Part shown: positions 1-64,000 of the stretch, in pieces
How positions within the stretch are numbered: the first letter of the stretch is position 1
How the letters are laid out: every line of letters begins with the position of its first letter
Origin: Trypanosoma brucei
Lineage: Eukaryota
Length of the DNA: 64,000 nucleotides
NCBI GenBank assembly: GCA_000002445.1
Contig: CP000066.1
Location: 1,536,001-1,600,000, forward strand
Direction of reading: 5' to 3'
Program-made: the position numbers and the translations under genes
The notes under the pieces: model-generated
Told to the model about the DNA's origin: nothing
The model's input: the letters and a program-made list of their open reading frames with translations, nothing else
Database searches by the model: none

Positions 1-2
1 AT

Positions 3-1319
3 ATTGGGAGCAACACGGAAGGTAATGAGGCGAGATCTGTGGGTAACACTCAGTTATTGAAGGAAACCGCTCTCGTAGAAGCGTTTAACCTAAAAACAGC
101 TATAGAGTTCATGATGAAGAACATGTCGGCAGCGAAAGAGGCCCTTACTGACATGCCACCCCGTCTGCAAGAGGAACTCGATCCCGTTACGCTGCACAAC
201 ACTGCTCTGGTAAACATGCCAGAAGATCCATCTATTGGTTTCAGCAAGCTGAACTTCCTACTTCAAAATCCACCCTTTCCGCCGGAAACGTTCCAAAACC
301 TATTATTGTTTTACTGTAAGTACCAGTACTTTGATCTTGCGGCTGATGTTCTTGCGGAGAACCCCCACCTCAGCTGGAAGTACCTCTCGCAGCAGAACCA
401 GTCGCTATATGACTTTCTTGACGGATTAATCACAGCGCAGACATCACCTGCTGAGGCCTACCGAAAGTTTGACATATTAGCCCAGCACCACATTGACCAA
501 CTTCGTAGGCTCACGAAGAAACTTCAGGATGCAAAACAGAACCAAGACAAGAACAGCGTCCGCACTGCATTGCGAAACTATGACGAGGCGTTGGAGGATT
601 ACATTCCTGTGCTAATGGCTCAGGCAAATATTTACTGGGAAATTGAAAACTATCCGATGGTCGAAAAGCTGTTCCGTCAGTCTGCAGAATTTTGTTCTGA
701 GCACGAGATTTGGAAGCTGAACGTAGCCCATGTATTTTTCATGCAGGAAACTAAATTTCGTGAAGCAATTCGTTACTATGAACCTGTAGTGGAGGCAAAT
801 GAGGAAAATTTACTTAACTGCAGTGCCATTGTGTTGGCCAACTTGTGCGTAGCGTACATTATGACGGCACTCAATGATAAGGCGGAGGAAATTATGAGGC
901 GCATCGAGCGTGAGGAAGAGAAACTTCTTTATGTGGATCCAGAAAAGCAACCACTTCATTTGTGCATTGTGAACCTCGTTATCGGTACGCTGTACTGCTC
1001 CAAAGGGAATTTTGAGTTTGGTATTTCTCGCATCGTTAAATCTTTAGAGCCATACCATCGGAAAATCATGACCGACACGTGGTTTTATGCCAAACGTTGC
1101 TTCCTTGCCCTTGCTATGCATCTTGCCAAACATATGGTTGTTCTAAAAGACGGAACGTTTGATGAGATTCTTAATTTCTTTGATCAGGCGGATCGCTACG
1201 GGGAGAAGATACCTGCCTTCGTACATCCCGATCCTAGCAAGCAGGAAAACACATCCAAGAACACCGTGCGCTGGGAGGCGCGGCAACTTAAGCATTTATA
1301 TTTGCATATGCGTGAGTAA
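3..1319 (+). CDS. IFT70: Intraflagellar transport protein IFT70 (TTC30/DYF-1/fleer homolog), C-terminal ~430 aa; the gene starts upstream of the window.
   Basis: The reading frame is open to base 3 with no upstream stop. The listed 'M' at position 39 is a GTG codon. Remembered TTC30/IFT70 consensus matches directly: 'YIPVLMAQANIYWEIENYPMVEKLFRQSAEFCSEHEIWKLNVAHVFFMQETKFREAIRYYEPVV' versus human TTC30 'YLPVLMAQAKIYWNLENYQMVEKIFRKSVEFCNDHDVWKLNVAHVLFMQENKYKEAIGFYEPIV'. The protein has TPR-like helical character. Confidence 0.75.
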   Translation: MGSNTEGNEARSVGNTQLLKETALVEAFNLKTAIEFMMKNMSAAKEALTDMPPRLQEELDPVTLHNTALVNMPEDPSIGFSKLNFLLQNPPFPPETFQNLLLFYCKYQYFDLAADVLAENPHLSWKYLSQQNQSLYDFLDGLITAQTSPAEAYRKFDILAQHHIDQLRRLTKKLQDAKQNQDKNSVRTALRNYDEALEDYIPVLMAQANIYWEIENYPMVEKLFRQSAEFCSEHEIWKLNVAHVFFMQETKFREAIRYYEPVVEANEENLLNCSAIVLANLCVAYIMTALNDKAEEIMRRIEREEEKLLYVDPEKQPLHLCIVNLVIGTLYCSKGNFEFGISRIVKSLEPYHRKIMTDTWFYAKRCFLALAMHLAKHMVVLKDGTFDEILNFFDQADRYGEKIPAFVHPDPSKQENTSKNTVRWEARQLKHLYLHMRE

Positions 1320-1800
1320 TTTACTTACCTGAAAAGGGTGTACACCGTTACACTTCGACATTTCCTCCTGCTCCTTCTCTTCTCTTCTCTTCCCTCCCCG
1401 CCCCTTCCCTTCCTTTCAGATTTGATTTCCTTTCACTATTTCATATTTAAGAGAGGCGTAACAGTTTTTGTCTTTTATCCTGTTTTTCAGTGATGAGTAC
1501 TTTGAATTCGTCACAGTAAACTGCTACTTTGTTGCGTCTTGCTTGCAGAGGAAGGAGTGAGGAGTGATGTAAAAGAGAAGAAAGTGGGTCCCGGTGTACA
1601 CTGGAGAGAGAGAAAAGGGGGAGGGGATCAAAAAAGAAAAATTATAGAAGAGAAGAAAAAGGGGGTGGGAACAAAACAGCAGCGATTAGGGAGGGGGGGG
1701 GGGAGGAAATCAAGGAAAAGGCATGAACTATTTGTGTTAACTGAACAATAGGGAGGGGAAGCTCCCGTCTTGTTGTGTCATGGAGCTCGTTGCGGTGTCG

Positions 1801-1900
1801 TGCATTTTTTTTTCTTCTCTGTGATTCCTTCTTCCCTCCCTTTGATGTTTCGTTTACGATTTCCCTCACCGCTCTCTTTTTTTTCTTTTCGGCCTTTGAT
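1801..1900 (+). promoter_or_regulatory. Polypyrimidine (CT-rich) tract upstream of the RPB3-like CDS; putative trans-splicing/polyadenylation signal region.
   Basis: The sequence is 'tttttttttcttctctgtgattccttcttccctccctttgatgtttcgtttacgatttccctcaccgctctcttttttttcttttcgg'. Kinetoplastid spliced-leader acceptor sites lie downstream of such tracts. A second tract lies at 1361-1417. Confidence 0.45.
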
Positions 1901-2251
1901 TCGTTTGTTGAGTTACTAGAGCTGCTTTGCATATCCGCTTCCCGGTTGAGCACTGTCAAAATCAATAAAAGATATGTTGTTGTGCATGCACGCCCATGAT
2001 CATGCAACTTCCACTTGAGCAATTACAAATTTATGGTTGGTGGCGTTGCCTGTTGTACTTTTGCTTTTATTCAATTACCGCTCTCAATTTCATTTTTCAT
2101 TTCATTTTATTTTTAATAAACTTGTTTACCTGCTTTTGCTTCACCTTGATTTTGATTTATTTATTTATTTATTTGGAGGTGGTGGTAGCGAAAGAAGAAG
2201 AAAAAAAAAAAGAAATTCCCTCGAGGCCCTTTTGACGGTGCCACCTCACGT

Positions 2252-3265
2252 ATGAAGGTGACGATTGTAGACTGCAAGAGACATGAGCACTCAGCTGGGG
2301 AAACGTTGGTGTTTAAACTAAACGAAGTCGACAATTCATTTGCCAACGGACTCCGACGCGTGCTTCTGGCAGAGGTTCCAGTACTCGGAGTGGAATCTGT
2401 GACCATAATTCAAAACACATCGGTCCTTCCTGATGAAATGATTGCGCACCGAATCGGCCTTGTGCCCCTTTACTCTAAGAGGGCAAAACAGATGCAGTTT
2501 TTTCACGACTGCCTGTGCGGTGGGACTGGTTGTATTGAATGTCAAATAACAGGAGAGTTGAAGGTTCGTTGCCCTTCAAACCAACACAGTTTGCAAGTTT
2601 TCGCAGATTCTCTTAAAATTGACGACGAAGGGGTTTACCCCGTGAGTTCAGAGGAACGTGGTGTTTGGTTGTTAACGTTGGGTCGCTCGCAGGAAATTAA
2701 CCTCCGCGTGCTAATCCGAAAAAGTATTGCCAAAACACACGCCAAGTTTATGCCAGTTTCTACGGTTTCGATGCGCTACGAACCGGAGGTGATATTGAAT
2801 AAAGATGTGATTTCTAGTCTTGACCCTGAACAACTTCGGCAGTGGATGCGGTCTTGTGTCCATCGTCCACATTCCATTGCTGAGAGTAATGGAGAAGGGC
2901 ACACGGGCCACATTGACGTCAATAAGTTATGCGAGGAGTGTTTGTTGAAGGAACCGTCAGTTGTCTCCTTCACTGAGCCACTTGTCTTCGCGCGTCCCAA
3001 GAAAGATGCACGTGGGCATTATAACTTTACATTCACAGTGGAGACTACTGGCGTCCTTCCTGTACTTCAGTTAATAAGAGATGCGGTTGATGTGCTGCGT
3101 CGTAAACTCCAGCGCGTGCACGAATGTCTCACTGAGAGGGTTGTTCCCGGAGATTTAGTGGAAACCCGACCTATTGGTGATGCACCAACTGCACCCGTTG
3201 TGGTGAATGAAGACATTATGGACACCAAAGGCGCGGAGGACGATCTCAAGTTCGTGATGAATTGA
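2252..3265 (+). CDS. RPB3: DNA-directed RNA polymerase alpha-like subunit; RNA polymerase II subunit RPB3 is more likely than RPAC1.
   Basis: The N-terminal alpha-subunit dimerisation motif 'NGLRRVLLAEVPVLGVESVTIIQNTSVLPDEMIAHRIGLVPL' is present. A Cys cluster 'DCLCGGTGCIECQ' resembles the CxCx3-4Cx2C zinc motif of Rpb3, which AC40 lacks. The CDS has a genuine ATG and is 337 aa. Confidence 0.6.
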   Translation: MKVTIVDCKRHEHSAGETLVFKLNEVDNSFANGLRRVLLAEVPVLGVESVTIIQNTSVLPDEMIAHRIGLVPLYSKRAKQMQFFHDCLCGGTGCIECQITGELKVRCPSNQHSLQVFADSLKIDDEGVYPVSSEERGVWLLTLGRSQEINLRVLIRKSIAKTHAKFMPVSTVSMRYEPEVILNKDVISSLDPEQLRQWMRSCVHRPHSIAESNGEGHTGHIDVNKLCEECLLKEPSVVSFTEPLVFARPKKDARGHYNFTFTVETTGVLPVLQLIRDAVDVLRRKLQRVHECLTERVVPGDLVETRPIGDAPTAPVVVNEDIMDTKGAEDDLKFVMN

Positions 3266-3598
3266 AAGACGTTGCGAAGTCTCACCACATGGGGGTACAT
3301 ATTCGCACGCACATCCGTACACTTTTCGTGGTAACTCCTCTGCTTGTTTACTCATAATTCAAGCGTCGGGTTACCTTGCGATGCTCCTGTTTCTACGTTA
3401 ATGAGGATGTCGCCTTGAGTAAAATACCATGGGTTTAACTAATACAAACTTTCCTTGTAAATCATCTTTTTTTTTTCTTTGCTCTTTGTAGGTAGTAGTG
3501 GTCTGGGTTTGGTGGGCAAGTACTCATTGGGAATCGTGGAGGGTAACAGAGAGAGAGAGAGTGCTGGATAAAAAAGAAAAGAAAAAGTGTGTGTAGAA

Positions 3599-6178
3599 AT
3601 GCCACCACCGGCTCTACCAACAATTCGCCACCCAAGTGGTCTCCAGAAACCTCCACTGCCTGCAATCAGGAAACCCACCATGGATGATGGAGTCGCGCGG
3701 ATGTTGGAAACTGGAAACTTGTCTGCAGATGTTGATTTGGAGGAATTCTTCAATAAAGAAGGTGTCTTTAAAGCCGTGAAGGCACCAGTACACCCCGTTA
3801 AGGAGCGACAACTTCCCAGAGTCATGACAAAGACGTCTTCGTACGCAAGATACAATGGAGTATTGTTAGACATCGAGGACATCCGTAAGATTCCACCGAA
3901 GTTGAATTTGCAGGATCTTCGGGAGTGGGAAAATGGTGTAGATGATGACGACGATGCAAGCGATGTGACGTCTTCGTTGTACGGCACAGTACTAAAGAAC
4001 GCTGGAGAAATCATGACCCATTTGCAGGCTCCGCAGCGTAATGACACACGTACATATGTAGAACTTTTAGATGAGTACTCTATGCACGAATTTATTATCA
4101 GAAAGGGAATGACGCTCCGAAATACACCGGAGTTTGCCTCTTTCAAGCGTCGATATAATTCCTGTTGGGGCAACATCGAGCATATAGTGGTGAAGTTGGA
4201 GAACTTCCTCAAAATGTATAACGTCGAACTTGCTTTTGTGGATGGTAGAAAAGTCGCTGAGTTAGCTGCCTTTCAAGTGGATGACATTTTGAAGCGTGAG
4301 GATCTGTTACAGTGCTTTGCAAATCACGAAGAAGTAGAAGAGATGACTGCAAATGTGTCACAGTTGTATGCCGCTGCAGACAGCGGCCGAAAGTTGGCAG
4401 TAGAAAAAATTCAAGCTACGTGGCGTATGTACCAACAGCGCATCGCCTATCGGCATTTACTTGATGGAAAGAAGGCTGCCACTACCGTACAGCGCGCATG
4501 GACGTTATACCGGTTGCATTGTACAACGAGGAAGACAATCAAGGCGTTACGCGAAACGCGTTTACTTCGGTGGAAACACACGATGGAAGAGTTTATAAGG
4601 AAGTGGCCCAAGATCAGGGATGGGCCTCGACGCATCATCCATGTGCCGTCGTTGTCGTATCCACGCTTTCATGCGAAGCACGTCCCGTTTTACCTTCTCC
4701 TTCAAATGGGGCAAATCATTCGTGTGTCGGATCTTAAGGATCCCAACGTTGAAATAATTCTTATTGTCCCCATGAGGCCGGAACCAGAGATATTAGAGTA
4801 TTATTACTCAATGTTGGCGAGCGCCGGCGTACCAGACGTGAAAAGTCGTTTAACCTTGCTAGTTCCTGAGGAGGCGAAGCGGCTTCCAGGTGTTCTCAGT
4901 TTGACGAGGCTGATGCTTCTCAGCTCAAGGCTGATGAAATGCCTCGCGTCAGCGAGCAAAGGCCGCGACACCTACATCGTTCCTGGTGTTGTGGGTGCTG
5001 AGGAGTTATCTCTTGCCACCGAACTGAATGTACCAATGCTTAGTGCAGATCCAAATATTGCTCAGGCGTTTGGAACAAAAAGTGGGGGTCGGCGGCTGAT
5101 GGATTTAGCGGCCGTGCCGGCCCCTCCCGGTGCGCATGGGCTCAACGATAGGAATGATCTTCTCTCTGCGTTGGCGTTGCTTATGGTTAATTACAGGGAG
5201 GTTTCTCGGTGGCTTGTTAAGTTAGATACAGAATCTGGGAGTCGTGGTCACGCTTATTTTGATGTGAATCGTATTCACGTCATGGCTGGCGTCGACGAGA
5301 GCAAGAAGACGTATGAAAATGTTTTAGCTGAACTTAAGCAGCACGCCGGTAAGCGGGCCCGGCTGCTTAATCCGCTTAGTTACTCTGACTGGGAAGCATA
5401 TCTGAATATGTTCGACGTGGTTGGAGGTTGTGTAGAGGCGGTACCCAATCGAATTAAGACATCCCTGACGGCAAATCTTTTCGTGGAACCGAGCGGTGTA
5501 GTGGCAGTTAACTCTGTTGTAGAACCGATGCTTGCTCCTGCTTTTACGGTTATTGGATGTCAGTATCCGTTTTCAAAGGTGGTCCCGTACGCTGCGGTGC
5601 GTGATGCAGCGCTGGCTTTGGCCAAGGCTGCGTATCACAAGGGTATTATGGGCTACATGTCTGTTGATTTTGTTGTCACAGATGTCAGCGAGAATTCTTT
5701 ACCTCGGTTGTATGCGGTTGATGTTGACCTTTGCTTAACCAATAACGCAGCAGCGCATAGCTTCGCCTGTCTAGTGGCCGGTTGTGAATGGAATGCCGAG
5801 GAGGGAACCTGCTTATTCCGTGGCACCGCTAATAGTCTGTCATATGCGTATAGTGGGTTGATATATAGCCCACTTCTCGCTTCCGTGAGGCACAAGTCAT
5901 TCTTTACTCTTTGTCATCGAAAGGGGTTAACATTTGATAGCCAATTACAGTCTGGTATTGTGTATCACCTACTTTCCATTATCACATGTGGCTGCGTTGG
6001 TGTGTTGTCTCTCGGAACACAGCGCAATGTTGTGGCCAGGAAAATGAAGGAATTTCAAAGCTTACTGAACTTGGAGTTGCCAAAACAGGGCGAGCACACG
6101 GGGGAAAGTAACATCATGTACTTCTATTCTGCAACCCACCAACTGGTACGTTCTGTGCAAGTATCTGAAATGAAGTAA
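3599..6178 (+). CDS. Hypothetical 860-aa protein with two IQ calmodulin-binding motifs.
   Basis: This is a long + strand ORF. The listed start at 3587 is GTG, and the first ATG is at 3599 (MPPPALPTIRH...). The IQ motifs are 'EKIQATWRMYQQRIAYRHLL' and 'TTVQRAWTLYRLHCTTRKTIKALRETRLLRWK'. I recognise no other domain. Confidence 0.6.
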   Translation: MPPPALPTIRHPSGLQKPPLPAIRKPTMDDGVARMLETGNLSADVDLEEFFNKEGVFKAVKAPVHPVKERQLPRVMTKTSSYARYNGVLLDIEDIRKIPPKLNLQDLREWENGVDDDDDASDVTSSLYGTVLKNAGEIMTHLQAPQRNDTRTYVELLDEYSMHEFIIRKGMTLRNTPEFASFKRRYNSCWGNIEHIVVKLENFLKMYNVELAFVDGRKVAELAAFQVDDILKREDLLQCFANHEEVEEMTANVSQLYAAADSGRKLAVEKIQATWRMYQQRIAYRHLLDGKKAATTVQRAWTLYRLHCTTRKTIKALRETRLLRWKHTMEEFIRKWPKIRDGPRRIIHVPSLSYPRFHAKHVPFYLLLQMGQIIRVSDLKDPNVEIILIVPMRPEPEILEYYYSMLASAGVPDVKSRLTLLVPEEAKRLPGVLSLTRLMLLSSRLMKCLASASKGRDTYIVPGVVGAEELSLATELNVPMLSADPNIAQAFGTKSGGRRLMDLAAVPAPPGAHGLNDRNDLLSALALLMVNYREVSRWLVKLDTESGSRGHAYFDVNRIHVMAGVDESKKTYENVLAELKQHAGKRARLLNPLSYSDWEAYLNMFDVVGGCVEAVPNRIKTSLTANLFVEPSGVVAVNSVVEPMLAPAFTVIGCQYPFSKVVPYAAVRDAALALAKAAYHKGIMGYMSVDFVVTDVSENSLPRLYAVDVDLCLTNNAAAHSFACLVAGCEWNAEEGTCLFRGTANSLSYAYSGLIYSPLLASVRHKSFFTLCHRKGLTFDSQLQSGIVYHLLSIITCGCVGVLSLGTQRNVVARKMKEFQSLLNLELPKQGEHTGESNIMYFYSATHQLVRSVQVSEMK

Positions 6179-6912
6179 TGTGTCGTTGGTGTGGTGGGGA
6201 AGTGGAGTATGGAAATTATTTTGGAATCACACTTTCTGATGACTAAAATTTGTGGTGCAAACATGTCGTACATGGATCGTAACTGCGTCTCATTTAAACC
6301 CACACGAAATGTAACTTGCGAACAGGTGTGTTAAGGTTCTTTCGCTACCCCATGCGAGTTGTTATCGTTGCAGCTTTATTGTAAATGAAGGAGCCATCAC
6401 CACCTCTTCCACCACTCCGTCTTCTTCTGTACATGTAACTTACAGTGCTTATTTCCCCCTCCTGAATGTGTGTGTGTGTGTGTTTTTGTGCGTTCTTTTG
6501 TTGTTGATGTTGCTGTTACCATTCAGTTGCAATTGTTCATACACATTTCACACGCCCTTTTACTCACATGACTCTTTTCCACATTCATCCCTCTCGCTGC
6601 GGTCGTTTTCATTCCGGTCGCCAGCACAGAAGGCGCACCTTTCAGTTGTTGTTTAGGTTTAGGCTTTTTTTTGTTGTTTTCCCTTTTTCATATTTGTTAC
6701 TCTGCGTATTCCTCCGTGGGAGTATTTTTCATACCTCTGAAGGCCCACCAATAAGGCACCATTGTTACTGACTCCCTACATTAAGGGGTGTTGTAGTGCA
6801 TTTGAAGGGAGAAGGCGGGTGCTGCGTGGAGAAAGCGAGAGGCAAAGGAAAAGGAAACAGAAAAAGCTGTGTTGGTCAGAGGAAGCGGGAGGAAGGTAAA
6901 TATCATCAGGTC

Positions 6913-9648
6913 ATGTCGGACAACAGAAAAGCAGTGGACGTTACCGTTCTGTCAGAGGATCCTAAGAAGAAAGAAAATGAGAAGAAAGCACGTGAGGCTG
7001 AGTCGCTGAAGATGAGTGAAGAGGATGAACGCATAAAAGGCCAAGTTGAACTTCTTGTTACGCGCGTGGGCGACAGCAACACTGAGTTGGCAGCGGTTGC
7101 GGTTGATCAACTGATTGATTTGCTGCGGACGCACACAAGCGGCAGCGTGGCATCGGTTCCAAAACCACTCAAGTATGTCCGCTCCATGTACGGGCAATTG
7201 GAGAGGGTTCAGAAAGAGACTACTAACCCTAAGCTCGCTGTTCGCCTCCACGACGTACTTTCTTTCGTGGCTATGACCATTGAGTTCCCTGATGGCCAGC
7301 GTCCGGCTCTAGAGCACAAATTGCTAGGTACTCAAGATGATCTCGCCCATTGGGGTCACGAGTATCTCCGCTTCCTCGCCGGGTGCATTAGTACAGAGTG
7401 GAAGGAACGTGTTAGCAAAGGAGAAAGTGTCGTCCACTTGGATGGCTTTATTCAACAAATTGTGAGCTATATGGTGAAACACCAGGATGAACCTACAGCC
7501 GTCGACCTCCTTATGGAAGTGGAGAACATCAAAGCAATCATTCCATTTATTGATGGTCACAACCACAGGCGTATTGCATCTTACTTGGCTGCTGCGAGTA
7601 AGTATTTAACTCGTCCAATGGACACTGAGGCTCTCCGTGTGGTGTATGATATTTATGTAAAAATGGAATCGTACACGGAGGCTCTCTTTGTAGCCTTGCA
7701 GTTAGGTGATCGTGCTGCCGTGGAGAACCTCTTCAAAATGTGCGAGAAGTCTTCTGTAAGCTTGCAAATGGCGCTGAGTTGTGCGCGCTATAGGTTTTTC
7801 CTTCCAAACGACAATGAGGAACAAGGAATTCTCTCTAGTGCTAACGGTAATATGAAACTTTCAGAGCTGTATCGTCACGTCGCAACGGAGCTTGATGCTA
7901 TGACTCCGCTGACACCCGAGGATATATTTAAGACAGGTCTTGACGGGAAGCAGTCCAGCAGTGCCTCTGACAGCTCCTTCAAACTTGCATGTTCCTTCGC
8001 TAGTGGTCTCGTAAACTGTGGATATGGTAAGGATATGTATTTGACAGGTGAGGAAGCCACGTGGCCCAGTGAGCAAACTGATAACCGCCTCTTCGCAACA
8101 ACATCCATGTTGGGGCTTATTCATCTATGGGATCACGCGGACGGTCTACTGGAAATTGAAAAATACCTCCACTCAGATACTGTCAATATCAGAGCCGGTG
8201 CTTGCCTGGCCACTGGTATTTCCCTATGCGGGGTGAGCCATCCCTACGACCCTGCTCTTGGACTCCTCAACGATTTTGTGTGTGCCCCGCATAAAGAGGT
8301 CAGGATTGGTGCTATTCTTGGCTTAGGTTACGCTTATGCAGGGTCGATGCGGGAGGAAATAAGGGAATTGTTGGTACCAATCCTTATCGATGGCGAACAA
8401 ACAATGGAGGTTCAGTGTTTGACAGCGCTTGCACTTTCAATGGTTTTCGTCGGCTCCACAGACGAGGGGATGGTCGAGACGATAACGCATATTCTTTTGG
8501 AGATGCCAGAAAAGGACCTAAAGGAATCCGCCACCTGCTACATTATCCTTGCACTGGGCTGCCTGTTTCTTGGACGGCAAGAAGCTGCTGATACTCTTCT
8601 GGACACTTTGCAAACATCTTCACCTATTATAAGACGTTATGCAGAGATCGTAGTGCGTAGCTGCGCCTACGCGGCAACAGGGAACGTGGTTGTCATCCAG
8701 AACTTCTTTCACGCAATCGCCGAGAACGATGAGCCTGAAGATACTGAGGTTCCTGCGGCCGAGGGCGACGGAAATGGTCAACAGCAGAAAAAAAACCGAC
8801 AGCAGCAGTCCACAGAGAATGCAGCGCATTTAAACTATAAGGCCGCTGCAGTACTTGGTATTGCATTGGTTGCCCTTGGAGAGGATATTGGAACAGAGAT
8901 GGCCAAGCGTTCAATCATTCATACACTTCTCGTCGACACGGTGAGCAAAGGTGAGGCAAATATATCGGGCAGGCATGCCATACCCCTGGCGTACGCATTG
9001 CTTTCAGCATCCAACCCCGGTATGCAGGTCGTAGAGACACTCAACCGCCTCTCACACGACAGCGACATGCTCACTGCAATAAATGCTATTGTGGCCATGG
9101 GTGTAGTGGCTGCAGGAAGTAACAACGCCAGGGTTGTGAGCAAACTACGGAACCTCGCTTTATATTACCAGAAAGATCGCTTCGCTTCTTATCTTTTCTC
9201 GGTGAGACTTGCGCAGGGGTTTACAATGATGGGTAGGGGCCATTTAACCCTTTCCCCATTGTTGAATGACCGTTCACTGGTTTCCCCCACGGCACTCATG
9301 GGGTTGCTTGTATTTTTACACAGCGCTCTGAACTTCGAGGAAATCATCCTCGGTAAGTACAGCTATATGGTCTCCAGTATTGCTCCCAGCATTAACCCGC
9401 GCATGGTGCTTGCAGTTGATGATCAGATGGAAGTTGTTAAAGATGGCGTGCAGGTGCGCGTGGGATTGCCTGTTGATACCGTCGCTGTTGCTGGGAAACC
9501 GAAATCCATCACAGGTTTCCAGACTCAAACCACACCAACGCTTATTAGCGTCACAGACAAGGTAGAGGTTGCCTCTCAGAAGTACAGGCCGGTTGCCAGC
9601 GTTGTGGAGGGTACATTTGTTGTGGAAGAGAAACCAAATATGGAGTAG
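6913..9648 (+). CDS. RPN1: 26S proteasome regulatory subunit RPN1 (non-ATPase subunit 2, PSMD2 homolog).
   Basis: The ORF is listed from 6796, but the first ATG at 6913 (MSDNRKAVD...) follows a Gly/Lys-rich leader that is unlikely to be coding. The N-terminus is KEKE-rich. Matches to remembered PSMD2: 'SVPKPLKYVRSMYGQLERVQ' versus 'SVPKPLKFLRPHYGKLKEI'. 'LLGTQDDLAHWGHEYLRFLAG' versus '[21 protein letters not shown]'. 'GKPKSITGFQTQTTPTLIS' versus 'GKPKTITGFQTHTTPVLLA'. PC repeats are present ('GAILGLGYAYAGS', 'AVLGIALVALGEDIG'). Confidence 0.7.
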   Translation: MSDNRKAVDVTVLSEDPKKKENEKKAREAESLKMSEEDERIKGQVELLVTRVGDSNTELAAVAVDQLIDLLRTHTSGSVASVPKPLKYVRSMYGQLERVQKETTNPKLAVRLHDVLSFVAMTIEFPDGQRPALEHKLLGTQDDLAHWGHEYLRFLAGCISTEWKERVSKGESVVHLDGFIQQIVSYMVKHQDEPTAVDLLMEVENIKAIIPFIDGHNHRRIASYLAAASKYLTRPMDTEALRVVYDIYVKMESYTEALFVALQLGDRAAVENLFKMCEKSSVSLQMALSCARYRFFLPNDNEEQGILSSANGNMKLSELYRHVATELDAMTPLTPEDIFKTGLDGKQSSSASDSSFKLACSFASGLVNCGYGKDMYLTGEEATWPSEQTDNRLFATTSMLGLIHLWDHADGLLEIEKYLHSDTVNIRAGACLATGISLCGVSHPYDPALGLLNDFVCAPHKEVRIGAILGLGYAYAGSMREEIRELLVPILIDGEQTMEVQCLTALALSMVFVGSTDEGMVETITHILLEMPEKDLKESATCYIILALGCLFLGRQEAADTLLDTLQTSSPIIRRYAEIVVRSCAYAATGNVVVIQNFFHAIAENDEPEDTEVPAAEGDGNGQQQKKNRQQQSTENAAHLNYKAAAVLGIALVALGEDIGTEMAKRSIIHTLLVDTVSKGEANISGRHAIPLAYALLSASNPGMQVVETLNRLSHDSDMLTAINAIVAMGVVAAGSNNARVVSKLRNLALYYQKDRFASYLFSVRLAQGFTMMGRGHLTLSPLLNDRSLVSPTALMGLLVFLHSALNFEEIILGKYSYMVSSIAPSINPRMVLAVDDQMEVVKDGVQVRVGLPVDTVAVAGKPKSITGFQTQTTPTLISVTDKVEVASQKYRPVASVVEGTFVVEEKPNME

Positions 9649-9814
9649 ACGAGGGGTTGGAGTGTGTTGCGATATAAATACCAGCAGTAAAAAGGAGTGG
9701 GAAGAATAGGAAAGCAAAAACAAAAAAAATGGAAGGGTAAGAAAGTTTCAAAAAGGGGCGATGTAACCACACGTGCGCGTACAAACAAGCAGTGGGAGTC
9801 CCAGGGGAAAGAGA

Positions 9815-9818
<4 letters not shown>

Positions 9819-9845
<27 letters not shown>

Positions 9846-9846
9846 G
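9819..9846. repeat. (GT)n microsatellite in the intergenic spacer.
   Basis: The sequence is 'gtgtgtgtgtgtgtgtgtgtgtgtgtgg'. A similar (CA)n sits at about 10613-10644 and a (TG)n at about 6467-6483. Confidence 0.9.
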
Positions 9847-11571
9847 AAAAGCTATTACCTGACGTAAAGGAGAAAGCGATGTGTGGAAAAGGGATGAAGA
9901 AGGGAATGCTGATAAGAAGAAAAGGGTAAGATACCGGAGGGAGGAAAGATAAAGGAAAGAAGTTCAGGCATCCATACAAGTTAGTTGAGGCCACACGCTA
10001 TTGGAGGTCTATGTTGAGGGCTTGTGCCAACCACTTTTCCTTCCCATGTTCATTCATTCACGTGATAAATTCTTCTGCTGTGTTTGTTTCTCTTTGCCTT
10101 CGAACGAGTGTGTTTGTCTCTTTCTGCGTCTGGCGGTTTAGAATAAGTCCCTCCTGCGAACTGTGCTGCGTTTCCATGATTATTTGTTTTATTTCCTCAA
10201 GTGAGGGTGCTATTACGGGAAATTGATGAGACTCACCGCAACAGATTTTCACTTTTCCCCTTTTTTTCTCTTTCGGAAATGTCGGCATACATGAAATTTT
10301 CTTTGTTGGTTTCGCACCGGAACTGTAAAGGAGGGACTTTGTAAAACGTGTTTACCACACAATCATTACATGGGACAAATCGATTCTAGCGACTCTATTT
10401 AATGTATTTGCGCGAGTCTCTGACGCACAGGGATGCATTCCGTGACTAATATGCCACTGAATCTCTTCACATCCATCTCCGTTTCAGTGCCACCCTTCCT
10501 TTTGCAGCTTGTGTGTCGGCTGAGGCAACAAACTGAAGCTGTTGGACATAATGCCAATTAACTGATTGGACAATTTTTGTTTGTCAGACGTTGACGGGGG
10601 ACACAAAATGGTACACATACACACACACACACACATACACACGCAGAAGATTTGCTACTGTGCTCTTACGATCATTCCATTAGTTTCAAACTAAAGGAAA
10701 AAAACCAGTCTTTGTGGGAACGGCGGAATTCGCTGGTAACATTGTCGTTGGCACCCACTTGGCGAAATAGCCGGTCGATATCAGCTTTACCGAAATCTCA
10801 GGGAACTATCAGTACGCCTTCACTTTCCTATGGCACCAAAACTCACAAAATTGCTGATGTTCAAACACTGAAGAATGAAAGATGACCTGTACTTCTTTGG
10901 GGTGGGCACTTCTGCTGAAGGAGTAGTCGGTATGCTGTCGACACTTTTTTTTTTTTAAGCACCAAAGGGGGAAAGAGTAAGTGCTGCATGCCTGGTAGTT
11001 TACAATTATATCTTGAGCAAAGGAATTACCTTTTCGATCACAAACTTTAAAAAGTTCCGGCGGTGCTGCATCTGAGAGTAATTTTTTTTTTTATCACTAG
11101 AAAAGCAGCCAGTAGCGCTTAGAAAGTTCAGAAGAGAGCGCACAAGATATCACTTCACATTTTACCATTCCACGCACTAAACTGGGTATTTTTGTAACTT
11201 TTTTTTGTATTTACAGCGTGTTTAAGGCCATGAGGGCGCAATATGTAACAAGCCTTTTGAGCACTATGCTTTAAGTGTGTGCATGACGAGCTAATTTAAC
11301 ATATGACTGCTTTCGTTCTTTCCCTTGTACCCATAGGAGGAGGATTCCGACTTAATAAGTTTTCTGTAGTTACCAGATAATCATAAAAACGTGTCAACAC
11401 AAAATACTACCAAAGAGGGAGGGGGAAAAACAATAAAATACAAGGGGAAAATTTTGTCGATAATTGTGAAAGAAAAGATAAAACGGAAGCAGTGCGGGTA
11501 GTTAAGTCATATCTGGTAGTTTAATCTGTTCGGCTCACAGAGTAAACAAATCACCGAGTTGCTCAAAAAAT

Positions 11572-14500
11572 ATGGAAGAGGACAAAAAACATTGGAGTTA
11601 CGACGCGGAAAACGAGGGTGTGTTACGCGACACCCCCTCTCCACTTCAGATACAAGAATCCATTGGGAACGATGGGAATACACAAACAGAAGGTAATGAG
11701 CACGGTGATTCTACAACAGAAGAAAATATCAGCAACAGCGAAGTAAAATGTGAAATTGAAATTGTGGAAAAGGTTCATCCGGATGCCGAAGAGGAAGAGG
11801 CACGTCTCAGAGCTGAAGAGGAGGCACGTCTGAGAGCTGAAGAGGAGGCACGTCTGAGAGCTGAAGAGGAGGCACGTCTCAGAGCTGAAGAGGAATCACG
11901 TCTCAGAGCTGAAGAGGAGGCACGTCTCAGAGCTGAAGAGGAGGCACGTCTCAGAGCTGAAGAGGAGGCACGTCTGAGAGCTGAAGAGGAGGCACGTCTC
12001 AGAGCTGAAGAGGAATCACGTCTCAGAGCTGAAGAGGAGGCACGTCTCAGAGCTGAAGAGGAGGCACGTCTCAGAGCTGAAGAGGAGGCACGTCTCAGAG
12101 CTGAAGAGGAGGCACGTCTGAGAGCTGAAGAGGAGGCACGTCTCAGAGCTGAAGAGGAGGCACGTCTCAGAGCTGAAGAGGAGGCACGTCTCAGAGCTGA
12201 AGAGGAATCACGTCTCAGAGCTGAAGAGGAGGCACGTCTCAGAGCTGAAGAGGAGGCACGTCTCAGAGCTGAAGAGGAATCACGTCTCAGAGCTGAAGAG
12301 GAGGCACGTCTGAGAGCTGAAGAGGAGGCACGTCTCAGAGCTGAAGAGGAGGCACGTCTCAGAGCTGAAGAGGAGGCACGTCTGAGAGCTGAAGAGGAGG
12401 CACGTCTCAGAGCTGAAGAGGAGGCACGTCTCAGAGCTGAAGAGGAGGCACGTCTCAGAGCTGAAGAGGAGGCACGTCTCAGAGCTGAAGAGGAATCACG
12501 TCTCAGAGCTGAAGAGGAGGCACGTCTCAGAGCTGAAGAGGAGGCACGTCTCAGAGCTGAAGAGGAGGCACGTCTCAGAGCTGAAGAGGAATCACGTCTC
12601 AGAGCTGAAGAGGAGGCACGTCTCAGAGCTGAAGAGGAGGCACGTCTCAGAGCTGAAGAGGAATCACGTCTCAGAGCTGAAGAGGAGGCACGTCTCAGAG
12701 CTGAAGAGGAGGCACGTCTCAGAGCTGAAGAGGAGGCACGTCTCAGAGCTGAAGAGGAGGCACGTCTCAGAGCTGAAGAGGAGGCACGTCTCAGAGCTGA
12801 AGAGGAGGCACGTCTCAGAGCTGAAGAGGAGGCACGTCTCAGAGCTGAAGAGGAGGCACGTCTCAGAGCTGAGGAAGAGGCACGTCTGAGAGCTGAAGAG
12901 GAGGCACGTCTGAGAGCTGAAGAGGAGGCACGTCTCAGAGCTGAAGAGGAAGAGGCACGTCTCAGAGCTGAAGAGGAGGCACATCTTGAAAGTAAAGACT
13001 CTTCCGTTAAACGACCCATCCAATGTGACGATGGTTGTAGGTGGATTAGGGCTGATGAGGTTGCAGCAGTTTCAGCAATTGAGGGGCCCACAGGTTCAGC
13101 TTTAGATGATTGTCTTTCGTATTCGTTTGTTGGTATAAGTTCCTCTGAAGTTTCTGTGGGAGGGGAAAACTGCGATGCATTTATGGGTAAAGGTGATACA
13201 TCATCGGCAAGTGATAACGCGCGTAGTGATCACTTGACCGGCCGTTCTTGTTCCAAAACAGTGCCCTTGAAACATCCGTTAACAAATAACATTCCATGCC
13301 ATGATGAGTTTGAAATTTGCATGGAGGAAGAGCTGCTGCGTATGGGTTACGCTGAATCGGATATCCACGTCCGCTACCTGGAACTTCACCACCACGAGAC
13401 GTCACGGGAGCCTGGGCGTTGTCTGTATCCTCCTCTTGAGAGTGGAGGTGGTGTCTTGTCCCCACAAAACATTCAAATTGGTTTCTTCAGAAGCAAGCAG
13501 GTCGTCATTGCTTCCCACTCCTTGGTATCCAGGAGAGTGGCTAAGCGCGAGAGGAGCGCTAAAGTTGGTGAGAGGGCTTTAAGCGACTCGCGGTTCTTCT
13601 TCGAGAATGAACTAATGTCCGACACTACGGTTACAACGGAAGACAGAAATTTACCTCACAATAGCCCTGATGAGCAACTTGTTGAGGAACAGAAACTAAG
13701 GACTAACCAAAATAACCTCGTGGCAGCTGCGCTCTCCCGTTTTACCCTTGGTGACCCTGTTCAAGTGTGGGAGCAGGCATGCGGGTTCTCCCTTGATCCT
13801 GTCCCCGGTATTAGGGATGGTGTGAGACAACTTCCTACACATGTGACTGGGGAGACGTCTTCGTATATATGGGCACACGAAATCGCAACTAACAAGCCAG
13901 TTCCCGCAATGAAAGCCTTTGACTCCGGCGTTCTGCTTCGTGTTGAATGTACGTCTATCGCGAGTCGACTCCTCGAGGTACACAAGGATGCAATAGATCC
14001 TGTCATTGTATCGGTGGCATTCTACAGTATGGGCTCCAGTACCAAGTTAAAGGTGTCTGAGACATTTTTTTTTGATTCGTGTGTCGACATTTTCTACCCT
14101 CACAAGGAGCGCAGTGAACTCAACAGAGAAAGTCGAGCGATGGCTTTTATTCCACAAGAGTTCTTCGCCTCCCTTTACCTCGTTATGCGTGTGTACCGAC
14201 CCTGCTGTGAGGATCAGGACAGTTATGTAGACCTCTACAGCAGACCCGACCGCTACAAAAGCCAGCAGGTTACTCTTATGAAGCAGAACACACAGCTGCT
14301 TGCCATGAAATCTGATATTTTTGAGGAAATTGGCTGGTACATGATGCCTTGTGTAAAGAATAAGAGTGTGGTTGAAACGTTGGAGACGACCAAATTGTAC
14401 CAAAGAGGGGCACCCGATGCACAGGTATTTCAATTGGTAGAAAATGAGCGTGCGCAGAAAGCATTAGCCACACTCCCTTTCTTCGCTTCTTTCAGCTTGA

Positions 14501-17500
14501 AGCATTGTAAGGGATGCGAAGTTGAGTTTCCGTCCCAGCATGATGAACCACTTCCTGAGGAAAATGAGACGATTATCAAGGTGTGCACCCGAAGCGATAC
14601 CGAAGTACAGGAGGAAACTTGCCGATTTGTTCCTTGCATCATACCCATACTAAACTCAGGGTTTTTCAACTCTTATCATAATGTGTACTACTTTCGTCTT
14701 GACAGGGTGAAACTGGTAAGCACTGGGATATTACGAACTGTTCCCTCGACGCACCGCACATTTGTCATGGAGATCAATGTAAGAGACAACGACACATCAT
14801 TGTCTGGTGAAAACCTACCGCTTTTGTACGGGAACAGGCTATCAGCAAAGACACTGCAGACGTCCGTGTGGGCCTCAGCTGTTCACAATTCTCTTGACTT
14901 TTCGTTGAGCGATGAGTTTAAGGTGCAACTGCCACTCCATCTTGGCGAAAAGTTCCATATATTTATAACCCTCTATGCCTGCTGTAAGAAAATGGACAAT
15001 TCTTCAGAAGAAATGCAGAAAATGCACAAGGTTGGTTATGCAGCATTTCCTATTATCCATAACGGTGTGGTGCGGGTGAAGGACGAGTGGACCATCAAGT
15101 TCATCGCAGCGGATCAAGTACTTGAAGGGTCGGAAAAATCATATCTAGATAAATTCTCCGAGGCAGCTGACGAGGCGCACCTTAATGGTGGTATCCCTGT
15201 CTTGTCTGTCAGTACGCAGACACGTACCTCTGTTCATGCCTCTAATGCCATCATTGCCAGTTTACTGAAGGAGATGCCGGCTTCGTTGGAGAGTATTTTG
15301 CGTAATGATAACTTGTTCCGCGTTTCCGGGAATTTGAAAGATATCTATAGGTCCGATGATGACGCAATTCACAGCAGTTTGATCCGTAAAATGCGGAAAC
15401 TTCCTCTGGCGGAGATTCTAGCTTTTTATCCACTTCTTTCGTTCTTCATACTGTCGCTGATCAGTTCACCGTCGAAAAGTGTCAGTTTACCCTGTCGAAC
15501 CGCAGCTTTGGAGGTACTTCTTGACATTACAATCAAAACGCAGCATTATGATCTTACAACCCGTTCGCGTCAAAAACAGCACTCAGCACGGGGTGTTTCC
15601 AAAACCTCCGTAACCCGCTTTCTCTATCACCATCTTACTAATGATTTACTGTATAATGGAGAGAAGCAACGCCTCTACGCCGGATTTGCAGAGACATGGT
15701 TACATCTACTGGTGGCGTGTAGACCGCATTCAGAGAACACTGACCAAGGTGCTGGGGATAAAACTGCGAAGGACGACCGTGAACAAGACAAGAGGAACAT
15801 TCGCAAGCGGATGGCAGATCTGTCGTGGTTTTTATTCGGTGTGATATTGCGTTCTATTTACATCTGGGCACTGGAGAACCCCAGCATTCCTCGAGCGAAG
15901 TTGTTGGACCCCGGTTTCTACTCGATTATTGGTGACCTCTGCGTAGAAGCTCTTGACGTTCTTGACGGTTTTGGAATCGATGATGTCCTTGTTCGGCGCA
16001 CGGCACTCTTTACGAGGAATCTGTTTAATTTCTGTGATCGCGGAAAGGTGCTTAACATCACCCAACGAATCGTGGAGTTCTTCGAAAAACGGCAAGATAT
16101 GGAGGGATTGGGCACGTTTATGAGTATCATTCTTGACGACGTGGATGTCGTTACGTTGATGATTCCTTCTTCGTCATACACCCAACCCGTCTTTCTTACT
16201 CGTATATTAGTACATGCCTTCTCGCTTTTACTCTCCAGTCCAAGCCAGGTCGTGCGTTCCTCATCTTCGGACGTGCTCTACAAATTCATTTGTCGTGTGA
16301 CAAATGGTGTGCGTTACCCCGCAACCTGTTTGCGCTGGATGGCCTCGCAACTCCTTGCTTTGGTACGAGAGGTTTCACTTCGGTGGAAAGCGTATGTGCA
16401 AATGTGTGAGAAGACAGAGTCTGTTGCTACAATTGAGGACAAGCGTCAACTCTGTGTTTCGATACTTTGGATAATTTATTATGCACCACCAGGTCGTCTA
16501 CGAAATTGGTTGAAGGGAGAGCGCGACAGTGACGTAATTTCTGGTCTTTTGAGCCTTGTAAGTGATGCGCAACACCTCTTTCGCTACACCGCGGGCGTTG
16601 ACAAGGCAAATCCACATGGTGTTAAGGAACCAACCCAATGGATGCGGGAGTGGGATGCGCGCATGTCAACGTTTGTTGCTGCAATTGGTGCATATGTGTG
16701 CAGCGCAGTCCTCCATGCTGTTCCTGATGCACTAAAGAGTCTCCGAACTGAGAAAGTGGATCCAATTGTGTTCCCGTTCTTTCATTTGTTAGAAGGTGTA
16801 TTGCATCTTGGAAATTCAACAGCCGCCCTTCAGATTGGTTCCTGTGCCCTACTGGAAGTTGCTCATTCTATCTTTCCGGAGATTTTGTGTTCCACTTCGC
16901 GGATGTGCAGCGGTATGGCAGTACTTGTGATGAGTCTGATGAGTAGTTGTTCGGTGCATGTGCGTTCAATGGCGGAGGAGGTGCTGTTCCTGATGTGCTA
17001 CGCCTGTTACACGGGGTGCAGGTCAGTCGCAAAAATCAAGGCGCCGATCTTCAGCGCAACGGTTTACGTGGCGGAGTCTAAAAAGCGTGACCTTCGTTTA
17101 GCTGGAGGTTTTCTCGAACTCCATCTCTCGAACTTAGTGCGAAAAGCTCAACAGTCGGGAGACAACTTCCCCCCGTTTTCCCAGTCGTATGTAAAGCGCT
17201 GTGAAGCTGACTCAGAAACCCCCGGTAATGAGGTTACCGCAGGGCGCCGGCATTGTGGAGAGTCACCATTTACTTCTGTCGAGCGGATGAGCCCGATACC
17301 ATCTTGCCTTATCAGCAACGGTGTGAATGGAATCGCATCACTTGTAGGAAACCGTAGGACAAGTGCTATTGTTGGAAGCGAACAGGGCAGCAACAACTGT
17401 AATGAACCACCCTCATTCGCAGAGGAGCTGGCTTCAGTGAGGGAAATATCCATGATGTTGTTCGGTAGCGTTCGGCAACTGATGCAGACCGAATCTCTTC

Positions 17501-18963
17501 GGCTGAAGGAGGCGAAGGCGCTCCAACACTTCAAACTTGCCGTGCAACTGTTGAGGGTGGGTGCAGTGCATGAATGCCTCAGATGGTTTCAGCGCCTTCA
17601 TGAACTGCACAAAGCGAACAACAACATGGGGGAGGCGGGCATTGTTTTGTTGTTTGTAGCGGCTCTTTGTTTTCGTCTAACAGAAGCCTTCTACCAAGTA
17701 AGAGGAAAGGAATCACGAGGAGCACGCATACCATTTATTGTGTTCTCCCACGTGTTCTGGCACGATTACGCGCGGCTTCTTCCTGAAGTGGACACACTTC
17801 TTACTGGTGATGTTTTGTATACGGTGGTGTCGGAGTTGAGGGTTCTCCCTAGCGACCCCTGCTTGTCACTTTCAGGACATGTAGAAGTGTTGCGAGGGGC
17901 TGCGTCGCTGTTAGATAAGGATCATTATAACATCTTCTCTGTAGGTGTGTTAAGCATTGTTGAGCGTTACTACCGTTTGTTGAATGACTTCAAAGCTGCC
18001 GCCTCAATCCACTCAGCGATGGCGGACGGTTGTTATGCGGTTTCTAAAGAAGATCGACAAAAGCGGGAGAATCACTGTTACTTTTTGCTTTGGGCTCGCA
18101 TGAACCGGGCAGAAGTTGAGTTACATGAGATGGATGGTAACGAATCCATGCAAAACGGATACAGCCTGCCTCTAAAATGCGTGTTTAAAATGCCAGCTAA
18201 AACTAAGTTGGAGCAGTTTTTGGAATGTAGCAAAGACTTCGTTAGGCCCCTTCTCAAAGACGCCACTCCTCTTGTTGTTACGGAAATGGCGGAGGAACAA
18301 AAAGATATGGGAGCTTTAGAAGCTTCGAAATTACCACCGGAAAATTGCTGTTTATTAAGCGTGTGTGAAGTCAACCCATGCTTTTCCAGTGGTAGGCGGA
18401 AGCTCACCGACAGTTACGATAGAAATGCTTCCCTCAATAAATTTGAGTACATGACGTACACATACGACAACAGTCGGGAGTATGGCGACGCCAAGCCGGA
18501 TAGTGCTTTACTAAGGAACCGTTTGGTTGTGTACAAATACCACCTTGAGCGCTCATTCCCTTCAACAACGAATGTCATAGACGTTGCCACTACACATATT
18601 GACCAGCTTGATACCGCGGCCACCGTTGCACACGTCCTGGGCAAAAGCATTGAAATGTTGCAGGCGCCGGTGGATAACGACGAACTTGTCGGCACACTGC
18701 TACGAGCGCTTACGCCCGGTGGGTTCGCGCGGCCAGGCGCTTATATAAAAGAAGTCATCACTACAATGAGTACGAATAGTGCTGTAATGACTCAGGTGCG
18801 ATCCCTCAGCAAACTACTGAAGACGAAGTTGACACTTTGCGAAAAGCATGACGCTCCACTAAATAGCACAGAGAATTACGCACTTGTTTTAAAGGCTGTG
18901 ATGGATATAGAGTGTACGCTTATTACTTTGGATGACAAGGTAGGGGTAGCCTGCAGTCAATAG
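11572..18963 (+). CDS. Giant 2463-aa protein. The N-terminus carries an acidic/Arg-rich tandem-repeat domain of about 50 x EEEARLRA. The C-terminal two thirds have DOCK-family (DHR-1/DHR-2-like) features of a guanine-nucleotide exchange factor.
   Basis: The ATG at 11572 is genuine, and this is the longest ORF in the window. The repeat is read directly from the sequence. A DHR-2-like segment, 'GAVHECLRWFQRLHELHKANNNMGEAGIVLLFVAALCFRL', matches the remembered DOCK motif '[37 protein letters not shown]' in the pattern W..L.....n..EAa....aal. A DHR-1-like segment is 'GEKFHIFITLYACCKK' versus the DOCK motif 'HLLFTFYHVSC'. The domain call is from memory only. Confidence 0.6.
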   Translation: MEEDKKHWSYDAENEGVLRDTPSPLQIQESIGNDGNTQTEGNEHGDSTTEENISNSEVKCEIEIVEKVHPDAEEEEARLRAEEEARLRAEEEARLRAEEEARLRAEEESRLRAEEEARLRAEEEARLRAEEEARLRAEEEARLRAEEESRLRAEEEARLRAEEEARLRAEEEARLRAEEEARLRAEEEARLRAEEEARLRAEEEARLRAEEESRLRAEEEARLRAEEEARLRAEEESRLRAEEEARLRAEEEARLRAEEEARLRAEEEARLRAEEEARLRAEEEARLRAEEEARLRAEEEARLRAEEESRLRAEEEARLRAEEEARLRAEEEARLRAEEESRLRAEEEARLRAEEEARLRAEEESRLRAEEEARLRAEEEARLRAEEEARLRAEEEARLRAEEEARLRAEEEARLRAEEEARLRAEEEARLRAEEEARLRAEEEARLRAEEEARLRAEEEEARLRAEEEAHLESKDSSVKRPIQCDDGCRWIRADEVAAVSAIEGPTGSALDDCLSYSFVGISSSEVSVGGENCDAFMGKGDTSSASDNARSDHLTGRSCSKTVPLKHPLTNNIPCHDEFEICMEEELLRMGYAESDIHVRYLELHHHETSREPGRCLYPPLESGGGVLSPQNIQIGFFRSKQVVIASHSLVSRRVAKRERSAKVGERALSDSRFFFENELMSDTTVTTEDRNLPHNSPDEQLVEEQKLRTNQNNLVAAALSRFTLGDPVQVWEQACGFSLDPVPGIRDGVRQLPTHVTGETSSYIWAHEIATNKPVPAMKAFDSGVLLRVECTSIASRLLEVHKDAIDPVIVSVAFYSMGSSTKLKVSETFFFDSCVDIFYPHKERSELNRESRAMAFIPQEFFASLYLVMRVYRPCCEDQDSYVDLYSRPDRYKSQQVTLMKQNTQLLAMKSDIFEEIGWYMMPCVKNKSVVETLETTKLYQRGAPDAQVFQLVENERAQKALATLPFFASFSLKHCKGCEVEFPSQHDEPLPEENETIIKVCTRSDTEVQEETCRFVPCIIPILNSGFFNSYHNVYYFRLDRVKLVSTGILRTVPSTHRTFVMEINVRDNDTSLSGENLPLLYGNRLSAKTLQTSVWASAVHNSLDFSLSDEFKVQLPLHLGEKFHIFITLYACCKKMDNSSEEMQKMHKVGYAAFPIIHNGVVRVKDEWTIKFIAADQVLEGSEKSYLDKFSEAADEAHLNGGIPVLSVSTQTRTSVHASNAIIASLLKEMPASLESILRNDNLFRVSGNLKDIYRSDDDAIHSSLIRKMRKLPLAEILAFYPLLSFFILSLISSPSKSVSLPCRTAALEVLLDITIKTQHYDLTTRSRQKQHSARGVSKTSVTRFLYHHLTNDLLYNGEKQRLYAGFAETWLHLLVACRPHSENTDQGAGDKTAKDDREQDKRNIRKRMADLSWFLFGVILRSIYIWALENPSIPRAKLLDPGFYSIIGDLCVEALDVLDGFGIDDVLVRRTALFTRNLFNFCDRGKVLNITQRIVEFFEKRQDMEGLGTFMSIILDDVDVVTLMIPSSSYTQPVFLTRILVHAFSLLLSSPSQVVRSSSSDVLYKFICRVTNGVRYPATCLRWMASQLLALVREVSLRWKAYVQMCEKTESVATIEDKRQLCVSILWIIYYAPPGRLRNWLKGERDSDVISGLLSLVSDAQHLFRYTAGVDKANPHGVKEPTQWMREWDARMSTFVAAIGAYVCSAVLHAVPDALKSLRTEKVDPIVFPFFHLLEGVLHLGNSTAALQIGSCALLEVAHSIFPEILCSTSRMCSGMAVLVMSLMSSCSVHVRSMAEEVLFLMCYACYTGCRSVAKIKAPIFSATVYVAESKKRDLRLAGGFLELHLSNLVRKAQQSGDNFPPFSQSYVKRCEADSETPGNEVTAGRRHCGESPFTSVERMSPIPSCLISNGVNGIASLVGNRRTSAIVGSEQGSNNCNEPPSFAEELASVREISMMLFGSVRQLMQTESLRLKEAKALQHFKLAVQLLRVGAVHECLRWFQRLHELHKANNNMGEAGIVLLFVAALCFRLTEAFYQVRGKESRGARIPFIVFSHVFWHDYARLLPEVDTLLTGDVLYTVVSELRVLPSDPCLSLSGHVEVLRGAASLLDKDHYNIFSVGVLSIVERYYRLLNDFKAAASIHSAMADGCYAVSKEDRQKRENHCYFLLWARMNRAEVELHEMDGNESMQNGYSLPLKCVFKMPAKTKLEQFLECSKDFVRPLLKDATPLVVTEMAEEQKDMGALEASKLPPENCCLLSVCEVNPCFSSGRRKLTDSYDRNASLNKFEYMTYTYDNSREYGDAKPDSALLRNRLVVYKYHLERSFPSTTNVIDVATTHIDQLDTAATVAHVLGKSIEMLQAPVDNDELVGTLLRALTPGGFARPGAYIKEVITTMSTNSAVMTQVRSLSKLLKTKLTLCEKHDAPLNSTENYALVLKAVMDIECTLITLDDKVGVACSQ
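11788..12984 (+). repeat. Perfect 24-bp tandem repeat (GAAGAGGAGGCACGTCTCAGAGCT), about 50 copies, in-frame and encoding (EEEARLRA)n.
   Basis: Read directly from the sequence. The only variants are a synonymous ctc/ctg (Leu) change and gca/tca (Ala/Ser) in about 10 copies. The last copy degenerates to EEEAHLES. A 438-aa antisense ORF (11775-13091, 'SSSALRRA'n) is an artefact of the repeat. Confidence 0.97.
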
Positions 18964-20100
18964 CGATAAACCAATGTGGTGCGTGAGATATTAAAAGGTA
19001 TTTTAAGGTTAATATATTTTGGGGGTTGGATGGCGTCACCATTATTAATATTTTAATCATAGAAAATACTCTCGCGTCATATTGATGTAGTGGTTGGTGA
19101 TTTTTTTTGCTTTTGTTATTTTCGTGTGCTTTAAGATCCAGCGTTGCGGTAGTGTTCACCCTCCCCCCGATGGGGTCAAATATTTGGCCTTCAAAACAAA
19201 TGTTGAATTAACCTTTTGATGATGATATCATTTTCATTTTTTTCTCCATAACAATGAATGTTTCGTGTCTGATAAATTGATGGTGAGTGCGATGGGCGTG
19301 TTATCGCTACCATTCCTTTTGCTTTAATCACCGCCTCTCCTGTTGGATTTTCTCAATGTGTGAACGTGCTTCCATCACTCAGCACTGCTGCAGACACAGA
19401 CGAATACAATACTACAAATGAATACAGATATATATGTTGTTTCCCTCTTTTTGTTCCTTTTTTGTTTCAATTTTACCGTCGCTCAGCGGCTGTTTCTTCG
19501 ATCGTCCCTTGAATGTGATTCTCTTCATAACGCTGGGTTGATTGAGTGCTCTGCACTTGTATCTAATCGTGCTTAGTGGTGGAACAGTTTTAAATTATCA
19601 TCATGACTTGAAGGAGCTGGGAAGTCGGAATTGATTCCGGTATTTTTTAAAAAAAAATAGAAAGAGAAATTATATACAAGTGCCCCTCTCTTTTTTGTGT
19701 TTGTTTCTGTGCGTTTATTTGCATTATTAACAGGGAGAAGTAACCATAGGTAACGTGCTAAGCGGTTTAGGAGAGCTGTGAAGGGGCGTGTTTAATTCTC
19801 TTTTTTACGTGTGATCCCTTTTGTCGCTATCACTATTTCGTCAGTTCTATTATTATTGTTATTATCACTTGCTACTGTGTCATGTCTCCGTTGTTCTTCG
19901 TAATGTAGTAAAGGTTGAGCATTTGATAGAGTTTTTTTTTCTTATTTTATTGGTTAAGGGTGCTTGTATCACCAAAGGGGGAGCACGCGGAAGTGCGGTA
20001 GGGCGAATAGACGCGAAAAGAATTGCAAAAAAAAAAAGTAGTGAATACTCTGAACACTACATTACAGGGGCTATTAAGGCAATTTTTTTCTAGTGAAGAG

Positions 20101-21705
20101 ATGCCCATTCCGTGTAATTTCAAGGATCAAATAACAGGTGAAGTTCATATTCCCTCAACTTCCCGCGCAAATGTTACGTACAAACAATGTGAATGTCAGA
20201 CGGGTGTGCTTAAGATGCAAGATATGGAAACACAAACAGCGATTAGCGCTCTTCAGGCAGTCAACCGAAGCGACAAACAAGTTGGCCACGAGAAACCTCA
20301 GATCCAGGCAAATATCGATGGGCTGCAATATGTTTATGCTGGAGTAAATTACAGCGAGGAGGCTCTGGCTGATTTCCTGGAGGCGGCGAGGGAAGACGTC
20401 CTTGCTATATTATACCGCAATGTAAAAAACAGTGCGTTTGACAACTACGAGCCGAATTGGACGAAAAAGAGCACTGAACTCTCTGCTGTTGCAACTTTCC
20501 GGGCGTCGTATGCCGAGGAAAGAGATCTTCACGCCTTATCCGTGAGTTTTAACTCCAGCGGAACACTCTTAGCCGTTGCATACGGCCAAGTGGATACCGC
20601 AGGGTGGTGTAATGATACAGGCATGGTTGGTATATGGAACTTGTCACGAAATGATGTAAACGTTAATGAACCGCATCACATGATGGAAACTGATTCCTTC
20701 GTCACATGTGTTGCATTTCATCCATCACAGGCAACAGTGTTGGCAGTGGGACTGTACAGTGGTGAGGTGGTACTTTATAAAAATGTGACGGATGCGACAC
20801 CGATAGAGATGACAGCAGACGGATCTTCAACATCGCACAGAGAGCCCGTGACATTCCTGCAGTGGACTGAAAACTTACAGGAGACGCGTGATTCCCATCG
20901 GTACACGCTTTGTTCCGCGGGCCAGGATGGTCGTATCCTCTTTTGGACTATGGGCAATAAAATGGCGCAACCAACAGCCGCATTTATCATTAAAACCAGG
21001 AAAGGAGCAACGGTTGGTGTGCAGTCCGCTTGTTTCTCCCGTCCCGGGGGCTCCGCCGGTCGCATCACACCATCGAGCGACAGTGTTCTCGTCATTGGTC
21101 TTGAAAATGGTGATGTTGGCCGAGCCCGTCCTGGCGTCCTTGCTGCCCTTCCAACTCGAGCTGGAGAGTCGGAGGTTTCTCTTGAACTTGATTGGTTGTC
21201 CTCTCACAGGGGTCCTGTGCAGTGCGTTGATACCTCGCCTTTCTTTCACAATCTCTGCCTCACTTGTTCTTCTGATGGCAGTGCTCGGCTGTACAACATG
21301 CTAGAAACGGCAGCAGTTGCCACATTAGAGCCGTCTGCGGAGTCGAAACATTTCCTTTATGCTGCGCGGTTTAGTCCTTTTAGACCCAGTGTTATTGCTG
21401 TGGTTTCGCGCAGCTCATTCCTGCATATATATGACTTGCAGAAATCGCAACTTAAGCCTGTAGTAACGTTGGAAGCTGGGACAGATGGCGCTGCACTGAT
21501 GTGTGTTACTTTTAATCATGCTTCACCGGATTGGATTTGTACGGGGGACGTCAGTGGCTCCGTCCGCCTCTGGAAGCTGCCGTCGTCCCTCATGCAAACC
21601 ACCGACTTGGAGCGGGCTGCTGTGCGGGATAGCCGTGGCCGTGGGGGGAATGCGGAAGACAGTGAAAAGAACGCCGTCATATCTCTGTTTGGTTTCTCTC
21701 TCTGA
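20101..21705 (+). CDS. WD40-repeat protein resembling dynein intermediate chains (candidate axonemal or IFT dynein intermediate chain).
   Basis: The listed ORF start at 20023 is TTG, directly after an oligo(A) run, and the first ATG is at 20101 (MPIPCNFKD...). WD-repeat signatures recur through the C-terminal 350 aa: 'VTCVAFHPSQATVLAVGLYSGEVVLYK', 'LCSAGQDGRILFWT', 'LTCSSDGSARLYNM', 'ICTGDVSGSVRLWKL'. The N-terminal region, 'LADFLEAAREDVLAILYRN...NYEPNW', fits the dynein intermediate-chain layout. Confidence 0.5.
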   Translation: MPIPCNFKDQITGEVHIPSTSRANVTYKQCECQTGVLKMQDMETQTAISALQAVNRSDKQVGHEKPQIQANIDGLQYVYAGVNYSEEALADFLEAAREDVLAILYRNVKNSAFDNYEPNWTKKSTELSAVATFRASYAEERDLHALSVSFNSSGTLLAVAYGQVDTAGWCNDTGMVGIWNLSRNDVNVNEPHHMMETDSFVTCVAFHPSQATVLAVGLYSGEVVLYKNVTDATPIEMTADGSSTSHREPVTFLQWTENLQETRDSHRYTLCSAGQDGRILFWTMGNKMAQPTAAFIIKTRKGATVGVQSACFSRPGGSAGRITPSSDSVLVIGLENGDVGRARPGVLAALPTRAGESEVSLELDWLSSHRGPVQCVDTSPFFHNLCLTCSSDGSARLYNMLETAAVATLEPSAESKHFLYAARFSPFRPSVIAVVSRSSFLHIYDLQKSQLKPVVTLEAGTDGAALMCVTFNHASPDWICTGDVSGSVRLWKLPSSLMQTTDLERAAVRDSRGRGGNAEDSEKNAVISLFGFSL

Positions 21706-22020
21706 GATGGTGTCATTTATTCTCAAATATTTTTTCCGTTGCGGATGCTTCAAATACGAGGTGTTAAAGGAATATAGTGACGTATGTGCAAAGTGCGTGT
21801 GAAAGTGGTGAGAAGATTCTGTTTACGTGTGGTACATTGTGTCTGACCACTTTTTTTTTCTTTGCTTTGTCTTTTGTGGTGTTTGTCCTCACTGTGTTGA
21901 ACCGACCTCACGTTATATTTTCTTCGACGAATTGAAGAGCCGCAAAGGCGAGAGTTACCTTTTGATAACATTCAGGTGTACTCTCCTTTCATTTATGCGT
22001 TTGTATGCTTCCAGTCTTGC

Positions 22021-22066
22021 ACACACACACACACACACACACACTCTCTCTCTCTCTCTCTCTCTA
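22021..22066. repeat. Compound microsatellite (CA)11(TC)11.
   Basis: The sequence is 'acacacacacacacacacacacactctctctctctctctctctc', in the spacer upstream of IFT27. Confidence 0.95.
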
Positions 22067-22310
22067 CTTCCTGCTTTCGTGAGAATTTTTAACGACTGTT
22101 GGTACCAGACTCCGTGTGTACGTGCATCAATGAAATGCCAAGTAATTACGATCATGCACTTTTTACCTTTTTTGGCATAAAAAAATGTGCACAGTTCGTC
22201 TTGTTTTCCCTTCTTTGCTCCGGTTGATATCCATTTGTTTTGCTTAGCAAAGAGCAATTCCTCATCGTAGAGGCCGTAGTTGTTTGTCAAAACTAAGAGA
22301 GGAAGGTCTC

Positions 22311-22862
22311 ATGGTAAACTTGCGTCTTCAGGTGGCCGTAGTTGGCGCACCAACGGTCGGGAAAACTGCATTTGTGCAAATGCTTCACAGCAACGGCACA
22401 ACATTTCCTAAGAATTACCTCATGACGTTGGGTTGCGACTTTATTGTAAAGGAGGTTCCTGTTGATGATGATAATACGGTGGAAATGATAATATTTGATG
22501 TGTCAGGCCAGCGCGAGTATGAACCTATGGTTTCTTCGTACCTACAAAACACTGCAGTGTTCATAGTCATGTACGATGTTTCCAATAAAGTTACATTTGA
22601 GGCCTGCGCACGTTGGGTGAATCAGGTGAGGACGAACAGTAAAGAGAGTGTTGGAATTCTCATTGCAAATAAATCCGACCTCAGTGATAAGGCTGAAGTG
22701 ACGGACCGGCAGGGGAAAGATCTCGCAAATGCAAATAAGATGAAGTTCTACAAAATATCCACTTTGCGAGGTGTTGGCATCACTGAGCCCATTGATGAGA
22801 TTGCGCGGCATTACGTTGACGCATATCAAAAACGTATTGAACAACTCACCCAAATGAGGTAA
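22311..22862 (+). CDS. IFT27: Intraflagellar transport protein IFT27 (Rab-like small GTPase RABL4), 183 aa.
   Basis: The listed start at 22284 is TTG, and the first ATG is at 22311 (MVNLRLQVAVVG...). A P-loop 'GAPTVGKT' and an NKxD motif 'ANKSD' are present, and there is no C-terminal prenylation Cys. The switch II motif 'DVSGQ' is atypical. The N-terminus aligns well to remembered Chlamydomonas IFT27: 'LRCKVAVVGEATVGKSALISMFTSKGSKFLKDYAMTSGVEVVV' versus 'LRLQVAVVGAPTVGKTAFVQMLHSNGTTFPKNYLMTLGCDFIV'. Confidence 0.7.
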   Translation: MVNLRLQVAVVGAPTVGKTAFVQMLHSNGTTFPKNYLMTLGCDFIVKEVPVDDDNTVEMIIFDVSGQREYEPMVSSYLQNTAVFIVMYDVSNKVTFEACARWVNQVRTNSKESVGILIANKSDLSDKAEVTDRQGKDLANANKMKFYKISTLRGVGITEPIDEIARHYVDAYQKRIEQLTQMR

Positions 22863-23619
22863 TGTTTGCTGTTGCGTTTTCAAACGTGTGCGTGTGCACG
22901 TGAGAATGAAAAGGGAGGATAAGCCACAGATGCATTCACGTGTGAGTGATTTGGTTCTTTTGTTTTGACATTGCCTCATATTTGCCTCCCTTTTTTTCTT
23001 TCTCTCTCTCTTGATATGTTCGGTATTTTTGCTTCCACTGGGCGTACTGTTTTTGGTATCTTTTGTTTCTCCGTGATTCGGTGCTCAAATGATGGTGAAG
23101 GGGATATCACTTTAGGATGCGGCTCAATACAAAAGGGAAACAAAAAAAAGAACAAATGAATTAATGAATGAATGAGAAAGGCAAAAGTCCGAGATAGAAA
23201 AAAAAAGGGCTGAGAGTGGGGATGAGAGGTCACACGGAATGGTGAGAATCGAAATAAGACGACACTTCGGTGTGTATTTGTGTGTTGTTTACTGTTGGAG
23301 TTGTTTTTTTTCTTTTTCCCTTTTTCGTTGGTTCTTTCCCTTTCTCTCACTCTACCGCCACAACAATGGCACCACTTTCCCTCCTACAGTTATTTCATTT
23401 CATATTTTCCTCCATTTATTCCCCCCCCCTCGTTGGTCCCTAAGCAACTCTGTTTATTTCCATTACCTGCACTGCAGTCGCTGTAGCAGTTGCTTTTCTC
23501 CTACTCTTTCTCTCTCTCTTTTTTTTTTTCGATATGTTCCATTTCAATTTGATTCTTCCCATTAGGGGGTTTTAGTTTAACCTTCCCGTGATATTGGATG
23601 TTTAGTACATTGTATTTGT

Positions 23620-23952
23620 ATGATTGACGATGTAAGAATTTGTCATCTCGTACTGCAGGATGTGAAGGAGCGTCTTCCGCTTTACGAGTCGCGACTTGAG
23701 GCAGTTAATAACTCGCATGTAGTGATAAGTTGTTGGAACGAAAGCGTAAAGGCATTTGTGCCGGTTCCTGTTGCAGAAGATGTGGAATTTACATCAGATG
23801 TGCTTCATGAAGTTGTCAGTTTGGTGGATGGATTGAGGCAGTTGGGTTGTACGGATTTTTTTGTCGTTTTTGTGGACAGCGGAGGCACACTTTCATTTTA
23901 CCACGTGGACACGCTTCGGTTACTCCAATCAGGGCGCAGCGGTTCCTCCTGA
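23620..23952 (+). CDS. Possible small (110 aa) hypothetical protein. I assign no domain confidently.
   Basis: The ORF has a genuine ATG and follows a very long CT-rich tract (23280-23560) in the correct orientation of the polycistron. Its composition is not low-complexity. I cannot confirm it is coding without conservation data. Confidence 0.3.
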   Translation: MIDDVRICHLVLQDVKERLPLYESRLEAVNNSHVVISCWNESVKAFVPVPVAEDVEFTSDVLHEVVSLVDGLRQLGCTDFFVVFVDSGGTLSFYHVDTLRLLQSGRSGSS

Positions 23953-24400
23953 TGGTAAAGGTGAGATGAAGTTGTCAGGAAAATTTGAAAATTTACGGGT
24001 TTAAAGGCGTATGTGAGGGGGTTTTCGAATGTCAAATTCATTACTTCCGTTGTTTTCACATGAAAGGGGAGGAGAAAATAATATGGCTATCACCATCAAA
24101 AAAAAAAGGTACGTGGAAGTTGCTTCGTGCAAGGAAAAGGGAAGGTTCAGTTGTGTTGCTTTTTTTTTCCATGCGCTGACACCTTTATATAATATTATCC
24201 ATGGGAACCTTCCAGTGCCAACTAAAATTTGGTGGTGAATTTAATGCTCTCTGGTGATTTGCTGTACTTTCATGCCTCCACGCACACATACACACACACA
24301 CATTTTTACGTGGCTATTTGATTGTTAACTTTTTTTCTCTGAATCACTTATTCAAAGGGAGGAAAGGGTAGGTGTGAACGTTTCATTTTTGCAAGTATAC

Positions 24401-25183
24401 ATGGACGATCCAAGTTGGCAGCGCAATTGTGATATGCTGACGCATGCGTTGCAATCGTTGGAACGCAGTACCTCCCAAATAAAGCGCAGCACAAATAAAC
24501 TTGTCACCTTACGTGACATTGCGCAAGAGAGAGATAAGGTAAAGAAAGTAACGAGTGCAGCAAATGCGAAAGATGTGCATGCCGTTCACGATGCTTTGGC
24601 TTTTCTGGAAAAATATATGCGACTGCATCCCACGCAGCTGCGTGGACAGGGAGTGAAACTCAGTACGGAGGCTCAAGTTGTGCTAGAAAACTACAAAAAA
24701 TCATGTGATGTCTTCTATAAAAAGTGCATTTCACTGGAAGAATCATTACGAAAGAACAGTGCAACGACACGTGTGAGGATTGGGACTGGTGATGGAAGTG
24801 ATGTGGATGATTTTGATGATGAGGGAGAAAGTTTATTACCACGTGGAGCCACTGCGGGATCTGCGCAGCGGCAGGCATTTGAGGATGATCTCCATAACGA
24901 AATCATGGCTGAGAGGGTCCGTGAGACATCAGAGATAGCAGAGAGTGTAAGGGATATTAATGAGTTATTTAATCACATTAACTCATTAGTAGCAGAGCAG
25001 GGTGTGGGTTTGGAAATTATCGAGGAAAATGTTACGAGGTCGTCCGCTGCGACGAGGAATGCGGTGGGACATCTTCAACAGGCGCGTGATAGCCAACAGA
25101 GATCTGGACGTGACAAGATGTTTATATTTCTTATCGTTGTATTAATGATCATGCTATTGCTCGTTGCGTACCATAAAGTATGA
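24401..25183 (+). CDS. Syntaxin-like Q-SNARE (t-SNARE), tail-anchored.
   Basis: The listed start at 24374 is GTG, and the first ATG is at 24401 (MDDPSWQRN...). The C-terminal SNARE motif 'RETSEIAESVRDINELFNHINSLVAEQGVGLEIIEENVTRSSAATRNAVGHLQQARDSQQRSGRDK' has a central Gln in the syntaxin pattern. A single C-terminal TM helix, 'MFIFLIVVLMIMLLLVAY', follows. Confidence 0.65.
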   Translation: MDDPSWQRNCDMLTHALQSLERSTSQIKRSTNKLVTLRDIAQERDKVKKVTSAANAKDVHAVHDALAFLEKYMRLHPTQLRGQGVKLSTEAQVVLENYKKSCDVFYKKCISLEESLRKNSATTRVRIGTGDGSDVDDFDDEGESLLPRGATAGSAQRQAFEDDLHNEIMAERVRETSEIAESVRDINELFNHINSLVAEQGVGLEIIEENVTRSSAATRNAVGHLQQARDSQQRSGRDKMFIFLIVVLMIMLLLVAYHKV

Positions 25184-25214
25184 AGTCGCCATCACTTTCC
25201 CCTTGTGGTTTCCA

Positions 25215-25243
25215 TTGTTGTTGTTGTTGTTGTTGTTGTTGTG
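25215..25243. repeat. (GTT)n microsatellite in the spacer between the syntaxin-like and TrpRS genes.
   Basis: The sequence is 'ttgttgttgttgttgttgttgttgttgtt'. More (GTT)n lies at about 25356-25375. Confidence 0.9.
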
Positions 25244-25870
25244 TTTGTTTTTTTTTTACCGTGTACAGGAGAGATTTCGGGATGTTTTTCATCGGAGCGA
25301 TGAAGTTTAGTCGTTGATGCTCTTCTCCGCTCTGCGCTAAAGGGAGGTGTCTGGTTGTTGTTGCTGTTGTTGTTTTATAGCATGCAGTGAAAAGCTTAGG
25401 GCCACATCTTCACTCACGAGTTCCACCATTCATTCGGCCTTTTTGTGTTGGTTATTAAATTTGGCGCCTCATTTATTTTCCTCTTCCATTCTATCATATA
25501 TGCTATTGCTTTACTTCTTTTCGTTGCTGCTGCTTTGGCACTGCACATTGCGCACACACCCAACGACAAATTGTTGTTGTTGTTTTTGAGCAGCGGATGA
25601 GTTATCAATATCTTTTCTCTTTGATTTTCATCACTTGGTTTCGATATCAAACTCTGACAATGTGAAGGAAGCTGGGAAAAGGTCAAAGAAAAAAAAAAAG
25701 AGAAAAGGGTGGTGGAGTGAAGGGAAGGGAAGTGGTGCAGCGGAAACTCACGTTTGTGAAATAGTTTCATATCTCAACACGTAACCACTCATCGTAATAC
25801 CCCAAACAAAGAAAGAGAGAGAGAAAAAGAGAAGATCCAACAGAAAAAATAAATAAATAACAAATAACAA

Positions 25871-27040
25871 ATGACTGAAGCCGTTGTAACACCGTGGTCT
25901 GTCGAGGGTGACGTAAATTATGATAAACTAATAAAAGACTTTGGAAGTCACGCCATCGATGAGGCATTGCTGGAACGGATTGAACGGGTTCTGGGGAAGA
26001 AACCGCATCATTTCCTCCGTCGAGGAATTTTCTTTTCCCATAGGGATTTGAACCTTCTATTGGACGTGTACGAGTCCGGTCAACCTTTTTATCTCTACAC
26101 TGGCAGAGGTCCAAGCAGCGAGTCCATGCATATGGGTCATTTGATTCCTTTCATGTTTACTAAGTGGCTTCAGGACTCCTTTAGGGTACCCCTCGTGATA
26201 CAAATGACAGATGATGAGAAGTTTTATTTCCGTAATATCCCAATGGAACAAGTCGAGGCCATGACAACAGAAAATATAAAAGATATTATCGCTATGGGGT
26301 TCGACCCCGAGTTAACTTTCATTTTCCGTGACTTTGATTATATGGGATGCATGTACCGTACCGTTGCCAAGATTGAGAGGGCCTTCACTGCGAGTCAAGT
26401 ACGTGGTTGCTTTGGTTTTGCAATGGAAGACAACTGTGGCCGCTGGATGTTTCCTGCTATACAGGCTGCACCATCTTTCTCAGCAGCTTTTCCTCATATC
26501 TTTCCACCATCGATGGGAAATGTGTTTTGTCTCATTCCACAGGCCATTGATCAGGATCCATATTTCCGCCTGACACGTGACATCGCCCCACGTCTCGGTT
26601 ATTTAAAGCCGGCGGTGATTCATTCCAAGTTCTTCCCCGGATTAAGTGGCCCAAAAGGAAAGATGAGTTCATCTTCCGGTACTGCAGTGCTGTTGACGGA
26701 TACAGAAAAGATGGTGAAGGATAAAATTAACAAACATGCCTTTAGCGGCGGTGGGGCAACCAAGCAAGAGCACTTTCTTCTTGGCGCCAACGTGGAGGTG
26801 GATGTTCCTATACAGTGGCTGTCTTTTTTTCTTGAAGATGATGAAGAGCTCGCGCGAGTGAAGAAGGAGTATATGTTAGGTCGTATCATGACAGGAGAGG
26901 TGAAGAAGTTATTAATTAACACAATAACGGCCATCACGAAAACTCATCAGGAGAAACGGAAATTGGTGACAGACGAGGACGTACAGCTCTTCACAAGCAC
27001 TCGCATAATGGGTCCGGCTAAGAAGGCGGCAACCCAGTGA
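25871..27040 (+). CDS. TrpRS: Tryptophanyl-tRNA synthetase, cytosolic type (class I aaRS).
   Basis: The HIGH motif appears as 'HMGH' and the KMSKS motif as 'KMSSS'. The sequence '[42 protein letters not shown]' matches remembered eukaryotic TrpRS '[42 protein letters not shown]'. The ATG is genuine and the protein is 389 aa. Confidence 0.85.
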   Translation: [389 protein letters not shown]

Positions 27041-27414
27041 AGTTTGTGAAGGGTTGGATGGAATTAACTGGTTGTTGGTGTATTTGTTCGTCCTTTCTGA
27101 GAATCCGACTATTGTGATTTCTGCAACCATTCTCTACCTGCACTAAATCTCTCGATAGTATGCGCCTTGCCGCCACCGGAGGTTGTTGGTGAGTAACGTG
27201 GCGTTTCTAAACTCCACTATTGGTAATTTATTAGTACTTGTGTGTGTGTATGTGTGTGTGCCTTGAATACCTGTATGATGGTTGTTGTTAACATCCCCTT
27301 TATTTCTCCTTGTTTATTTAATCATGCTTTGATTCATATTGTATGGAATGCATGTGACGTAGTGCAAGAAGCAGGTAGTAGAGTGGGGCGACTTTTCTAC
27401 CCTTTCTGTCGTGT

Positions 27415-29502
27415 ATGTCAGTATGGCAAAAATGGAAGCTCTCCACTGCAGCCGATGGCAAGTTTGGTCTTCGACCCTTTCTTATTCGTTTTGTTAATGT
27501 CTGGCCCCTGAGATGTGACACCACGTGGTTGGGGAAGCCACCAGTGAAAACGTTTCCATCTTTTTGGGCAAATGTGGCGTGTCTCAGTGACAGAGAGCGC
27601 GATTTCTTCGTTCAATGTGTAGAACACATTTGTTTCGGCATTGGCATGAGTGCTACACCCGCTATTAAAGACGTTATGAATCGTCTGGCAGATGGCGCGG
27701 GTATTCACAACCTTCAGGGGTTGAGCACCACCGAAAGGGAATCACATACAGACATTCTTTGCGATGTGGTGCTTATGCATGATGGGAAACCTTGTATGGG
27801 ATGGTTCGCTGATAATTATGGTGACAGGAACTTTAATAACATTATTGAAGTTTTAGAAGAGCGGTGGAACATCTCCCCGGCATCATTATGGGCGTTAAAG
27901 GAGCGAAATATCGCAGAACAGATGAACACCATGACACACTACAACCGACAGGAAAGTATCTTTTGCAATTCTGATGGGTTGACGGAGGGGAAACTGGCGT
28001 CTCTTGTCAAGCGGCACGTCCGCTTCGCCGATAAAAACATTTGTATCGATGTGAAGAGCATTTCAGAGATCCGTTCCTTGTCTCTGTCGCTTTTGGAAGA
28101 ACCGACGGTGGAGAAGCGTGAGATCTTACTACAGTGCTTGAGCAATGTCGTTCCTGAACTAATAACTAAACCGGGAAAAGTTTCTCCGTGTTCCACCGTT
28201 TTAAAGGCGTTCGGGTGCTTTTTAGCGCCAAGCGTACGGAAGTTGGACATACCTCTGGACTCTGTGTATGAACTTGGTTCAACCTTGTGTTCTATCCCAG
28301 CGGATGATGTGACCACACATGTTTTTCAGCGGCACATTCGCCACCTTCTCGACATCACTGAAGGGAAACAAATATGTGCAAGTGGCCCGGATCAGCAGCA
28401 CATGCTGAGAGATACCCTCAACAACCTCGAAAGTGTGGGTCACGATTTGGACCAGGTTTTTGTATGCTTCTCGCAAGCAGTTGCACTTTGCCAGGTTGTG
28501 GAGGATCCAACTGAGAGGGACGATGCGTTGTGTAGAATTCTCTTGGCTATTCCGTTGATTGAACGATACATTACATCGTACGAATCTGCGATCCTGCGGC
28601 AACACACATTTAGCGACAGCTGTTTACCGTCCCATGTTGAGCCAAACCATAGCAACCGTGAGGTGTGCCTTTTGGACAGTTTTGCGCTGGATCGAGTGAT
28701 CTGCGCAAGCAACTGCAGAGAGCAGGGAGCTAATGCCTCCGCTGATTCCAGTAGTGCATTTGATTCAACTAAAGGCAAACCTTTCGATGGTTGTTGTGGT
28801 TTTTGGATGCCTGGCATGGGGTTGGACTCGTCTTGTTATGTGACGGATCTTCTCTCTGCATGCACCGATCTTGCTAACATGCTCGGCGTGCCCGCATCAC
28901 GGTGTGACATCGTAACTGAATCACAACGACTTGTGTATGATATCCGTCACAAGCTTCGTGTACACACACTCCGGCGATTTGCCTTCGTGAAAGCATCGAA
29001 AGTGTGGAATTCTGCCTTGAGGAAACGAGCCCTGCCATTTCTTAACGCACTGAGGAGCTCCCTGTATGAGGCTCCCGCCCTCACAATACTCCGATTTAGA
29101 GACGGGGAACGCCTCCCAAACACTTTTGGCGCAGCGAGCGAACCGTCGTCATTGTTGCAGTCGCTCTCTTCGCTGCACGTTTGCTTTGCATTTTCGACTC
29201 CCGCTTTTTACGTGGAATGCGGAACCATACAGGAGCTCGAGGCCATGTGTGTTACGCAGCCTTTAAGTGCCATGAGGCGACTAAAATGTTTTTCATCACC
29301 GAGTAGTAGCACAGGGATTAGCTCCGTGGTTGAAGTGCCTGTCCCTAGCAACCTTGTTGATTCTCTTCTTGTATGCGCTAAGGCTCAACTGCAGCTAAAA
29401 CCGGAACACGGTTTTGTGGATGTTGCCTTCCAGAGAGACGGGGATCACGCAACGGTAGTGCCCTCGTGTCTTGATAAATTGTTGCGAGGACAAAAGGCGT
29501 AA
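27415..29502 (+). CDS. Hypothetical protein of about 695 aa with no recognisable domain.
   Basis: This is a long + strand ORF with a genuine ATG at 27415, downstream of a CT-rich tract (27290-27340). The true initiation codon could be a later Met, for example at about 27640. I recognise no motifs. Confidence 0.5.
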   Translation: MSVWQKWKLSTAADGKFGLRPFLIRFVNVWPLRCDTTWLGKPPVKTFPSFWANVACLSDRERDFFVQCVEHICFGIGMSATPAIKDVMNRLADGAGIHNLQGLSTTERESHTDILCDVVLMHDGKPCMGWFADNYGDRNFNNIIEVLEERWNISPASLWALKERNIAEQMNTMTHYNRQESIFCNSDGLTEGKLASLVKRHVRFADKNICIDVKSISEIRSLSLSLLEEPTVEKREILLQCLSNVVPELITKPGKVSPCSTVLKAFGCFLAPSVRKLDIPLDSVYELGSTLCSIPADDVTTHVFQRHIRHLLDITEGKQICASGPDQQHMLRDTLNNLESVGHDLDQVFVCFSQAVALCQVVEDPTERDDALCRILLAIPLIERYITSYESAILRQHTFSDSCLPSHVEPNHSNREVCLLDSFALDRVICASNCREQGANASADSSSAFDSTKGKPFDGCCGFWMPGMGLDSSCYVTDLLSACTDLANMLGVPASRCDIVTESQRLVYDIRHKLRVHTLRRFAFVKASKVWNSALRKRALPFLNALRSSLYEAPALTILRFRDGERLPNTFGAASEPSSLLQSLSSLHVCFAFSTPAFYVECGTIQELEAMCVTQPLSAMRRLKCFSSPSSSTGISSVVEVPVPSNLVDSLLVCAKAQLQLKPEHGFVDVAFQRDGDHATVVPSCLDKLLRGQKA

Positions 29503-29903
29503 AATGATGGTGGCCGAGTGACGGACTGACAATTACATTTGGCTTCACGCTGGAGGAGCACACCGGTGGGGAGAGAGTGCCTCCAGATATTTGTTGTGCC
29601 GGCGTATGCAACACTCGGATGCAGCTTGTCGAGGTTCTTCTTAGCGTTTAACTGTTTACTTATTCACATACACGAGACGGAGCGTTGAAGAAAATGAAAT
29701 ACCTGATTACACCGTAGCACAAAATTTACTTCGTCCCTTCGATGGCCGTTCTCGGGTTTGAACCCTGCTTTGTGCTGTCCTAAATGAATGTTCCATCCCT
29801 TCTCTCTTGATTTCTGTGCGCATATGTAAATAAACAAACATTTTTCACTTGGTTTTGGTGTGGGCTTGCGGGGGAAATTATTTGAAAAGGTGAATAAGGG
29901 TAA

Positions 29904-30719
29904 ATGAAGGGTCTGCGGTTATTTTTTACACGCCCAGTGTTTGTAGCGTCTGCTATTCCTTATTTAACTTCAGTGAGGCGAGTTTCCCAGCAGCGGGATG
30001 TAACGCCGTGCGGAAACCAATCTGGTAGGGATCTGCATTCACCCGATGTGGTTGTGCATGATCAGCAGTCTTCCTTCACTGAAGATACGTTTGCCTCCGA
30101 TTTTGACGAATTAGAGGCTGCATCACAGGAGATACATGACCTGTGCTTTGCTATGATAAACTACTTACAGAAAACGGACCCTGATGGGACGAGCTGCTTG
30201 TTTCAAAAACGCTGCGCTCGCGGCTTCCGTGAGACCGTCCCGGAGAACAAACGTCGGCTTCTTCATGAGCGGGGGTCGAAAATTCTTCGGCGAAGGAACT
30301 GTTATAGAACAAAGGAGGAGTATGAGGAGGCAACACAGCTGTTTCTCCAATTCGGTGAGAAACTCTTGTTACTTCTCACTAAACCTGTTGTTCAAAGGAT
30401 CATCGAATCAGCGGGAAAAGTCTATCGAGATCATCGGCGTGATGGGGTTCACAGATACCGAAAACCAGTGGAGCGGGGGAGTTGGCGTGGGTTTCCTCAT
30501 AGATGGTTTAAACATGCACCATTCGAAGTGCAACAACTTCGTGCCGACATCCCTGAGGCGACTGTAGCGAACACGAGGGCCATGCGTGATTTGTCCACCG
30601 TTAACTCACTCTTCACGCTCATGGAGCCGCAACACCCTTTCAGAGCAAAGCTGGAGAATCAGCTATTTGAAATAACACAGGAGTACGATGTCGTTCATGC
30701 AGGAGGCAGAGGAGTGTAG
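29904..30719 (+). CDS. Hypothetical 271-aa protein. The N-terminus looks like a mitochondrial presequence.
   Basis: The ATG at 29904 is genuine. The N-terminus 'MKGLRLFFTRPVFVASAIPYLTSVRRVSQQR' is Arg-rich, amphipathic and has no acidic residues. I have no family assignment. Confidence 0.45.
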   Translation: MKGLRLFFTRPVFVASAIPYLTSVRRVSQQRDVTPCGNQSGRDLHSPDVVVHDQQSSFTEDTFASDFDELEAASQEIHDLCFAMINYLQKTDPDGTSCLFQKRCARGFRETVPENKRRLLHERGSKILRRRNCYRTKEEYEEATQLFLQFGEKLLLLLTKPVVQRIIESAGKVYRDHRRDGVHRYRKPVERGSWRGFPHRWFKHAPFEVQQLRADIPEATVANTRAMRDLSTVNSLFTLMEPQHPFRAKLENQLFEITQEYDVVHAGGRGV

Positions 30720-31001
30720 AGATTGGTTTCCCCTCTCAAATGTCCCCTCGCATTGCATTTCTTTATCGTTTTCGAATCGGTTTACCTCCATGTTTAATGG
30801 TGACAATGATTCATACGGGTGCCTGTGTGTTTTTCGCGCCTGCACAACTTCTGGCATGTCGAACTCTTTGTTCCTTTCGCCTCCTCCCTCCCTCAAACGC
30901 GGGCACCTTCTTCCAGGACCTCAAAATATATATGTTCATCTACTTGTACGTGCAAATACACGCACACTATTTTCACCTTATTTTGTCCTCATACAGTGTA
31001 G

Positions 31002-32423
31002 ATGCGCTCGCTCATAGCCATGAGGCGTCGTTTCGTTAGCGGCACATGGACAATTGCTGTTAGTACCCAGCAGCGTCACCGCAGTGGGAGCGGGCCAGGA
31101 GACAAGCGCATTCGCACAGACTGGTATCGGTGTTACCCGTCTCTTATGCGTGAAAAGGATCGAGACATGTATCATTGCTACTATCCGTATCTTTTTGATC
31201 ACGGGGACAAAATGAGTTTGTACCCCAAAATACCTGAAAACCCGCGTGAGTGGCAACCAGAGCAGCTGCAGACAACGTATGATGCAATTAGGGAGGACAA
31301 ATATGATGCATTTATTCGTCTTCGAGAGAAGTTCCCTGAATTGTATCAGGACACACGAGCATGGGACAACCCTCCACCGTTTGGTGAGTTTAACATGTTC
31401 TACTCTGTGCGTTTTGGTATGGTTGGCGTGAAGGCCTTCACATGCAAAGACTATGATGAGTTAGGGAATCAATTTGACTGTACTGCTTTCTGGTTTCCTG
31501 ATAATCAAGTCGTGAAGCACAGTACTCGCAATGGAGAGGTTGGCACTGACAAAGTTTATGTGGGTGCAATGAATGTCCCTGTGGAGTTCCATAAACCGCA
31601 TGTGGCTGCCTTCTATAAGGCAGCAGGTGTACCGGTAAAACATGTATGCGCTGGTTTCCCCATAACCCCAGACGCCTACGCTCCCGTCGGGACGAAGTTG
31701 GATGTCCGGCATTTTAAACCTGGACAGGAGGTAACCATTACATTTCAAAACACTGACTATGGCTTCCGTGGTGTTATGTTCCGTCATGGTTTTGACGGAG
31801 GTTATGTGTGGCTTGGAGACTCCAGATGGCAGCGTCGCCCCGGAGCCATGGGTACGGAAGGGCAGAAGCGCATTTACCCCGGACACCGCATGGCAGGGCA
31901 AACTGGTGCAGCTGCTGAAACTTACCAGGGTGTTCCTGTATGGCGCATCGATTACAAAAACTCTCTTATTTATCTGCCAACGTTACTGGATGCAGATGTT
32001 GGCACGTACGTAAGATTTAGCGATACTATTAATACGAAGGGACTTACACTGTGGAATGAGCACCGTGGTCTCCCAGCGTTCCCAACCTTTATTCCTCCAG
32101 AGGATGAAGATTTATCCAAGTTGGCAACAGATGAATGTCAACTAAAGAGTCCGCCACTTTATATGTACTTCCGTGATGAATTCCCGGCAACACAGTTAGT
32201 ATCGCAGGCAGATGTGGAGGATGCAAAGAGCGCCAAACCGGCTACCGCTCCTCCAAAGAAAAAAGTGTACGACATGAAGAAGTACTACGAGGCGCGGAAA
32301 AAGTATCGACAAAGCATGCAAAAAGCGCGGAAGTATAAGTTAATGGGGCTCCGGACGAAGGCACACGAAAAGCAAGAGGAGGCACGCCGTGCGAAAATAC
32401 TGAAGTACAAACGTATGAAGTAG
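31002..32423 (+). CDS. Mitochondrial ribosomal protein uL3m (bacterial-type L3 with long kinetoplastid extensions).
   Basis: The segment 'FRGVMFRHGFDGGYVWLGDSRWQRRPGAMGTEGQKRIYPGHRMAGQTGAAAETYQGVPVWRID' matches the uL3 core 'GKGFQGVMKRHGFxGGPASHGSxxHRxPGSIGxxxTPGRVFKGKKMAGHMGxxxVTVQNLEVVxVD'. The N-terminus is presequence-like ('MRSLIAMRRRFVSGTW') and the C-terminus is Lys-rich. Confidence 0.6.
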   Translation: MRSLIAMRRRFVSGTWTIAVSTQQRHRSGSGPGDKRIRTDWYRCYPSLMREKDRDMYHCYYPYLFDHGDKMSLYPKIPENPREWQPEQLQTTYDAIREDKYDAFIRLREKFPELYQDTRAWDNPPPFGEFNMFYSVRFGMVGVKAFTCKDYDELGNQFDCTAFWFPDNQVVKHSTRNGEVGTDKVYVGAMNVPVEFHKPHVAAFYKAAGVPVKHVCAGFPITPDAYAPVGTKLDVRHFKPGQEVTITFQNTDYGFRGVMFRHGFDGGYVWLGDSRWQRRPGAMGTEGQKRIYPGHRMAGQTGAAAETYQGVPVWRIDYKNSLIYLPTLLDADVGTYVRFSDTINTKGLTLWNEHRGLPAFPTFIPPEDEDLSKLATDECQLKSPPLYMYFRDEFPATQLVSQADVEDAKSAKPATAPPKKKVYDMKKYYEARKKYRQSMQKARKYKLMGLRTKAHEKQEEARRAKILKYKRMK

Positions 32424-32734
32424 CTCCTCTTCATCACAGTTCTATCTCCGTCTTTGTGGTGTAGGTCCTTTTTAGAAGTGATACGTCACTTCTAAAAGAG
32501 AGAAAAAAAAAAGAAAAATGTCATTTTTTTGTCCATTAGTGCAACCACCTAATCCTTATGCTAATTTCTTTTGAATGTGCTGCACCATTGTTACATGGTA
32601 CATCCCAATCCTTTTTCCCCTTGTTGTCCTCCCCTCCTTATCGGATCTCACTGCCGTTCATAGAGTATTGTTGTTTTGTTGGCTTAACCAAATAAGGTGC
32701 AGTAAGTGGGGGGTAAATATCAAAAAAAAAAAAA

Positions 32735-35700
32735 ATGTCGCGTGTTACCCTTTCCGCATCTCGCATGGAGAAAATAGTTAACGCATGGAGGAAAGTCCCT
32801 GATGCAGCGGAAGGTTGTTCAGTTATGTGTTGTGTATTTGGTGCGCTTACGCCTGAGACACTTGAAAACCAACGTGGGCAGGCAATGCTGCAATACCTTT
32901 TTACGTCGCTGAATACTGTGTGCAACGCTGCCTTGTTCTTTTCCTTTGATAAGCTACTGGTTGTACATTCCAACCTCAATGTTGAGCTGCCGCCCTCATC
33001 AGAGAGCTTTACCTACGCTTCTGCAACGTTGGACGAGAAGTTTGGTGAGATTCTCGCAGCATTTGTTGCTGATGCAAAAGTTGGAGTGTGTCAGAAGGAG
33101 TTGAACATACAAGAGGGTGATTTTGCACCAAAGCTAATTTCAGTCGTTCGAGAAATTGTTCCCGCTGAGCGTACGGTTGAAGTTGGACCCCTTCTGGGTG
33201 AGTTCCTTTTTGTGAAGGACGAGGCAGCACTTTCCTGTGTGGAGAAAGCGGCAGGACTTTGTAACGCTATATTCCGCCGCTCCGCCCGCGGGATGATTGA
33301 GTCGGAAATGCAAAAGAGTAATCCTAAAACGCTGAGCGCCTTGCGGGAGCAGTTAACGAAAACCCTCGAGGCACCAAACACCGTCATGGGTTTGGAAACA
33401 CTTGATGTCTCTCAGTTCTCAATTGCGTCCGGTTTGACACCATGTATTATGCACCGTGGGACTTATAACCCTCAAATTAGTGTCACAGAGGTGAGTACCC
33501 AACCGCTGCGGAGTGATGTCATCGTCGTCCGATACGGATTGAAGAATTGCGGCTACACCGCTTTCATCGCCCGTACGCTCATCGCGGAACGAAATGCCCC
33601 AAGCAACGTGAAGGACGTCTACAAGTTTGTGTACAACGTAACCGAAAAACTGTTAGAGCACCTTCGTGTGGGGACGCGTCTCAGTGCCGTGCATGAAGAA
33701 GTAATGAAGTATGCAACCACTACAGACGAAGCTCTTGCAAAGCACCTTCCCAAGTCTTTGGGTTTCTCGACTGGATTGTTGGTGCTTGAGGCACGCGGGA
33801 CAATATCTCAGAAAGGAACTGCAACAGTTGAAGACGGAATGGCTTTTGTAACTCGGGTTACTCTCGAAGGGGTGCCGGATGGTGAAGGCGGTACATTCGA
33901 CGTGGAGCTGTCCGACACAGTCACAGTAAAAGGTGGCGCTGCACAACTTAACACCAAAACATCACGTAAGCTTGAGGAAGTCCTCTACGATGACAGTGCA
34001 GAAGAGGAAACTGCATTCGAAACAAGTGCGCGGGACTTAAATAAGATAACACGGCAAGGACAGAGTAGCGTTCCACTACTCTCGCGGGAATCGGCACGAG
34101 AGGAAAAACTCAAGACGCTTTTAAGGGAACTACATGCGGAGTTGGCCGCTGCTGGTGGGAAAAAAGCCAAAACTGCCGTCTCAGAAGAGTTTCGTACGTA
34201 CGAAATTGCACGTCTTTCCTACGGCGACGTCATTCCTTACGCGAATGAAACCTCGTTCCCGGATGTGGCGCGTGGTGGTGGCATTTATGTAGACACGGAA
34301 AAGGAGGTGGCGTTCTTTCCCGTATGCGGGGGTGTGGCGGCGTTTCATGTCTCGACCATAAGTCGAGTTGACGTGAAGTTTGAAGGGAACCAAGTGGCGG
34401 GTATTTTCTCATTTCATTCGCTTCAGGAAGGAAATATCGCCTACCGTTTGAACCGCACTAAAATATTCGTCAAAGAGCTGACGTACCGTGCGCGCCGTGA
34501 CATCTTCACCGATGTGAAGATTGCCATTCAGGGTATTCAGCAACGCATCAAAAATAGAGATACGGAGCGACGCCGTGTTTCATTGAATGCTGGAGGTGCT
34601 CAGCTGCAAACAGTTCCTGATGCGATTCGGCTTCCACAGGTAAAGATTCGACCCCCAGCGACAACAGGACGTTATAACAAAGAATGCATTGGAAACTTGG
34701 AGATTCATCGGAATGGATTGCGCTTTTCATATATTGGTGGGGCACCAATTGACATGCATTTTGAAAACATCAAGCATGTTATATTCCAACCCGCTGTCAA
34801 TGCTGTTCGGGTTATTTACCACATCACCTTGAAGAAGGGTGTGGAGATTGCCCGGAAGAGTGTGGATGAGGTTCAGTTCGTTGCGGAGGTTATGGAAAGC
34901 AGCGAAACTGTTATGGCTGCGCGAAAAGGGTATGAAGAGGAAATTGCAGCGGAAGAGCGTGAACTTATGCGCATCAGTGACACAAACAAACAATTCCTGA
35001 AGTTTGCTCAGGCCGTTGAAAGGGTCAGCATGATCAAAACGCAAATACCTGCTAGCAATTTTTCCTTTGAAGGCGTTCATGCCAAGGGCTTAACAACATT
35101 CAAAGCCAATCGCGAAGTGTTATGGGCGATTATGGACCGGCCTCCGTTTACACAGCGTGTGGAGGATATCGAGGTTGTGTCGCTTGAGCGCGTTATACCT
35201 GGTGGATCCACTTTTGATGTGAACCTTATTTTCAAGGACTACAACAAACCGCCGGCGAGCATCACCACAATACCTCGTAGCAGCCTCGAGTCTCTAAAAG
35301 ACTGGTGTCTTGCAGCGCGACTTTACTACATGGAGACGAGCGTTAATCCAAACTGGAAGGTGGTACTGAAAACAATTATCGAAGACGAAGATTGGGATCC
35401 GTGGAGGCCAGGAGCCGGTTGGGCAGTACTCAATGATGATTTCGAGGGAGATGAAGAAGCCTCTGAAGACTCTGATTCAGATGATTCCACTTATGTTGAA
35501 GAAGAAGATGAAACCGATGAGACGGGGAGTTCCTTTCTTGACGATGAGGAGAGTGAACCCGAGTCCAGTGACGAAGAGGACAGTGAAAGTGTGTTGAGTT
35601 GGGACGAAATGGAGCGTCGTGCGGAGCAGCATGACCGGCAGCGCGGATACGGCTCTGATGATGATGATCGGCCTCGCAAGAGACCCCGCACGTCTTCAGG

Positions 35701-35803
35701 CGCTTCCAGCAACCGAAGGCCGCATCCGCCTCCACAACTCCCAAAAAAGCAGAGTCGGTTGCCTCCTATGGGATCAGCAGTGCCGCCACCGCGCCGGTTT
35801 TAG
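32735..35803 (+). CDS. SPT16: FACT complex subunit SPT16.
   Basis: The protein is 1022 aa. Middle-domain matches to remembered SPT16: 'FHVSTISRVDVKFEGN' versus 'FHISTIKN', and 'IDMHFENIKHVIFQPAVNAVRVIYHITLKKGVEIARKSVDEVQFVAEVMESSETV' versus '[55 protein letters not shown]'. The C-terminal tail is strongly acidic ('EGDEEASEDSDSDDSTYVEEEDETDETGSSFLDDEESEPESSDEEDSE'). Confidence 0.8.
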   Translation: MSRVTLSASRMEKIVNAWRKVPDAAEGCSVMCCVFGALTPETLENQRGQAMLQYLFTSLNTVCNAALFFSFDKLLVVHSNLNVELPPSSESFTYASATLDEKFGEILAAFVADAKVGVCQKELNIQEGDFAPKLISVVREIVPAERTVEVGPLLGEFLFVKDEAALSCVEKAAGLCNAIFRRSARGMIESEMQKSNPKTLSALREQLTKTLEAPNTVMGLETLDVSQFSIASGLTPCIMHRGTYNPQISVTEVSTQPLRSDVIVVRYGLKNCGYTAFIARTLIAERNAPSNVKDVYKFVYNVTEKLLEHLRVGTRLSAVHEEVMKYATTTDEALAKHLPKSLGFSTGLLVLEARGTISQKGTATVEDGMAFVTRVTLEGVPDGEGGTFDVELSDTVTVKGGAAQLNTKTSRKLEEVLYDDSAEEETAFETSARDLNKITRQGQSSVPLLSRESAREEKLKTLLRELHAELAAAGGKKAKTAVSEEFRTYEIARLSYGDVIPYANETSFPDVARGGGIYVDTEKEVAFFPVCGGVAAFHVSTISRVDVKFEGNQVAGIFSFHSLQEGNIAYRLNRTKIFVKELTYRARRDIFTDVKIAIQGIQQRIKNRDTERRRVSLNAGGAQLQTVPDAIRLPQVKIRPPATTGRYNKECIGNLEIHRNGLRFSYIGGAPIDMHFENIKHVIFQPAVNAVRVIYHITLKKGVEIARKSVDEVQFVAEVMESSETVMAARKGYEEEIAAEERELMRISDTNKQFLKFAQAVERVSMIKTQIPASNFSFEGVHAKGLTTFKANREVLWAIMDRPPFTQRVEDIEVVSLERVIPGGSTFDVNLIFKDYNKPPASITTIPRSSLESLKDWCLAARLYYMETSVNPNWKVVLKTIIEDEDWDPWRPGAGWAVLNDDFEGDEEASEDSDSDDSTYVEEEDETDETGSSFLDDEESEPESSDEEDSESVLSWDEMERRAEQHDRQRGYGSDDDDRPRKRPRTSSGASSNRRPHPPPQLPKKQSRLPPMGSAVPPPRRF

Positions 35804-36762
35804 TTAGGGTAGAGATGAAGAGGGAAATATAGAAACAATTAAACGGGCAAGAACGAGGGGGACGAAAGCGTTTTTTTTTTGTCTTGTTAACATTACAAGA
35901 GAGAATGAAGAATGTGGTAAGTAATAGCGTTTGTGACAATCGAAACGGAAGCGGAAAGTGAAATTGAAGAGGAAATGTTCCTTTTTATCACGCCATTTCT
36001 TTCACACCTGTTGCTTGCCCTTTCGTACATCATAGAGTAAGAAACCGCTGAGGGAGCTGCCAAATGCGGTGCCTCGAAGGGGCACTTCTTTTTTTTTAAT
36101 TTTTGTCAGCTTCTCAGCTTCTTTCCGTTTTGTGGACGAACACTTCTCCTGCTGCGACACTTGTTCGGCAGCTGAAGCATCAAACGTTTTGTTTTTCTTT
36201 ATTGAGCCTTTCTCCTTTTAAACTTACTCCGGGACACTGGCACACATTTCGATTATATTTTTGCGCTTTTCTTGTGAGTACTCTCGTCCTTTTCCTTTCT
36301 TCACCTCATTCCTGTTGCGGCGGCGCATGGAGAAGCTCTTCTTTTTTCTTTTGTGGGAGCTAACAAAGTGATGGAAAGAACCTTCTCGAATTTCGAACGG
36401 AAATTGATCGGGAAAGCGTTTGGCAAAGGCAGGAAAATTGCGTTGAGGTGGTTCTATTATCACTACAATTCAATCGCCCACTTTTTTTTACCTCTTTTAA
36501 TTGGTGCGATGTGGTTATGCGCTTTCCGCTGCCACGCAAATGATGGTGTTCAACACGTCTTTGATGCAACAGAGGGGGGAAACTCCTTCTTTTTTAAACT
36601 TTTTTTTTAAAAAAAAGTTTAAACAAATTATTTTTTTTTTCGCACTTCTGGAGTGTGGTGGAGTCCGTGATGGTTTGTTTTATTTTCCTTTATTATTATT
36701 AATAATATTATTTTCTTTTTCCTTATAATATTTTACTTTCCGTAAAAGTTGTAGCGAACATA

Positions 36763-37698
36763 ATGGCTGCAACACCTTACAGGTTTCGGTTGTCTTCACA
36801 GTGCAGCCACATAAGGCGTCATGTGTGTAGACGGTTGATTACACCACAGTTATCTGTGAGGACATGTGCTACGGGAACGGAATCATCAAACGGTGCTCGT
36901 TTAATCGAGGTGATGGAATCTCCAATTGAGAATATTAAAATTCTTTCCATGAACAACGCTCCAGCGAATGTTCTATCGTCAGCCATGATAAAGGAGATGC
37001 TTAGTTCGATCAGTGAAGTATGCAACCCAGAGAAAGGATGCTGCAAGGGTATCGTGTTAACATCGTCTCTCCCTAATGTGTTTTGTAATGGACTTGATCT
37101 TCAATTATTGATCGATAAATTGCCTTACGATTCTTTTTCATCCTACTGGAAGCAACTTCAGATGCTTTACATCACTCTCAACACGCTTCCGGTTCCTGTC
37201 GTTGCAGCTATAAACGGAGATGCTACGGGTTTTGGATGTATTATGGCTCTGTCTACTGATTATAGAGTTATGGCCGAGAAAGCAGAAGAGGGGGGAGGCA
37301 AACAATTAAAAATTGGTGTTGATACGGTTCGATGTGGATTGGCAGTTCCACCTTGCTTTGGTGCGGTTGTGGCTCACACGGTTGGATATCGTGCATGTGA
37401 AATGTTTCTTCAGCGTGGTGTGATTCTTTGTGCTGCTGAGGCTGAAAATGCGGGTCTTGTAGATGAAACGGTGGAAAGGGCTGATGAGGTTCTTGTGCGT
37501 GCTTTGGATATGGCAGAAAACCTGTCCGGAGGACCCCCGTGGTCTTTTTGGTTGGTAAAAGACGCTTCACGCAAGGCGTTTATGGCCCCCCTTTGTACGC
37601 AAGCCCTTCGTGATGCCGATTGTGCAAACTTTTACGAGTTTATCAGCAACACGGAGGTGCGACGTGATATGAGAGCGTACATTGCAGGTAGTGCGTAG
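36763..37698 (+). CDS. Enoyl-CoA hydratase/isomerase (crotonase) family protein, probably mitochondrial.
   Basis: The crotonase-fold signature is present: 'GIVLTSSLPNVFCNGLDLQLL...LPVPVVAAINGDATGFGCIMALSTDYRVMAE'. The N-terminus is presequence-like ('MAATPYRFRLSSQCSHIRRHVCRRL'). The protein is 311 aa. Confidence 0.6.
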   Translation: MAATPYRFRLSSQCSHIRRHVCRRLITPQLSVRTCATGTESSNGARLIEVMESPIENIKILSMNNAPANVLSSAMIKEMLSSISEVCNPEKGCCKGIVLTSSLPNVFCNGLDLQLLIDKLPYDSFSSYWKQLQMLYITLNTLPVPVVAAINGDATGFGCIMALSTDYRVMAEKAEEGGGKQLKIGVDTVRCGLAVPPCFGAVVAHTVGYRACEMFLQRGVILCAAEAENAGLVDETVERADEVLVRALDMAENLSGGPPWSFWLVKDASRKAFMAPLCTQALRDADCANFYEFISNTEVRRDMRAYIAGSA

Positions 37699-37749
37699 CG
37701 GTTGTTTTTCTTTTGTACGTGGTTAACCACAACCTACTTGTCTCACATG

Positions 37750-37752
<3 letters not shown>

Positions 37753-37782
<30 letters not shown>
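37753..37782. repeat. (AT)15 microsatellite.
   Basis: The sequence is 'atatatatatatatatatatatatatatat', between the crotonase-family and NF-X1 genes. Confidence 0.95.
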
Positions 37783-37785
<3 letters not shown>

Positions 37786-37985
37786 TATTTAATTATGTAT
37801 GATCTCTTATTTTCATATGTTGTGTGCCATGAAAAATACATTATTTTCCTTTTCTCACGCAAGTTTAAGCAGTTTCCCTTCTTTGCTTCGTTTCTTCGTC
37901 CCTTTCGTTTGCACCCCATGCGAACAACACAAGCCTGTAGACATCTACCGCATACGCGTTAACCATTTGTTCGACACGGCAAATA

Positions 37986-39623
37986 ATGGTGGAAATCACT
38001 GAACTCGCAAAAGACATCTCCGAGAGGTTACGAAATGGGTCTTACGAGTGCGTTATTTGCTCCAACGCGGTTTATCTACGAGATAAACTTTGGTCGTGTA
38101 CTGTCTGCTACGGTGTTGTGCACATGCCGTGCGTAAGATCTTGGGTAAAGGTTCAGGTTGAGGAGCGGGAGAAGCGTGATGCCACTGCTGGTGGTTCCTC
38201 CGCTTCTTCTATTTCCCTCAATGAGTTTCGCTGCCCTATCTGCCAAGCTCTAACACCTGTTTCGGCCGTAGCGGAGTTTAGTTGTTTCTGTGGAAAGGTG
38301 TGTAACCCAACTCCGGATCCCTTACTTGTCCCTGGTTCATGTGGCGACACATGTGGACGCCGTCGTAAGGACGAGTTGTGTCCCCACGCCTGCACGCTTA
38401 TGTGTCATCCAGGTCCTTGTACTCCATGTCAACTGACACGTACACAATCATGTTTCTGTGGAAAGACGAGCAAAACTGTGGGGTGCTCTAGTGGAATTCA
38501 TGGCTTTGAGTGTGAAGGTATTTGTGGGAAACTGCGTGAGTGTGGAAAGCATAACTGTGGTGTCCCGTGTCATGAAGGGCCTTGTCCCGTGTGCACTATT
38601 CTTTCTACAGATTCGTGTTATTGTGGTGCTACGAAGCGAACTCAGCGCTGTGGCGAAAGCGGGCCGTTTCCATGTGGAACCCCGTGCTCAAAAATTCTTG
38701 ATTGTGGCAACCACCGATGTCTTTCCAAATGTCATAAGGACGCGTGTGAGCCCTGCTTTCGGACCCCTGAGCGTATGGTATTTTGTCCTTGTGGGAAGGT
38801 GCGACTGCAGCAACTGTTGAATTCGCCCAGGAAATCGTGTTTGGATCCTATTCCCTCCTGCGGGTTGGTGTGTGAAGGTTTTTTACCATGCGGTCATACC
38901 TGCTCAGATGTGTGCCACGAAAGTCCCACATGTCCACCATGCACAAAATTAGTTTCGATGAAATGCGGTTGCGGATCGCAGAATTATCAAATCTACTGCT
39001 TTTTCACATATTTGCCACAGGGTGAATGGAAAGCCGCCGCTGAAAGGTCCGGTCTCAGTAAGGATAAAATTATTTCTCACTTTCCTCCGGTGTGCAAAAA
39101 ACCTTGTCGCAAGCATTTATCGTGTGGTAAACATACGTGCAAAGAGAACTGTTGCACCAATGAGGATCACACATGTTACAAAATCTGTACGAAACGCCTC
39201 TCTTGTGGAACGCACAGCTGCGGCCAATTATGCCATAAAGGTCTCTGTCTGCCATGTTCCGTGGCATCTTATGATCGTCTCTACTGCCGCTGCCGTCGAA
39301 CTTGGGTGGAGCCTCCGGTGCCATGTGGAACAAAACCTCCAAACTGCAGTCATGAATGCATCGTTCCCCGTCCTTGTGGGCATCCGGCCAACCACCCGTG
39401 TCATATTGAAAACGAATGTCCCGTTTGTGTTGTTCCCGTTGAGAAGAAGTGCGGCTCGCATGCCACAGTGATTCCATATTATTTACCCTGCTACAGAGAG
39501 TCGGTGTCATGTGGTAAGAAGTGTGGAAAGTTGATGAGCTGCTGTGGAAAACCGTGTGGGAAGATATGCCACATCGGGAAGTGCGAACATAAGTGTCAAA
39601 CACCATTTCCTGCACTTGAGTGA
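37986..39623 (+). CDS. NF-X1-type zinc-finger protein (NFX1/shuttle-craft family) with an N-terminal RING/PHD-like finger.
   Basis: The N-terminal finger is 'YECVICSNAVYLRDKLWSCTVCYGVVHMPCVRSW'. It is followed by at least 6 tandem NF-X1 fingers (C-x-H-x-C-x3-C-H/C...): 'CGKHNCGVPCHEGPCPVC', 'CGNHRCLSKCHKDACEPC', 'CGHTCSDVCHESPTCPPC', 'CGKHTCKENCC', 'CGTHSCGQLCHKGLCLPC', 'CGHPANHPCHIENECPVC'. Confidence 0.75.
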   Translation: MVEITELAKDISERLRNGSYECVICSNAVYLRDKLWSCTVCYGVVHMPCVRSWVKVQVEEREKRDATAGGSSASSISLNEFRCPICQALTPVSAVAEFSCFCGKVCNPTPDPLLVPGSCGDTCGRRRKDELCPHACTLMCHPGPCTPCQLTRTQSCFCGKTSKTVGCSSGIHGFECEGICGKLRECGKHNCGVPCHEGPCPVCTILSTDSCYCGATKRTQRCGESGPFPCGTPCSKILDCGNHRCLSKCHKDACEPCFRTPERMVFCPCGKVRLQQLLNSPRKSCLDPIPSCGLVCEGFLPCGHTCSDVCHESPTCPPCTKLVSMKCGCGSQNYQIYCFFTYLPQGEWKAAAERSGLSKDKIISHFPPVCKKPCRKHLSCGKHTCKENCCTNEDHTCYKICTKRLSCGTHSCGQLCHKGLCLPCSVASYDRLYCRCRRTWVEPPVPCGTKPPNCSHECIVPRPCGHPANHPCHIENECPVCVVPVEKKCGSHATVIPYYLPCYRESVSCGKKCGKLMSCCGKPCGKICHIGKCEHKCQTPFPALE

Positions 39624-40074
39624 ATATTAACTGACCGTGAAAACTGGAAAAACACGGCAGTGGTGCGGTTGACTGTCGGTGATGGAAGCTGCAGAAGAGA
39701 AATAATGTCTGTTTTTTTCGTTGTCATCTCACTGAAACATGAATGGGGGGAGAGAGCGGTCCCAACATTTATTTGGGTTTGGTAATGGCATGTCTCTTTT
39801 TTGTCGTAACTCAACGCTAACACGTTTCAGTTGGGGCCAAAATTTTTTGAACCGTGCCAAGGTACACTGGTGACCAGCTTCTCACATCTTCACATGTGGT
39901 CGCATTATTGCTGCCCATCTTTTGTAATCTCCTTACTTATCCACCCTAATACCCTTTGTCTCCTAAATCCACTTGTCACTACACACATTAAGGCTTGAGG
40001 TTAACAAAAAAAAAAGAAAATAAAGCATACCCCATCAGTCATTTACAAATATTTCAAGAGAAAAAAGAGCTTTG

Positions 40075-42864
40075 ATGATAGAATATGCGTGTGGTTGGCT
40101 ACACGCGCCTGTCAGTAGTTTCAACAGTAGGGGGGAAACCACTTCAAGCAGTGAAGGAGCAACGTGGGGTATCGCATTGGGAAGATTCGGCCCTACCGCC
40201 AAGTGTTCTCTTGTGAGAGTACTGGCAGTGATAGTTTCAGGGTATTATTTTTTTGTTGGTTTATGTTTAGTTAGTGCCGCAAAATGCATATGTACCGACT
40301 ACTGGTCTATGATCGAGGGTTTAACAAACGTAGCGAATGTGTCCGAGCTAAGGGAAGTTACCAACCTCACTGACCAGCTTAGATATTCACTCATAGTTGT
40401 TTCATGTGTGGCTCTGTTCGTTCATCTCGCTATTTCTGTTGTCGGAGTGAGGCACATCCGTAGTTTGTTCATGCAACTCGATGCAAATGTCGAGGCGTTG
40501 CACCGTGTTGCCGATGCGTTGGCAGTGCCACTCAACGGTGATGCAACGGGTACTATTGATGTGAATCCGAAGCAGTCCTTTTCCCATGCAAAAAGTTGTA
40601 AAGGGATTCAAAACGCTGCAACACCTGAAATGGCGAATGACATGCTTATGCTTTTGCACCAACTCCGTGGGTTACTTCCCGATTCCACATTTGAAAAGGA
40701 GCTAACAGACGTCGCTGTGCGGCAGTGTAACGGTGCCAAACTTCAATGTGAAAAGGCGAATCTTCCCGTTGGTTCCAAACTTGAGGCCCACTCACCGCGT
40801 GTTATGTCTCAGTTCAGAGTTTCACGGAGAACTGCAGCGGGAATGGTTCGAAATCGGGAGATTTTGGAACACGGTGGCACTGGCACGACCTTCAGGAAAA
40901 GGAGGGTCACGGTGGTGGTTGTTTGCCTCTCCGACTTTGCGCATCAAGTTGAGGAGGATTTGGAACATTGTCTTCATTTTTCCCGACAATTTCTTTCTGT
41001 TGTAACTCAAATTGTTGAGAGGTATGGCGGTATCATTGCGAGTGTAGCACCTAACAAGGTTGTTGTGACATGGAATGCCTTTACGGATTCTCCCCGTCAC
41101 GCACAAAACGGAATGCAATGTGCCTGTGATGTACTTGTTGCGCTCCAACCATTTACACAAGGTTTGAGTGTGTCACCGTCTCTTAAGTTGTTTCCGACCA
41201 TTGTTGCTACTTCAGGGTTTGTTATGGCAGGAACGATCAGAGTTTCTGACCATGAGGACGATGTCTTAAGTGTTTACGGGAATTGTATTTCCCTGAGTGA
41301 GGAACTTCCATCACTATTAGGTGCGCTGAGAGTAAGGTGTGCGTGTGTTGGGGCGCTGGCACATTTTTGCCCAAGCAACTTTTCGTGTATTCCACGAGAC
41401 TGCGTAACAGATGCCAATAACAAAAGGCACATCATTTATGAGATGCAAGATAAGGCTCTCGCACAGCGCCGGCGTCATGTTGAGGCATTTCAAGCATTTC
41501 AGCGAGGAGAACATGGTGTCGCACACCATCTCTACACTCGAATACACGAAGAAACACGTAGTGATTGGAATGCCTTGCGTATGAGTCAGATTTGTTATTA
41601 CTTGGAAGAAAGCCACAGCGTTTACGCCCAACGCTTTCCGGAGTGGCAACTGTTCCCTGTTGAAAGAGAGCACTCATGTGTTAATGAACTTCAACTTGGT
41701 AGAAGGGCGTACGGGTTTATGAAATGCGAGGCTTCACCTGTTGAGGATCATATTCGCCGTGCCATATTAAAGCAAACAGATACACGTGCCCTTCCGCGCT
41801 CTTATGGACGAAATGAGGAGGAGTCGTACCGAACGCCTGAAGTCGCAAAATCAGATAAGTGTTTGATAGTTAAATGTAACTCGTCTTCTTTGCGGTATGT
41901 CACGGAGTTTTGCGACCGTCAAGGGTTGGTGTTTCGCATGTCTAAACAAGTATTAGGCACTGGGGCGTGTGGTGTTGCATTCTTGGGTTTGTCACAAACT
42001 GGTGCACTGGTTGCCATTAAGGAAATCGAACTTCCATTAAGGACTCGGGCACAAAACAGTAACTTAAGCGACCTAAACCGTAGGAGATTACGTCGGAAGG
42101 GAATTCAAGTGGAAAGTGCAATGGAGAAAACTTTGGATGGTATTATCAATGAAGTAAGTTTACTCTCCCGACTGCGTCATGCAAACATAATGGGTTACAT
42201 ATCGTCTGCCATTTGGGGTAACAAATTGCTGATTGTAATGGAGTTGGGTAGTGGTGGGAGTCTCTACGATCTCATACAAAAGTTTGGAAGTATAAAAGAG
42301 AGTCGTGCGAGACGATACCTCCGCGATGTATTGCAAGGACTGGAGTATTTGCATCGCAAGAATATTGTGCACCGGGACATTAAACCTCAGAATGTTCTGC
42401 TACTTGAGACCGGTTTATGTAAACTTACTGATTTTGGTACTTCACAAAACTTGCAGAAAATCGCCAACAGTTGTGCACCTGAGGGAACTCCCCCTTATAC
42501 GGCACCTGAAGCAGCGAGAGGAAAAGCGGAAAAGGCATCTGATATTTGGAGTTTTGGCATTATGATGTTGTATGTTTTAAGTGGTTCCCTCCCATGGCCA
42601 AACATGAACCAAATGACTTCTCATGCATTTTTCTACAAGGTGGGACATGTGGAAAGTTTTATGCCATGTGTAGATGATAAAATTTCTCACGATGCGAAGC
42701 AAATCGTCAAGCGTTGCTGCCAACGCGACCCGAAAGAACGGGCCACCGCACGGGAACTTTTGAATAATTCATTTTTTAACTGCACGGACACTTCTACGAG
42801 TTGCCTCGTTAAGGACTGGCCATCCTCTTGTGGGAATATCTCGAGAAGCGAATTTCATTTGTAG
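40075..42864 (+). CDS. Multi-pass membrane protein with a central, degenerate class III nucleotidyl-cyclase homology domain and a C-terminal STE-group Ser/Thr protein kinase domain.
   Basis: The listed start at 40072 is TTG, and the ATG is at 40075. N-terminal hydrophobic helices are present ('VLAVIVSGYYFFVGLCLVSAA', 'LIVVSCVALFVHLAISVVGV'). The cyclase-like block runs from about 40890 to 41340: 'RVTVVVVCLSDFAHQVEE...GGIIASVAPNKVVVTWNAF...HAQNGMQCACDVL...FPTIVATSGFVMAGTI...VYGNCISLSEEL'. It follows the class III pattern V-F-DI-GFT / KTIGD-YM / HA / RIGIHsG-V-AG / Gd-VN-ASRMES, but with substitutions at catalytic positions. The kinase motifs are 'GTGACGVAF', 'VAIKEI', 'HRDIKPQN', 'DFGTS' and 'GTPPYTAPE'. 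Confidence 0.7.
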   Translation: MIEYACGWLHAPVSSFNSRGETTSSSEGATWGIALGRFGPTAKCSLVRVLAVIVSGYYFFVGLCLVSAAKCICTDYWSMIEGLTNVANVSELREVTNLTDQLRYSLIVVSCVALFVHLAISVVGVRHIRSLFMQLDANVEALHRVADALAVPLNGDATGTIDVNPKQSFSHAKSCKGIQNAATPEMANDMLMLLHQLRGLLPDSTFEKELTDVAVRQCNGAKLQCEKANLPVGSKLEAHSPRVMSQFRVSRRTAAGMVRNREILEHGGTGTTFRKRRVTVVVVCLSDFAHQVEEDLEHCLHFSRQFLSVVTQIVERYGGIIASVAPNKVVVTWNAFTDSPRHAQNGMQCACDVLVALQPFTQGLSVSPSLKLFPTIVATSGFVMAGTIRVSDHEDDVLSVYGNCISLSEELPSLLGALRVRCACVGALAHFCPSNFSCIPRDCVTDANNKRHIIYEMQDKALAQRRRHVEAFQAFQRGEHGVAHHLYTRIHEETRSDWNALRMSQICYYLEESHSVYAQRFPEWQLFPVEREHSCVNELQLGRRAYGFMKCEASPVEDHIRRAILKQTDTRALPRSYGRNEEESYRTPEVAKSDKCLIVKCNSSSLRYVTEFCDRQGLVFRMSKQVLGTGACGVAFLGLSQTGALVAIKEIELPLRTRAQNSNLSDLNRRRLRRKGIQVESAMEKTLDGIINEVSLLSRLRHANIMGYISSAIWGNKLLIVMELGSGGSLYDLIQKFGSIKESRARRYLRDVLQGLEYLHRKNIVHRDIKPQNVLLLETGLCKLTDFGTSQNLQKIANSCAPEGTPPYTAPEAARGKAEKASDIWSFGIMMLYVLSGSLPWPNMNQMTSHAFFYKVGHVESFMPCVDDKISHDAKQIVKRCCQRDPKERATARELLNNSFFNCTDTSTSCLVKDWPSSCGNISRSEFHL

Positions 42865-43385
42865 CGGTATTTAGTTAAGCTTTTTTTTTGTTTTATTTTA
42901 TTTTATTTTATTTTTTTTTGGGGGGGGGGTATCCACGAAATATGTGGAATTGGAGAGGTGCGGGAAAACGGTTGGAAAGCAGAAAAGGGGGAATGCACCG
43001 CAAAAAAAAAAAAAAAGAAAACAAAAGAGAAAGAAGAGAAAGAGAAAATAAGGAAGGAGAAAAGGTGTATGAGTGTGTGTATATTTATATTCGTTCGTTC
43101 GTTCGAGTTATGTTGATGATTTTTGTACCGAACTATTTCATGTGAAAAAAAATTAAATAAATAAATATATATATATTTATTTATTTATATTAATCCTGAG
43201 TCTTACAGCATCTTAGAGTTCACTGAACATGAAACTTGAAACAATTGGTTGTCTCCATTAGTCTTTTTCTTATTTTGTCTCTCATATTTTTCCTCTTTCT
43301 TCTTTTCCTTTTGATATTTATTCTAAACTTATCGCGATGTGTAAAAAAAAAAAAAGAAAGAAAGAAAGGAAGGAAGAAAATAAAA

Positions 43386-43619
43386 ATGCTAGTTAGCGCC
43401 AGCGAAACGTTTAAAGATATGATTCACAATACCTCGTCTGCACTCATTACCGTCGCTGTGGGTTGTGTCATTATTGTGCTTTTATGGTTCACAGTGTGGA
43501 GTACAACACTTAAAGATGTTCCTTTCATTCATGAATTTTTTAACGCATTTACTCGACGCACGGGGTCAAAAAAAAAACCGCAAGTACGCACGAAAAAATG
43601 TACCGTCATCTTCAGGTGA
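43386..43619 (+). CDS. Possible small (77 aa) single-TM protein; speculative.
   Basis: The ATG at 43386 is preceded by an A-rich stretch. A non-repetitive hydrophobic helix 'ALITVAVGCVIIVLLWFTVW' is present. The upstream in-frame part of the ORF (43236-43385) is only a translation of a T-rich low-complexity tract and is probably non-coding. Confidence 0.2.
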   Translation: MLVSASETFKDMIHNTSSALITVAVGCVIIVLLWFTVWSTTLKDVPFIHEFFNAFTRRTGSKKKPQVRTKKCTVIFR

Positions 43620-44493
43620 TTTGCAATTTTTTTTCAAAAAAAGAAAAAAGAACAAAAACAAAAAATAAATTAAAGAAAAATGAAGAAAAATGAAGGTGTC
43701 GTGACGTACAGCTCCCCCTCAGATGAGGAAGTGGAATGGGGTTTGGAGAAAGTGTGGCTAAACTTATTTCACCACTTCCTTTTTTTTTTAATATTTTGGT
43801 GTTTTTTTTTTTGTGTGTGTGTGCGTGTGTGCGTGTTTCTTATTTATTTTTATTTTTTTCTTTTTTTCTTTTTTTTTTGGGGGGGGGTGGGAGGGGGGCT
43901 ACTTACTTATATCATGAAAGAACTTTTTTAAAAAAAACAAAAATAGAAAAAAAGAGAAAAGAAAAGAAAAGAAAAAAAGAGGGCCCCTTCTTCTTCTTAT
44001 TATTATTATTTTGCTTATTAGACACATATGCTTTTTTCATGATGTCCTGAGAAAGTTTTTAAAGCATTTGGAAGGAAGGGAAGGGAAAAAAAAACCCCTC
44101 CCCCCTCCCATCACACACACACACACACACACGAAATATGTTTTACGTTTTTGTGATAATGTTCATGCAATGCAGCGATTTGAAATATTTTAAGAGTTGT
44201 TGTTTTTGTTTTGTTATTTTCATTTTTGTTTGACGTTTGCGTTTATTGAATTCCTTTCTTTGTTTTTTTTTATTTCGTTGTTGTTTTTTCGTTGTTATTG
44301 TTATTATTGTTATTATTGTTCACACTGTTTGCTCGTAATACCTTTCTCTCGTCTGTCACTGTTATATTTTGCACAGTTGCCATTGTTGTTACCCTTATGT
44401 CCTCATATCTTTGCTACGTTATTTGTGGCAATTCCTCATGTCACATGTAATATATTTAAATCTTTTTTGTTCTTGTTTTTTTTTGTTTTATTC

Positions 44494-44527
<34 letters not shown>

Positions 44528-44528
44528 G
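44494..44528. repeat. (GTT)11 microsatellite within a spacer of about 1.8 kb of low-complexity sequence, followed by (AT)n at about 44571-44592.
   Basis: The sequence is 'gttgttgttgttgttgttgttgttgttgttgttg'. The surrounding 42865-44700 region is mostly T-rich, G-run, (CA)n and (GT)n tracts. Confidence 0.9.
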
Positions 44529-44706
44529 CGGTGGTATCTTTATTTCTTCCTCTTCTTTTTTGTTTAAAAAATATATATATATATATATATTTTTTTCCTT
44601 TTCTGTTCTATAGTTAAGTTTCATTGATAATCTAAACAAACTTATAGATTCCCCCCTCTCCCTCATTCATAATACACTAACGATTTGTTTTTGTAATACC
44701 CATCCA

Positions 44707-45873
44707 ATGGCAATCAAATCACGAGGAGTTAAAGTTGTAATTATAGTTTTTATTGCCGTGTATGTGTTAACAATTACAAATGTTCTCATTAGTTTACATC
44801 GTTTCCACCAAAATTCCCAAAAGGAGGTGGTTAAAATTCAACGAGATGAACCATTACCAGATTTTGAGTACACCGAAGATGACAAAATGGCGTTAGAATT
44901 TGTAACACCGCATATTATAAAGAAATGGCGGAATCATAATTATCTCGTAGCACTCGGTATTCCTTCACCAGATAATGAAGAGCGACGGCGGCGGAGACAA
45001 CTTCAACGGGACACATGTTGGAAATATCCGGGAGTTGCCACCGTAGAAAATAATTTTGAAGGAGATATGCTCGTAGCATATGTATTGGCTCGTCATCCAC
45101 AATTTGATTACAAATATTCACCTGAATTGAAGGATGAAGCAAATAAATGGCGGGATGTCATTACGCTCCCCATAAATGAAGGTCGTGTCACAACTAAAAA
45201 GAAATTAGGAGAAGTTGCGCATTGGGGAATTGATGCGGAAATTGGTATGAGTCGAAAAATATATTTGTGGTTTGAATTGGGAGCGCGCCTTCTTCCGAAA
45301 ACAAGTTATTTCTCTAAAGGTGATGATGACGCGTTTTTCCATTCACCGCAGTACATTATTGATTTGAGAACTTTACCGCGTCGTGGTGTTTATTGGGCAT
45401 TTCATTGGCGTATAAATCCAGTGAGGCCTTTTATATTTGGCCGTGGCCTCTTGTACACCATGTCGAGAGATGTTGTTAATAAATTTGTAACATATGAACC
45501 GGTACGCCGCCTTGTGCATGTGCCATTCAGTTTTGATCGGCTTCTTGAATTTAAGCAATCCATTATGGAATATGAAGATGCCATGGTCGGTCATGCACTT
45601 TCTTATCAAAATCCAGAAGAATTATTATTTGTGAATGAAAGTTGCTGCCGCTTCATCATATTGAATGGTAATGAGTGCAAGCCACCGAAAAATAACAATT
45701 TTGTAGTAGTTCATGGTATTCAAGAAGAAGAATACGCAATAATGATGGAACGCTTTAAAAATTACACAACTCCCGTTCCTGTTCAATTTATTCCCTCAAA
45801 ATATGGTTGGATGGCCAATTGCACATTACCACCAGATCCACAACGGCGGCGGGATGCGGAATGGACGGCATAA
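44707..45873 (+). CDS. Type II membrane glycosyltransferase of the trypanosome UDP-Gal/UDP-GlcNAc-dependent (GT67-like) family.
   Basis: An N-terminal signal anchor 'VKVVIIVFIAVYVLTITNVLISL' follows a short cytoplasmic tail. A DxD-type motif appears as 'SKGDDDAFF'. The length (388 aa) and layout match the large T. brucei beta-1,3-glycosyltransferase family. The family assignment is from memory. Confidence 0.55.
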   Translation: MAIKSRGVKVVIIVFIAVYVLTITNVLISLHRFHQNSQKEVVKIQRDEPLPDFEYTEDDKMALEFVTPHIIKKWRNHNYLVALGIPSPDNEERRRRRQLQRDTCWKYPGVATVENNFEGDMLVAYVLARHPQFDYKYSPELKDEANKWRDVITLPINEGRVTTKKKLGEVAHWGIDAEIGMSRKIYLWFELGARLLPKTSYFSKGDDDAFFHSPQYIIDLRTLPRRGVYWAFHWRINPVRPFIFGRGLLYTMSRDVVNKFVTYEPVRRLVHVPFSFDRLLEFKQSIMEYEDAMVGHALSYQNPEELLFVNESCCRFIILNGNECKPPKNNNFVVVHGIQEEEYAIMMERFKNYTTPVPVQFIPSKYGWMANCTLPPDPQRRRDAEWTA

Positions 45874-47403
45874 CTTAAGTGCAACAATAACTTTCATCAT
45901 CATCATTATCTCCTTATAAGTTCCTTTTCCTTATTTTCTTGTTATTGCTATTGTTGTGCCGGTTCTTCTTTGTTTTCGTTTTAGTTTTTTTTTAAAAAAA
46001 ACACTCCTCACACCTGTTTTGTCCGTATAAATGCGAATATATAAATAAAGAAGGCAATTTATCCAATTTGCATTTTTGAAACGGTGATGGTGGGCGTAAA
46101 TTCCGATTTTTTTTATGATTTCCCTCACGCACACGCACACACACACACTTCCAAAAAAAAAAATGCGTCCCTGTTACTTTAATAAATAAATATATATATA
46201 TATCCTCATTTAGAACTGTGTGGTCGAAGAACCAAAAAAAAAAAATGAAAATTTTTGATTGCTGCACTTCACTTGATTTTTTTTTAAAATAGTTTTCATT
46301 TTGAGTCTCAGTTTCTCCCTTTGGTTGATCTCAGCTAACAGTTTGTTCACTACTCTCCTTCTGAACATGTTAGGCTCAGTATGTTATTTTCTTTTTTTTT
46401 GTTTTGTACTGTAAATGCTTTTGAAAAAAAAAGGGGGTGAAGGAAATGTGTGCGTCAATTCAAGTGTCATCATTTTATATTTAAAAAAAAATGTCAATTG
46501 GAGGTGTAAAAAAAAAAACATTTTTTGTTTAGCGAGTTCATTTCCATGTATTTTCGTTCCATTCATCATCTAAATAGTTGTTTGTTATTTATTTTTCACT
46601 CTTTGCTTTGACTGAATTTTACTTAGGTTGGAAGTGTGTTGTAGTTTTTAGTTTACAGTTTTGTTGCTGCCGTTTTTTAATTTTTTTTCTATAAAAAAAA
46701 GGAGCTTTGAGAAGAAAGGGAAACGGCGCATTTAATTTTCACACACTTTTCTCTTTCAGTCCTGAAAGTTGAGAAGTGGATGGGCACATGTTAACGGTAT
46801 TTAACATTGATATGATTTGCAGGTGGATGTCGTTTGGAAATTAGAGGGAGAGGAACTGGAAATATAATCGAGTGATGATGCGCAGCAGGAAATGCGTGCC
46901 ACAAATTTGAAATTAAGAAATGATATCAGTTGTTGAAACATGGAGGCGAACAGGAGAAAATATGAAATAACGAATATGACAAGAAGTAAGCGTTACTCGC
47001 ATAAACAACCCGCTGCGCAGCAGAACAGAGAAAGCGAGAGAGGAAGAAGATGATGGTTTAATTATAGCAGAGAAACTAATATTTGGATGACTCCAAACTA
47101 AATTGCTGAAATGTTGGGAATGATGACATTAAACACGTTTTTTTTAATACTTGCCGTTTTGGTGGATTGCAAAATTTCGAAGATATTTATATTTGGTTGA
47201 TGAATGTAATGCTTACGTAGTGAAGGGTACATGTTCTAATAGAGGAGACGCGCGCCTGAATCAAATGTTTATTATAACGCTGTCATCGAGCGCAGGTTAA
47301 TTGACAAACTCTACATGTAGAATATATACATTTCTATACCATTGTGTCTTTTCCGTACTTTTTATCCAAAAAAAAATACATAGACATAACAGGTGTTTAC
47401 ACG

Positions 47404-48075
47404 ATGGCTAAGGTTGATACGCTGCTTGTATCAATTTTATTGCTCTTTTTGTGGCTATCAGTGGGTGTTTATGCAAACCAGCAGGACGGTTCAGCGGTTC
47501 CTATACCAAGCTGTGGTGAACGAGAGGAAGTTGACAATATTTTAAAATCTCTTGATAGAATTAAGCGCCTCAATTATGCGAAGGCAAACTGTACACTCGA
47601 GCGGTACGCCCCAAAAAATTTACATAAAGGGGGTAACTGTACGTTATGTGTCGACGGATTTTGGTGCGTAGACAAGCATATTTGCGTGGTTGATACTCTA
47701 CTGGTTTTTTTGGGTGTGCGTCCACCGCAGGCAGTTGAAGAAAAGAAAGAAAAGTTGGATCCGGATGACAGTTCCGCACCGAATGGAAACGATGAAAATC
47801 CCCTTCCCGCAAGTGATGCCCCCGCAGCCCCCAGCGGGCCCAAACAAAAGCAGCCGGATGATGCGATTAAAACACCAGGGGGAAATGTTAAGGACTCGTC
47901 ACCGGATGTTGTGCAGCATCAGATTTCAACAAAAGGAACTTCTAACACTAAAATTAACAGAAAAAATGAAGTTGCGGACACGGAACAACCTACGGACCAG
48001 CAAAGAAGCATATCTCGACGCCCTTTCACACTCATTCGTTCAATGGATGCAATACTTTTTTTTGTTGTTGTCTAG
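47404..48075 (+). CDS. Small (223 aa) secreted or surface protein. It has a signal peptide, a 6-Cys N-terminal module, a Pro/Ala/Asp-rich low-complexity region and a short hydrophobic C-terminus.
   Basis: The first ATG in the ORF is at 47404 (MAKVDTLLVSILLLFLWLSVGVYANQQ...), and its N-terminus is a typical signal peptide. The Cys pattern is 'CGERE...CTLERY...CTLCVDGFWCVDKHIC'. The C-terminus 'SMDAILFFVVV' is hydrophobic but short for a GPI signal. Confidence 0.45.
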   Translation: MAKVDTLLVSILLLFLWLSVGVYANQQDGSAVPIPSCGEREEVDNILKSLDRIKRLNYAKANCTLERYAPKNLHKGGNCTLCVDGFWCVDKHICVVDTLLVFLGVRPPQAVEEKKEKLDPDDSSAPNGNDENPLPASDAPAAPSGPKQKQPDDAIKTPGGNVKDSSPDVVQHQISTKGTSNTKINRKNEVADTEQPTDQQRSISRRPFTLIRSMDAILFFVVV

Positions 48076-49999
48076 AACTACGGTTTTGACTACTAAGTTT
48101 TTTTTAAAAGGTGAATGTTTTTAAACAGGTCAATTGTGGAATTTGAAAATATGCAGAAGCGGTTCATGGGTATTTGAAAGCATTATGTTGCTATGTTTTT
48201 TTTTCCCGCGCCGCACGCAATTTATGAACAAAGGGCGGCAGGTAAATATTGTGATATGCGGTGTGTAGCAAACTGTACCAATAATGGAATGTATGTACTC
48301 GTTTACGCGTCAAAAGGGGGAAAATGTTTGGCTTGAGGGTGTAAATTAATGATTGGAACAAACTCATTAACACAGAGAGAAACTTAAGAGCAGCAAAATA
48401 CAACACAGTCTTCCGTGAAATAGCAATAGGGAAAAGGGGAAAACTGCACTTCCAACAAACCGGATCGGGGAAGAATAGAGATAATATAAAAGTTGGGGAT
48501 CCCGCCAATCAAATTGGTTGTGTTCAACAAATTCAACAACAGATGTCCATTCGAGCAACTGAAGGGATTAAGAGGATGCAACCGGCTTCTCAATTTAAAC
48601 ATGTGGAGAGCGTTTGGGGAAACCCTGAATCCATCGGGGCTCTCAAAATTCCACACGGAGCTCAAAACTGAACTAACTGAAGAGGGTTAGTCAACATCAG
48701 TAAAGGTTTGATGTAAGCATTGAAGAAAGGAGGAGGAGGAGGAGAAGGGAAAAGTGTCATAAATTCACGTCTCATATTCCATTTCCCTCTTTATATCTTT
48801 GTTGTTTGTTACAATTGAATATCTGGGGCTCTTTCACTCGGCATGCCTTTCTCGTATTGCATCCCGTGGTATATATTTTTGGAAATATTATGCCTCAAGT
48901 AAATAAAGCGCACGCGTGTGTCACCGTTCAAAGCAATGTTTACGTGTCATTTGTTAAAGCACTGGTCTCACTTACGTCCCCTCGGCCCATAATTTTCTCT
49001 GCTCTGAATTTAAAGAGGATGCATTTATGACCTGGTAGGGTGGAAGAAACAAAAGAATTTAAAAAGGGGGAACAGTAAAAATAAGGTAACGATGAGTTAA
49101 GAGGGCGCTGCTTGAATATTGCTAATGCGGCACCTTTGTAACATCGCAACATTTTGGTGTAAGAAGGTTTTCTTTGTCAGCATGTGGTATGATATATTGC
49201 ATAATTATGCCTTTGGTGGATAAGGTTTACCGTGTCTGTATGCTGGATTTTTATAATGAAGATTACTCCACAAATGTAAAGTAAAAAAGGGGGAGTAATT
49301 TATAAACGATAATTCTGATTCGCGATAATTTCGGTAGAAATGGTATTATTTGTTTGATTTGGGTTGAACAGTCGAAACGTGTCACATTTTTCATAGGTTG
49401 TGGGGCGTTTAAAACTGTGATTATGGTCGGGTAGATTGTGTTATATATGTGAGACTGTGAAGCCACCAGGTGGATTATAAGAGGGATTTGATAAATTGGG
49501 AAACATAAATTCGTATAACTTTCGGTTGTTGACATAATTGAGTTTGCTTTTTTTTTTGATAATGGTTACAAGAGCGTGATGGAACTGTATCCGAGCAAAT
49601 ATGTCGGGATATCACCCGGAAATTTCAGAGGAATGGACTCTGATAGAATGTTAAGTTTAAATGAGCTGAAAGTGAGCGCTGCGTGCACTGTGCCCCCAGA
49701 AAATGTATCGAGCAGGGATTCCAGTCCCTTCCCTGCGGTCTCTGGAATCTGCGTCGTGCGAATATCAGAAGTGCACGTTTTCTGCAGAAGGTTGCGGAAA
49801 ATAAGAAACAGAGGTTGCGTTTTTGTAATTGAATTGTGTGACTAGTGTGGTCACCAAAATATGCGCATGTGACATGTTATGCCCGAAATGAAGCGCATAT
49901 GATTCTTTCAAGATTCATATCTTGGTGGTACTCTATTATTATTTTTTTTAATTGAAGCTTGAAAATTCTCAAAGGTGAGTAAGGCTGGGTAAAGGGAAT

Positions 50000-51472
50000 A
50001 TGCGCATTGGGAAGTATTGCGTCGTTTTTCTGCTAGTGTGGACGCAAGCAACCAAGAGAAGCGTGGGAAAACCCACAAATATTATAAATCAGGAAGAATT
50101 TAAAGCATTATGTGCTTTCGTGAATTTGGCGAATGAATCGGTAGACTACGCAGGTCTCGAAGCCGAAATCAGGGACGCGGCAGCAGATATCGGGGCTATT
50201 TTTCTTGCGTCGCAGCAAGAAAGCATTTCGAAATTGAGGGAGCAAATTGAGATCTGGCGCGAGGTTGAAGCAACCAATAACGGAGGGAACAACCGAGGCA
50301 TTAAAAAGTGGAGTGTTTGGGAGGAAGCGAGAAGAAAGCTAATAGATGAAGGCGGAACAAAATATGTGCAATGGGTTGAATTGGGCTTGAGTGATGCTGA
50401 GAAGCAGAAGATAGAGGAAGCTATGGATGAGACAGTCAAATGCATGGCGGAGGAGAACGGCTTGTGGGACACTTTGCGGGAAATGCCAGTAAAAGGAAGT
50501 ATAACAAAAGCAATATTCGGATCCAGGGAAAGGCAAGTGCAGATTATGAAAGGACGCGGTAGCCGCGAAACCGCTTGTGGCAGGGGATTATTCCCTGGAG
50601 ACTGGGCGGGCACGGCATTGAGCGCTGACTTACTGTGCCTGTGCGCCGCTACGGAACGCAGGGCCGCCACCAACGAGGGTTGCTGCACAGGATGCGAGAC
50701 AGGGGGAAATGGCGTTGCTTGGGATCCAAGGGTGCATAGTGAGGAGAGGTGGAATTTGCTTAGAAGTAAATGTGAAAAGGTCAGCAGCGGTACTCCCCTT
50801 TCAAGTCGAGCGCTGTCGGTTGCGGAGAGTACATTTTTCAACCAACTGAAGATCTCAAAAGGGTCAACATCAGGAAGACCAACGCTACTGGGTAAATTTG
50901 GAACTAGCTTTTCCGTGGGTTGTACCGGGGAAATCACCGAGAAAGAGGGACGTTGCGTTCGGTATAGCCACAGCCATGTTGACAGAAATAATCCAGCGCT
51001 ACCCTGGCTTACAAACTTAAGGGAGGCGGCAAATGCAGTAGATCAGTTGAATGCAGTTGATACAAAGCTCAAACATCTACGCGTTGGTATAGCCACCTTC
51101 CACACGAAGCATGTTGATTTTAAATCGCGTGAAAAAGGAAACGGCGGCGACCCTATTCTGGGAAGCGGTGGCGTAGAGGGTGAAGTTAACACCAATGAGT
51201 CAACGAAGGCGAACACAAACGATGGTAGAGCAAAAAAGGCTGGTGAAAGCAAAAGAACACCTGTCGACAACATTTCACATAAATGCGAAGGTTATAGGCA
51301 GGGAAAAACATGCAAAAGTCGAAAAGTGGAAACGGAATGTGACTGGGAGGAGGGTACATGCGTTGGCTCTGCCAGTGAGCCAGTCACTTCGCCTCTGAGG
51401 CAAAGACCACCTACTTCAGGGAAGGTAAACTCCATTAGATGCTCACTGAGTTTGTTTTTAATACTATTATAG
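50000..51472 (+). CDS. VSG-like (variant surface glycoprotein or VSG-related) gene, 490 aa, apparently intact.
   Basis: A signal peptide 'MRIGKYCVVFLLVWTQATKRSVG' is present. The N-terminal domain has the 'ALCAFVNLA' motif and a B-type-like Cys cluster 'LLCLCAATERRAATNEGCCTGCETGG'. The C-terminal domain has four Cys ('CEGYRQGKTCKSRKVETECDWEEGTCVGS'), resembling VSG C-terminal domains of the 'CKWEG-TCKDS' type. A hydrophobic tail 'IRCSLSLFLILL' is compatible with a GPI signal. The size is typical for a VSG. I could not find the canonical VSG 3'UTR 16-mer (TGATATATTTTAACAC) downstream. Confidence 0.55.
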   Translation: MRIGKYCVVFLLVWTQATKRSVGKPTNIINQEEFKALCAFVNLANESVDYAGLEAEIRDAAADIGAIFLASQQESISKLREQIEIWREVEATNNGGNNRGIKKWSVWEEARRKLIDEGGTKYVQWVELGLSDAEKQKIEEAMDETVKCMAEENGLWDTLREMPVKGSITKAIFGSRERQVQIMKGRGSRETACGRGLFPGDWAGTALSADLLCLCAATERRAATNEGCCTGCETGGNGVAWDPRVHSEERWNLLRSKCEKVSSGTPLSSRALSVAESTFFNQLKISKGSTSGRPTLLGKFGTSFSVGCTGEITEKEGRCVRYSHSHVDRNNPALPWLTNLREAANAVDQLNAVDTKLKHLRVGIATFHTKHVDFKSREKGNGGDPILGSGGVEGEVNTNESTKANTNDGRAKKAGESKRTPVDNISHKCEGYRQGKTCKSRKVETECDWEEGTCVGSASEPVTSPLRQRPPTSGKVNSIRCSLSLFLILL

Positions 51473-54400
51473 TCATCGTGAGCGAAACCATTATTAAGAA
51501 TGGTTTAGGTTATAAAATGGTTTAGCTAACTATTTTATTCGATCTACAGGGGGAGATATGTGTTCTTACTTTATTATGTAGGACTGCTTTTGGTGGTTAT
51601 CATGATTATGTTCTTTCAGTATGTAGGCTGCCGCTGGAACCCACACATTTAAGCTGATCATGCCTCCTATGGAAGGTTTTATGGGGGTAAAATACAGGGT
51701 GTTGTGGACTAGTTTTACCTCGAAAGGGGAATGTACATCAAGAATCCGGGGGCTGTCCTTCATATCTATTTGCTCCCTGTGTGCAACTCGTTTGCTGTGA
51801 AGAAGAGTGGGGCGTTTATTCACTATTTTGTTTTTTTCTTTGCGACAACGTACTCCGAGTACTAAGGATGGACATCCACTGAGAAGTTATACGCTGGCTG
51901 GTATATGCTTTTGGTGGAGTCTATGTATACCTTGGCGCATAGAGATGGCGAAGTTGGGAAGGTGAGCGCGTTGTGTTGTCTTTGGTAAGCTAGTATACTG
52001 CTGTAAAGCGAGTTTTAATGACGGGGGAGTATTTACGGTGCGGGTATTATGTTGCTTGGATTGCATTCTTAGGAAAATTTGGACGGAGAAGTGTTCAGTT
52101 GGGAAGATTATTACCACGAAATGGAGTGGCATTCGCGAGTGTGTGCAGGAAAATATATCCTCGTAGAAAGTGTGCTGATGGGACAGTACATTTTCGTGGG
52201 GAATATAAGGCTCTTTACCACAGTATTTTTGTTGCGGGGATAACTGGTTACTCACTGGCACCAAGTGCCGCCAATCTCAAGCTCATGTCGTTGTTGGTGT
52301 TGCCTCTTTCAGTGAGAGGCAACGGCACAGACGAAGGTACATCAGCGGGTAGTGTTGCACAGCGCATAGGTTAAGGGGAATTCATTTCGGTAAGGAATTC
52401 CGCTAAACACCGGCAGCTCGAAAATTACGCACCGCTAAAGTGATAGTTGAAGCTTCAACCGCCTAAAGTTACCGTTGGAAAACAAAAATGCAATATGTGC
52501 AACAGAGGTCTTGTTTGCACATGGAAATGGGCCTGTCTTACCGTTGAACTTTCCGGCGATTTTGGAGTCACACGGCTGCCAGCCCGTCAGGTGTGCAACC
52601 AAAAGGCAACCTCACTCTGAAGAATCCCACTGCCGCATTTGCAGGTGGTAAAACTGCAATGGATAGCGGTACGGAACCGACTTCAGAAGAACGAACTGCG
52701 AGGCATAACAGCGGGGGAACGGGCACCAAGGGAGAAAGAAGCAAGGTGGTTTTCCGTGCCGCAGGGTATGTCGCTCCAGGGAAACAGGTATCTAGTTCGA
52801 CTCCTGCAAACTCTCTTAACAGCGGCGCTTGTTCCTCGCCCCATATCACCACTGACCGAGGAGCAAGCATTTTCCACTCCTCATCATACCCAATCTATCA
52901 TACAACGAATCCGATTGTTATGTCCTTTTTATACCATATAAATATATCTTCTCTTTCAAAGCAGTAAAGTGCTGGAGGAGGTCAATACGGAAACATTTAT
53001 AATTATAAAAATTGTTTCTACGAATCATTTTTCTAGAGGAAGTGCATAGAGATGCCAAATTACCCTAACCCGAACCAATTGAAGAATGTTTGAATGTGCT
53101 GAAGCACTCTCTCAAAAGATGGAAGAGGAGGTACGACATTGCCCAAATAATACAACTCCGTGTTGAAAGTAGTGAATTGAAGTACAGGCACGGATCAACA
53201 TTAGCTCGCATCAGTTTTCACGCTACAAACTAAGTCTTTTAATTGGGTTAGTGCAGCAGCCGAGATAAGCGCTGAGGTTATCAACTTGATGGAAGTAGTG
53301 TCTGTCACAAACAAACCTTCGAGGTGCGGAGCAGAGGTCTTATCGGCACGTATATTACAAATTTCGGGGAGAAAGGCTTAGGGAAAAGTAAGATTATCGT
53401 ACAAACACCCGTCAGTTGGGGGTTCGTCAAGAAAATATAAGTCAGATAGATTATAAATTAGGAATCGGGATGTATACATTTTTTTACATGATAAATTTTG
53501 GAGCAGCGGAAGTAAAGGTTTCCATGGGTAGAAGATGGGGATGTGCACGGCTAAGGTGTTGGTGTTTTTGATACTGGCATCCAGGTAGCAAGTGTAAAGG
53601 GTGCTAATTGTGATGAGTTGAAGATTCTTCGTGGTTTCCTGAGGCCTGTTTGGGGGTATTTAAATGTGGTTGACGAAGGAAGCAAGGAACGCGTTACAGG
53701 CACTTGAAACCAAGGAATCGAGTCCTTACTGGGGCGATATCCCATGGCACCGATAGGTTGTAGAACAGAAAGCACACATTCAATCAGCGACGAATGCAGC
53801 ATTTGTTCCGTGTGCGAGGAAAAAGTGAGCAACGTACTTAAAATAAACCCCGAAAACCCTTTGTCAACACCCAGGACAAAGCAAAGCGACTTGAGCAACC
53901 ACAAAGAATTGACGAATTTGGTCGAACAAGCCTCTGAGCTGTACATGAAAAACTCACTGAAAGTCAGAGTGACGGCAGAAGATTTTCAAAAGGATGCAGA
54001 GGAAATACTCTACGGTATAGAAGACAAAAAAAAGTCCAAAAGGTATGGAACTAAGAAGGGAGCAGGCTTGCGGTAAAGAAGTATCAAGCTGAAACAACTA
54101 CTTTCGGCGTGCGCTAACTATAGACCTGATGTGCTTGTGCTTTCCCCCAGAACTACCTTTAGCTGCCGCGTTGTGTTGCGATAGGTGCAACATGGAACCA
54201 AACACCGCGACCTGGGACGTAGAAACCTCCACCAAGATAACCGATTTTATGATCGAAAAATGTGGAGATTGCCCGCTTCCATAAGTGAGTTTTGTGAAAA
54301 CTATGAAGAAAAACTTCGTGAAGCTAAATGATCTCGGAAAGTTTAGGAAGAAATCCAGAGGAAAGGCTTTCTGTGCTGTAGGTTGGGACAATAGGGAAGA

Positions 54401-56951
54401 TATGCAGAGTTGCTCGGGAAGAACAAAGTCGGCAACCTGTGCGCAGTACAACACAAGCGAAGGAGGTCTTGCCTGGGGAGAGGTGTCTTAGCTAAAAAAA
54501 AAAACTAATGAAGTTACAAAATCAATTGCGAGATTTAAGACAATATGGAACTCAACGGAAAATGCAAGAGGCAACAACTAAACTGGAAAGGCAGATTGAT
54601 ACTTTTTCGAACAGGGAGGTTGACGAGGAACTGGAGCACATTCAACTGGTACAAAAACATGAGCCACCCGCAAAGCATCAGCATCCGTCTCCACGCGTGG
54701 AAGCAACGGAAGGTAATGACAAACAAGTCATGACCGAAAACTTAAACAGCAAGCCTAACGATAGAGTTAGGGCACATGCTGCGGAAGGAAACTCGGGGAA
54801 TCCTGTCTTGCAACAGGGAAATGAGTCCAAAGAAATCCCACATCAGCCACAGCGACCAAAAAGCGGCACCCAAATTGTTCCGCCTCTTAAGGTTCTTTTG
54901 CTTTTCCTGTAGAACAATACACAGGTTTTTATGTTCATAGTGATAACAGTTTGAACAACCAAATTCTCTACGGAATTCCGGAAGCTGACTTTCGATTGGA
55001 ACCACTATCCTATTTCCCCTTTCTGGAAAAGAACTACTGGTAACGAACAGAGCACACTCAGGCTCTACAGGATCAAACTCACTGGGAAAACTATTGTCAC
55101 TAAGGGTGAAAAAAAAAAATCGTGGAGCACCATCAGTGTACCTAATGGTTTCATTTGAGTGGCAAATAAATAAAATCAAAACATGAAGGAATGGGAAAGT
55201 AGTTCATTTCGGCGGAGTACGCAGAAGGTGCGAGGCTGTTGCGCTGTTAAAATAATATCTGAAACTCCACCAGAGTAGGCAACACTCGTCTTGAGAGAAA
55301 AATAACGGACATGTCACAAAAACAAATGAAAATTTCAGTCTATTGCCTATTAATCTTTTTATGATGGGTTGAATGTGAAACTACCGTAGATTTTTTCGTT
55401 CTGACTGACTGTAGGAGACAAAAGCACTTCAAATGCGCTCTCCGGCAATAACGGCCAGCGACGAGGTGAAGTGGAAGCTACAGTGAGTGACAGGTGCGTG
55501 AGAAGCGTTAACGTAAATGCCTTCGTTCACCTGTGTACAAAATGTTAAAACGTGACAAAGGAAGCGACCTCAGAAAAATACGTAAAAGTCGCGAGAACAT
55601 ATGGATCGACAAGGCAAAAAAAAACAATCGCTCAAATCCGAGATGGTGGAGGAGAGATCGAGTATTATATCGATAAAAACCACATCAGCGGTGCACACCA
55701 AAATAACGAGTGAAAGGCACACGTGAGCACAAAAGTGCGCGAGATCTAACCTAATTTAGCGGATAACCGCAGTGCTACTGCGAAAAGTAAAAGGGGACAC
55801 CTCACACCAAGAAAACAACTGTGTGTTTCGTGCAAGTTTAGAAGGGAAAATGGTAAGACCGTGACACAAAGGATCAGAGAAGTTTTCACAGTATTTTTAA
55901 AAATATGCACTCACAAAAGCTGCCGCACAAATCAGTGAGTTGCACCATAAAACCTCAAAAATATCCGCCGATAACACAACCGTGCGGTTAACCACCCGTA
56001 AGAAACAATGGACTGTGTCGCACCGGCGAAAAGGAGGTAAACAAGTTCAGAAATATGAAAAAAAAAAAGTGTATGTGACGTGCGACTGTTACATCCCTTA
56101 CAGAAGAATCAATACCCGTGACTACATTATGAACCCGGAAGTTGTATTAAGCGTCAGCCGGACGACTAAACCAGGGTGTGGCATGCATCACTAACCACAC
56201 ACGCATAAACACAAAGGGAAAGATTGCAAAATTATATCACAAGCCCCAAGGAAACACTCGAATACCATTGATCAACCAAAAACGAAGGAATGTCTAATAA
56301 CATGCAGACAGCCTTCACCAGATGGGATGTTGAATGCAGAGAGCGTTGGTTGGGAGTATATGGCATGAAAATCGTACGGACGAGAAGCAATCAAAAGTTA
56401 AATGTCACCCTTGGTGGTTCGGACAAACAGTAGTTAAGAAGTGGTAACAAGCACAAAGCGCAAAGAACAAAAGGAAGGGAGAATGATGCCAAAAAGTGAA
56501 GATGACGACCGCCGCTGAAGAGCGTGTGTATGTGACCTACAACCGGAGAAAAAAAAGGAGTCTAGCAAAAAAAAAAACGCAGCAGAGGATGCCGAGTCGA
56601 GCTAAGTTAAGGAGGGGGAAATAAAACTTGAAGCCAAAAGTACAAACCCGGAGAAGAGTAAATGTTCCCACACACTACCGGGTGATCGATCCGGAGTTAG
56701 CACCTAATTTCCGCTAACTCTTTCTCAAGTTATTACCATATTTTTACGAATATCGTTGTTTTAGCTTGCGAAAATTGTCCCGAAAGTCATCACTAGAACA
56801 AGAGTATTTTCCAGCTGCAACACCCCAAACTGTTGAGAAAAAAAAAGTTGCACCGTCTCACTTATAATAAAAAAATATCAAAAAATATATTGGAATTCAA
56901 TCAAGAACACCACTTTTCTTCTATTTATGTTTCCTTTTAAGAAGAGGAGCG

Positions 56952-57944
56952 ATGGAGAACAAATATTTAGTGTGGTGCATGTTTTTTTGTTTAACGGTTG
57001 TGGGGGGCAAAGCTAATGCAGTGAAAACAACGCTAAAGAAAGAAACGAATTGCCACACAACTGTTAAAGCACTGTTCAACAAACGTGAAAACTGTCATGA
57101 TCTGGCCTCCGATGCAACGAAAATAAATGAGGATGTTGACATCGGAACAGATGCAGATAGATGGACTGCTTGCACATGGTTAGAATATGATAAGAGGCGT
57201 ACGGAGACACAATGCATATTGAGGTTTAACAACACATATGGAGAGAAATTAGTATGCACCTACGAAACAAAGGGCAATCGCCAAGACCTAAGTTGCAAAC
57301 CAGAGGGTCGTTGCGAAGACGCTCGCGAGCGGTACCTTTTAGGGGAAGAAGGATGTCCGAAGCCTGCACCACGTGAAGAACCAAAAAGAAACAAAACCGA
57401 AAGGTGTCTTGATGAGGTTTATGGGTCATTCAGCGGTGACCAGGAGTGTGCGAAACTTAAAATAGGAAGCGAGGTCGCCGAGCAAATTATATTCAGGGAG
57501 AACGGAGATGACAAAACACCAGAATGTATAGAAGCAAGTGGCCCCCCAGAGTCGAAAGTGGTTGGAGAAGCATGCGTAATAAAGTTGCGAACCGAGCCAC
57601 ACCCATCAGAATATATTTGCAAAATGGAGGGTTCTGGTGAGGAAAGGAAAATAAAATGCACAAGAGAAACATCGAAAACAGTTCCTCAACCTACGACCAC
57701 AAGGAAGAGACGAGGCAGTACTGGATCCATGCGCAAAAGAAGTGACGACGGTGGTAACACTGAGGTCACCCTGAAAGAAGATAAAGACAAAACACAAGAT
57801 GAGGATGAAGGCCAAAAAGAAGAAAGAAAAGAAGAAAGCGGTGAAGAAACTGGTACAGCAAAAGCTCGAATCAAAAGCAAAACTTATTGGAAATCAAATA
57901 ATCCTATTATCATGCTTTTAACACTTTCGTTATTGTTGCTTTAA
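56952..57944 (+). CDS. Cys-rich surface protein with a signal peptide and a C-terminal GPI-anchor-like signal. It is the divergent first member (330 aa) of the tandem family that follows.
   Basis: It is about 45-50% identical to the downstream copies. Conserved blocks are 'TQCILRFNNTYGEKLVCTYETKGNRQDLSC' (versus 'TQCILKFENAEGNRIACTYETEGGQGNVSC') and 'PESKVVGEACVIKLRTEPHPSEYICKMEGSGEERKIKC'. The C-terminus 'WKSNNPIIMLLTLSLLLL' is identical. Confidence 0.7.
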   Translation: MENKYLVWCMFFCLTVVGGKANAVKTTLKKETNCHTTVKALFNKRENCHDLASDATKINEDVDIGTDADRWTACTWLEYDKRRTETQCILRFNNTYGEKLVCTYETKGNRQDLSCKPEGRCEDARERYLLGEEGCPKPAPREEPKRNKTERCLDEVYGSFSGDQECAKLKIGSEVAEQIIFRENGDDKTPECIEASGPPESKVVGEACVIKLRTEPHPSEYICKMEGSGEERKIKCTRETSKTVPQPTTTRKRRGSTGSMRKRSDDGGNTEVTLKEDKDKTQDEDEGQKEERKEESGEETGTAKARIKSKTYWKSNNPIIMLLTLSLLLL

Positions 57945-58767
57945 TACTGTTTAATAATAAACGGTAATGTAAACTGTTTGGAAGAAAGTATGCTTTTAAC
58001 GGAGAAGGGAAGTGAGTGTATCAAAACATTTTTCTTGTAAGACATACATTAAGGGAACATTTTTATGTTTTTTTTTTGTCACGCGTCACTGCTGTAAAAA
58101 AAACTTCTTGCGCTCAAGTTGTATCGAAAGTATTGAATTTTCAACGATGTTGTTCGGTGGGGAAGGTAAGGGGAATAGGATATATAGTTGTGTCGGGGAC
58201 GGCGTTCTGTTTGTTGAAAGGGGTAAAGAGAGGAAAAAACCCTACACCGGGTGAAAGTAACTGACTGATGAAGTTCGTTTGGATCGATAGACAAGTGGAA
58301 CTCGCCGCAAAAAGGTTGTAACAGCATTTAACCGGCACATGCGGCTTAGCGTTTTAGGTTGAGAAATGCACGTATAAAGGCACGGATGCTCAGGAAATAC
58401 CCTTATTTCTGATAACATAATTGGACGCTAAGCTAGAGAAGGCACAACACCAGATTCGAGAATACAACAGAAAAATGACGGGCGATGGCACCGACGAAGA
58501 GGAACAATTGAAGCGGGTCGCTGAAATCGATAACATCAATGCCCACGGCAGCCTCCTCTCGACGCGCGGACAAAACAAGAAAAAAAAATGCAGCTTCAGA
58601 AAAAAAAAAAAATGTTTCTTTGGGAAACCACTTGAAACTGTTGAGGAAAAGAGGGTTTGCCACGCCCAGCCGCTAATGATAATGTGAAATGGAAATTTAC
58701 AGTATCCATTTAACCTACAATATCATGATTCCTACACCTTTATCATTCTTCCTTTAGCGAAAACAAA

Positions 58768-59829
58768 ATGAGGAAACAACATGTCATATACTACGTATTT
58801 TTCTGCTTAGGAGCCATAGGAAGCAGAGGAGAGACAGAACCAATAACAATACAAAAAGGAACGGAGTGCCACAAAGCATTGGAAACAGCGTTCACCACGC
58901 CCAAAAACTGTGAGAATGTAAGCACAGCGATAAGCGAAATGCCTGAAAATGTTAGCATTGAAACATTCCCGGGGGCATGGACCGTGTGTCAATTCATGGA
59001 AAACGAAAAAGAAAGCACAGTCACGCAATGCATTTTGAAGTTCGAAAACGCAGAGGGAAATCGAATAGCGTGCACCTACGAAACCGAGGGCGGACAAGGA
59101 AACGTAAGCTGCACACAGGAAGTGGATGCTCCGGTGGCTTATCATCCATACTGTGAGGGAGCCGAATACGATTATACTTATCATGACGAAAGCCACGGTC
59201 ATGGGAGCGGGGGCTATGAGCGGCGTTGTCCCGAGCCGGGTCCACGTCCTGCGCCACTGAATGAAGAAGCTCACAGGTGTGTTGCCGACGTCCTTGTTGC
59301 ATTTGGTGGTCACCATGAATGTGCAAAACTCTACGGCACAGATCCGGCACTCGATCCTGAAGATGTCATCTTCGGCGAGAAAGGAGATGACAAACCAAAA
59401 TGCACGGAGGCAGATCGACCCGAGGTGTCCACATTGGTTGGAGAAGCATGCGAGGTAAAATTGCGGACCAAACCAGAACCAGACGAATACTTGTGTAAGG
59501 TAGAAACCTCTAACGGTAAAAGAAAAATAAAGTGTACCCCCAAAACACCAAAAACAATTCCTCAACAAGCGGACACAGTAAAGAAACCAGATACCACTGA
59601 ATCCATGCAGAAAAAAGCTGACGATGGTGGTAAAACTGAGGTAACACCAGAAGTAAAAGATGGGCAAAAAGATGAAAAGGGTGGGAAAGAAAGGCAAGAA
59701 AAGCAAAAAATGGAAAATAATACTGGAAAAAGCAATGAAGCAGCGACAAACACTAAAACGCAGGCTTCTTCTTGGAAATCAAATAATCCTATTATCATGT
59801 TTTTAACACTTTCTTTATTGTTGCTTTAG
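58768..59829 (+). CDS. Cys-rich, probably GPI-anchored surface protein, 353 aa (tandem copy 2).
   Basis: A signal peptide 'MRKQHVIYYVFFCLGAIGSRG' is followed by two internally homologous Cys modules. Module A ends 'TQCILKFENAEGNRIACTYETEGGQGNVSC', and module B ends 'EACEVKLRTKPEPDEYLCKVETSNGKRKIKC'. A Lys/Glu/Thr-rich stalk and a hydrophobic tail 'SWKSNNPIIMFLTLSLLLL' follow. N-glycosylation sequons are NVS x2 and NNT. Confidence 0.75.
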   Translation: MRKQHVIYYVFFCLGAIGSRGETEPITIQKGTECHKALETAFTTPKNCENVSTAISEMPENVSIETFPGAWTVCQFMENEKESTVTQCILKFENAEGNRIACTYETEGGQGNVSCTQEVDAPVAYHPYCEGAEYDYTYHDESHGHGSGGYERRCPEPGPRPAPLNEEAHRCVADVLVAFGGHHECAKLYGTDPALDPEDVIFGEKGDDKPKCTEADRPEVSTLVGEACEVKLRTKPEPDEYLCKVETSNGKRKIKCTPKTPKTIPQQADTVKKPDTTESMQKKADDGGKTEVTPEVKDGQKDEKGGKERQEKQKMENNTGKSNEAATNTKTQASSWKSNNPIIMFLTLSLLLL

Positions 59830-60645
59830 TATCATTTAATAAACGGTAATGTAGACTGTTTTGAAGAAAGTATGCTTTTAACGGAGAAGGGAAGTGAGTG
59901 TATCAAAACATTTTTCTTGACAGACGTACATTAAGGGAACATTTTTATTGTTTACTTGCCATATTGCACTGCTAAAAAACTTCTCGTGCTGGAGTTGCGT
60001 GCGAAGTATTAGATTTCTTCACCGATTCTTTTTTGTAGCGAAGGTAAGGGGAATAGGATATGTAGTTGTGTCGGGGACGGCGTTCTGTTTGTTGAAAGGG
60101 ATAGCAGGAAGAGAAAACTCTACCCCGGGTGAAAGCAACTGACTTGTGCAGTTCGTTCGGATCGATAGACAGGTGGAAATCGCCGCAAAAAGGTTGTAAC
60201 AGCATTTGATCGGCACATGTGGTGTAGCGTTTTGGGTTGAGAAATGCACGCATAAAGGCACGGATGCTCAGGAAATACCCTTATTTCTGATAACATAATT
60301 GGACGCTAAGCTAGAGAAGGCACAACACCAGATTCGAGAATACAACAGAAAAATGACGGGCGATGGCACCGACGAAGAGGAACAATTGAAGCGGGTCGCT
60401 GAAATCGATAACATCAATGCCCACGGCAGCCTCCTCTCGACGCGCGGACAAAACAAGAAAAAAAAATGCAGCTTCAGAAAAAAAAAAAAATGTTTCTTTG
60501 GGAAACCACTTGAAACTGTTGAGGAAAAGAGGGTTTGCCACGCCCAGCCGCTAATGATAATGTGAAATGGAAATTTACAGTATCCATTTAACCTACAATA
60601 TCATGATTCCTACACCTTTATCATTCTTCCTTTAGCGAAAACAAA

Positions 60646-61707
60646 ATGAGGAAACAACATGTCATATACTACGTATTTTTCTGCTTAGGAGCCATAGGAA
60701 GCAGAGGAGAGACAGAACCAATAACAATACAAAAAGGAACGGAGTGCCACAAAGCATTGGAAACAGCGTTCACCACGCCCAAAAACTGTGAGAATGTAAG
60801 CACAGCGATAAGCGAAATGCCTGAAAATGTTAGCATTGAAACATTCCCGGGGGCATGGACCGTGTGCCAATTCATGGAAAACGAAAAAGAAAGCACAGTC
60901 ACGCAATGCATTTTGAAGTTCGAAAACGCAGAGGGAAATCGAATAGCGTGCACCTACGAAACCGAGGGCGGACAAGGAAACGTAAGCTGCACACAGGAAG
61001 TGGATGCTCCGGTGGCTTATCATCCATACTGTGAGGGAGCCGAATACGATTATACTTATCATGACGAAAGCCACGGTCATGGGAGCGGGGGCTATGAGCG
61101 GCGTTGTCCCGAGCCGGGTCCACGTCCTGCGCCACTGAATGAAGAAGCTCACAGGTGTGTTGCCGACGTCCTTGTTGCATTTGGTGGTCACCATGAATGT
61201 GCAAAACTCTACGGCACAGATCCGGCACTCGATCCTGAAGATGTCATCTTCGGCGAGAAAGGAGATGACAAACCAAAATGCACGGAGGCAGATCGACCCG
61301 AGGTGTCCACATTGGTTGGAGAAGCATGCGAGGTAAAATTGCGGACCAAACCAGAACCAGACGAATACTTGTGTAAGGTAGAAACCTCTAACGGTAAAAG
61401 AAAAATAAAGTGTACCCCCAAAACACCAAAAACAATTCCTCAACAAGCGGACACAGTAAAGAAACCAGATACCACTGAATCCATGCAGAAAAAAGCTGAC
61501 GATGGTGGTAAAACTGAGGTAACACCAGAAGTAAAAGATGGGCAAAAAGATGAAAAGGGTGGGAAAGAAAGGCAAGAAAAGCAAAAAATGGAAAATAATA
61601 CTGGAAAAAGCAATGAAGCAGCGACAAACACTAAAACGCAGGCTTCTTCTTGGAAATCAAATAATCCTATTATCATGTTTTTAACACTTTCTTTATTGTT
61701 GCTTTAG
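60646..61707 (+). CDS. Cys-rich, probably GPI-anchored surface protein, 353 aa (tandem copy 3, identical to copy 2).
   Basis: The protein is identical to the 58768-59829 product. The complete 1878-bp unit, 5' and 3' flanks included, appears identical at the nucleotide level. Confidence 0.75.
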   Translation: MRKQHVIYYVFFCLGAIGSRGETEPITIQKGTECHKALETAFTTPKNCENVSTAISEMPENVSIETFPGAWTVCQFMENEKESTVTQCILKFENAEGNRIACTYETEGGQGNVSCTQEVDAPVAYHPYCEGAEYDYTYHDESHGHGSGGYERRCPEPGPRPAPLNEEAHRCVADVLVAFGGHHECAKLYGTDPALDPEDVIFGEKGDDKPKCTEADRPEVSTLVGEACEVKLRTKPEPDEYLCKVETSNGKRKIKCTPKTPKTIPQQADTVKKPDTTESMQKKADDGGKTEVTPEVKDGQKDEKGGKERQEKQKMENNTGKSNEAATNTKTQASSWKSNNPIIMFLTLSLLLL

Positions 61708-62457
61708 TATCATTTAATAAACGGTAATGTAGACTGTTTTGAAGAAAGTATGCTTTTAACGGAGAAGGGAAGTGAGTGTATCAAAACATTTTTCTTGACA
61801 GACGTACATTAAGGGAACATTTTTATTGTTTACTTGCCATATTGCACTGCTAAAAAACTTCTCGTGCTGGAGTTGCGTGCGAAGTATTAGATTTCTTCAC
61901 CGATTCTTTTTTGTAGCGAAGGTAAGGGGAATAGGATATGTAGTTGTGTCGGGGACGGCGTTCTGTTTGTTGAAAGGGATAGCAGGAAGAGAAAACTCTA
62001 CCCCGGGTGAAAGCAACTGACTTGTGCAGTTCGTTCGGATCGATAGACAGGTGGAAATCGCCGCAAAAAGGTTGTAACAGCATTTGATCGGCACATGTGG
62101 TGTAGCGTTTTGGGTTGAGAAATGCACGCATAAAGGCACGGATGCTCAGGAAATACCCTTATTTCTGATAACATAATTGTACGCTAAGCTAGAGAAGGCA
62201 CAACACCAGATTCGAGAATACAACAGAAAAGTGAAGACGGGTGATTTAAGCGGGTCACTGAAATCAAGATCATTAATACAGACGGCAGCATCAGTGGAGG
62301 GGGAAATATTTTTTTTAATACTTGAAACTGTTGAGGAAAAGAGGGTTTGCCACGCCCAGCCGCTAATGATAATGTGAAATGGAAATTTACAGTATCCATT
62401 TAACCTACAATATCATGATTCCTACACCTTTATCATTCTTCCTTTAGCGAAAACAAA

Positions 62458-63522
62458 ATGAGGAAACAACATGTCATATACTACGTATTTTTCTGCTTAG
62501 GAGCCATAGGAAGCAGAGGAGAGACAGAACCAATAACAATACAAAAAGGAACGGAGTGCCACAAAGCATTGGAAACAGCGTTCACCACGCCCAAAAACTG
62601 TGAGAATGTAAGCACAGCGATAAGCGAAATGCCTGAAAATGTTAGCATTGAAACATTCCCGGGGGCATGGACCGTGTGTCAATTCATGGAAAACGAAAAA
62701 GAAAGCACAGTCACGCAATGCATTTTGAAGTTCGAAAACGCAGAGGGAAATCGAATAGCGTGCACCTACGAAACCGAGGGCGGACAAGGAAACGTAAGCT
62801 GCACACAGGAAGTGGATGCTCCGGTGGCTTATCACCCACACTGTGGGGAACATGGAAGTGACCATGGTTATGATAACGGCTATGATGGTTATAATGGCGT
62901 GGCGTATGGTGAACTGGGTTGTCCCGAGCCTGGTCCACCTCCTGCCCAACCGAACGATGAAGCTCACAGGTGCATTGCCGACGTTTTCGCTGCATTTAGT
63001 GGCCACCTTCCATGTGCAAAATTCTACGGCACAGATCAGGCATTCGGTCCTAAGGAAGTCGTCTTCGGCGAGAACGGAAATGAAAAACCAGAATGTGCAG
63101 AAGGAAGCGAACCCCCGGAATCCAAGGTGGTTGGGGAAACATGTGAAGTAAAATTGCGGACAAAAAAACAACCAGAAGAATATGTATGTAAGGTAGAAAC
63201 CTCTAACGGTAAAAGAAAAATAAAGTGTACCCCCAAAACACCAAAAACAATTCCTCAACAAGCGGACACAGTAAAGAAACCAGATACCACTGAATCCATG
63301 CAGAAAAAAGCTGACGATGGTGGTAAAACTGAGGTAACACCAGAAGTAAAAGATGGGCAAAAAGATGAAAAGGGTGGGAAAGAAAGGCAAGAAAAGCAAA
63401 AAATGGAAAATAATACTGGAAAAAGCAATGAAGCAGCGACAAACACTAAAACGCAGGCTTCTTCTTGGAAATCAAATAATCCTATTATCATGTTTTTAAC
63501 ACTTTCTTTATTGTTGCTTTAG
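62458..63522 (+). CDS. Cys-rich, probably GPI-anchored surface protein, 354 aa (tandem copy 4, mosaic).
   Basis: Residues 1 to about 125 and about 245 to the end are identical to copies 2 and 3. The central module B region (about nt 62835-63195) is diverged: 'HCGEHGSDHGYDNGYDGYNGVAYGELGCPEPGPPPAQPNDEAHRCIADVFAAFSGHLPCAKFYGTDQAFGPKEVVFGENGNEKPECAEGSEPPESKVVGETCEVKLRTKKQPEEY'. In places it is closer to copy 1. Confidence 0.75.
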   Translation: MRKQHVIYYVFFCLGAIGSRGETEPITIQKGTECHKALETAFTTPKNCENVSTAISEMPENVSIETFPGAWTVCQFMENEKESTVTQCILKFENAEGNRIACTYETEGGQGNVSCTQEVDAPVAYHPHCGEHGSDHGYDNGYDGYNGVAYGELGCPEPGPPPAQPNDEAHRCIADVFAAFSGHLPCAKFYGTDQAFGPKEVVFGENGNEKPECAEGSEPPESKVVGETCEVKLRTKKQPEEYVCKVETSNGKRKIKCTPKTPKTIPQQADTVKKPDTTESMQKKADDGGKTEVTPEVKDGQKDEKGGKERQEKQKMENNTGKSNEAATNTKTQASSWKSNNPIIMFLTLSLLLL

Positions 63523-64000
63523 TATCATTTAATAAACGGTAATGTAAACTGTTTGGAAGAAAGCATGCTTTTAACGGAGAAGGGAAGTGAGTGTATCAAA
63601 ACATTTTTCTTGACAGACGTACATTAAGGGAACATTTTTATTGTTTACTTGCCATATTGCACTGCTAAAAAACTTCTCGTGCTGGAGTTGCGTGCGAAGT
63701 ATTAGATTTCTTCACCGATTCTTTTTTGTAGCGAAGGTAAGGGGAATAGGATATGTAGTTGTGTCGGGGACGGCGTTCTGTTTGTTGAAAGGGATAGCAG
63801 GAAGAGAAAACTCTACCCCGGGTGAAAGCAACTGACTTGTGCAGTTCGTTCGGATCGATAGACAGGTGGAAATCGCCGCAAAAAGGTTGTAACAGCATTT
63901 GATCGGCACATGTGGTGTAGCGTTTTGGGTTGAGAAATGCACGCATAAAGGCACGGATGCTCAGGAAATACCCTTATTTCTGATAACATAATTGGACGCT

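What the first reader, a model, noticed from the sequence alone, without database searches (positions are those of the whole stretch)
56952..64000. Tandem array of an unassigned Cys-rich, GPI-anchored surface-protein family next to a VSG-like gene
At least four head-to-tail genes (330, 353, 353 and 354 aa) share the same layout. Each encodes a cleavable signal peptide and two internally homologous Cys-containing modules. Both modules end in the pattern C-x-[VIL]-K-[LF]-x(8-10)-Y-x-C-K/T-x-E-x(5-8)-[VI]-x-C. An extended Lys/Glu/Thr-rich stalk, probably unstructured, follows, and then a hydrophobic GPI-type tail ('SWKSNNPIIM[FL]LTLSLLLL'). The array runs off the end of the window. It is the last feature of the transcription unit as seen here. 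About 5 kb upstream lie a VSG-like gene, a signal-peptide protein and a glycosyltransferase. This is the signature of a trypanosome surface-coat or host-interface locus. I cannot place the family among the named families I remember (procyclins, BARP/GARP, ISG65/75, ESAG6/7, HpHbR, PSSA-2). The two-module layout plus a disordered stalk resembles extended receptor-like molecules that reach through the VSG coat. I rank this as the best candidate in the window for something under-described.
Basis: partly seen in the sequence, partly recalled or inferred. Interest (0 to 1): 0.75.

Follow-up and report, generated by a model that had tools for sequence, protein, structure and literature searches.

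The report
Known trypanosome surface-gene array (Fam6)
This is the already catalogued Trypanosoma brucei-specific 'Fam6' tandem array (Tb927.3.5690-5730), which encodes predicted GPI-anchored, cysteine-rich proteins whose mRNA is higher in bloodstream forms; it is real and correctly described, but its fold and function are still untested.

Summary
Four head-to-tail genes (330, 353, 353 and 354 aa) lie at the stated coordinates. Each has an N-terminal signal-type segment, two 6-Cys modules, a polar stalk of about 75 aa, and a hydrophobic GPI-type tail.

The window is T. brucei brucei TREU927 chromosome 3, 1,536,001-1,600,000. The genes are Tb927.3.5690, 5700, 5710 and 5720. A fifth copy (5730) lies just beyond the window.

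The family is not unassigned. It is Fam6 of the 2013 cell-surface phylome: signal peptide yes, GPI yes, five copies, T. brucei only. [quoted passage not shown]

Microarray data show 12-16-fold higher mRNA in bloodstream forms, peaking in stumpy forms, than in stationary procyclics.

An exhaustive profile search of 1.84 billion proteins found no relative outside the family. Pfam and PDB sequence searches found nothing.

AlphaFold models are low confidence. They suggest one helix plus a four-stranded sheet per module (cystatin/NTF2-like topology), not a three-helix bundle.

I found no experimental localisation or function. Verdict: already known, still uncharacterised, modest interest.

The parts
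56952..57944 (+). Tb927.3.5690, the divergent first Fam6 copy (330 aa). It is the orthologue of the single T. b. gambiense gene Tbg972.3.6170.
   Evidence: ORF. Accession AAZ10600/XP_844159; 95% identical to gambiense CBH10295. 41% identical to the other copies. Chromosome start 1592952. Orthology statement from Jackson 2010.
58768..59829 (+). Tb927.3.5700, Fam6 copy 2 (353 aa). This is the example member of Fam6.
   Evidence: ORF. P0001 = AAZ10601/10602/10604. Chromosome start 1594768. Listed in Jackson 2013 Table S1.
58768..58830 (+). Predicted signal peptide of copy 2 (aa 1-21: MRKQHVIYYVFFCLGAIGSRG).
   Evidence: N-terminal hydrophobic window. Signal peptide = yes in Jackson 2013 Table S1.
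58849..59127 (+). Module 1 of copy 2 (aa 28-120; Cys 34, 48, 74, 88, 102, 115).
   Evidence: AF2 secondary structure: helix 33-43 followed by four strands.
59128..59238 (+). Inter-module linker (aa 121-157) with 2 Cys. It is H/Y/G/D-rich, about 20 aa longer than in Tb927.3.5690, and has the highest dN/dS of any segment (0.75, copies 2 vs 4).
   Evidence: Alignment. dN/dS by segment.
59239..59553 (+). Module 2 of copy 2 (aa 158-262; Cys 171, 185, 212, 228, 243, 256).
   Evidence: AF2 module model: one helix plus a 4-stranded antiparallel sheet, pLDDT 47.
59554..59766 (+). Polar K/T/E/Q-rich stalk (aa 263-333), probably disordered.
   Evidence: Composition. Modelled as coil with pLDDT ~32.
59767..59829 (+). 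GPI-addition-type C-terminal signal (WKSNNPIIMFLTLSLLLL) plus the stop codon.
   Evidence: C-terminal hydrophobic window and conserved tail. GPI = yes in Jackson 2013 Table S1.
60646..61707 (+). Tb927.3.5710, Fam6 copy 3 (353 aa). The protein is identical to copy 2.
   Evidence: The two repeat units differ at 33 of 1878 nt, all outside the CDS.
62458..63522 (+). Tb927.3.5720, Fam6 copy 4 (354 aa). It is a mosaic: codons 1-120 and the stalk and GPI-signal codons (copy-2 numbering 261-353) are identical to copies 2 and 3, while the linker and module 2 have diverged.
   Evidence: ORF. P0002 = AAZ10603. Chromosome start 1598458. Central segment dS 0.37-0.48, dN 0.18-0.36.
63523..64000 (+). Start of the intergenic spacer leading to the fifth copy (Tb927.3.5730), whose ATG is predicted at about 64270-64336, outside the window.
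   Evidence: The repeat continues to the window end. A third identical protein accession, AAZ10604, exists. Five-member orthogroup. Predicted start.
57955..58071 (+). A 117-nt segment just after the stop codon, 94-95% identical in all four copies (also at 59837-59953, 61715-61831 and 63530-63646). It is either a candidate 3'UTR element or the product of gene conversion.
   Evidence: Repeat family D6. Unit 1 versus unit 2 align at 81% from 57489 onward.
50000..51472 (+). Context: Tb927.3.5680, VSG-related gene (VR9).
   Evidence: Pfam VSG_B, E=3.6e-71. Names. Bloodstream-form-upregulated 6.1-fold.
47404..48075 (+). Context: Tb927.3.5670, which by OrthoFinder grouping with the Fam5 example gene Tb927.3.600 is a Fam5-type predicted signal-peptide/GPI protein.
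   Evidence: Name. Same orthogroup as Tb927.3.600, 3.2550-2580 and 10.5700/5710. Fam5 example ID Tb927.3.600.
44707..45873 (+). Context: UDP-Gal/UDP-GlcNAc-dependent glycosyltransferase (by gene order Tb927.3.5660).
   Evidence: Exact look-up gives AAZ10597, so named. No Pfam hit.

Best explanation
SHOWN. The feature is the Fam6 gene family of Trypanosoma brucei brucei TREU927 (Tb927.3.5690-5730, chromosome 3). Four of its five tandem copies lie in the window.
- The family is restricted to T. brucei-group parasites.
- The first, divergent copy is the ancestral gene. It is the only copy in T. b. gambiense and T. evansi.
- The other copies arose by recent tandem duplication in the TREU927 lineage and are being homogenised in patches by gene conversion. 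Copy 4 is identical to copies 2 and 3 at both ends and diverged in the middle.
- The coding sequences are under purifying selection, and all 14 mature Cys are conserved.
- mRNA is 12-16-fold higher in bloodstream forms, peaking in stumpy forms, than in stationary procyclic forms.

INFERRED. Each protein enters the ER through a cleaved signal peptide. It folds into two disulfide-bonded modules of about 90 aa that descend from an internal duplication. Each module probably has one helix packed on a four-stranded antiparallel sheet. The hydrophobic C-terminus is exchanged for a GPI anchor.

The protein is then displayed on the bloodstream-form plasma membrane or flagellar pocket, with the modules held away from the membrane by a flexible polar stalk of about 75 residues. 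The most likely role is an invariant ligand-binding or host-interface glycoprotein. Extra copies would add dosage and a second module-2 variant. The ligand is unknown.
For: Identity:
- Exact protein matches to TREU927 accessions.
- Chromosome coordinates of 5690, 5700 and 5720 map to window positions with one constant offset.
- Fam6 entry in Jackson 2013 Table S1: example Tb927.3.5700, signal peptide yes, GPI yes, no membrane-spanning helix, 5/0/0 copies in T. brucei/T. congolense/T. vivax. The text describes Fam4-7 as tandem, beside strand-switch regions and bloodstream-biased.

Restriction to T. brucei:
- hmmsearch of an ectodomain profile against 1.84 billion representatives found only the family itself.
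- Word-indexed searches found only TREU927 and gambiense proteins.
- OrthoFinder group of five genes, with no T. congolense, T. vivax or T. cruzi member.

History: single copy in gambiense and T. evansi.

Mosaicism and selection: dS=0 in codons 1-120 and 261-353 but 0.37-0.48 in between, for copies 2 versus 4. dN/dS is 0.39 for copy 1 versus copy 2, and 0.13-0.23 in module 2.

Expression: Jensen 2009 supplements.

Architecture: hydropathy, Cys positions and composition. Internal duplication. Same helix-then-strands order in both modules, and a coil stalk.
Against: - I found no protein-level evidence. The genes are absent from the held supplements of the Lister 427 bloodstream surface proteome. 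In the spatial-proteomics supplements they appear only in the orthogroup table. Some of those files were truncated when stored, and strain 427 may differ in copy number.
- GPI anchoring and surface location are predictions only.
- The deposited gambiense orthologue carries a +1 frameshift that removes the GPI signal.
- Both structural models are low confidence (pLDDT 41.5 and 46.9).
- Copy number varies among strains, so the extra copies are dispensable.
Confidence: 0.65

Rival explanations
1. The proteins are secreted or shed cysteine-rich proteins, not stably GPI-anchored surface proteins.
For: Jackson 2010 called them 'cysteine-rich secretory proteins'. The deposited T. b. gambiense orthologue ends in the +1 frame (KKAVKK...LLSCF) and lacks the hydrophobic GPI-type tail. 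They were not found in a surface-labelled proteome.
Against: All four TREU927 copies keep an identical GPI-type tail. Those codons are nearly identical even between copies that are otherwise 41% identical at the protein level (dS 0.09 against ~1.1). GPI is predicted in Jackson 2013. NCBI flags the gambiense protein as 'LOW QUALITY PROTEIN', and the shift lies in an A/G-rich tract, so it may be a sequencing error.
Confidence: 0.12
2. The extra copies are a strain-specific, functionally neutral duplication. The family may make little or no protein and have no important role.
For: There is one copy in gambiense and T. evansi and five in TREU927. I found no proteomic detection in the files I could search. 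Carnes 2015 says the biological significance of such variability is unknown.
Against: dN/dS is below 1. All 14 mature Cys are conserved between copies with dS ~1.1. mRNA is developmentally regulated at substantial signal levels. The ancestral copy is 95% conserved in gambiense.
Confidence: 0.12
3. Each module is a cystatin-like domain, and the protein is a surface-tethered tandem cysteine-peptidase inhibitor, comparable in layout to fetuin or kininogen.
Confidence: 0.05
4. Fam6 is a diverged derivative of VSG, ISG or another three-helix-bundle receptor-type protein, like Fam1, ESAG6/7 or HpHbR.
For: It lies next to a VSG-related gene and a probable VSG-like pseudogene remnant. Jackson 2013 shows that new T. 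brucei surface genes such as Fam1 are repeatedly derived from VSG.
Against: No Pfam VSG or ISG hit. BLASTP against the neighbouring VSG-related protein gives E>0.2. The exhaustive profile search found no VSG or other protein. The predicted secondary structure is one short helix plus four or five strands per module, not long helices. Jackson 2013 reports 'no similarity to known proteins' for Fam4-7.
Confidence: 0.03

Closest known systems
Fam6 of the African-trypanosome cell-surface phylome (Jackson et al. 2013; example Tb927.3.5700)
   Same: [quoted passage not shown]
   Different: Nothing differs. This analysis adds the two-module internal duplication, the mosaic copy 4, the frameshift in the gambiense model and a tentative alpha+beta topology.
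Fam1 (Tb927.6.1310-1390), a T. brucei-specific GPI-anchored family
   Same: A five-copy polymorphic tandem array in TREU927. Its divergent 5'-most copy is the only one present in T. b. gambiense. [quoted passage not shown]
   Different: [quoted passage not shown] Fam6 has no detectable VSG similarity and I found no localisation data for it.
Invariant surface glycoproteins ISG65/ISG75 and other bloodstream-stage invariant surface proteins
   Same: Bloodstream-enriched, invariant, Cys-containing ectodomains encoded by tandem arrays. They share the presumed setting beneath or within the VSG coat.
   Different: From my own knowledge, ISGs are type I transmembrane proteins with helical-bundle ectodomains and are conserved across African trypanosomes. 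Fam6 has a GPI-type tail, no internal membrane-spanning segment, predicted alpha+beta modules, and is restricted to T. brucei.
Cystatin / NTF2-like alpha+beta roll folds, including tandem cystatin-domain proteins such as fetuin and kininogen
   Different: There is no sequence-level match. The inhibitory motifs are incomplete. The models are low confidence. This is a resemblance of a weak model, not membership.
Apicomplexan 6-Cys (s48/45) and SRS surface antigens
   Same: A GPI-anchored parasite surface protein built from tandem six-cysteine modules, in lineage-specific expanded arrays.
   Different: No Pfam match was listed for any Fam6 protein or module. From my own knowledge, those domains are larger all-beta sandwiches, whereas each Fam6 module is about 90 aa with a predicted N-terminal helix. 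The similarity is analogy only.

Membership tests
Fam6 (cell-surface phylome, Jackson 2013) | Sequence identity with the listed member Tb927.3.5700 and its paralogues | tested here: met
   Window ORFs equal TREU927 proteins AAZ10600-10603. Gene starts 1592952, 1594768 and 1598458 map to 56952, 58768 and 62458 with one constant offset. Table S1 names Tb927.3.5700.
Fam6 (cell-surface phylome, Jackson 2013) | Predicted signal peptide and GPI signal, with no membrane-spanning helix | tested here: met
   Only N-terminal and extreme C-terminal hydrophobic windows are present. This is a crude test. The SignalP and GPI predictions are taken from Table S1.
Fam6 (cell-surface phylome, Jackson 2013) | Restricted to T. 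brucei (0 copies in T. congolense and T. vivax) | tested here: met
   hmmsearch of 1.84 billion representatives returned only the family. Orthogroup counts are 5/0/0/0.
Fam6 (cell-surface phylome, Jackson 2013) | Tandem array of five copies next to a strand-switch region | tested here: inconclusive
   Four copies and the start of a fifth unit lie in the window. The fifth copy and the strand-switch region lie outside it. The next gene, Tb927.3.5740, is still on the + strand.
VSG / VSG-related / VSG-derived families (Fam0, Fam1, Fam9, ESAG6/7) | Match to the VSG N-terminal domain profiles (Pfam VSG_B or the a-type domain) | tested here: not met
   No such hit at E<=1 (full length) or E<=10 (modules). 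The neighbouring gene Tb927.3.5680 scores 3.6e-71 in the same scan.
VSG / HpHbR / GARP-type three-helix-bundle surface proteins | Long antiparallel helical bundle | tested here: inconclusive
   AF2 models show one helix of 11-23 residues plus four or five strands per module, with no long helices. However, pLDDT is only 41-47.
Cystatin superfamily | Match to the cystatin sequence profile | tested here: not met
   No Pfam hit for any module at E<=10. No PDB sequence hit at E<=10.
Cystatin superfamily | Inhibitory motifs: QxVxG in hairpin 1 and PW in hairpin 2 | tested here: not met
   Module 2 has S-[KT]-[VL]-V-G at the predicted hairpin 1 (no Gln). Module 1 has a deletion there. Hairpin 2 is SNGK/EGGQ with no PW.
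Cystatin superfamily | Fold: a helix wrapped by a 4-5-stranded antiparallel sheet | tested here: inconclusive
Apicomplexan 6-Cys (s48/45) / SRS | Match to the s48/45 or SRS domain profiles | tested here: not met
   No Pfam hit of any such family was listed.
ISG65/75 family | Type I transmembrane topology and a match to the ISG profile | tested here: not met
   No internal hydrophobic segment; the C-terminus ends in a 12-residue hydrophobic tail with no cytoplasmic domain. No Pfam ISG hit.

The most novel reading that the evidence does not exclude
Fam6 could be a fold class not yet documented on the bloodstream-form surface: two tandem, disulfide-locked cystatin/NTF2-like alpha+beta modules on a flexible GPI-anchored stalk. 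That would differ from the helical bundles that, to my knowledge, dominate the characterised African-trypanosome surface proteins. It could act as a T. brucei-specific binder of a host ligand, or as a tethered peptidase inhibitor. Its role might concern stumpy forms and transmission, since its mRNA peaks in stumpy forms.
Probability: 0.12. Interest if true: 0.6.

Novelty: already known. Interest (0 to 1): 0.25.

Why it matters
As a discovery it adds little. The array and the family have been in the literature since 2007-2013 and carry a family number.

As a target it is still open. Fam6 is one of a few T. brucei-specific, bloodstream-biased, predicted GPI-anchored families for which I found no localisation, structure or function. 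It has no detectable relative among 1.84 billion proteins.

If the tentative non-helical module fold were confirmed and a ligand found, it would widen the known structural repertoire of the trypanosome host interface. The strain-level copy-number variation (1 versus 5) and the patchwork gene conversion also make it a compact example of how surface genes evolve.

Tried and rejected
- Pfam scans of the full proteins and of single modules gave only sub-threshold noise such as Hid1, DUF6037 and Phage_blade.
- A PDB sequence search with the ectodomain profile gave no hit at E<=10.
- A third word-indexed search, using the merged module alignment, returned nothing at all. It did not even recover the family itself, so it is uninformative.
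- The look-up of encoding contigs for P0001 and P0002, meant to reach DNA beyond the window, found nothing on record.
- The afdb50 fold library was unavailable.
- Foldseek with the full-length model gave no hit at E<=0.001. The top hits (Pur-alpha and others) cover about 50 residues and are not meaningful.
- The bacterial promoter/terminator scan is irrelevant for a trypanosome and was a wasted call.
- The long antisense ORFs inside the coding sequences (299-300 aa, TTG starts) were rejected as genes. They mirror the sense ORFs and have no ATG.
- A weak BLASTP match between Tb927.3.5670 and Fam6 (E=0.03-0.05) was rejected as chance, given the number of comparisons made.
- Literature searches for Fam6, alternative gene IDs, and AlphaFold-based surveys found no functional study.
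- The RIT-seq paper (Alsford 2011) is not held.

Full report

Yes. The ORF listing finds + strand ORFs at 56952-57944 (330 aa), 58768-59829 (353 aa), 60646-61707 (353 aa) and 62458-63522 (354 aa). The repeat finder shows head-to-tail DNA units with start-to-start spacing of 1878, 1878 and 1815 bp, running up to base 64000. Copies 2 and 3 encode identical proteins. Their 1878-bp units differ at 33 positions, all outside the coding sequence.

Each protein has just two hydrophobic segments: residues ~5-17 and the last ~12 residues. All four end in WKSNNPIIM[FL]LTLSLLLL. The mature proteins carry 14 Cys, and all of them are conserved.

The region between the last Cys and the tail is about 75 residues. 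It is rich in K, T, E, Q, D and G, and AlphaFold2 models it as coil with pLDDT ~32.

**2. The two-module claim**

The Cys spacing repeats: 14/26/14/14/13 in module 1 and 14/27/16/15/13 in module 2. Sequence similarity between the modules is weak:
- BLASTP gives E=4.7.
- hhalign aligns 87 columns with all six Cys in register, 23% identity, E=0.013.
- MAFFT of both modules from all paralogues keeps six Cys, one Phe and one Glu invariant.
- Smith-Waterman scores exceed shuffles by z=2.2-6.6. The best pair beat 2000 of 2000 shuffles, and 1999 of 2000 when the Cys were held fixed.

AlphaFold2 gives both modules the same order of elements, a helix followed by four or five strands. I accept an ancient internal duplication as likely.

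A relaxed version matches both modules in all copies.

**3. What is it?**

The proteins are exact matches to T. brucei brucei TREU927 entries on a 1,653,225-bp contig. The upstream 223-aa gene is named Tb927.3.5670.

Supplementary tables of Jensen et al. 2009 give chromosome-3 starts of 1592952 for Tb927.3.5690, 1594768 for 5700 and 1598458 for 5720. These equal the window coordinates plus 1,536,000. The window is therefore chromosome 3, 1,536,001-1,600,000, and the four genes are Tb927.3.5690, 5700, 5710 and 5720.

A third accession with the 353-aa sequence (AAZ10604) and a five-gene orthogroup show that Tb927.3.5730 lies just past the window end. Its predicted ATG is at about 64270-64336. 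Tb927.3.5740 follows on the same strand.

**4. It is already catalogued**

- Jackson 2007 lists the array as T. brucei-only array no. 20.
- Jackson et al. [quoted passage not shown] It is homologous to a single T. b. gambiense gene (Tbg972.3.6170). The first gene is the orthologue, and the others are paralogues unique to T. b. brucei.
- Carnes et al. 2015 report that the duplication is absent from T. evansi STIB805 and from gambiense.
- Jackson et al. 2013 (cell-surface phylome), Table S1, lists family 6 with example Tb927.3.5700: signal peptide yes, GPI yes, no membrane-spanning helix, five copies in T. brucei and none in T. congolense or T. vivax. The text says Fam4-7 have 'no similarity to known proteins', lie next to strand-switch regions, are typically tandem, and are expressed preferentially in bloodstream forms.

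**5. Expression**

Jensen 2009 microarray signals are given below in the order cultured bloodstream / slender / stumpy / log procyclic / stationary procyclic.

| Gene | Signals | Max/min |
|---|---|---|
| Tb927.3.5690 | 3962 / 7380 / 7967 / 912 / 560 | 14-fold |
| Tb927.3.5700 (+5710, 5730) | 6280 / 8311 / 9500 / 2404 / 582 | 16-fold |
| Tb927.3.5720 | 3853 / 5758 / 5966 / 1311 / 474 | 12.6-fold |

The neighbours 5660, 5670 and 5680 are also bloodstream-upregulated.

I found no protein-level evidence. The IDs are absent from the held supplements of the Gadelha 2015 surface proteome. In the Moloney 2023 spatial-proteome supplements they occur only in the orthogroup table. Both studies used other strains, and some of the files were truncated when stored.

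**6. Relatives and fold**

- A profile of the ectodomain, searched with HMMER against 1.84 billion representative proteins, found only the family itself.
- Pfam found nothing.
- A PDB sequence search found nothing.
- BLASTP against the neighbouring VSG-related protein found nothing.

AlphaFold2 had only four or five sequences to work with and is low confidence: pLDDT 41.5 for the full-length protein and 46.9 for module 2. The module model has one helix on a four-stranded antiparallel sheet.

This is a lead about topology, not a fold assignment. Module 2 has S-[KT]-[VL]-V-G at the predicted first hairpin, which recalls the cystatin QxVxG loop. However, the Gln and the PW motif are absent, and module 1 lacks the loop. 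Nothing supports a three-helix bundle.

**7. Evolution of the array**

Copy 1 is 41% identical in protein to the other copies. Its 3' part, from 57489 through the intergenic spacer, still aligns with unit 2 at 81% nucleotide identity.

Copy 4 is a mosaic. Codons 1-120 and 261-353 are identical to those of copies 2 and 3. The linker and module 2 have dS 0.37-0.48 and dN 0.18-0.36. This is the signature of patchy gene conversion.

dN/dS is below 1 throughout: 0.39 overall for copy 1 versus copy 2, and 0.13-0.23 in module 2. The genes are therefore constrained, and there is no sign of positive selection.

The GPI-signal codons and the first 117 nt after the stop codon are nearly identical in all four copies.

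**8. Most likely mechanism**

Shown:
- identity and copy structure;
- restriction to T. brucei;
- purifying selection;
- a bloodstream and stumpy mRNA bias.

Inferred:
- ER entry, folding of two disulfide-locked modules, and GPI anchoring;
- display on the bloodstream-form surface or flagellar pocket on a flexible stalk;
- a ligand-binding or host-interface role, with the extra copies giving dosage and a second module-2 variant.

Rivals:
- a secreted protein rather than an anchored one. The deposited gambiense orthologue is frameshifted into the +1 frame and loses the tail, but NCBI flags it as low quality;
- a neutral, strain-specific duplication with little protein output;
- a tethered cystatin-like inhibitor;
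- a diverged helical-bundle receptor.

**9. Verdict**

The surface-protein reading is plausible and agrees with published predictions. The 'unassigned family' claim is wrong. Novelty is 'already known'. Interest is modest (0.25), because function and fold remain open and no relative exists anywhere else.

Noticed in passing
window 47404-48075 (+): Tb927.3.5670 has the same overall layout as Fam6 (signal peptide, a small 6-Cys domain, a polar stalk, a hydrophobic tail) but an unrelated sequence. OrthoFinder groups it with Tb927.3.600, 3.2550-2580 and 10.5700/5710, which corresponds to Fam5 of the phylome. The locus therefore strings together a glycosyltransferase, Fam5, a VSG-related gene and Fam6.
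   Followed up: partly
window 53744-54912 (+): There are broken ORFs between the VSG-related gene and the array. One gives a weak tblastn match to the VSG-related protein at 54057-54218 (E=0.002). Another contains a Cys-rich 'CLC...LCC' stretch (54129-54284). A 134-aa ORF ends in a hydrophobic tail. This is probably a decayed VSG-related pseudogene.
   Followed up: partly
window 57820-57921 (+), compared with T. b. gambiense CBH10295 (P0004): The C-terminus of the gambiense orthologue (KKAVKKLVQQKLESKAKLIGNQIILLSCF) is exactly the +1 frame of the TREU927 sequence. A 1-nt shift in an A/G-rich tract therefore removes the GPI signal in the deposited gambiense model. NCBI flags the entry as 'LOW QUALITY PROTEIN'. 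Whether the shift is real or a sequencing error is unknown.
   Followed up: partly
window 62458-63522 compared with 58768-59829: Copy 4 (Tb927.3.5720) is identical to copies 2 and 3 over codons 1-120 and 261-353 but strongly diverged in between (dS 0.37-0.48). This is a clean gene-conversion mosaic. Its module 2 shares some residues with copy 1 (PPESKVVGE).
   Followed up: yes
window 57955-58071, 59837-59953, 61715-61831, 63530-63646: A 117-nt segment just after each stop codon is 94-95% identical in all four copies, including the otherwise divergent first copy. It is either a candidate stage-regulatory 3'UTR element or simply a conversion tract.
   Followed up: no
window 59128-59238 and 62818-62931 (+): The inter-module linker of the TREU927-specific paralogues contains a His/Tyr/Gly/Asp-rich insertion of about 20 aa (for example YHDESHGHGSGGY) that is absent from Tb927.3.5690. 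It has the highest dN/dS of any segment (0.75, copies 2 vs 4). Metal binding is conceivable but untested.
   Followed up: no
window 44707-45873 (+): This 388-aa glycosyltransferase has no Pfam hit even at E<=0.1. Sources name it a UDP-Gal/UDP-GlcNAc-dependent glycosyltransferase, and the T. equiperdum copy in the same 90%-identity cluster is named GlcNAc-transferase I. It appears to be a highly divergent enzyme.
   Followed up: partly
window 42000-64000: GC content falls from 0.42-0.53 to 0.355-0.39 between 42 and 50 kb. AT skew turns strongly positive (+0.2 to +0.29) from 54 kb onward. This coincides with the switch from conserved housekeeping genes (RPN1, SPT16, TrpRS, a kinase) to the T. 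brucei-specific surface-gene cluster.
   Followed up: no
window 58807-59706, 60685-61584, 62497-63399 (-): Long antisense ORFs (299-300 aa, TTG starts) mirror each 353/354-aa gene. I judged them to be by-products of the sense-strand composition, not genes.
   Followed up: partly

What the first reader, a model, noticed from the sequence alone, without database searches (positions are those of the whole stretch)
62835..63195. Mosaic paralog in the array suggests segmental gene conversion confined to module B
Copy 4 is 100% identical at the nucleotide level to copies 2 and 3 across its first ~375 nt and last ~330 nt. A central block of about 360 nt, encoding the second Cys module, has patchy divergence of roughly 20-25% and short indels ('YHPYCEGAEYDYTYHDESHGHGSGGYERRC' becomes 'YHPHCGEHGSDHGYDNGYDGYNGVAYGELGC'). 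At several positions the diverged block matches the founder copy 1 instead (for example 'PESKVVGE.C' in 'RTKKQPEEYVCKVE' versus 'RTEPHPSEYICKME'). Sharp identical-to-diverged boundaries are what segmental gene conversion produces. Module B would then be the variable face, possibly the ligand- or antibody-exposed one, while module A, the stalk and the anchor are kept uniform.
Basis: seen in the sequence. Interest (0 to 1): 0.6.

Follow-up and report, generated by a model that had tools for sequence, protein, structure and literature searches.

The report
Mosaic copy in trypanosome surface-gene array
One gene in a known tandem array of Trypanosoma brucei-only cysteine-rich secreted or surface proteins carries an old, diverged 352-base block between flanks identical to its neighbours, which is a clean but fairly ordinary footprint of incomplete gene conversion, not a new system.

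Summary
The window is T. brucei brucei TREU927 chromosome 3. The array is the published Tb927.3.5690–.5730 array, and copy 4 (62458–63522) is by gene order probably Tb927.3.5720.

Copy 4 is identical to copy 2 over its first 377 nt and last 336 nt. All 94 substitutions and one 3-nt indel lie in 62835–63186 (P≈1e-45).

- **Donor:** Copy 1 is not the donor. With copy 1 as outgroup, copy 4 and copy 2 each keep the ancestral base equally often (29 vs 30 sites, interspersed).
- **Age:** The block has dS≈0.52 against 0 in the flanks, about nine times the brucei/gambiense ortholog dS (0.056). It is an old lineage, not fast local evolution.
- **Selection:** dN/dS is 0.55, so there is no signal of diversifying selection. 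Between copies 1 and 2, module A is at least as diverged as module B.
- **Extent:** The block covers the linker plus four of the six module B cysteines. Unit 4 also has a second island of similar divergence upstream (62180–62319, 24% plus 66 nt of deletions) and a 3-SNP patch downstream.

The best reading is an old variant repeat unit mostly overwritten by its neighbours, with islands left over. Import from an unsampled donor cannot be excluded. The family is an orphan with no usable structure model. Interest is low to moderate.

The parts
56952..57944 (+). Copy 1 (founder; AAZ10600, by order Tb927.3.5690), 330 aa. It is the ortholog of the single T. b. gambiense gene Tbg972.3.6170.
   Evidence: ORF. 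Exact protein match and accessions. 97.4% nt identity to the gambiense gene in L001. Orthology is stated in PMC2854126.
58768..59829 (+). Copy 2 (canonical paralog, AAZ10601), 353 aa. It has a signal peptide, two 6-Cys modules, a linker with 2 Cys, a charged stalk and a hydrophobic GPI-type tail.
60646..61707 (+). Copy 3 (canonical paralog, AAZ10602). Its protein is identical to copy 2, with one private synonymous SNP at 60867.
62458..63522 (+). Copy 4 (mosaic paralog, AAZ10603, by order Tb927.3.5720), 354 aa. The ORF is intact and all cysteines are conserved.
62835..63186 (+). CDS island of old divergence (codons 126–243). It covers the linker loop Cys129–Cys155, the Pro-rich hinge and module B up to just before Cys244.
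   Evidence: 94 substitutions in 351 nt plus a 3-nt insertion at 62907–62909. dS 0.52, dN 0.29. Equal branch lengths against the copy 1 outgroup.
62180..62319 (+). Intergenic island of old divergence upstream of copy 4, corresponding to 60302–60507 in unit 3. It has 23.6% substitutions and deletions of 19, 43 and 4 nt, which explain the 1815 vs 1878 nt unit length.
   Evidence: Polarised with the gambiense outgroup: the two large deletions are derived in unit 4, and substitutions occur on both lineages.
63547..63564 (+). Mini-island in the 3' flank of copy 4. Three SNPs (A, G, C vs G, T, T in units 3 and 4); two of them match the 3' flank of copy 1.
62320..62834 (+). Homogenised tract between the two islands (proximal 5' flank plus the first 377 nt of the CDS). 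It is identical to unit 2 and has one difference from unit 3.
63187..63546 (+). Homogenised tract: the last 336 nt of the CDS (end of module B, stalk, GPI signal) and the start of the 3' flank. It is identical to units 2 and 3.
61708..62179 (+). Homogenised intergenic tract downstream of copy 3, 100% identical to the one downstream of copy 2.

Best explanation
Repeat unit 4 is what remains of an older, diverged variant of the paralog unit. Short-tract gene conversion from the neighbouring canonical copies (concerted evolution) has overwritten most of it.

Three patches escaped: the 352-nt CDS island, the 140-nt intergenic island and a 3-SNP patch.

The likely reason they persist is inferred, not shown. 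At about 25% mismatch, the islands themselves block heteroduplex extension, because T. brucei homologous recombination is impeded by mismatches and uses short-patch mismatch repair. Conversion tracts that start in the identical flanks therefore stop at the island edges.

The result is two protein isoforms of a T. brucei-only, signal-peptide plus GPI-tail, cysteine-rich protein. They differ only in the linker and most of the second Cys module.

Shown: the mosaic, the different ages of its segments, the equal branch lengths, and the absence of a donor in the data searched. Inferred: which segments were converted, the mismatch barrier, and any functional meaning.
For: - **Different ages.** Flanks have dS = dN = 0 over 375 + 333 aligned nt, against block dS = 0.52.
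- **Independent old lineage.** With copy 1 as outgroup, the site patterns in the block are 77 shared-derived, 29 where copy 4 is ancestral and 30 where copy 2 is ancestral. This gives the tree ((c2,c4),c1) with equal terminal branches.
- **Age calibration.** The copy 1 vs T. b. gambiense ortholog dS is only 0.056, so the block lineage far predates the subspecies split, while the flanks are younger than any detectable mutation.
- **Several islands of one age.** The second island has similar depth (23.6%) in non-coding DNA of the same unit. The gambiense outgroup shows changes on both lineages (6 vs 12, p = 0.24). A third 3-SNP patch keeps two copy 1-like states. Together these make at least six breakpoints in one unit, which fits patchy overwriting better than a single event.
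- **No donor.** None was found elsewhere in the window, in the 5.8-billion-protein word search (only the two array isoforms) or in the exhaustive profile search (only the array and its gambiense ortholog).
- **Position in the array.** Copy 4 has canonical copies on both sides, because copy 5 has the same protein as copies 2 and 3.
- **Published background.** Concerted evolution with partial conversion is documented as the general regime of T. brucei tandem arrays (PMC1855330). Mismatch-impeded recombination and short-patch repair in T. brucei are documented in PMC1904282.
Against: - The direction of conversion cannot be read from one genome. The same picture would arise if a canonical unit had received patches from an unsampled diverged donor.
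- Only one strain and one assembly were available, with no reads, so neither copy order nor haplotype assignment could be checked.
- The published recombination screen recorded no conversion event for this array (Table S1 of PMC1855330). That is expected when no donor is in the alignment and the topology does not change between segments.
- The mismatch-barrier step is taken from transfection experiments, not from this locus.
Confidence: 0.55

Rival explanations
1. Import. A canonical unit received the diverged sequence by gene conversion from a donor not present in the data. Candidates are the other chromosome homolog, another strain's array brought in by mating, or a lost, unassembled or unannotated paralog. 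One heteroduplex of about 1 kb (62180–63186, perhaps to 63564) with patchy short-patch mismatch repair would leave two or three imported patches.
For: The identical-to-diverged boundaries are sharp. The islands have similar divergence, consistent with one donor. Short-patch mismatch repair during T. brucei recombination is documented (PMC1904282).
Against: No donor appears in the window or in any protein collection searched. Heteroduplex formation across about 25% mismatch is disfavoured in T. brucei (PMC1904282). This model needs an extra, unseen family member, whereas the relic model needs none.
Confidence: 0.28
2. Assembly or haplotype-merging artefact. The variant block is real DNA, but it belongs to the other homolog or to a different position or copy number, and the assembler stitched it between canonical flanks.
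For: Authors of the genome comparisons warn that copy number and allelic variation are hard to separate in assembled tandem arrays (PMC2854126). The units are otherwise near-identical.
Against: An assembler cannot invent a 352-nt block with an intact reading frame, conserved cysteines and a coherent phylogenetic position. The block and the IGS island are shorter than a Sanger read, so their junctions with identical flanks should be seen within single reads (inference). Private SNPs in copy 3 and in the copy 4 flank show that copies were resolved. Even if the block is allelic, the mosaic stays.
Confidence: 0.08
3. Conversion from founder copy 1 into copy 4.
For: Copy 4 shares PPESKVVGE and 29 nucleotide states with copy 1 against copy 2. 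BLAST extends the copy 1/gambiense alignment further into copy 4 than into copies 2 and 3.
Against: Copy 2 shares 30 states with copy 1 against copy 4, and 77 sites unite copies 2 and 4 against copy 1. The two classes are interspersed (runs test z = 0.66). Block dS between copies 1 and 4 is about 1.7.
Confidence: 0.03
4. Local accelerated evolution of copy 4 after a recent duplication (positive selection or hypermutation on an exposed face), with no recombination.
For: The block encodes an extracellular Cys module and a low-complexity linker of a putative surface protein. Published commentary speaks of rapid structural divergence (PMC2854126).
Against: Synonymous divergence is as inflated as non-synonymous divergence (dS 0.52, ω 0.55). 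A non-coding island is equally diverged. Half the changes lie on the canonical lineage, not on copy 4.
Confidence: 0.03

Closest known systems
Tb927.3.5690–.5730 tandem array of T. brucei TREU927 (array 'Tb20' of Jackson 2007, PMC1855330; homologs of Tbg972.3.6170 in Jackson et al. 2010, PMC2854126)
   Same: It is this locus. The proteins match the TREU927 entries AAZ10600–AAZ10604 exactly. There are five copies with a repeat unit of about 1.8 kb. The proteins are described as cysteine-rich secretory proteins with 2 unique isoforms, and only the first gene has a gambiense ortholog.
   Different: The main texts of the papers I could read list the array and its average divergence. They do not describe the identical/diverged/identical mosaic of the fourth copy, the intergenic island or the age estimates. 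The 2007 conversion screen recorded no event for this array. I could not see Supplementary Fig. S2 of the 2010 paper.
Concerted evolution with partial (allelic) gene conversion in T. brucei tandem arrays, e.g. ISG65, GRESAG4, BARP and RHS arrays (Jackson 2007)
   Same: Units are homogenised by conversion, yet blocks of variation remain. Coding and non-coding parts of a unit have different histories, and conversion tracts cross UTR/CDS borders.
   Different: Here the retained variation is confined to one unit, in two or three sharply bounded islands. It has no partner sequence elsewhere in the array, so topology-based tests cannot see it.
Mosaic VSG formation by segmental gene conversion in T. 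brucei
   Same: Same organism and the same class of mechanism: short homology-guided conversion segments that create chimeric genes for cysteine-containing surface proteins. This rests on my own knowledge and the abstracts.
   Different: This is not a VSG, and it has no Pfam or sequence relation to one. It is not in an expression site. There is no archive of donors and no evidence of somatic switching. The mosaic is a germline feature of a chromosome-internal array near the core/subtelomere border.
Escape from concerted evolution by sequence divergence in duplicated genes (general population-genetic models of gene conversion between duplicates; own knowledge)
   Same: Islands of high divergence sit in otherwise homogenised duplicates. 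Divergence itself, or selection, prevents conversion.
   Different: Whether selection maintains the island here is untested, and pairwise ω is 0.55.

Membership tests
Tb927.3.5690–.5730 array (T. brucei spp.-specific cysteine-rich secretory/GPI protein family) | Protein sequences identical to the TREU927 chromosome 3 entries | tested here: met
   Copy 4 is 100% identical to P0001 (AAZ10603). Copies 2 and 3 equal P0002 (AAZ10601, AAZ10602, AAZ10604). Copy 1 equals AAZ10600. The contig is 1,653,225 bp.
Tb927.3.5690–.5730 array (T. brucei spp.-specific cysteine-rich secretory/GPI protein family) | Five tandem copies of about 1.8 kb, with the first copy orthologous to the single gambiense gene | tested here: met
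   Spacings are 1878, 1878 and 1815 nt. A fifth copy is inferred from accessions. The gambiense locus L001 has one gene that is 97.4% identical to copy 1. Literature.
Tb927.3.5690–.5730 array (T. brucei spp.-specific cysteine-rich secretory/GPI protein family) | Restricted to T. brucei (no homologs elsewhere) | tested here: met
   The exhaustive profile search of 1.84 billion representatives found only P0002 and P0004. There were no Pfam hits and no PDB hits.
Secreted, GPI-anchored surface protein | N-terminal signal peptide and C-terminal hydrophobic GPI-addition signal | tested here: inconclusive
   By eye, the sequence starts MRKQHVIYYVFFCLGAIGSRG and ends SSWKSNNPIIMFLTLSLLLL. No signal-peptide or GPI predictor was available and there are no experimental data.
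Mosaic made by segmental gene conversion | Abrupt switch between identical and diverged segments, beyond chance | tested here: met
   0 differences in 713 nt against 94 in 351 nt, P≈1e-45.
Mosaic made by segmental gene conversion | Silent and non-coding sites share the discontinuity (different coalescence depth, not selection) | tested here: met
   dS is 0.52 in the block and 0 in the flanks. The intergenic island is 23.6% diverged.
Mosaic made by segmental gene conversion | An identifiable donor or parent sequence for each segment | tested here: not met
   The flanks have parents (copies 2, 3 and 5). The diverged islands have none in the window or the protein collections. Copy 1 is excluded.
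Mosaic made by segmental gene conversion | Confirmation in independent reads, assemblies or strains | not testable with these tools
   TREU927 proteins are not indexed in the contig collection. No other T. brucei brucei strain data were reachable.
Diversifying selection on an exposed variable face | dN/dS above 1 in the variable block, and the block more variable than the rest in older comparisons | tested here: not met
   ω is 0.55 for copy 2 vs copy 4 in the block. For copy 1 vs copy 2, the block has dN 0.43 and the 5' part with module A has dN 0.52.
Diversifying selection on an exposed variable face | Variable residues map to the solvent-exposed surface of a folded module | tested here: inconclusive
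   Two AlphaFold2 runs gave mean pLDDT 36.1 and 38.2. No fold search was attempted on such models.
Internal duplication (module A / module B) | The two 6-Cys modules are homologous | tested here: inconclusive
   Cys spacings are 13-25-13-13-12 and 13-26-15-14-12. hhalign aligns all six Cys in register at 22% identity, E = 0.036. BLASTP is not significant. Both low-confidence models give a helix plus a four-strand meander for each module.

The most novel reading that the evidence does not exclude
The two block haplotypes (copy 2/3/5-type and copy 4-type) are anciently diverged isoforms of a T. brucei-specific surface protein, with dS≈0.5, about nine times the brucei/gambiense split. They are actively kept apart by selection inside an otherwise homogenising array. 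That would make a two-allotype ligand- or antibody-facing linker and module B embedded in a uniform scaffold.

As a corollary, the 'T. b. brucei-specific recent duplications' reported for this locus would really be old paralogs that T. b. gambiense and T. evansi lost.
Probability: 0.15. Interest if true: 0.5.

Novelty: new member of a known kind. Interest (0 to 1): 0.27.

Why it matters
The locus shows unusually cleanly how concerted evolution and retained divergence coexist within a single repeat unit of a parasite surface-protein array.

Silent-site dating also matters for a published reading of this locus as a very recent, rapidly diverging T. b. brucei-specific duplication. The paralogs look much older than the subspecies split, so they were more probably lost in T. 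b. gambiense and T. evansi.

If the two isoforms prove to be expressed surface proteins, the 118-residue variable segment is the obvious place to look for a functional or antigenic difference. None of this changes how such arrays are understood to evolve. It is a well-resolved example, not a new mechanism.

Tried and rejected
- **Copy 1 as donor:** rejected by site-pattern counts and a runs test.
- **Local positive selection or hypermutation:** rejected by dS and relative-rate results.
- **Donor elsewhere in the window:** blastn with word size 7 found nothing outside the array for either island. The array's intergenic DNA has no similarity to the DNA upstream of copy 1.
- **Donor or relatives in protein space:** the word-indexed search found only the two isoforms. 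The exhaustive profile search found only the array and its gambiense ortholog.
- **Family assignment:** Pfam gave only sub-threshold noise. PDB sequence search gave nothing.
- **Structure:** full-length copy 4 and the ectodomain alone both failed (pLDDT 36.1 and 38.2). I therefore did not run fold searches and could not map exposure.
- **Other strains or reads:** exact-protein look-ups of the three TREU927 proteins found no contigs. Only the gambiense locus was retrieved.
- **Literature by UniProt or RefSeq accession:** no hits. Searches by gene ID found only the three genome-survey papers. The cell-surface phylome paper does not mention the locus in its main text.
- **Trans-splicing signal:** the copy 4 intergenic island lies upstream of the likely polypyrimidine tract and AG just before the ATG (62424–62447, identical in all units). 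I therefore dropped the idea that it changes the splice acceptor.
Full report
**What the region is.**
The last 7 kb of the window hold four same-strand ORFs of 330–354 aa: 56952–57944, 58768–59829, 60646–61707 and 62458–63522. Direct repeats are spaced 1878, 1878 and 1815 nt apart. The proteins are exact matches to 'hypothetical protein, conserved' entries of Trypanosoma brucei brucei TREU927 on a 1,653,225-bp contig.

One protein sequence (copies 2 and 3) carries three accessions, AAZ10601, AAZ10602 and AAZ10604. Copy 4 is AAZ10603. A fifth copy with the canonical protein therefore lies just beyond the window, and copy 4 has canonical copies on both sides.

The literature identifies the array as Tb927.3.5690–.5730.
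- Jackson 2007 (PMC1855330) lists it as tandem array 20.
- Jackson et al. 2010 (PMC2854126) describes it as a T. b. brucei array of 'cysteine-rich secretory proteins', homologous to the single gene Tbg972.3.6170, with five copies and two unique isoforms.
- Carnes et al. 2015 (PMC4288722) reports the duplication as absent from T. evansi STIB805 and T. b. gambiense DAL972.

Assigning copy 4 to Tb927.3.5720 is my inference from gene order.

**The protein.**
By inspection, each copy has these parts:
- a hydrophobic N-terminal signal-like segment;
- a first module with six cysteines (C34, 48, 74, 88, 102, 115 in copy 4);
- a linker with two cysteines (C129, C155) enclosing a His/Tyr/Gly/Asp-rich loop that copy 1 largely lacks;
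- a proline-rich hinge;
- a second six-cysteine module (C172, 186, 213, 229, 244, 257);
- a Lys/Glu/Thr-rich stalk;
- a hydrophobic C-terminal tail typical of GPI-addition signals.

The cysteines of the mature protein are conserved in all copies.

The two modules have nearly the same cysteine spacing. A profile-profile alignment puts all six in register, but only marginally (22% identity, E = 0.036), and BLASTP is not significant.

The family has no Pfam match and no PDB match by sequence. In an exhaustive HMM search of 1.84 billion representative proteins, its only relatives were itself and the gambiense ortholog. It is a T. brucei-restricted orphan.

Two AlphaFold2 runs, on the full length and on the ectodomain, gave mean pLDDT 36.1 and 38.2. 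No fold comparison or exposure mapping was justified.

**Checking the observation.**
Copy 4 is base-for-base identical to copy 2 over 62458–62834 (377 nt) and 63187–63522 (336 nt). Copy 3 has one private synonymous SNP, at 60867.

Every difference lies in 62835–63186, codons 126–243. There are 94 substitutions in 351 aligned nt (26.8%) and one 3-nt insertion, and amino-acid identity is 53.8%. The chance that 94 substitutions all fall in that third of the gene is about 1e-45. Conditioned on sites that vary at all among copies 1, 2 and 4, it is about 1e-38.

Aligning whole repeat units shows that unit 4 has a second diverged island in the intergenic DNA, at 62180–62319, corresponding to 60302–60507 in unit 3. 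It has 33 substitutions in 140 aligned nt (23.6%) plus deletions of 19, 43 and 4 nt. These deletions account for the shorter unit (1878 − 66 + 3 = 1815).

Between the two islands, 515 nt (62320–62834) are again identical to unit 2.

Just after the copy 4 stop codon, three SNPs (63547, 63555, 63564) distinguish its 3' flank from those of copies 2 and 3. Two of them match the 3' flank of copy 1.

One unit therefore contains at least six identical/diverged junctions.

**Is copy 1 the source?**
No. In a codon alignment of copies 1, 2 and 4, the ungapped block sites fall into these classes:

| Site pattern | Count |
|---|---|
| Invariant | 152 |
| Copies 2 and 4 agree against copy 1 | 77 |
| Copy 4 agrees with copy 1 | 29 |
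| Copy 2 agrees with copy 1 | 30 |
| All three differ | 15 |

The 29 and 30 sites are interspersed (runs test z = 0.66). Equally many sites show the reverse. The block's tree is ((2,4),1) with equal terminal branches (binomial p = 1.0).

**Age and selection.**
Nei–Gojobori estimates:

| Comparison | Region | dS | dN | ω |
|---|---|---|---|---|
| Copy 2 vs 4 | Block | 0.52 | 0.29 | 0.55 |
| Copy 2 vs 4 | Both flanks | 0 | 0 | – |
| Copy 1 vs 2 | 5' part (with module A) | 1.06 | 0.52 | 0.49 |
| Copy 1 vs 2 | Block | 1.49 | 0.43 | 0.29 |
| Copy 1 vs 2 | 3' part | 0.87 | 0.35 | 0.40 |

For calibration I retrieved the gambiense locus (L001). Its single gene is 97.4% identical to copy 1, with dS = 0.056 and dN = 0.020.

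The two block lineages therefore separated roughly nine times further back than the two subspecies, while the flanks were homogenised too recently to have gained a single mutation.

Three conclusions follow:
1. The discontinuity reflects genealogy, not selection on the protein. Silent sites and a non-coding island show it too.
2. There is no pairwise signal of diversifying selection.
3. Module A is not intrinsically more constrained than module B. Its uniformity among copies 2–4 comes from recent homogenisation.

**Polarising the intergenic island.**
The DNA downstream of the gambiense gene contains a roughly 70%-identical homolog of the array's intergenic segment (L001 11477–11691 vs 60245–60465, E = 6e-24; alignment). 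Using it as outgroup gives two results:
- the 19-nt and 43-nt deletions are derived in unit 4;
- substitutions lie on both lineages (6 sites where unit 4 keeps the outgroup state, 12 where unit 3 does; p = 0.24).

The intergenic island thus behaves like the CDS island, as an independent old lineage.

**Mechanism.**
The pattern needs several short non-reciprocal exchanges. A single unequal crossover would give one junction, not six.

Two directions fit the data.

*Relic model (preferred).* Unit 4 was an old diverged variant of the paralog unit. Conversion tracts templated by its canonical neighbours have overwritten all but two or three patches. The reasons for preferring it:
- it needs no unseen sequence;
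- the islands have similar depth;
- copy 4 sits between canonical copies;
- no donor exists in the window or in the protein collections.

The persistence of the islands has a ready explanation, which is inference. T. brucei homologous recombination depends strictly on homology length, is impeded by mismatches, and repairs mismatches in short patches (Barnes & McCulloch 2007, PMC1904282). Tracts would therefore abort on reaching about 25% mismatch.

*Import model (rival).* A canonical unit acquired the patches from a diverged donor on the other homolog, in another strain, or in unassembled DNA, through one long heteroduplex with patchy repair. A single genome cannot exclude this.

An assembly or haplotype-merging artefact can change where the block sits. 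It cannot change the fact that the block exists with an intact frame, conserved cysteines and a coherent phylogenetic position.

**Relation to published work.**
Jackson 2007 describes exactly this regime for T. brucei arrays in general: homogenisation by conversion coexisting with retained variation, and tracts that ignore CDS/UTR borders. Its Table S1 records no conversion event for array 20. That is understandable, because the segments do not differ in topology and the islands have no partner in the alignment.

Jackson et al. [quoted passage not shown] The silent-site distances here (about 1 between copy 1 and the paralogs, 0.5 between the two block types, 0.056 between subspecies orthologs) argue instead for old paralogs later lost from gambiense and T. 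evansi. The gambiense 3' flank fits a deletion junction but does not prove one:
- it tracks copy 1's flank at 98→83% identity up to about 58240;
- it then has a gambiense-only insertion and about 170 nt (58241–58414) with little similarity;
- it then has about 70%-identical intergenic sequence.

**Verdict.**

This is a well-resolved instance of a known process in a published locus, with an orphan surface-type protein of unknown function. Interest is low to moderate.

Noticed in passing
window 56952–63522 vs L001 10001–10985: Silent-site distances are about 0.9–1.5 between copy 1 and the paralogs and 0.52 between the two block types, against 0.056 for the brucei/gambiense orthologs. The 'T. b. 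brucei-specific, very recent' duplications reported for this locus therefore look much older than the subspecies split and were more likely lost in T. b. gambiense and T. evansi.
   Followed up: partly
L001 10001–10985 (T. b. gambiense Tbg972.3.6170): Relative to TREU927 copy 1, the gambiense ortholog has a 1-nt and a 4-nt deletion (alignment columns 172 and 868) plus a 3-nt deletion. These shift the reading frame twice. It is annotated 'LOW QUALITY PROTEIN', so it is either a pseudogene or a sequencing error.
   Followed up: partly
window 50137–53883 (ORF 50000–51472): About 3.7 kb of TREU927 sequence is replaced by about 250 nt in T. b. gambiense (L001 6691–6942). It includes most of a 490-aa VSG-like ORF that has a signal peptide and a hydrophobic tail.
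   Followed up: no
L001 11270–12944; window 58238–58600: The gambiense chromosome 3 assembly ends 1982 nt after the single gene. Its flank loses orthology-level identity to TREU927 at about window 58240, then has a gambiense-only insertion. It then has a segment about 70% identical to the array's intergenic DNA. This may be a deletion junction.
   Followed up: partly
window 58421–58687 and 60299–60565: An 88-aa ORF (MDAKLEKAQHQIREYNRK…) lies in the intergenic DNA upstream of copies 2 and 3. In unit 4 the 19- and 43-nt deletions of the intergenic island disrupt it, so it is probably not a conserved coding sequence.
   Followed up: no
window 58807–59706, 60685–61584, 62497–63399 (minus strand): Antisense ORFs of about 300 aa overlap each paralog CDS. 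They are most likely a by-product of the purine-rich sense strand (AT skew 0.2–0.3 over 54–64 kb), not genes.
   Followed up: no
window 44707–45873: A 388-aa ORF with an N-terminal membrane anchor resembles, from memory, the trypanosome UDP-Gal/GlcNAc-dependent glycosyltransferase family. It is conserved in gambiense (L001 1321–2487).
   Followed up: no
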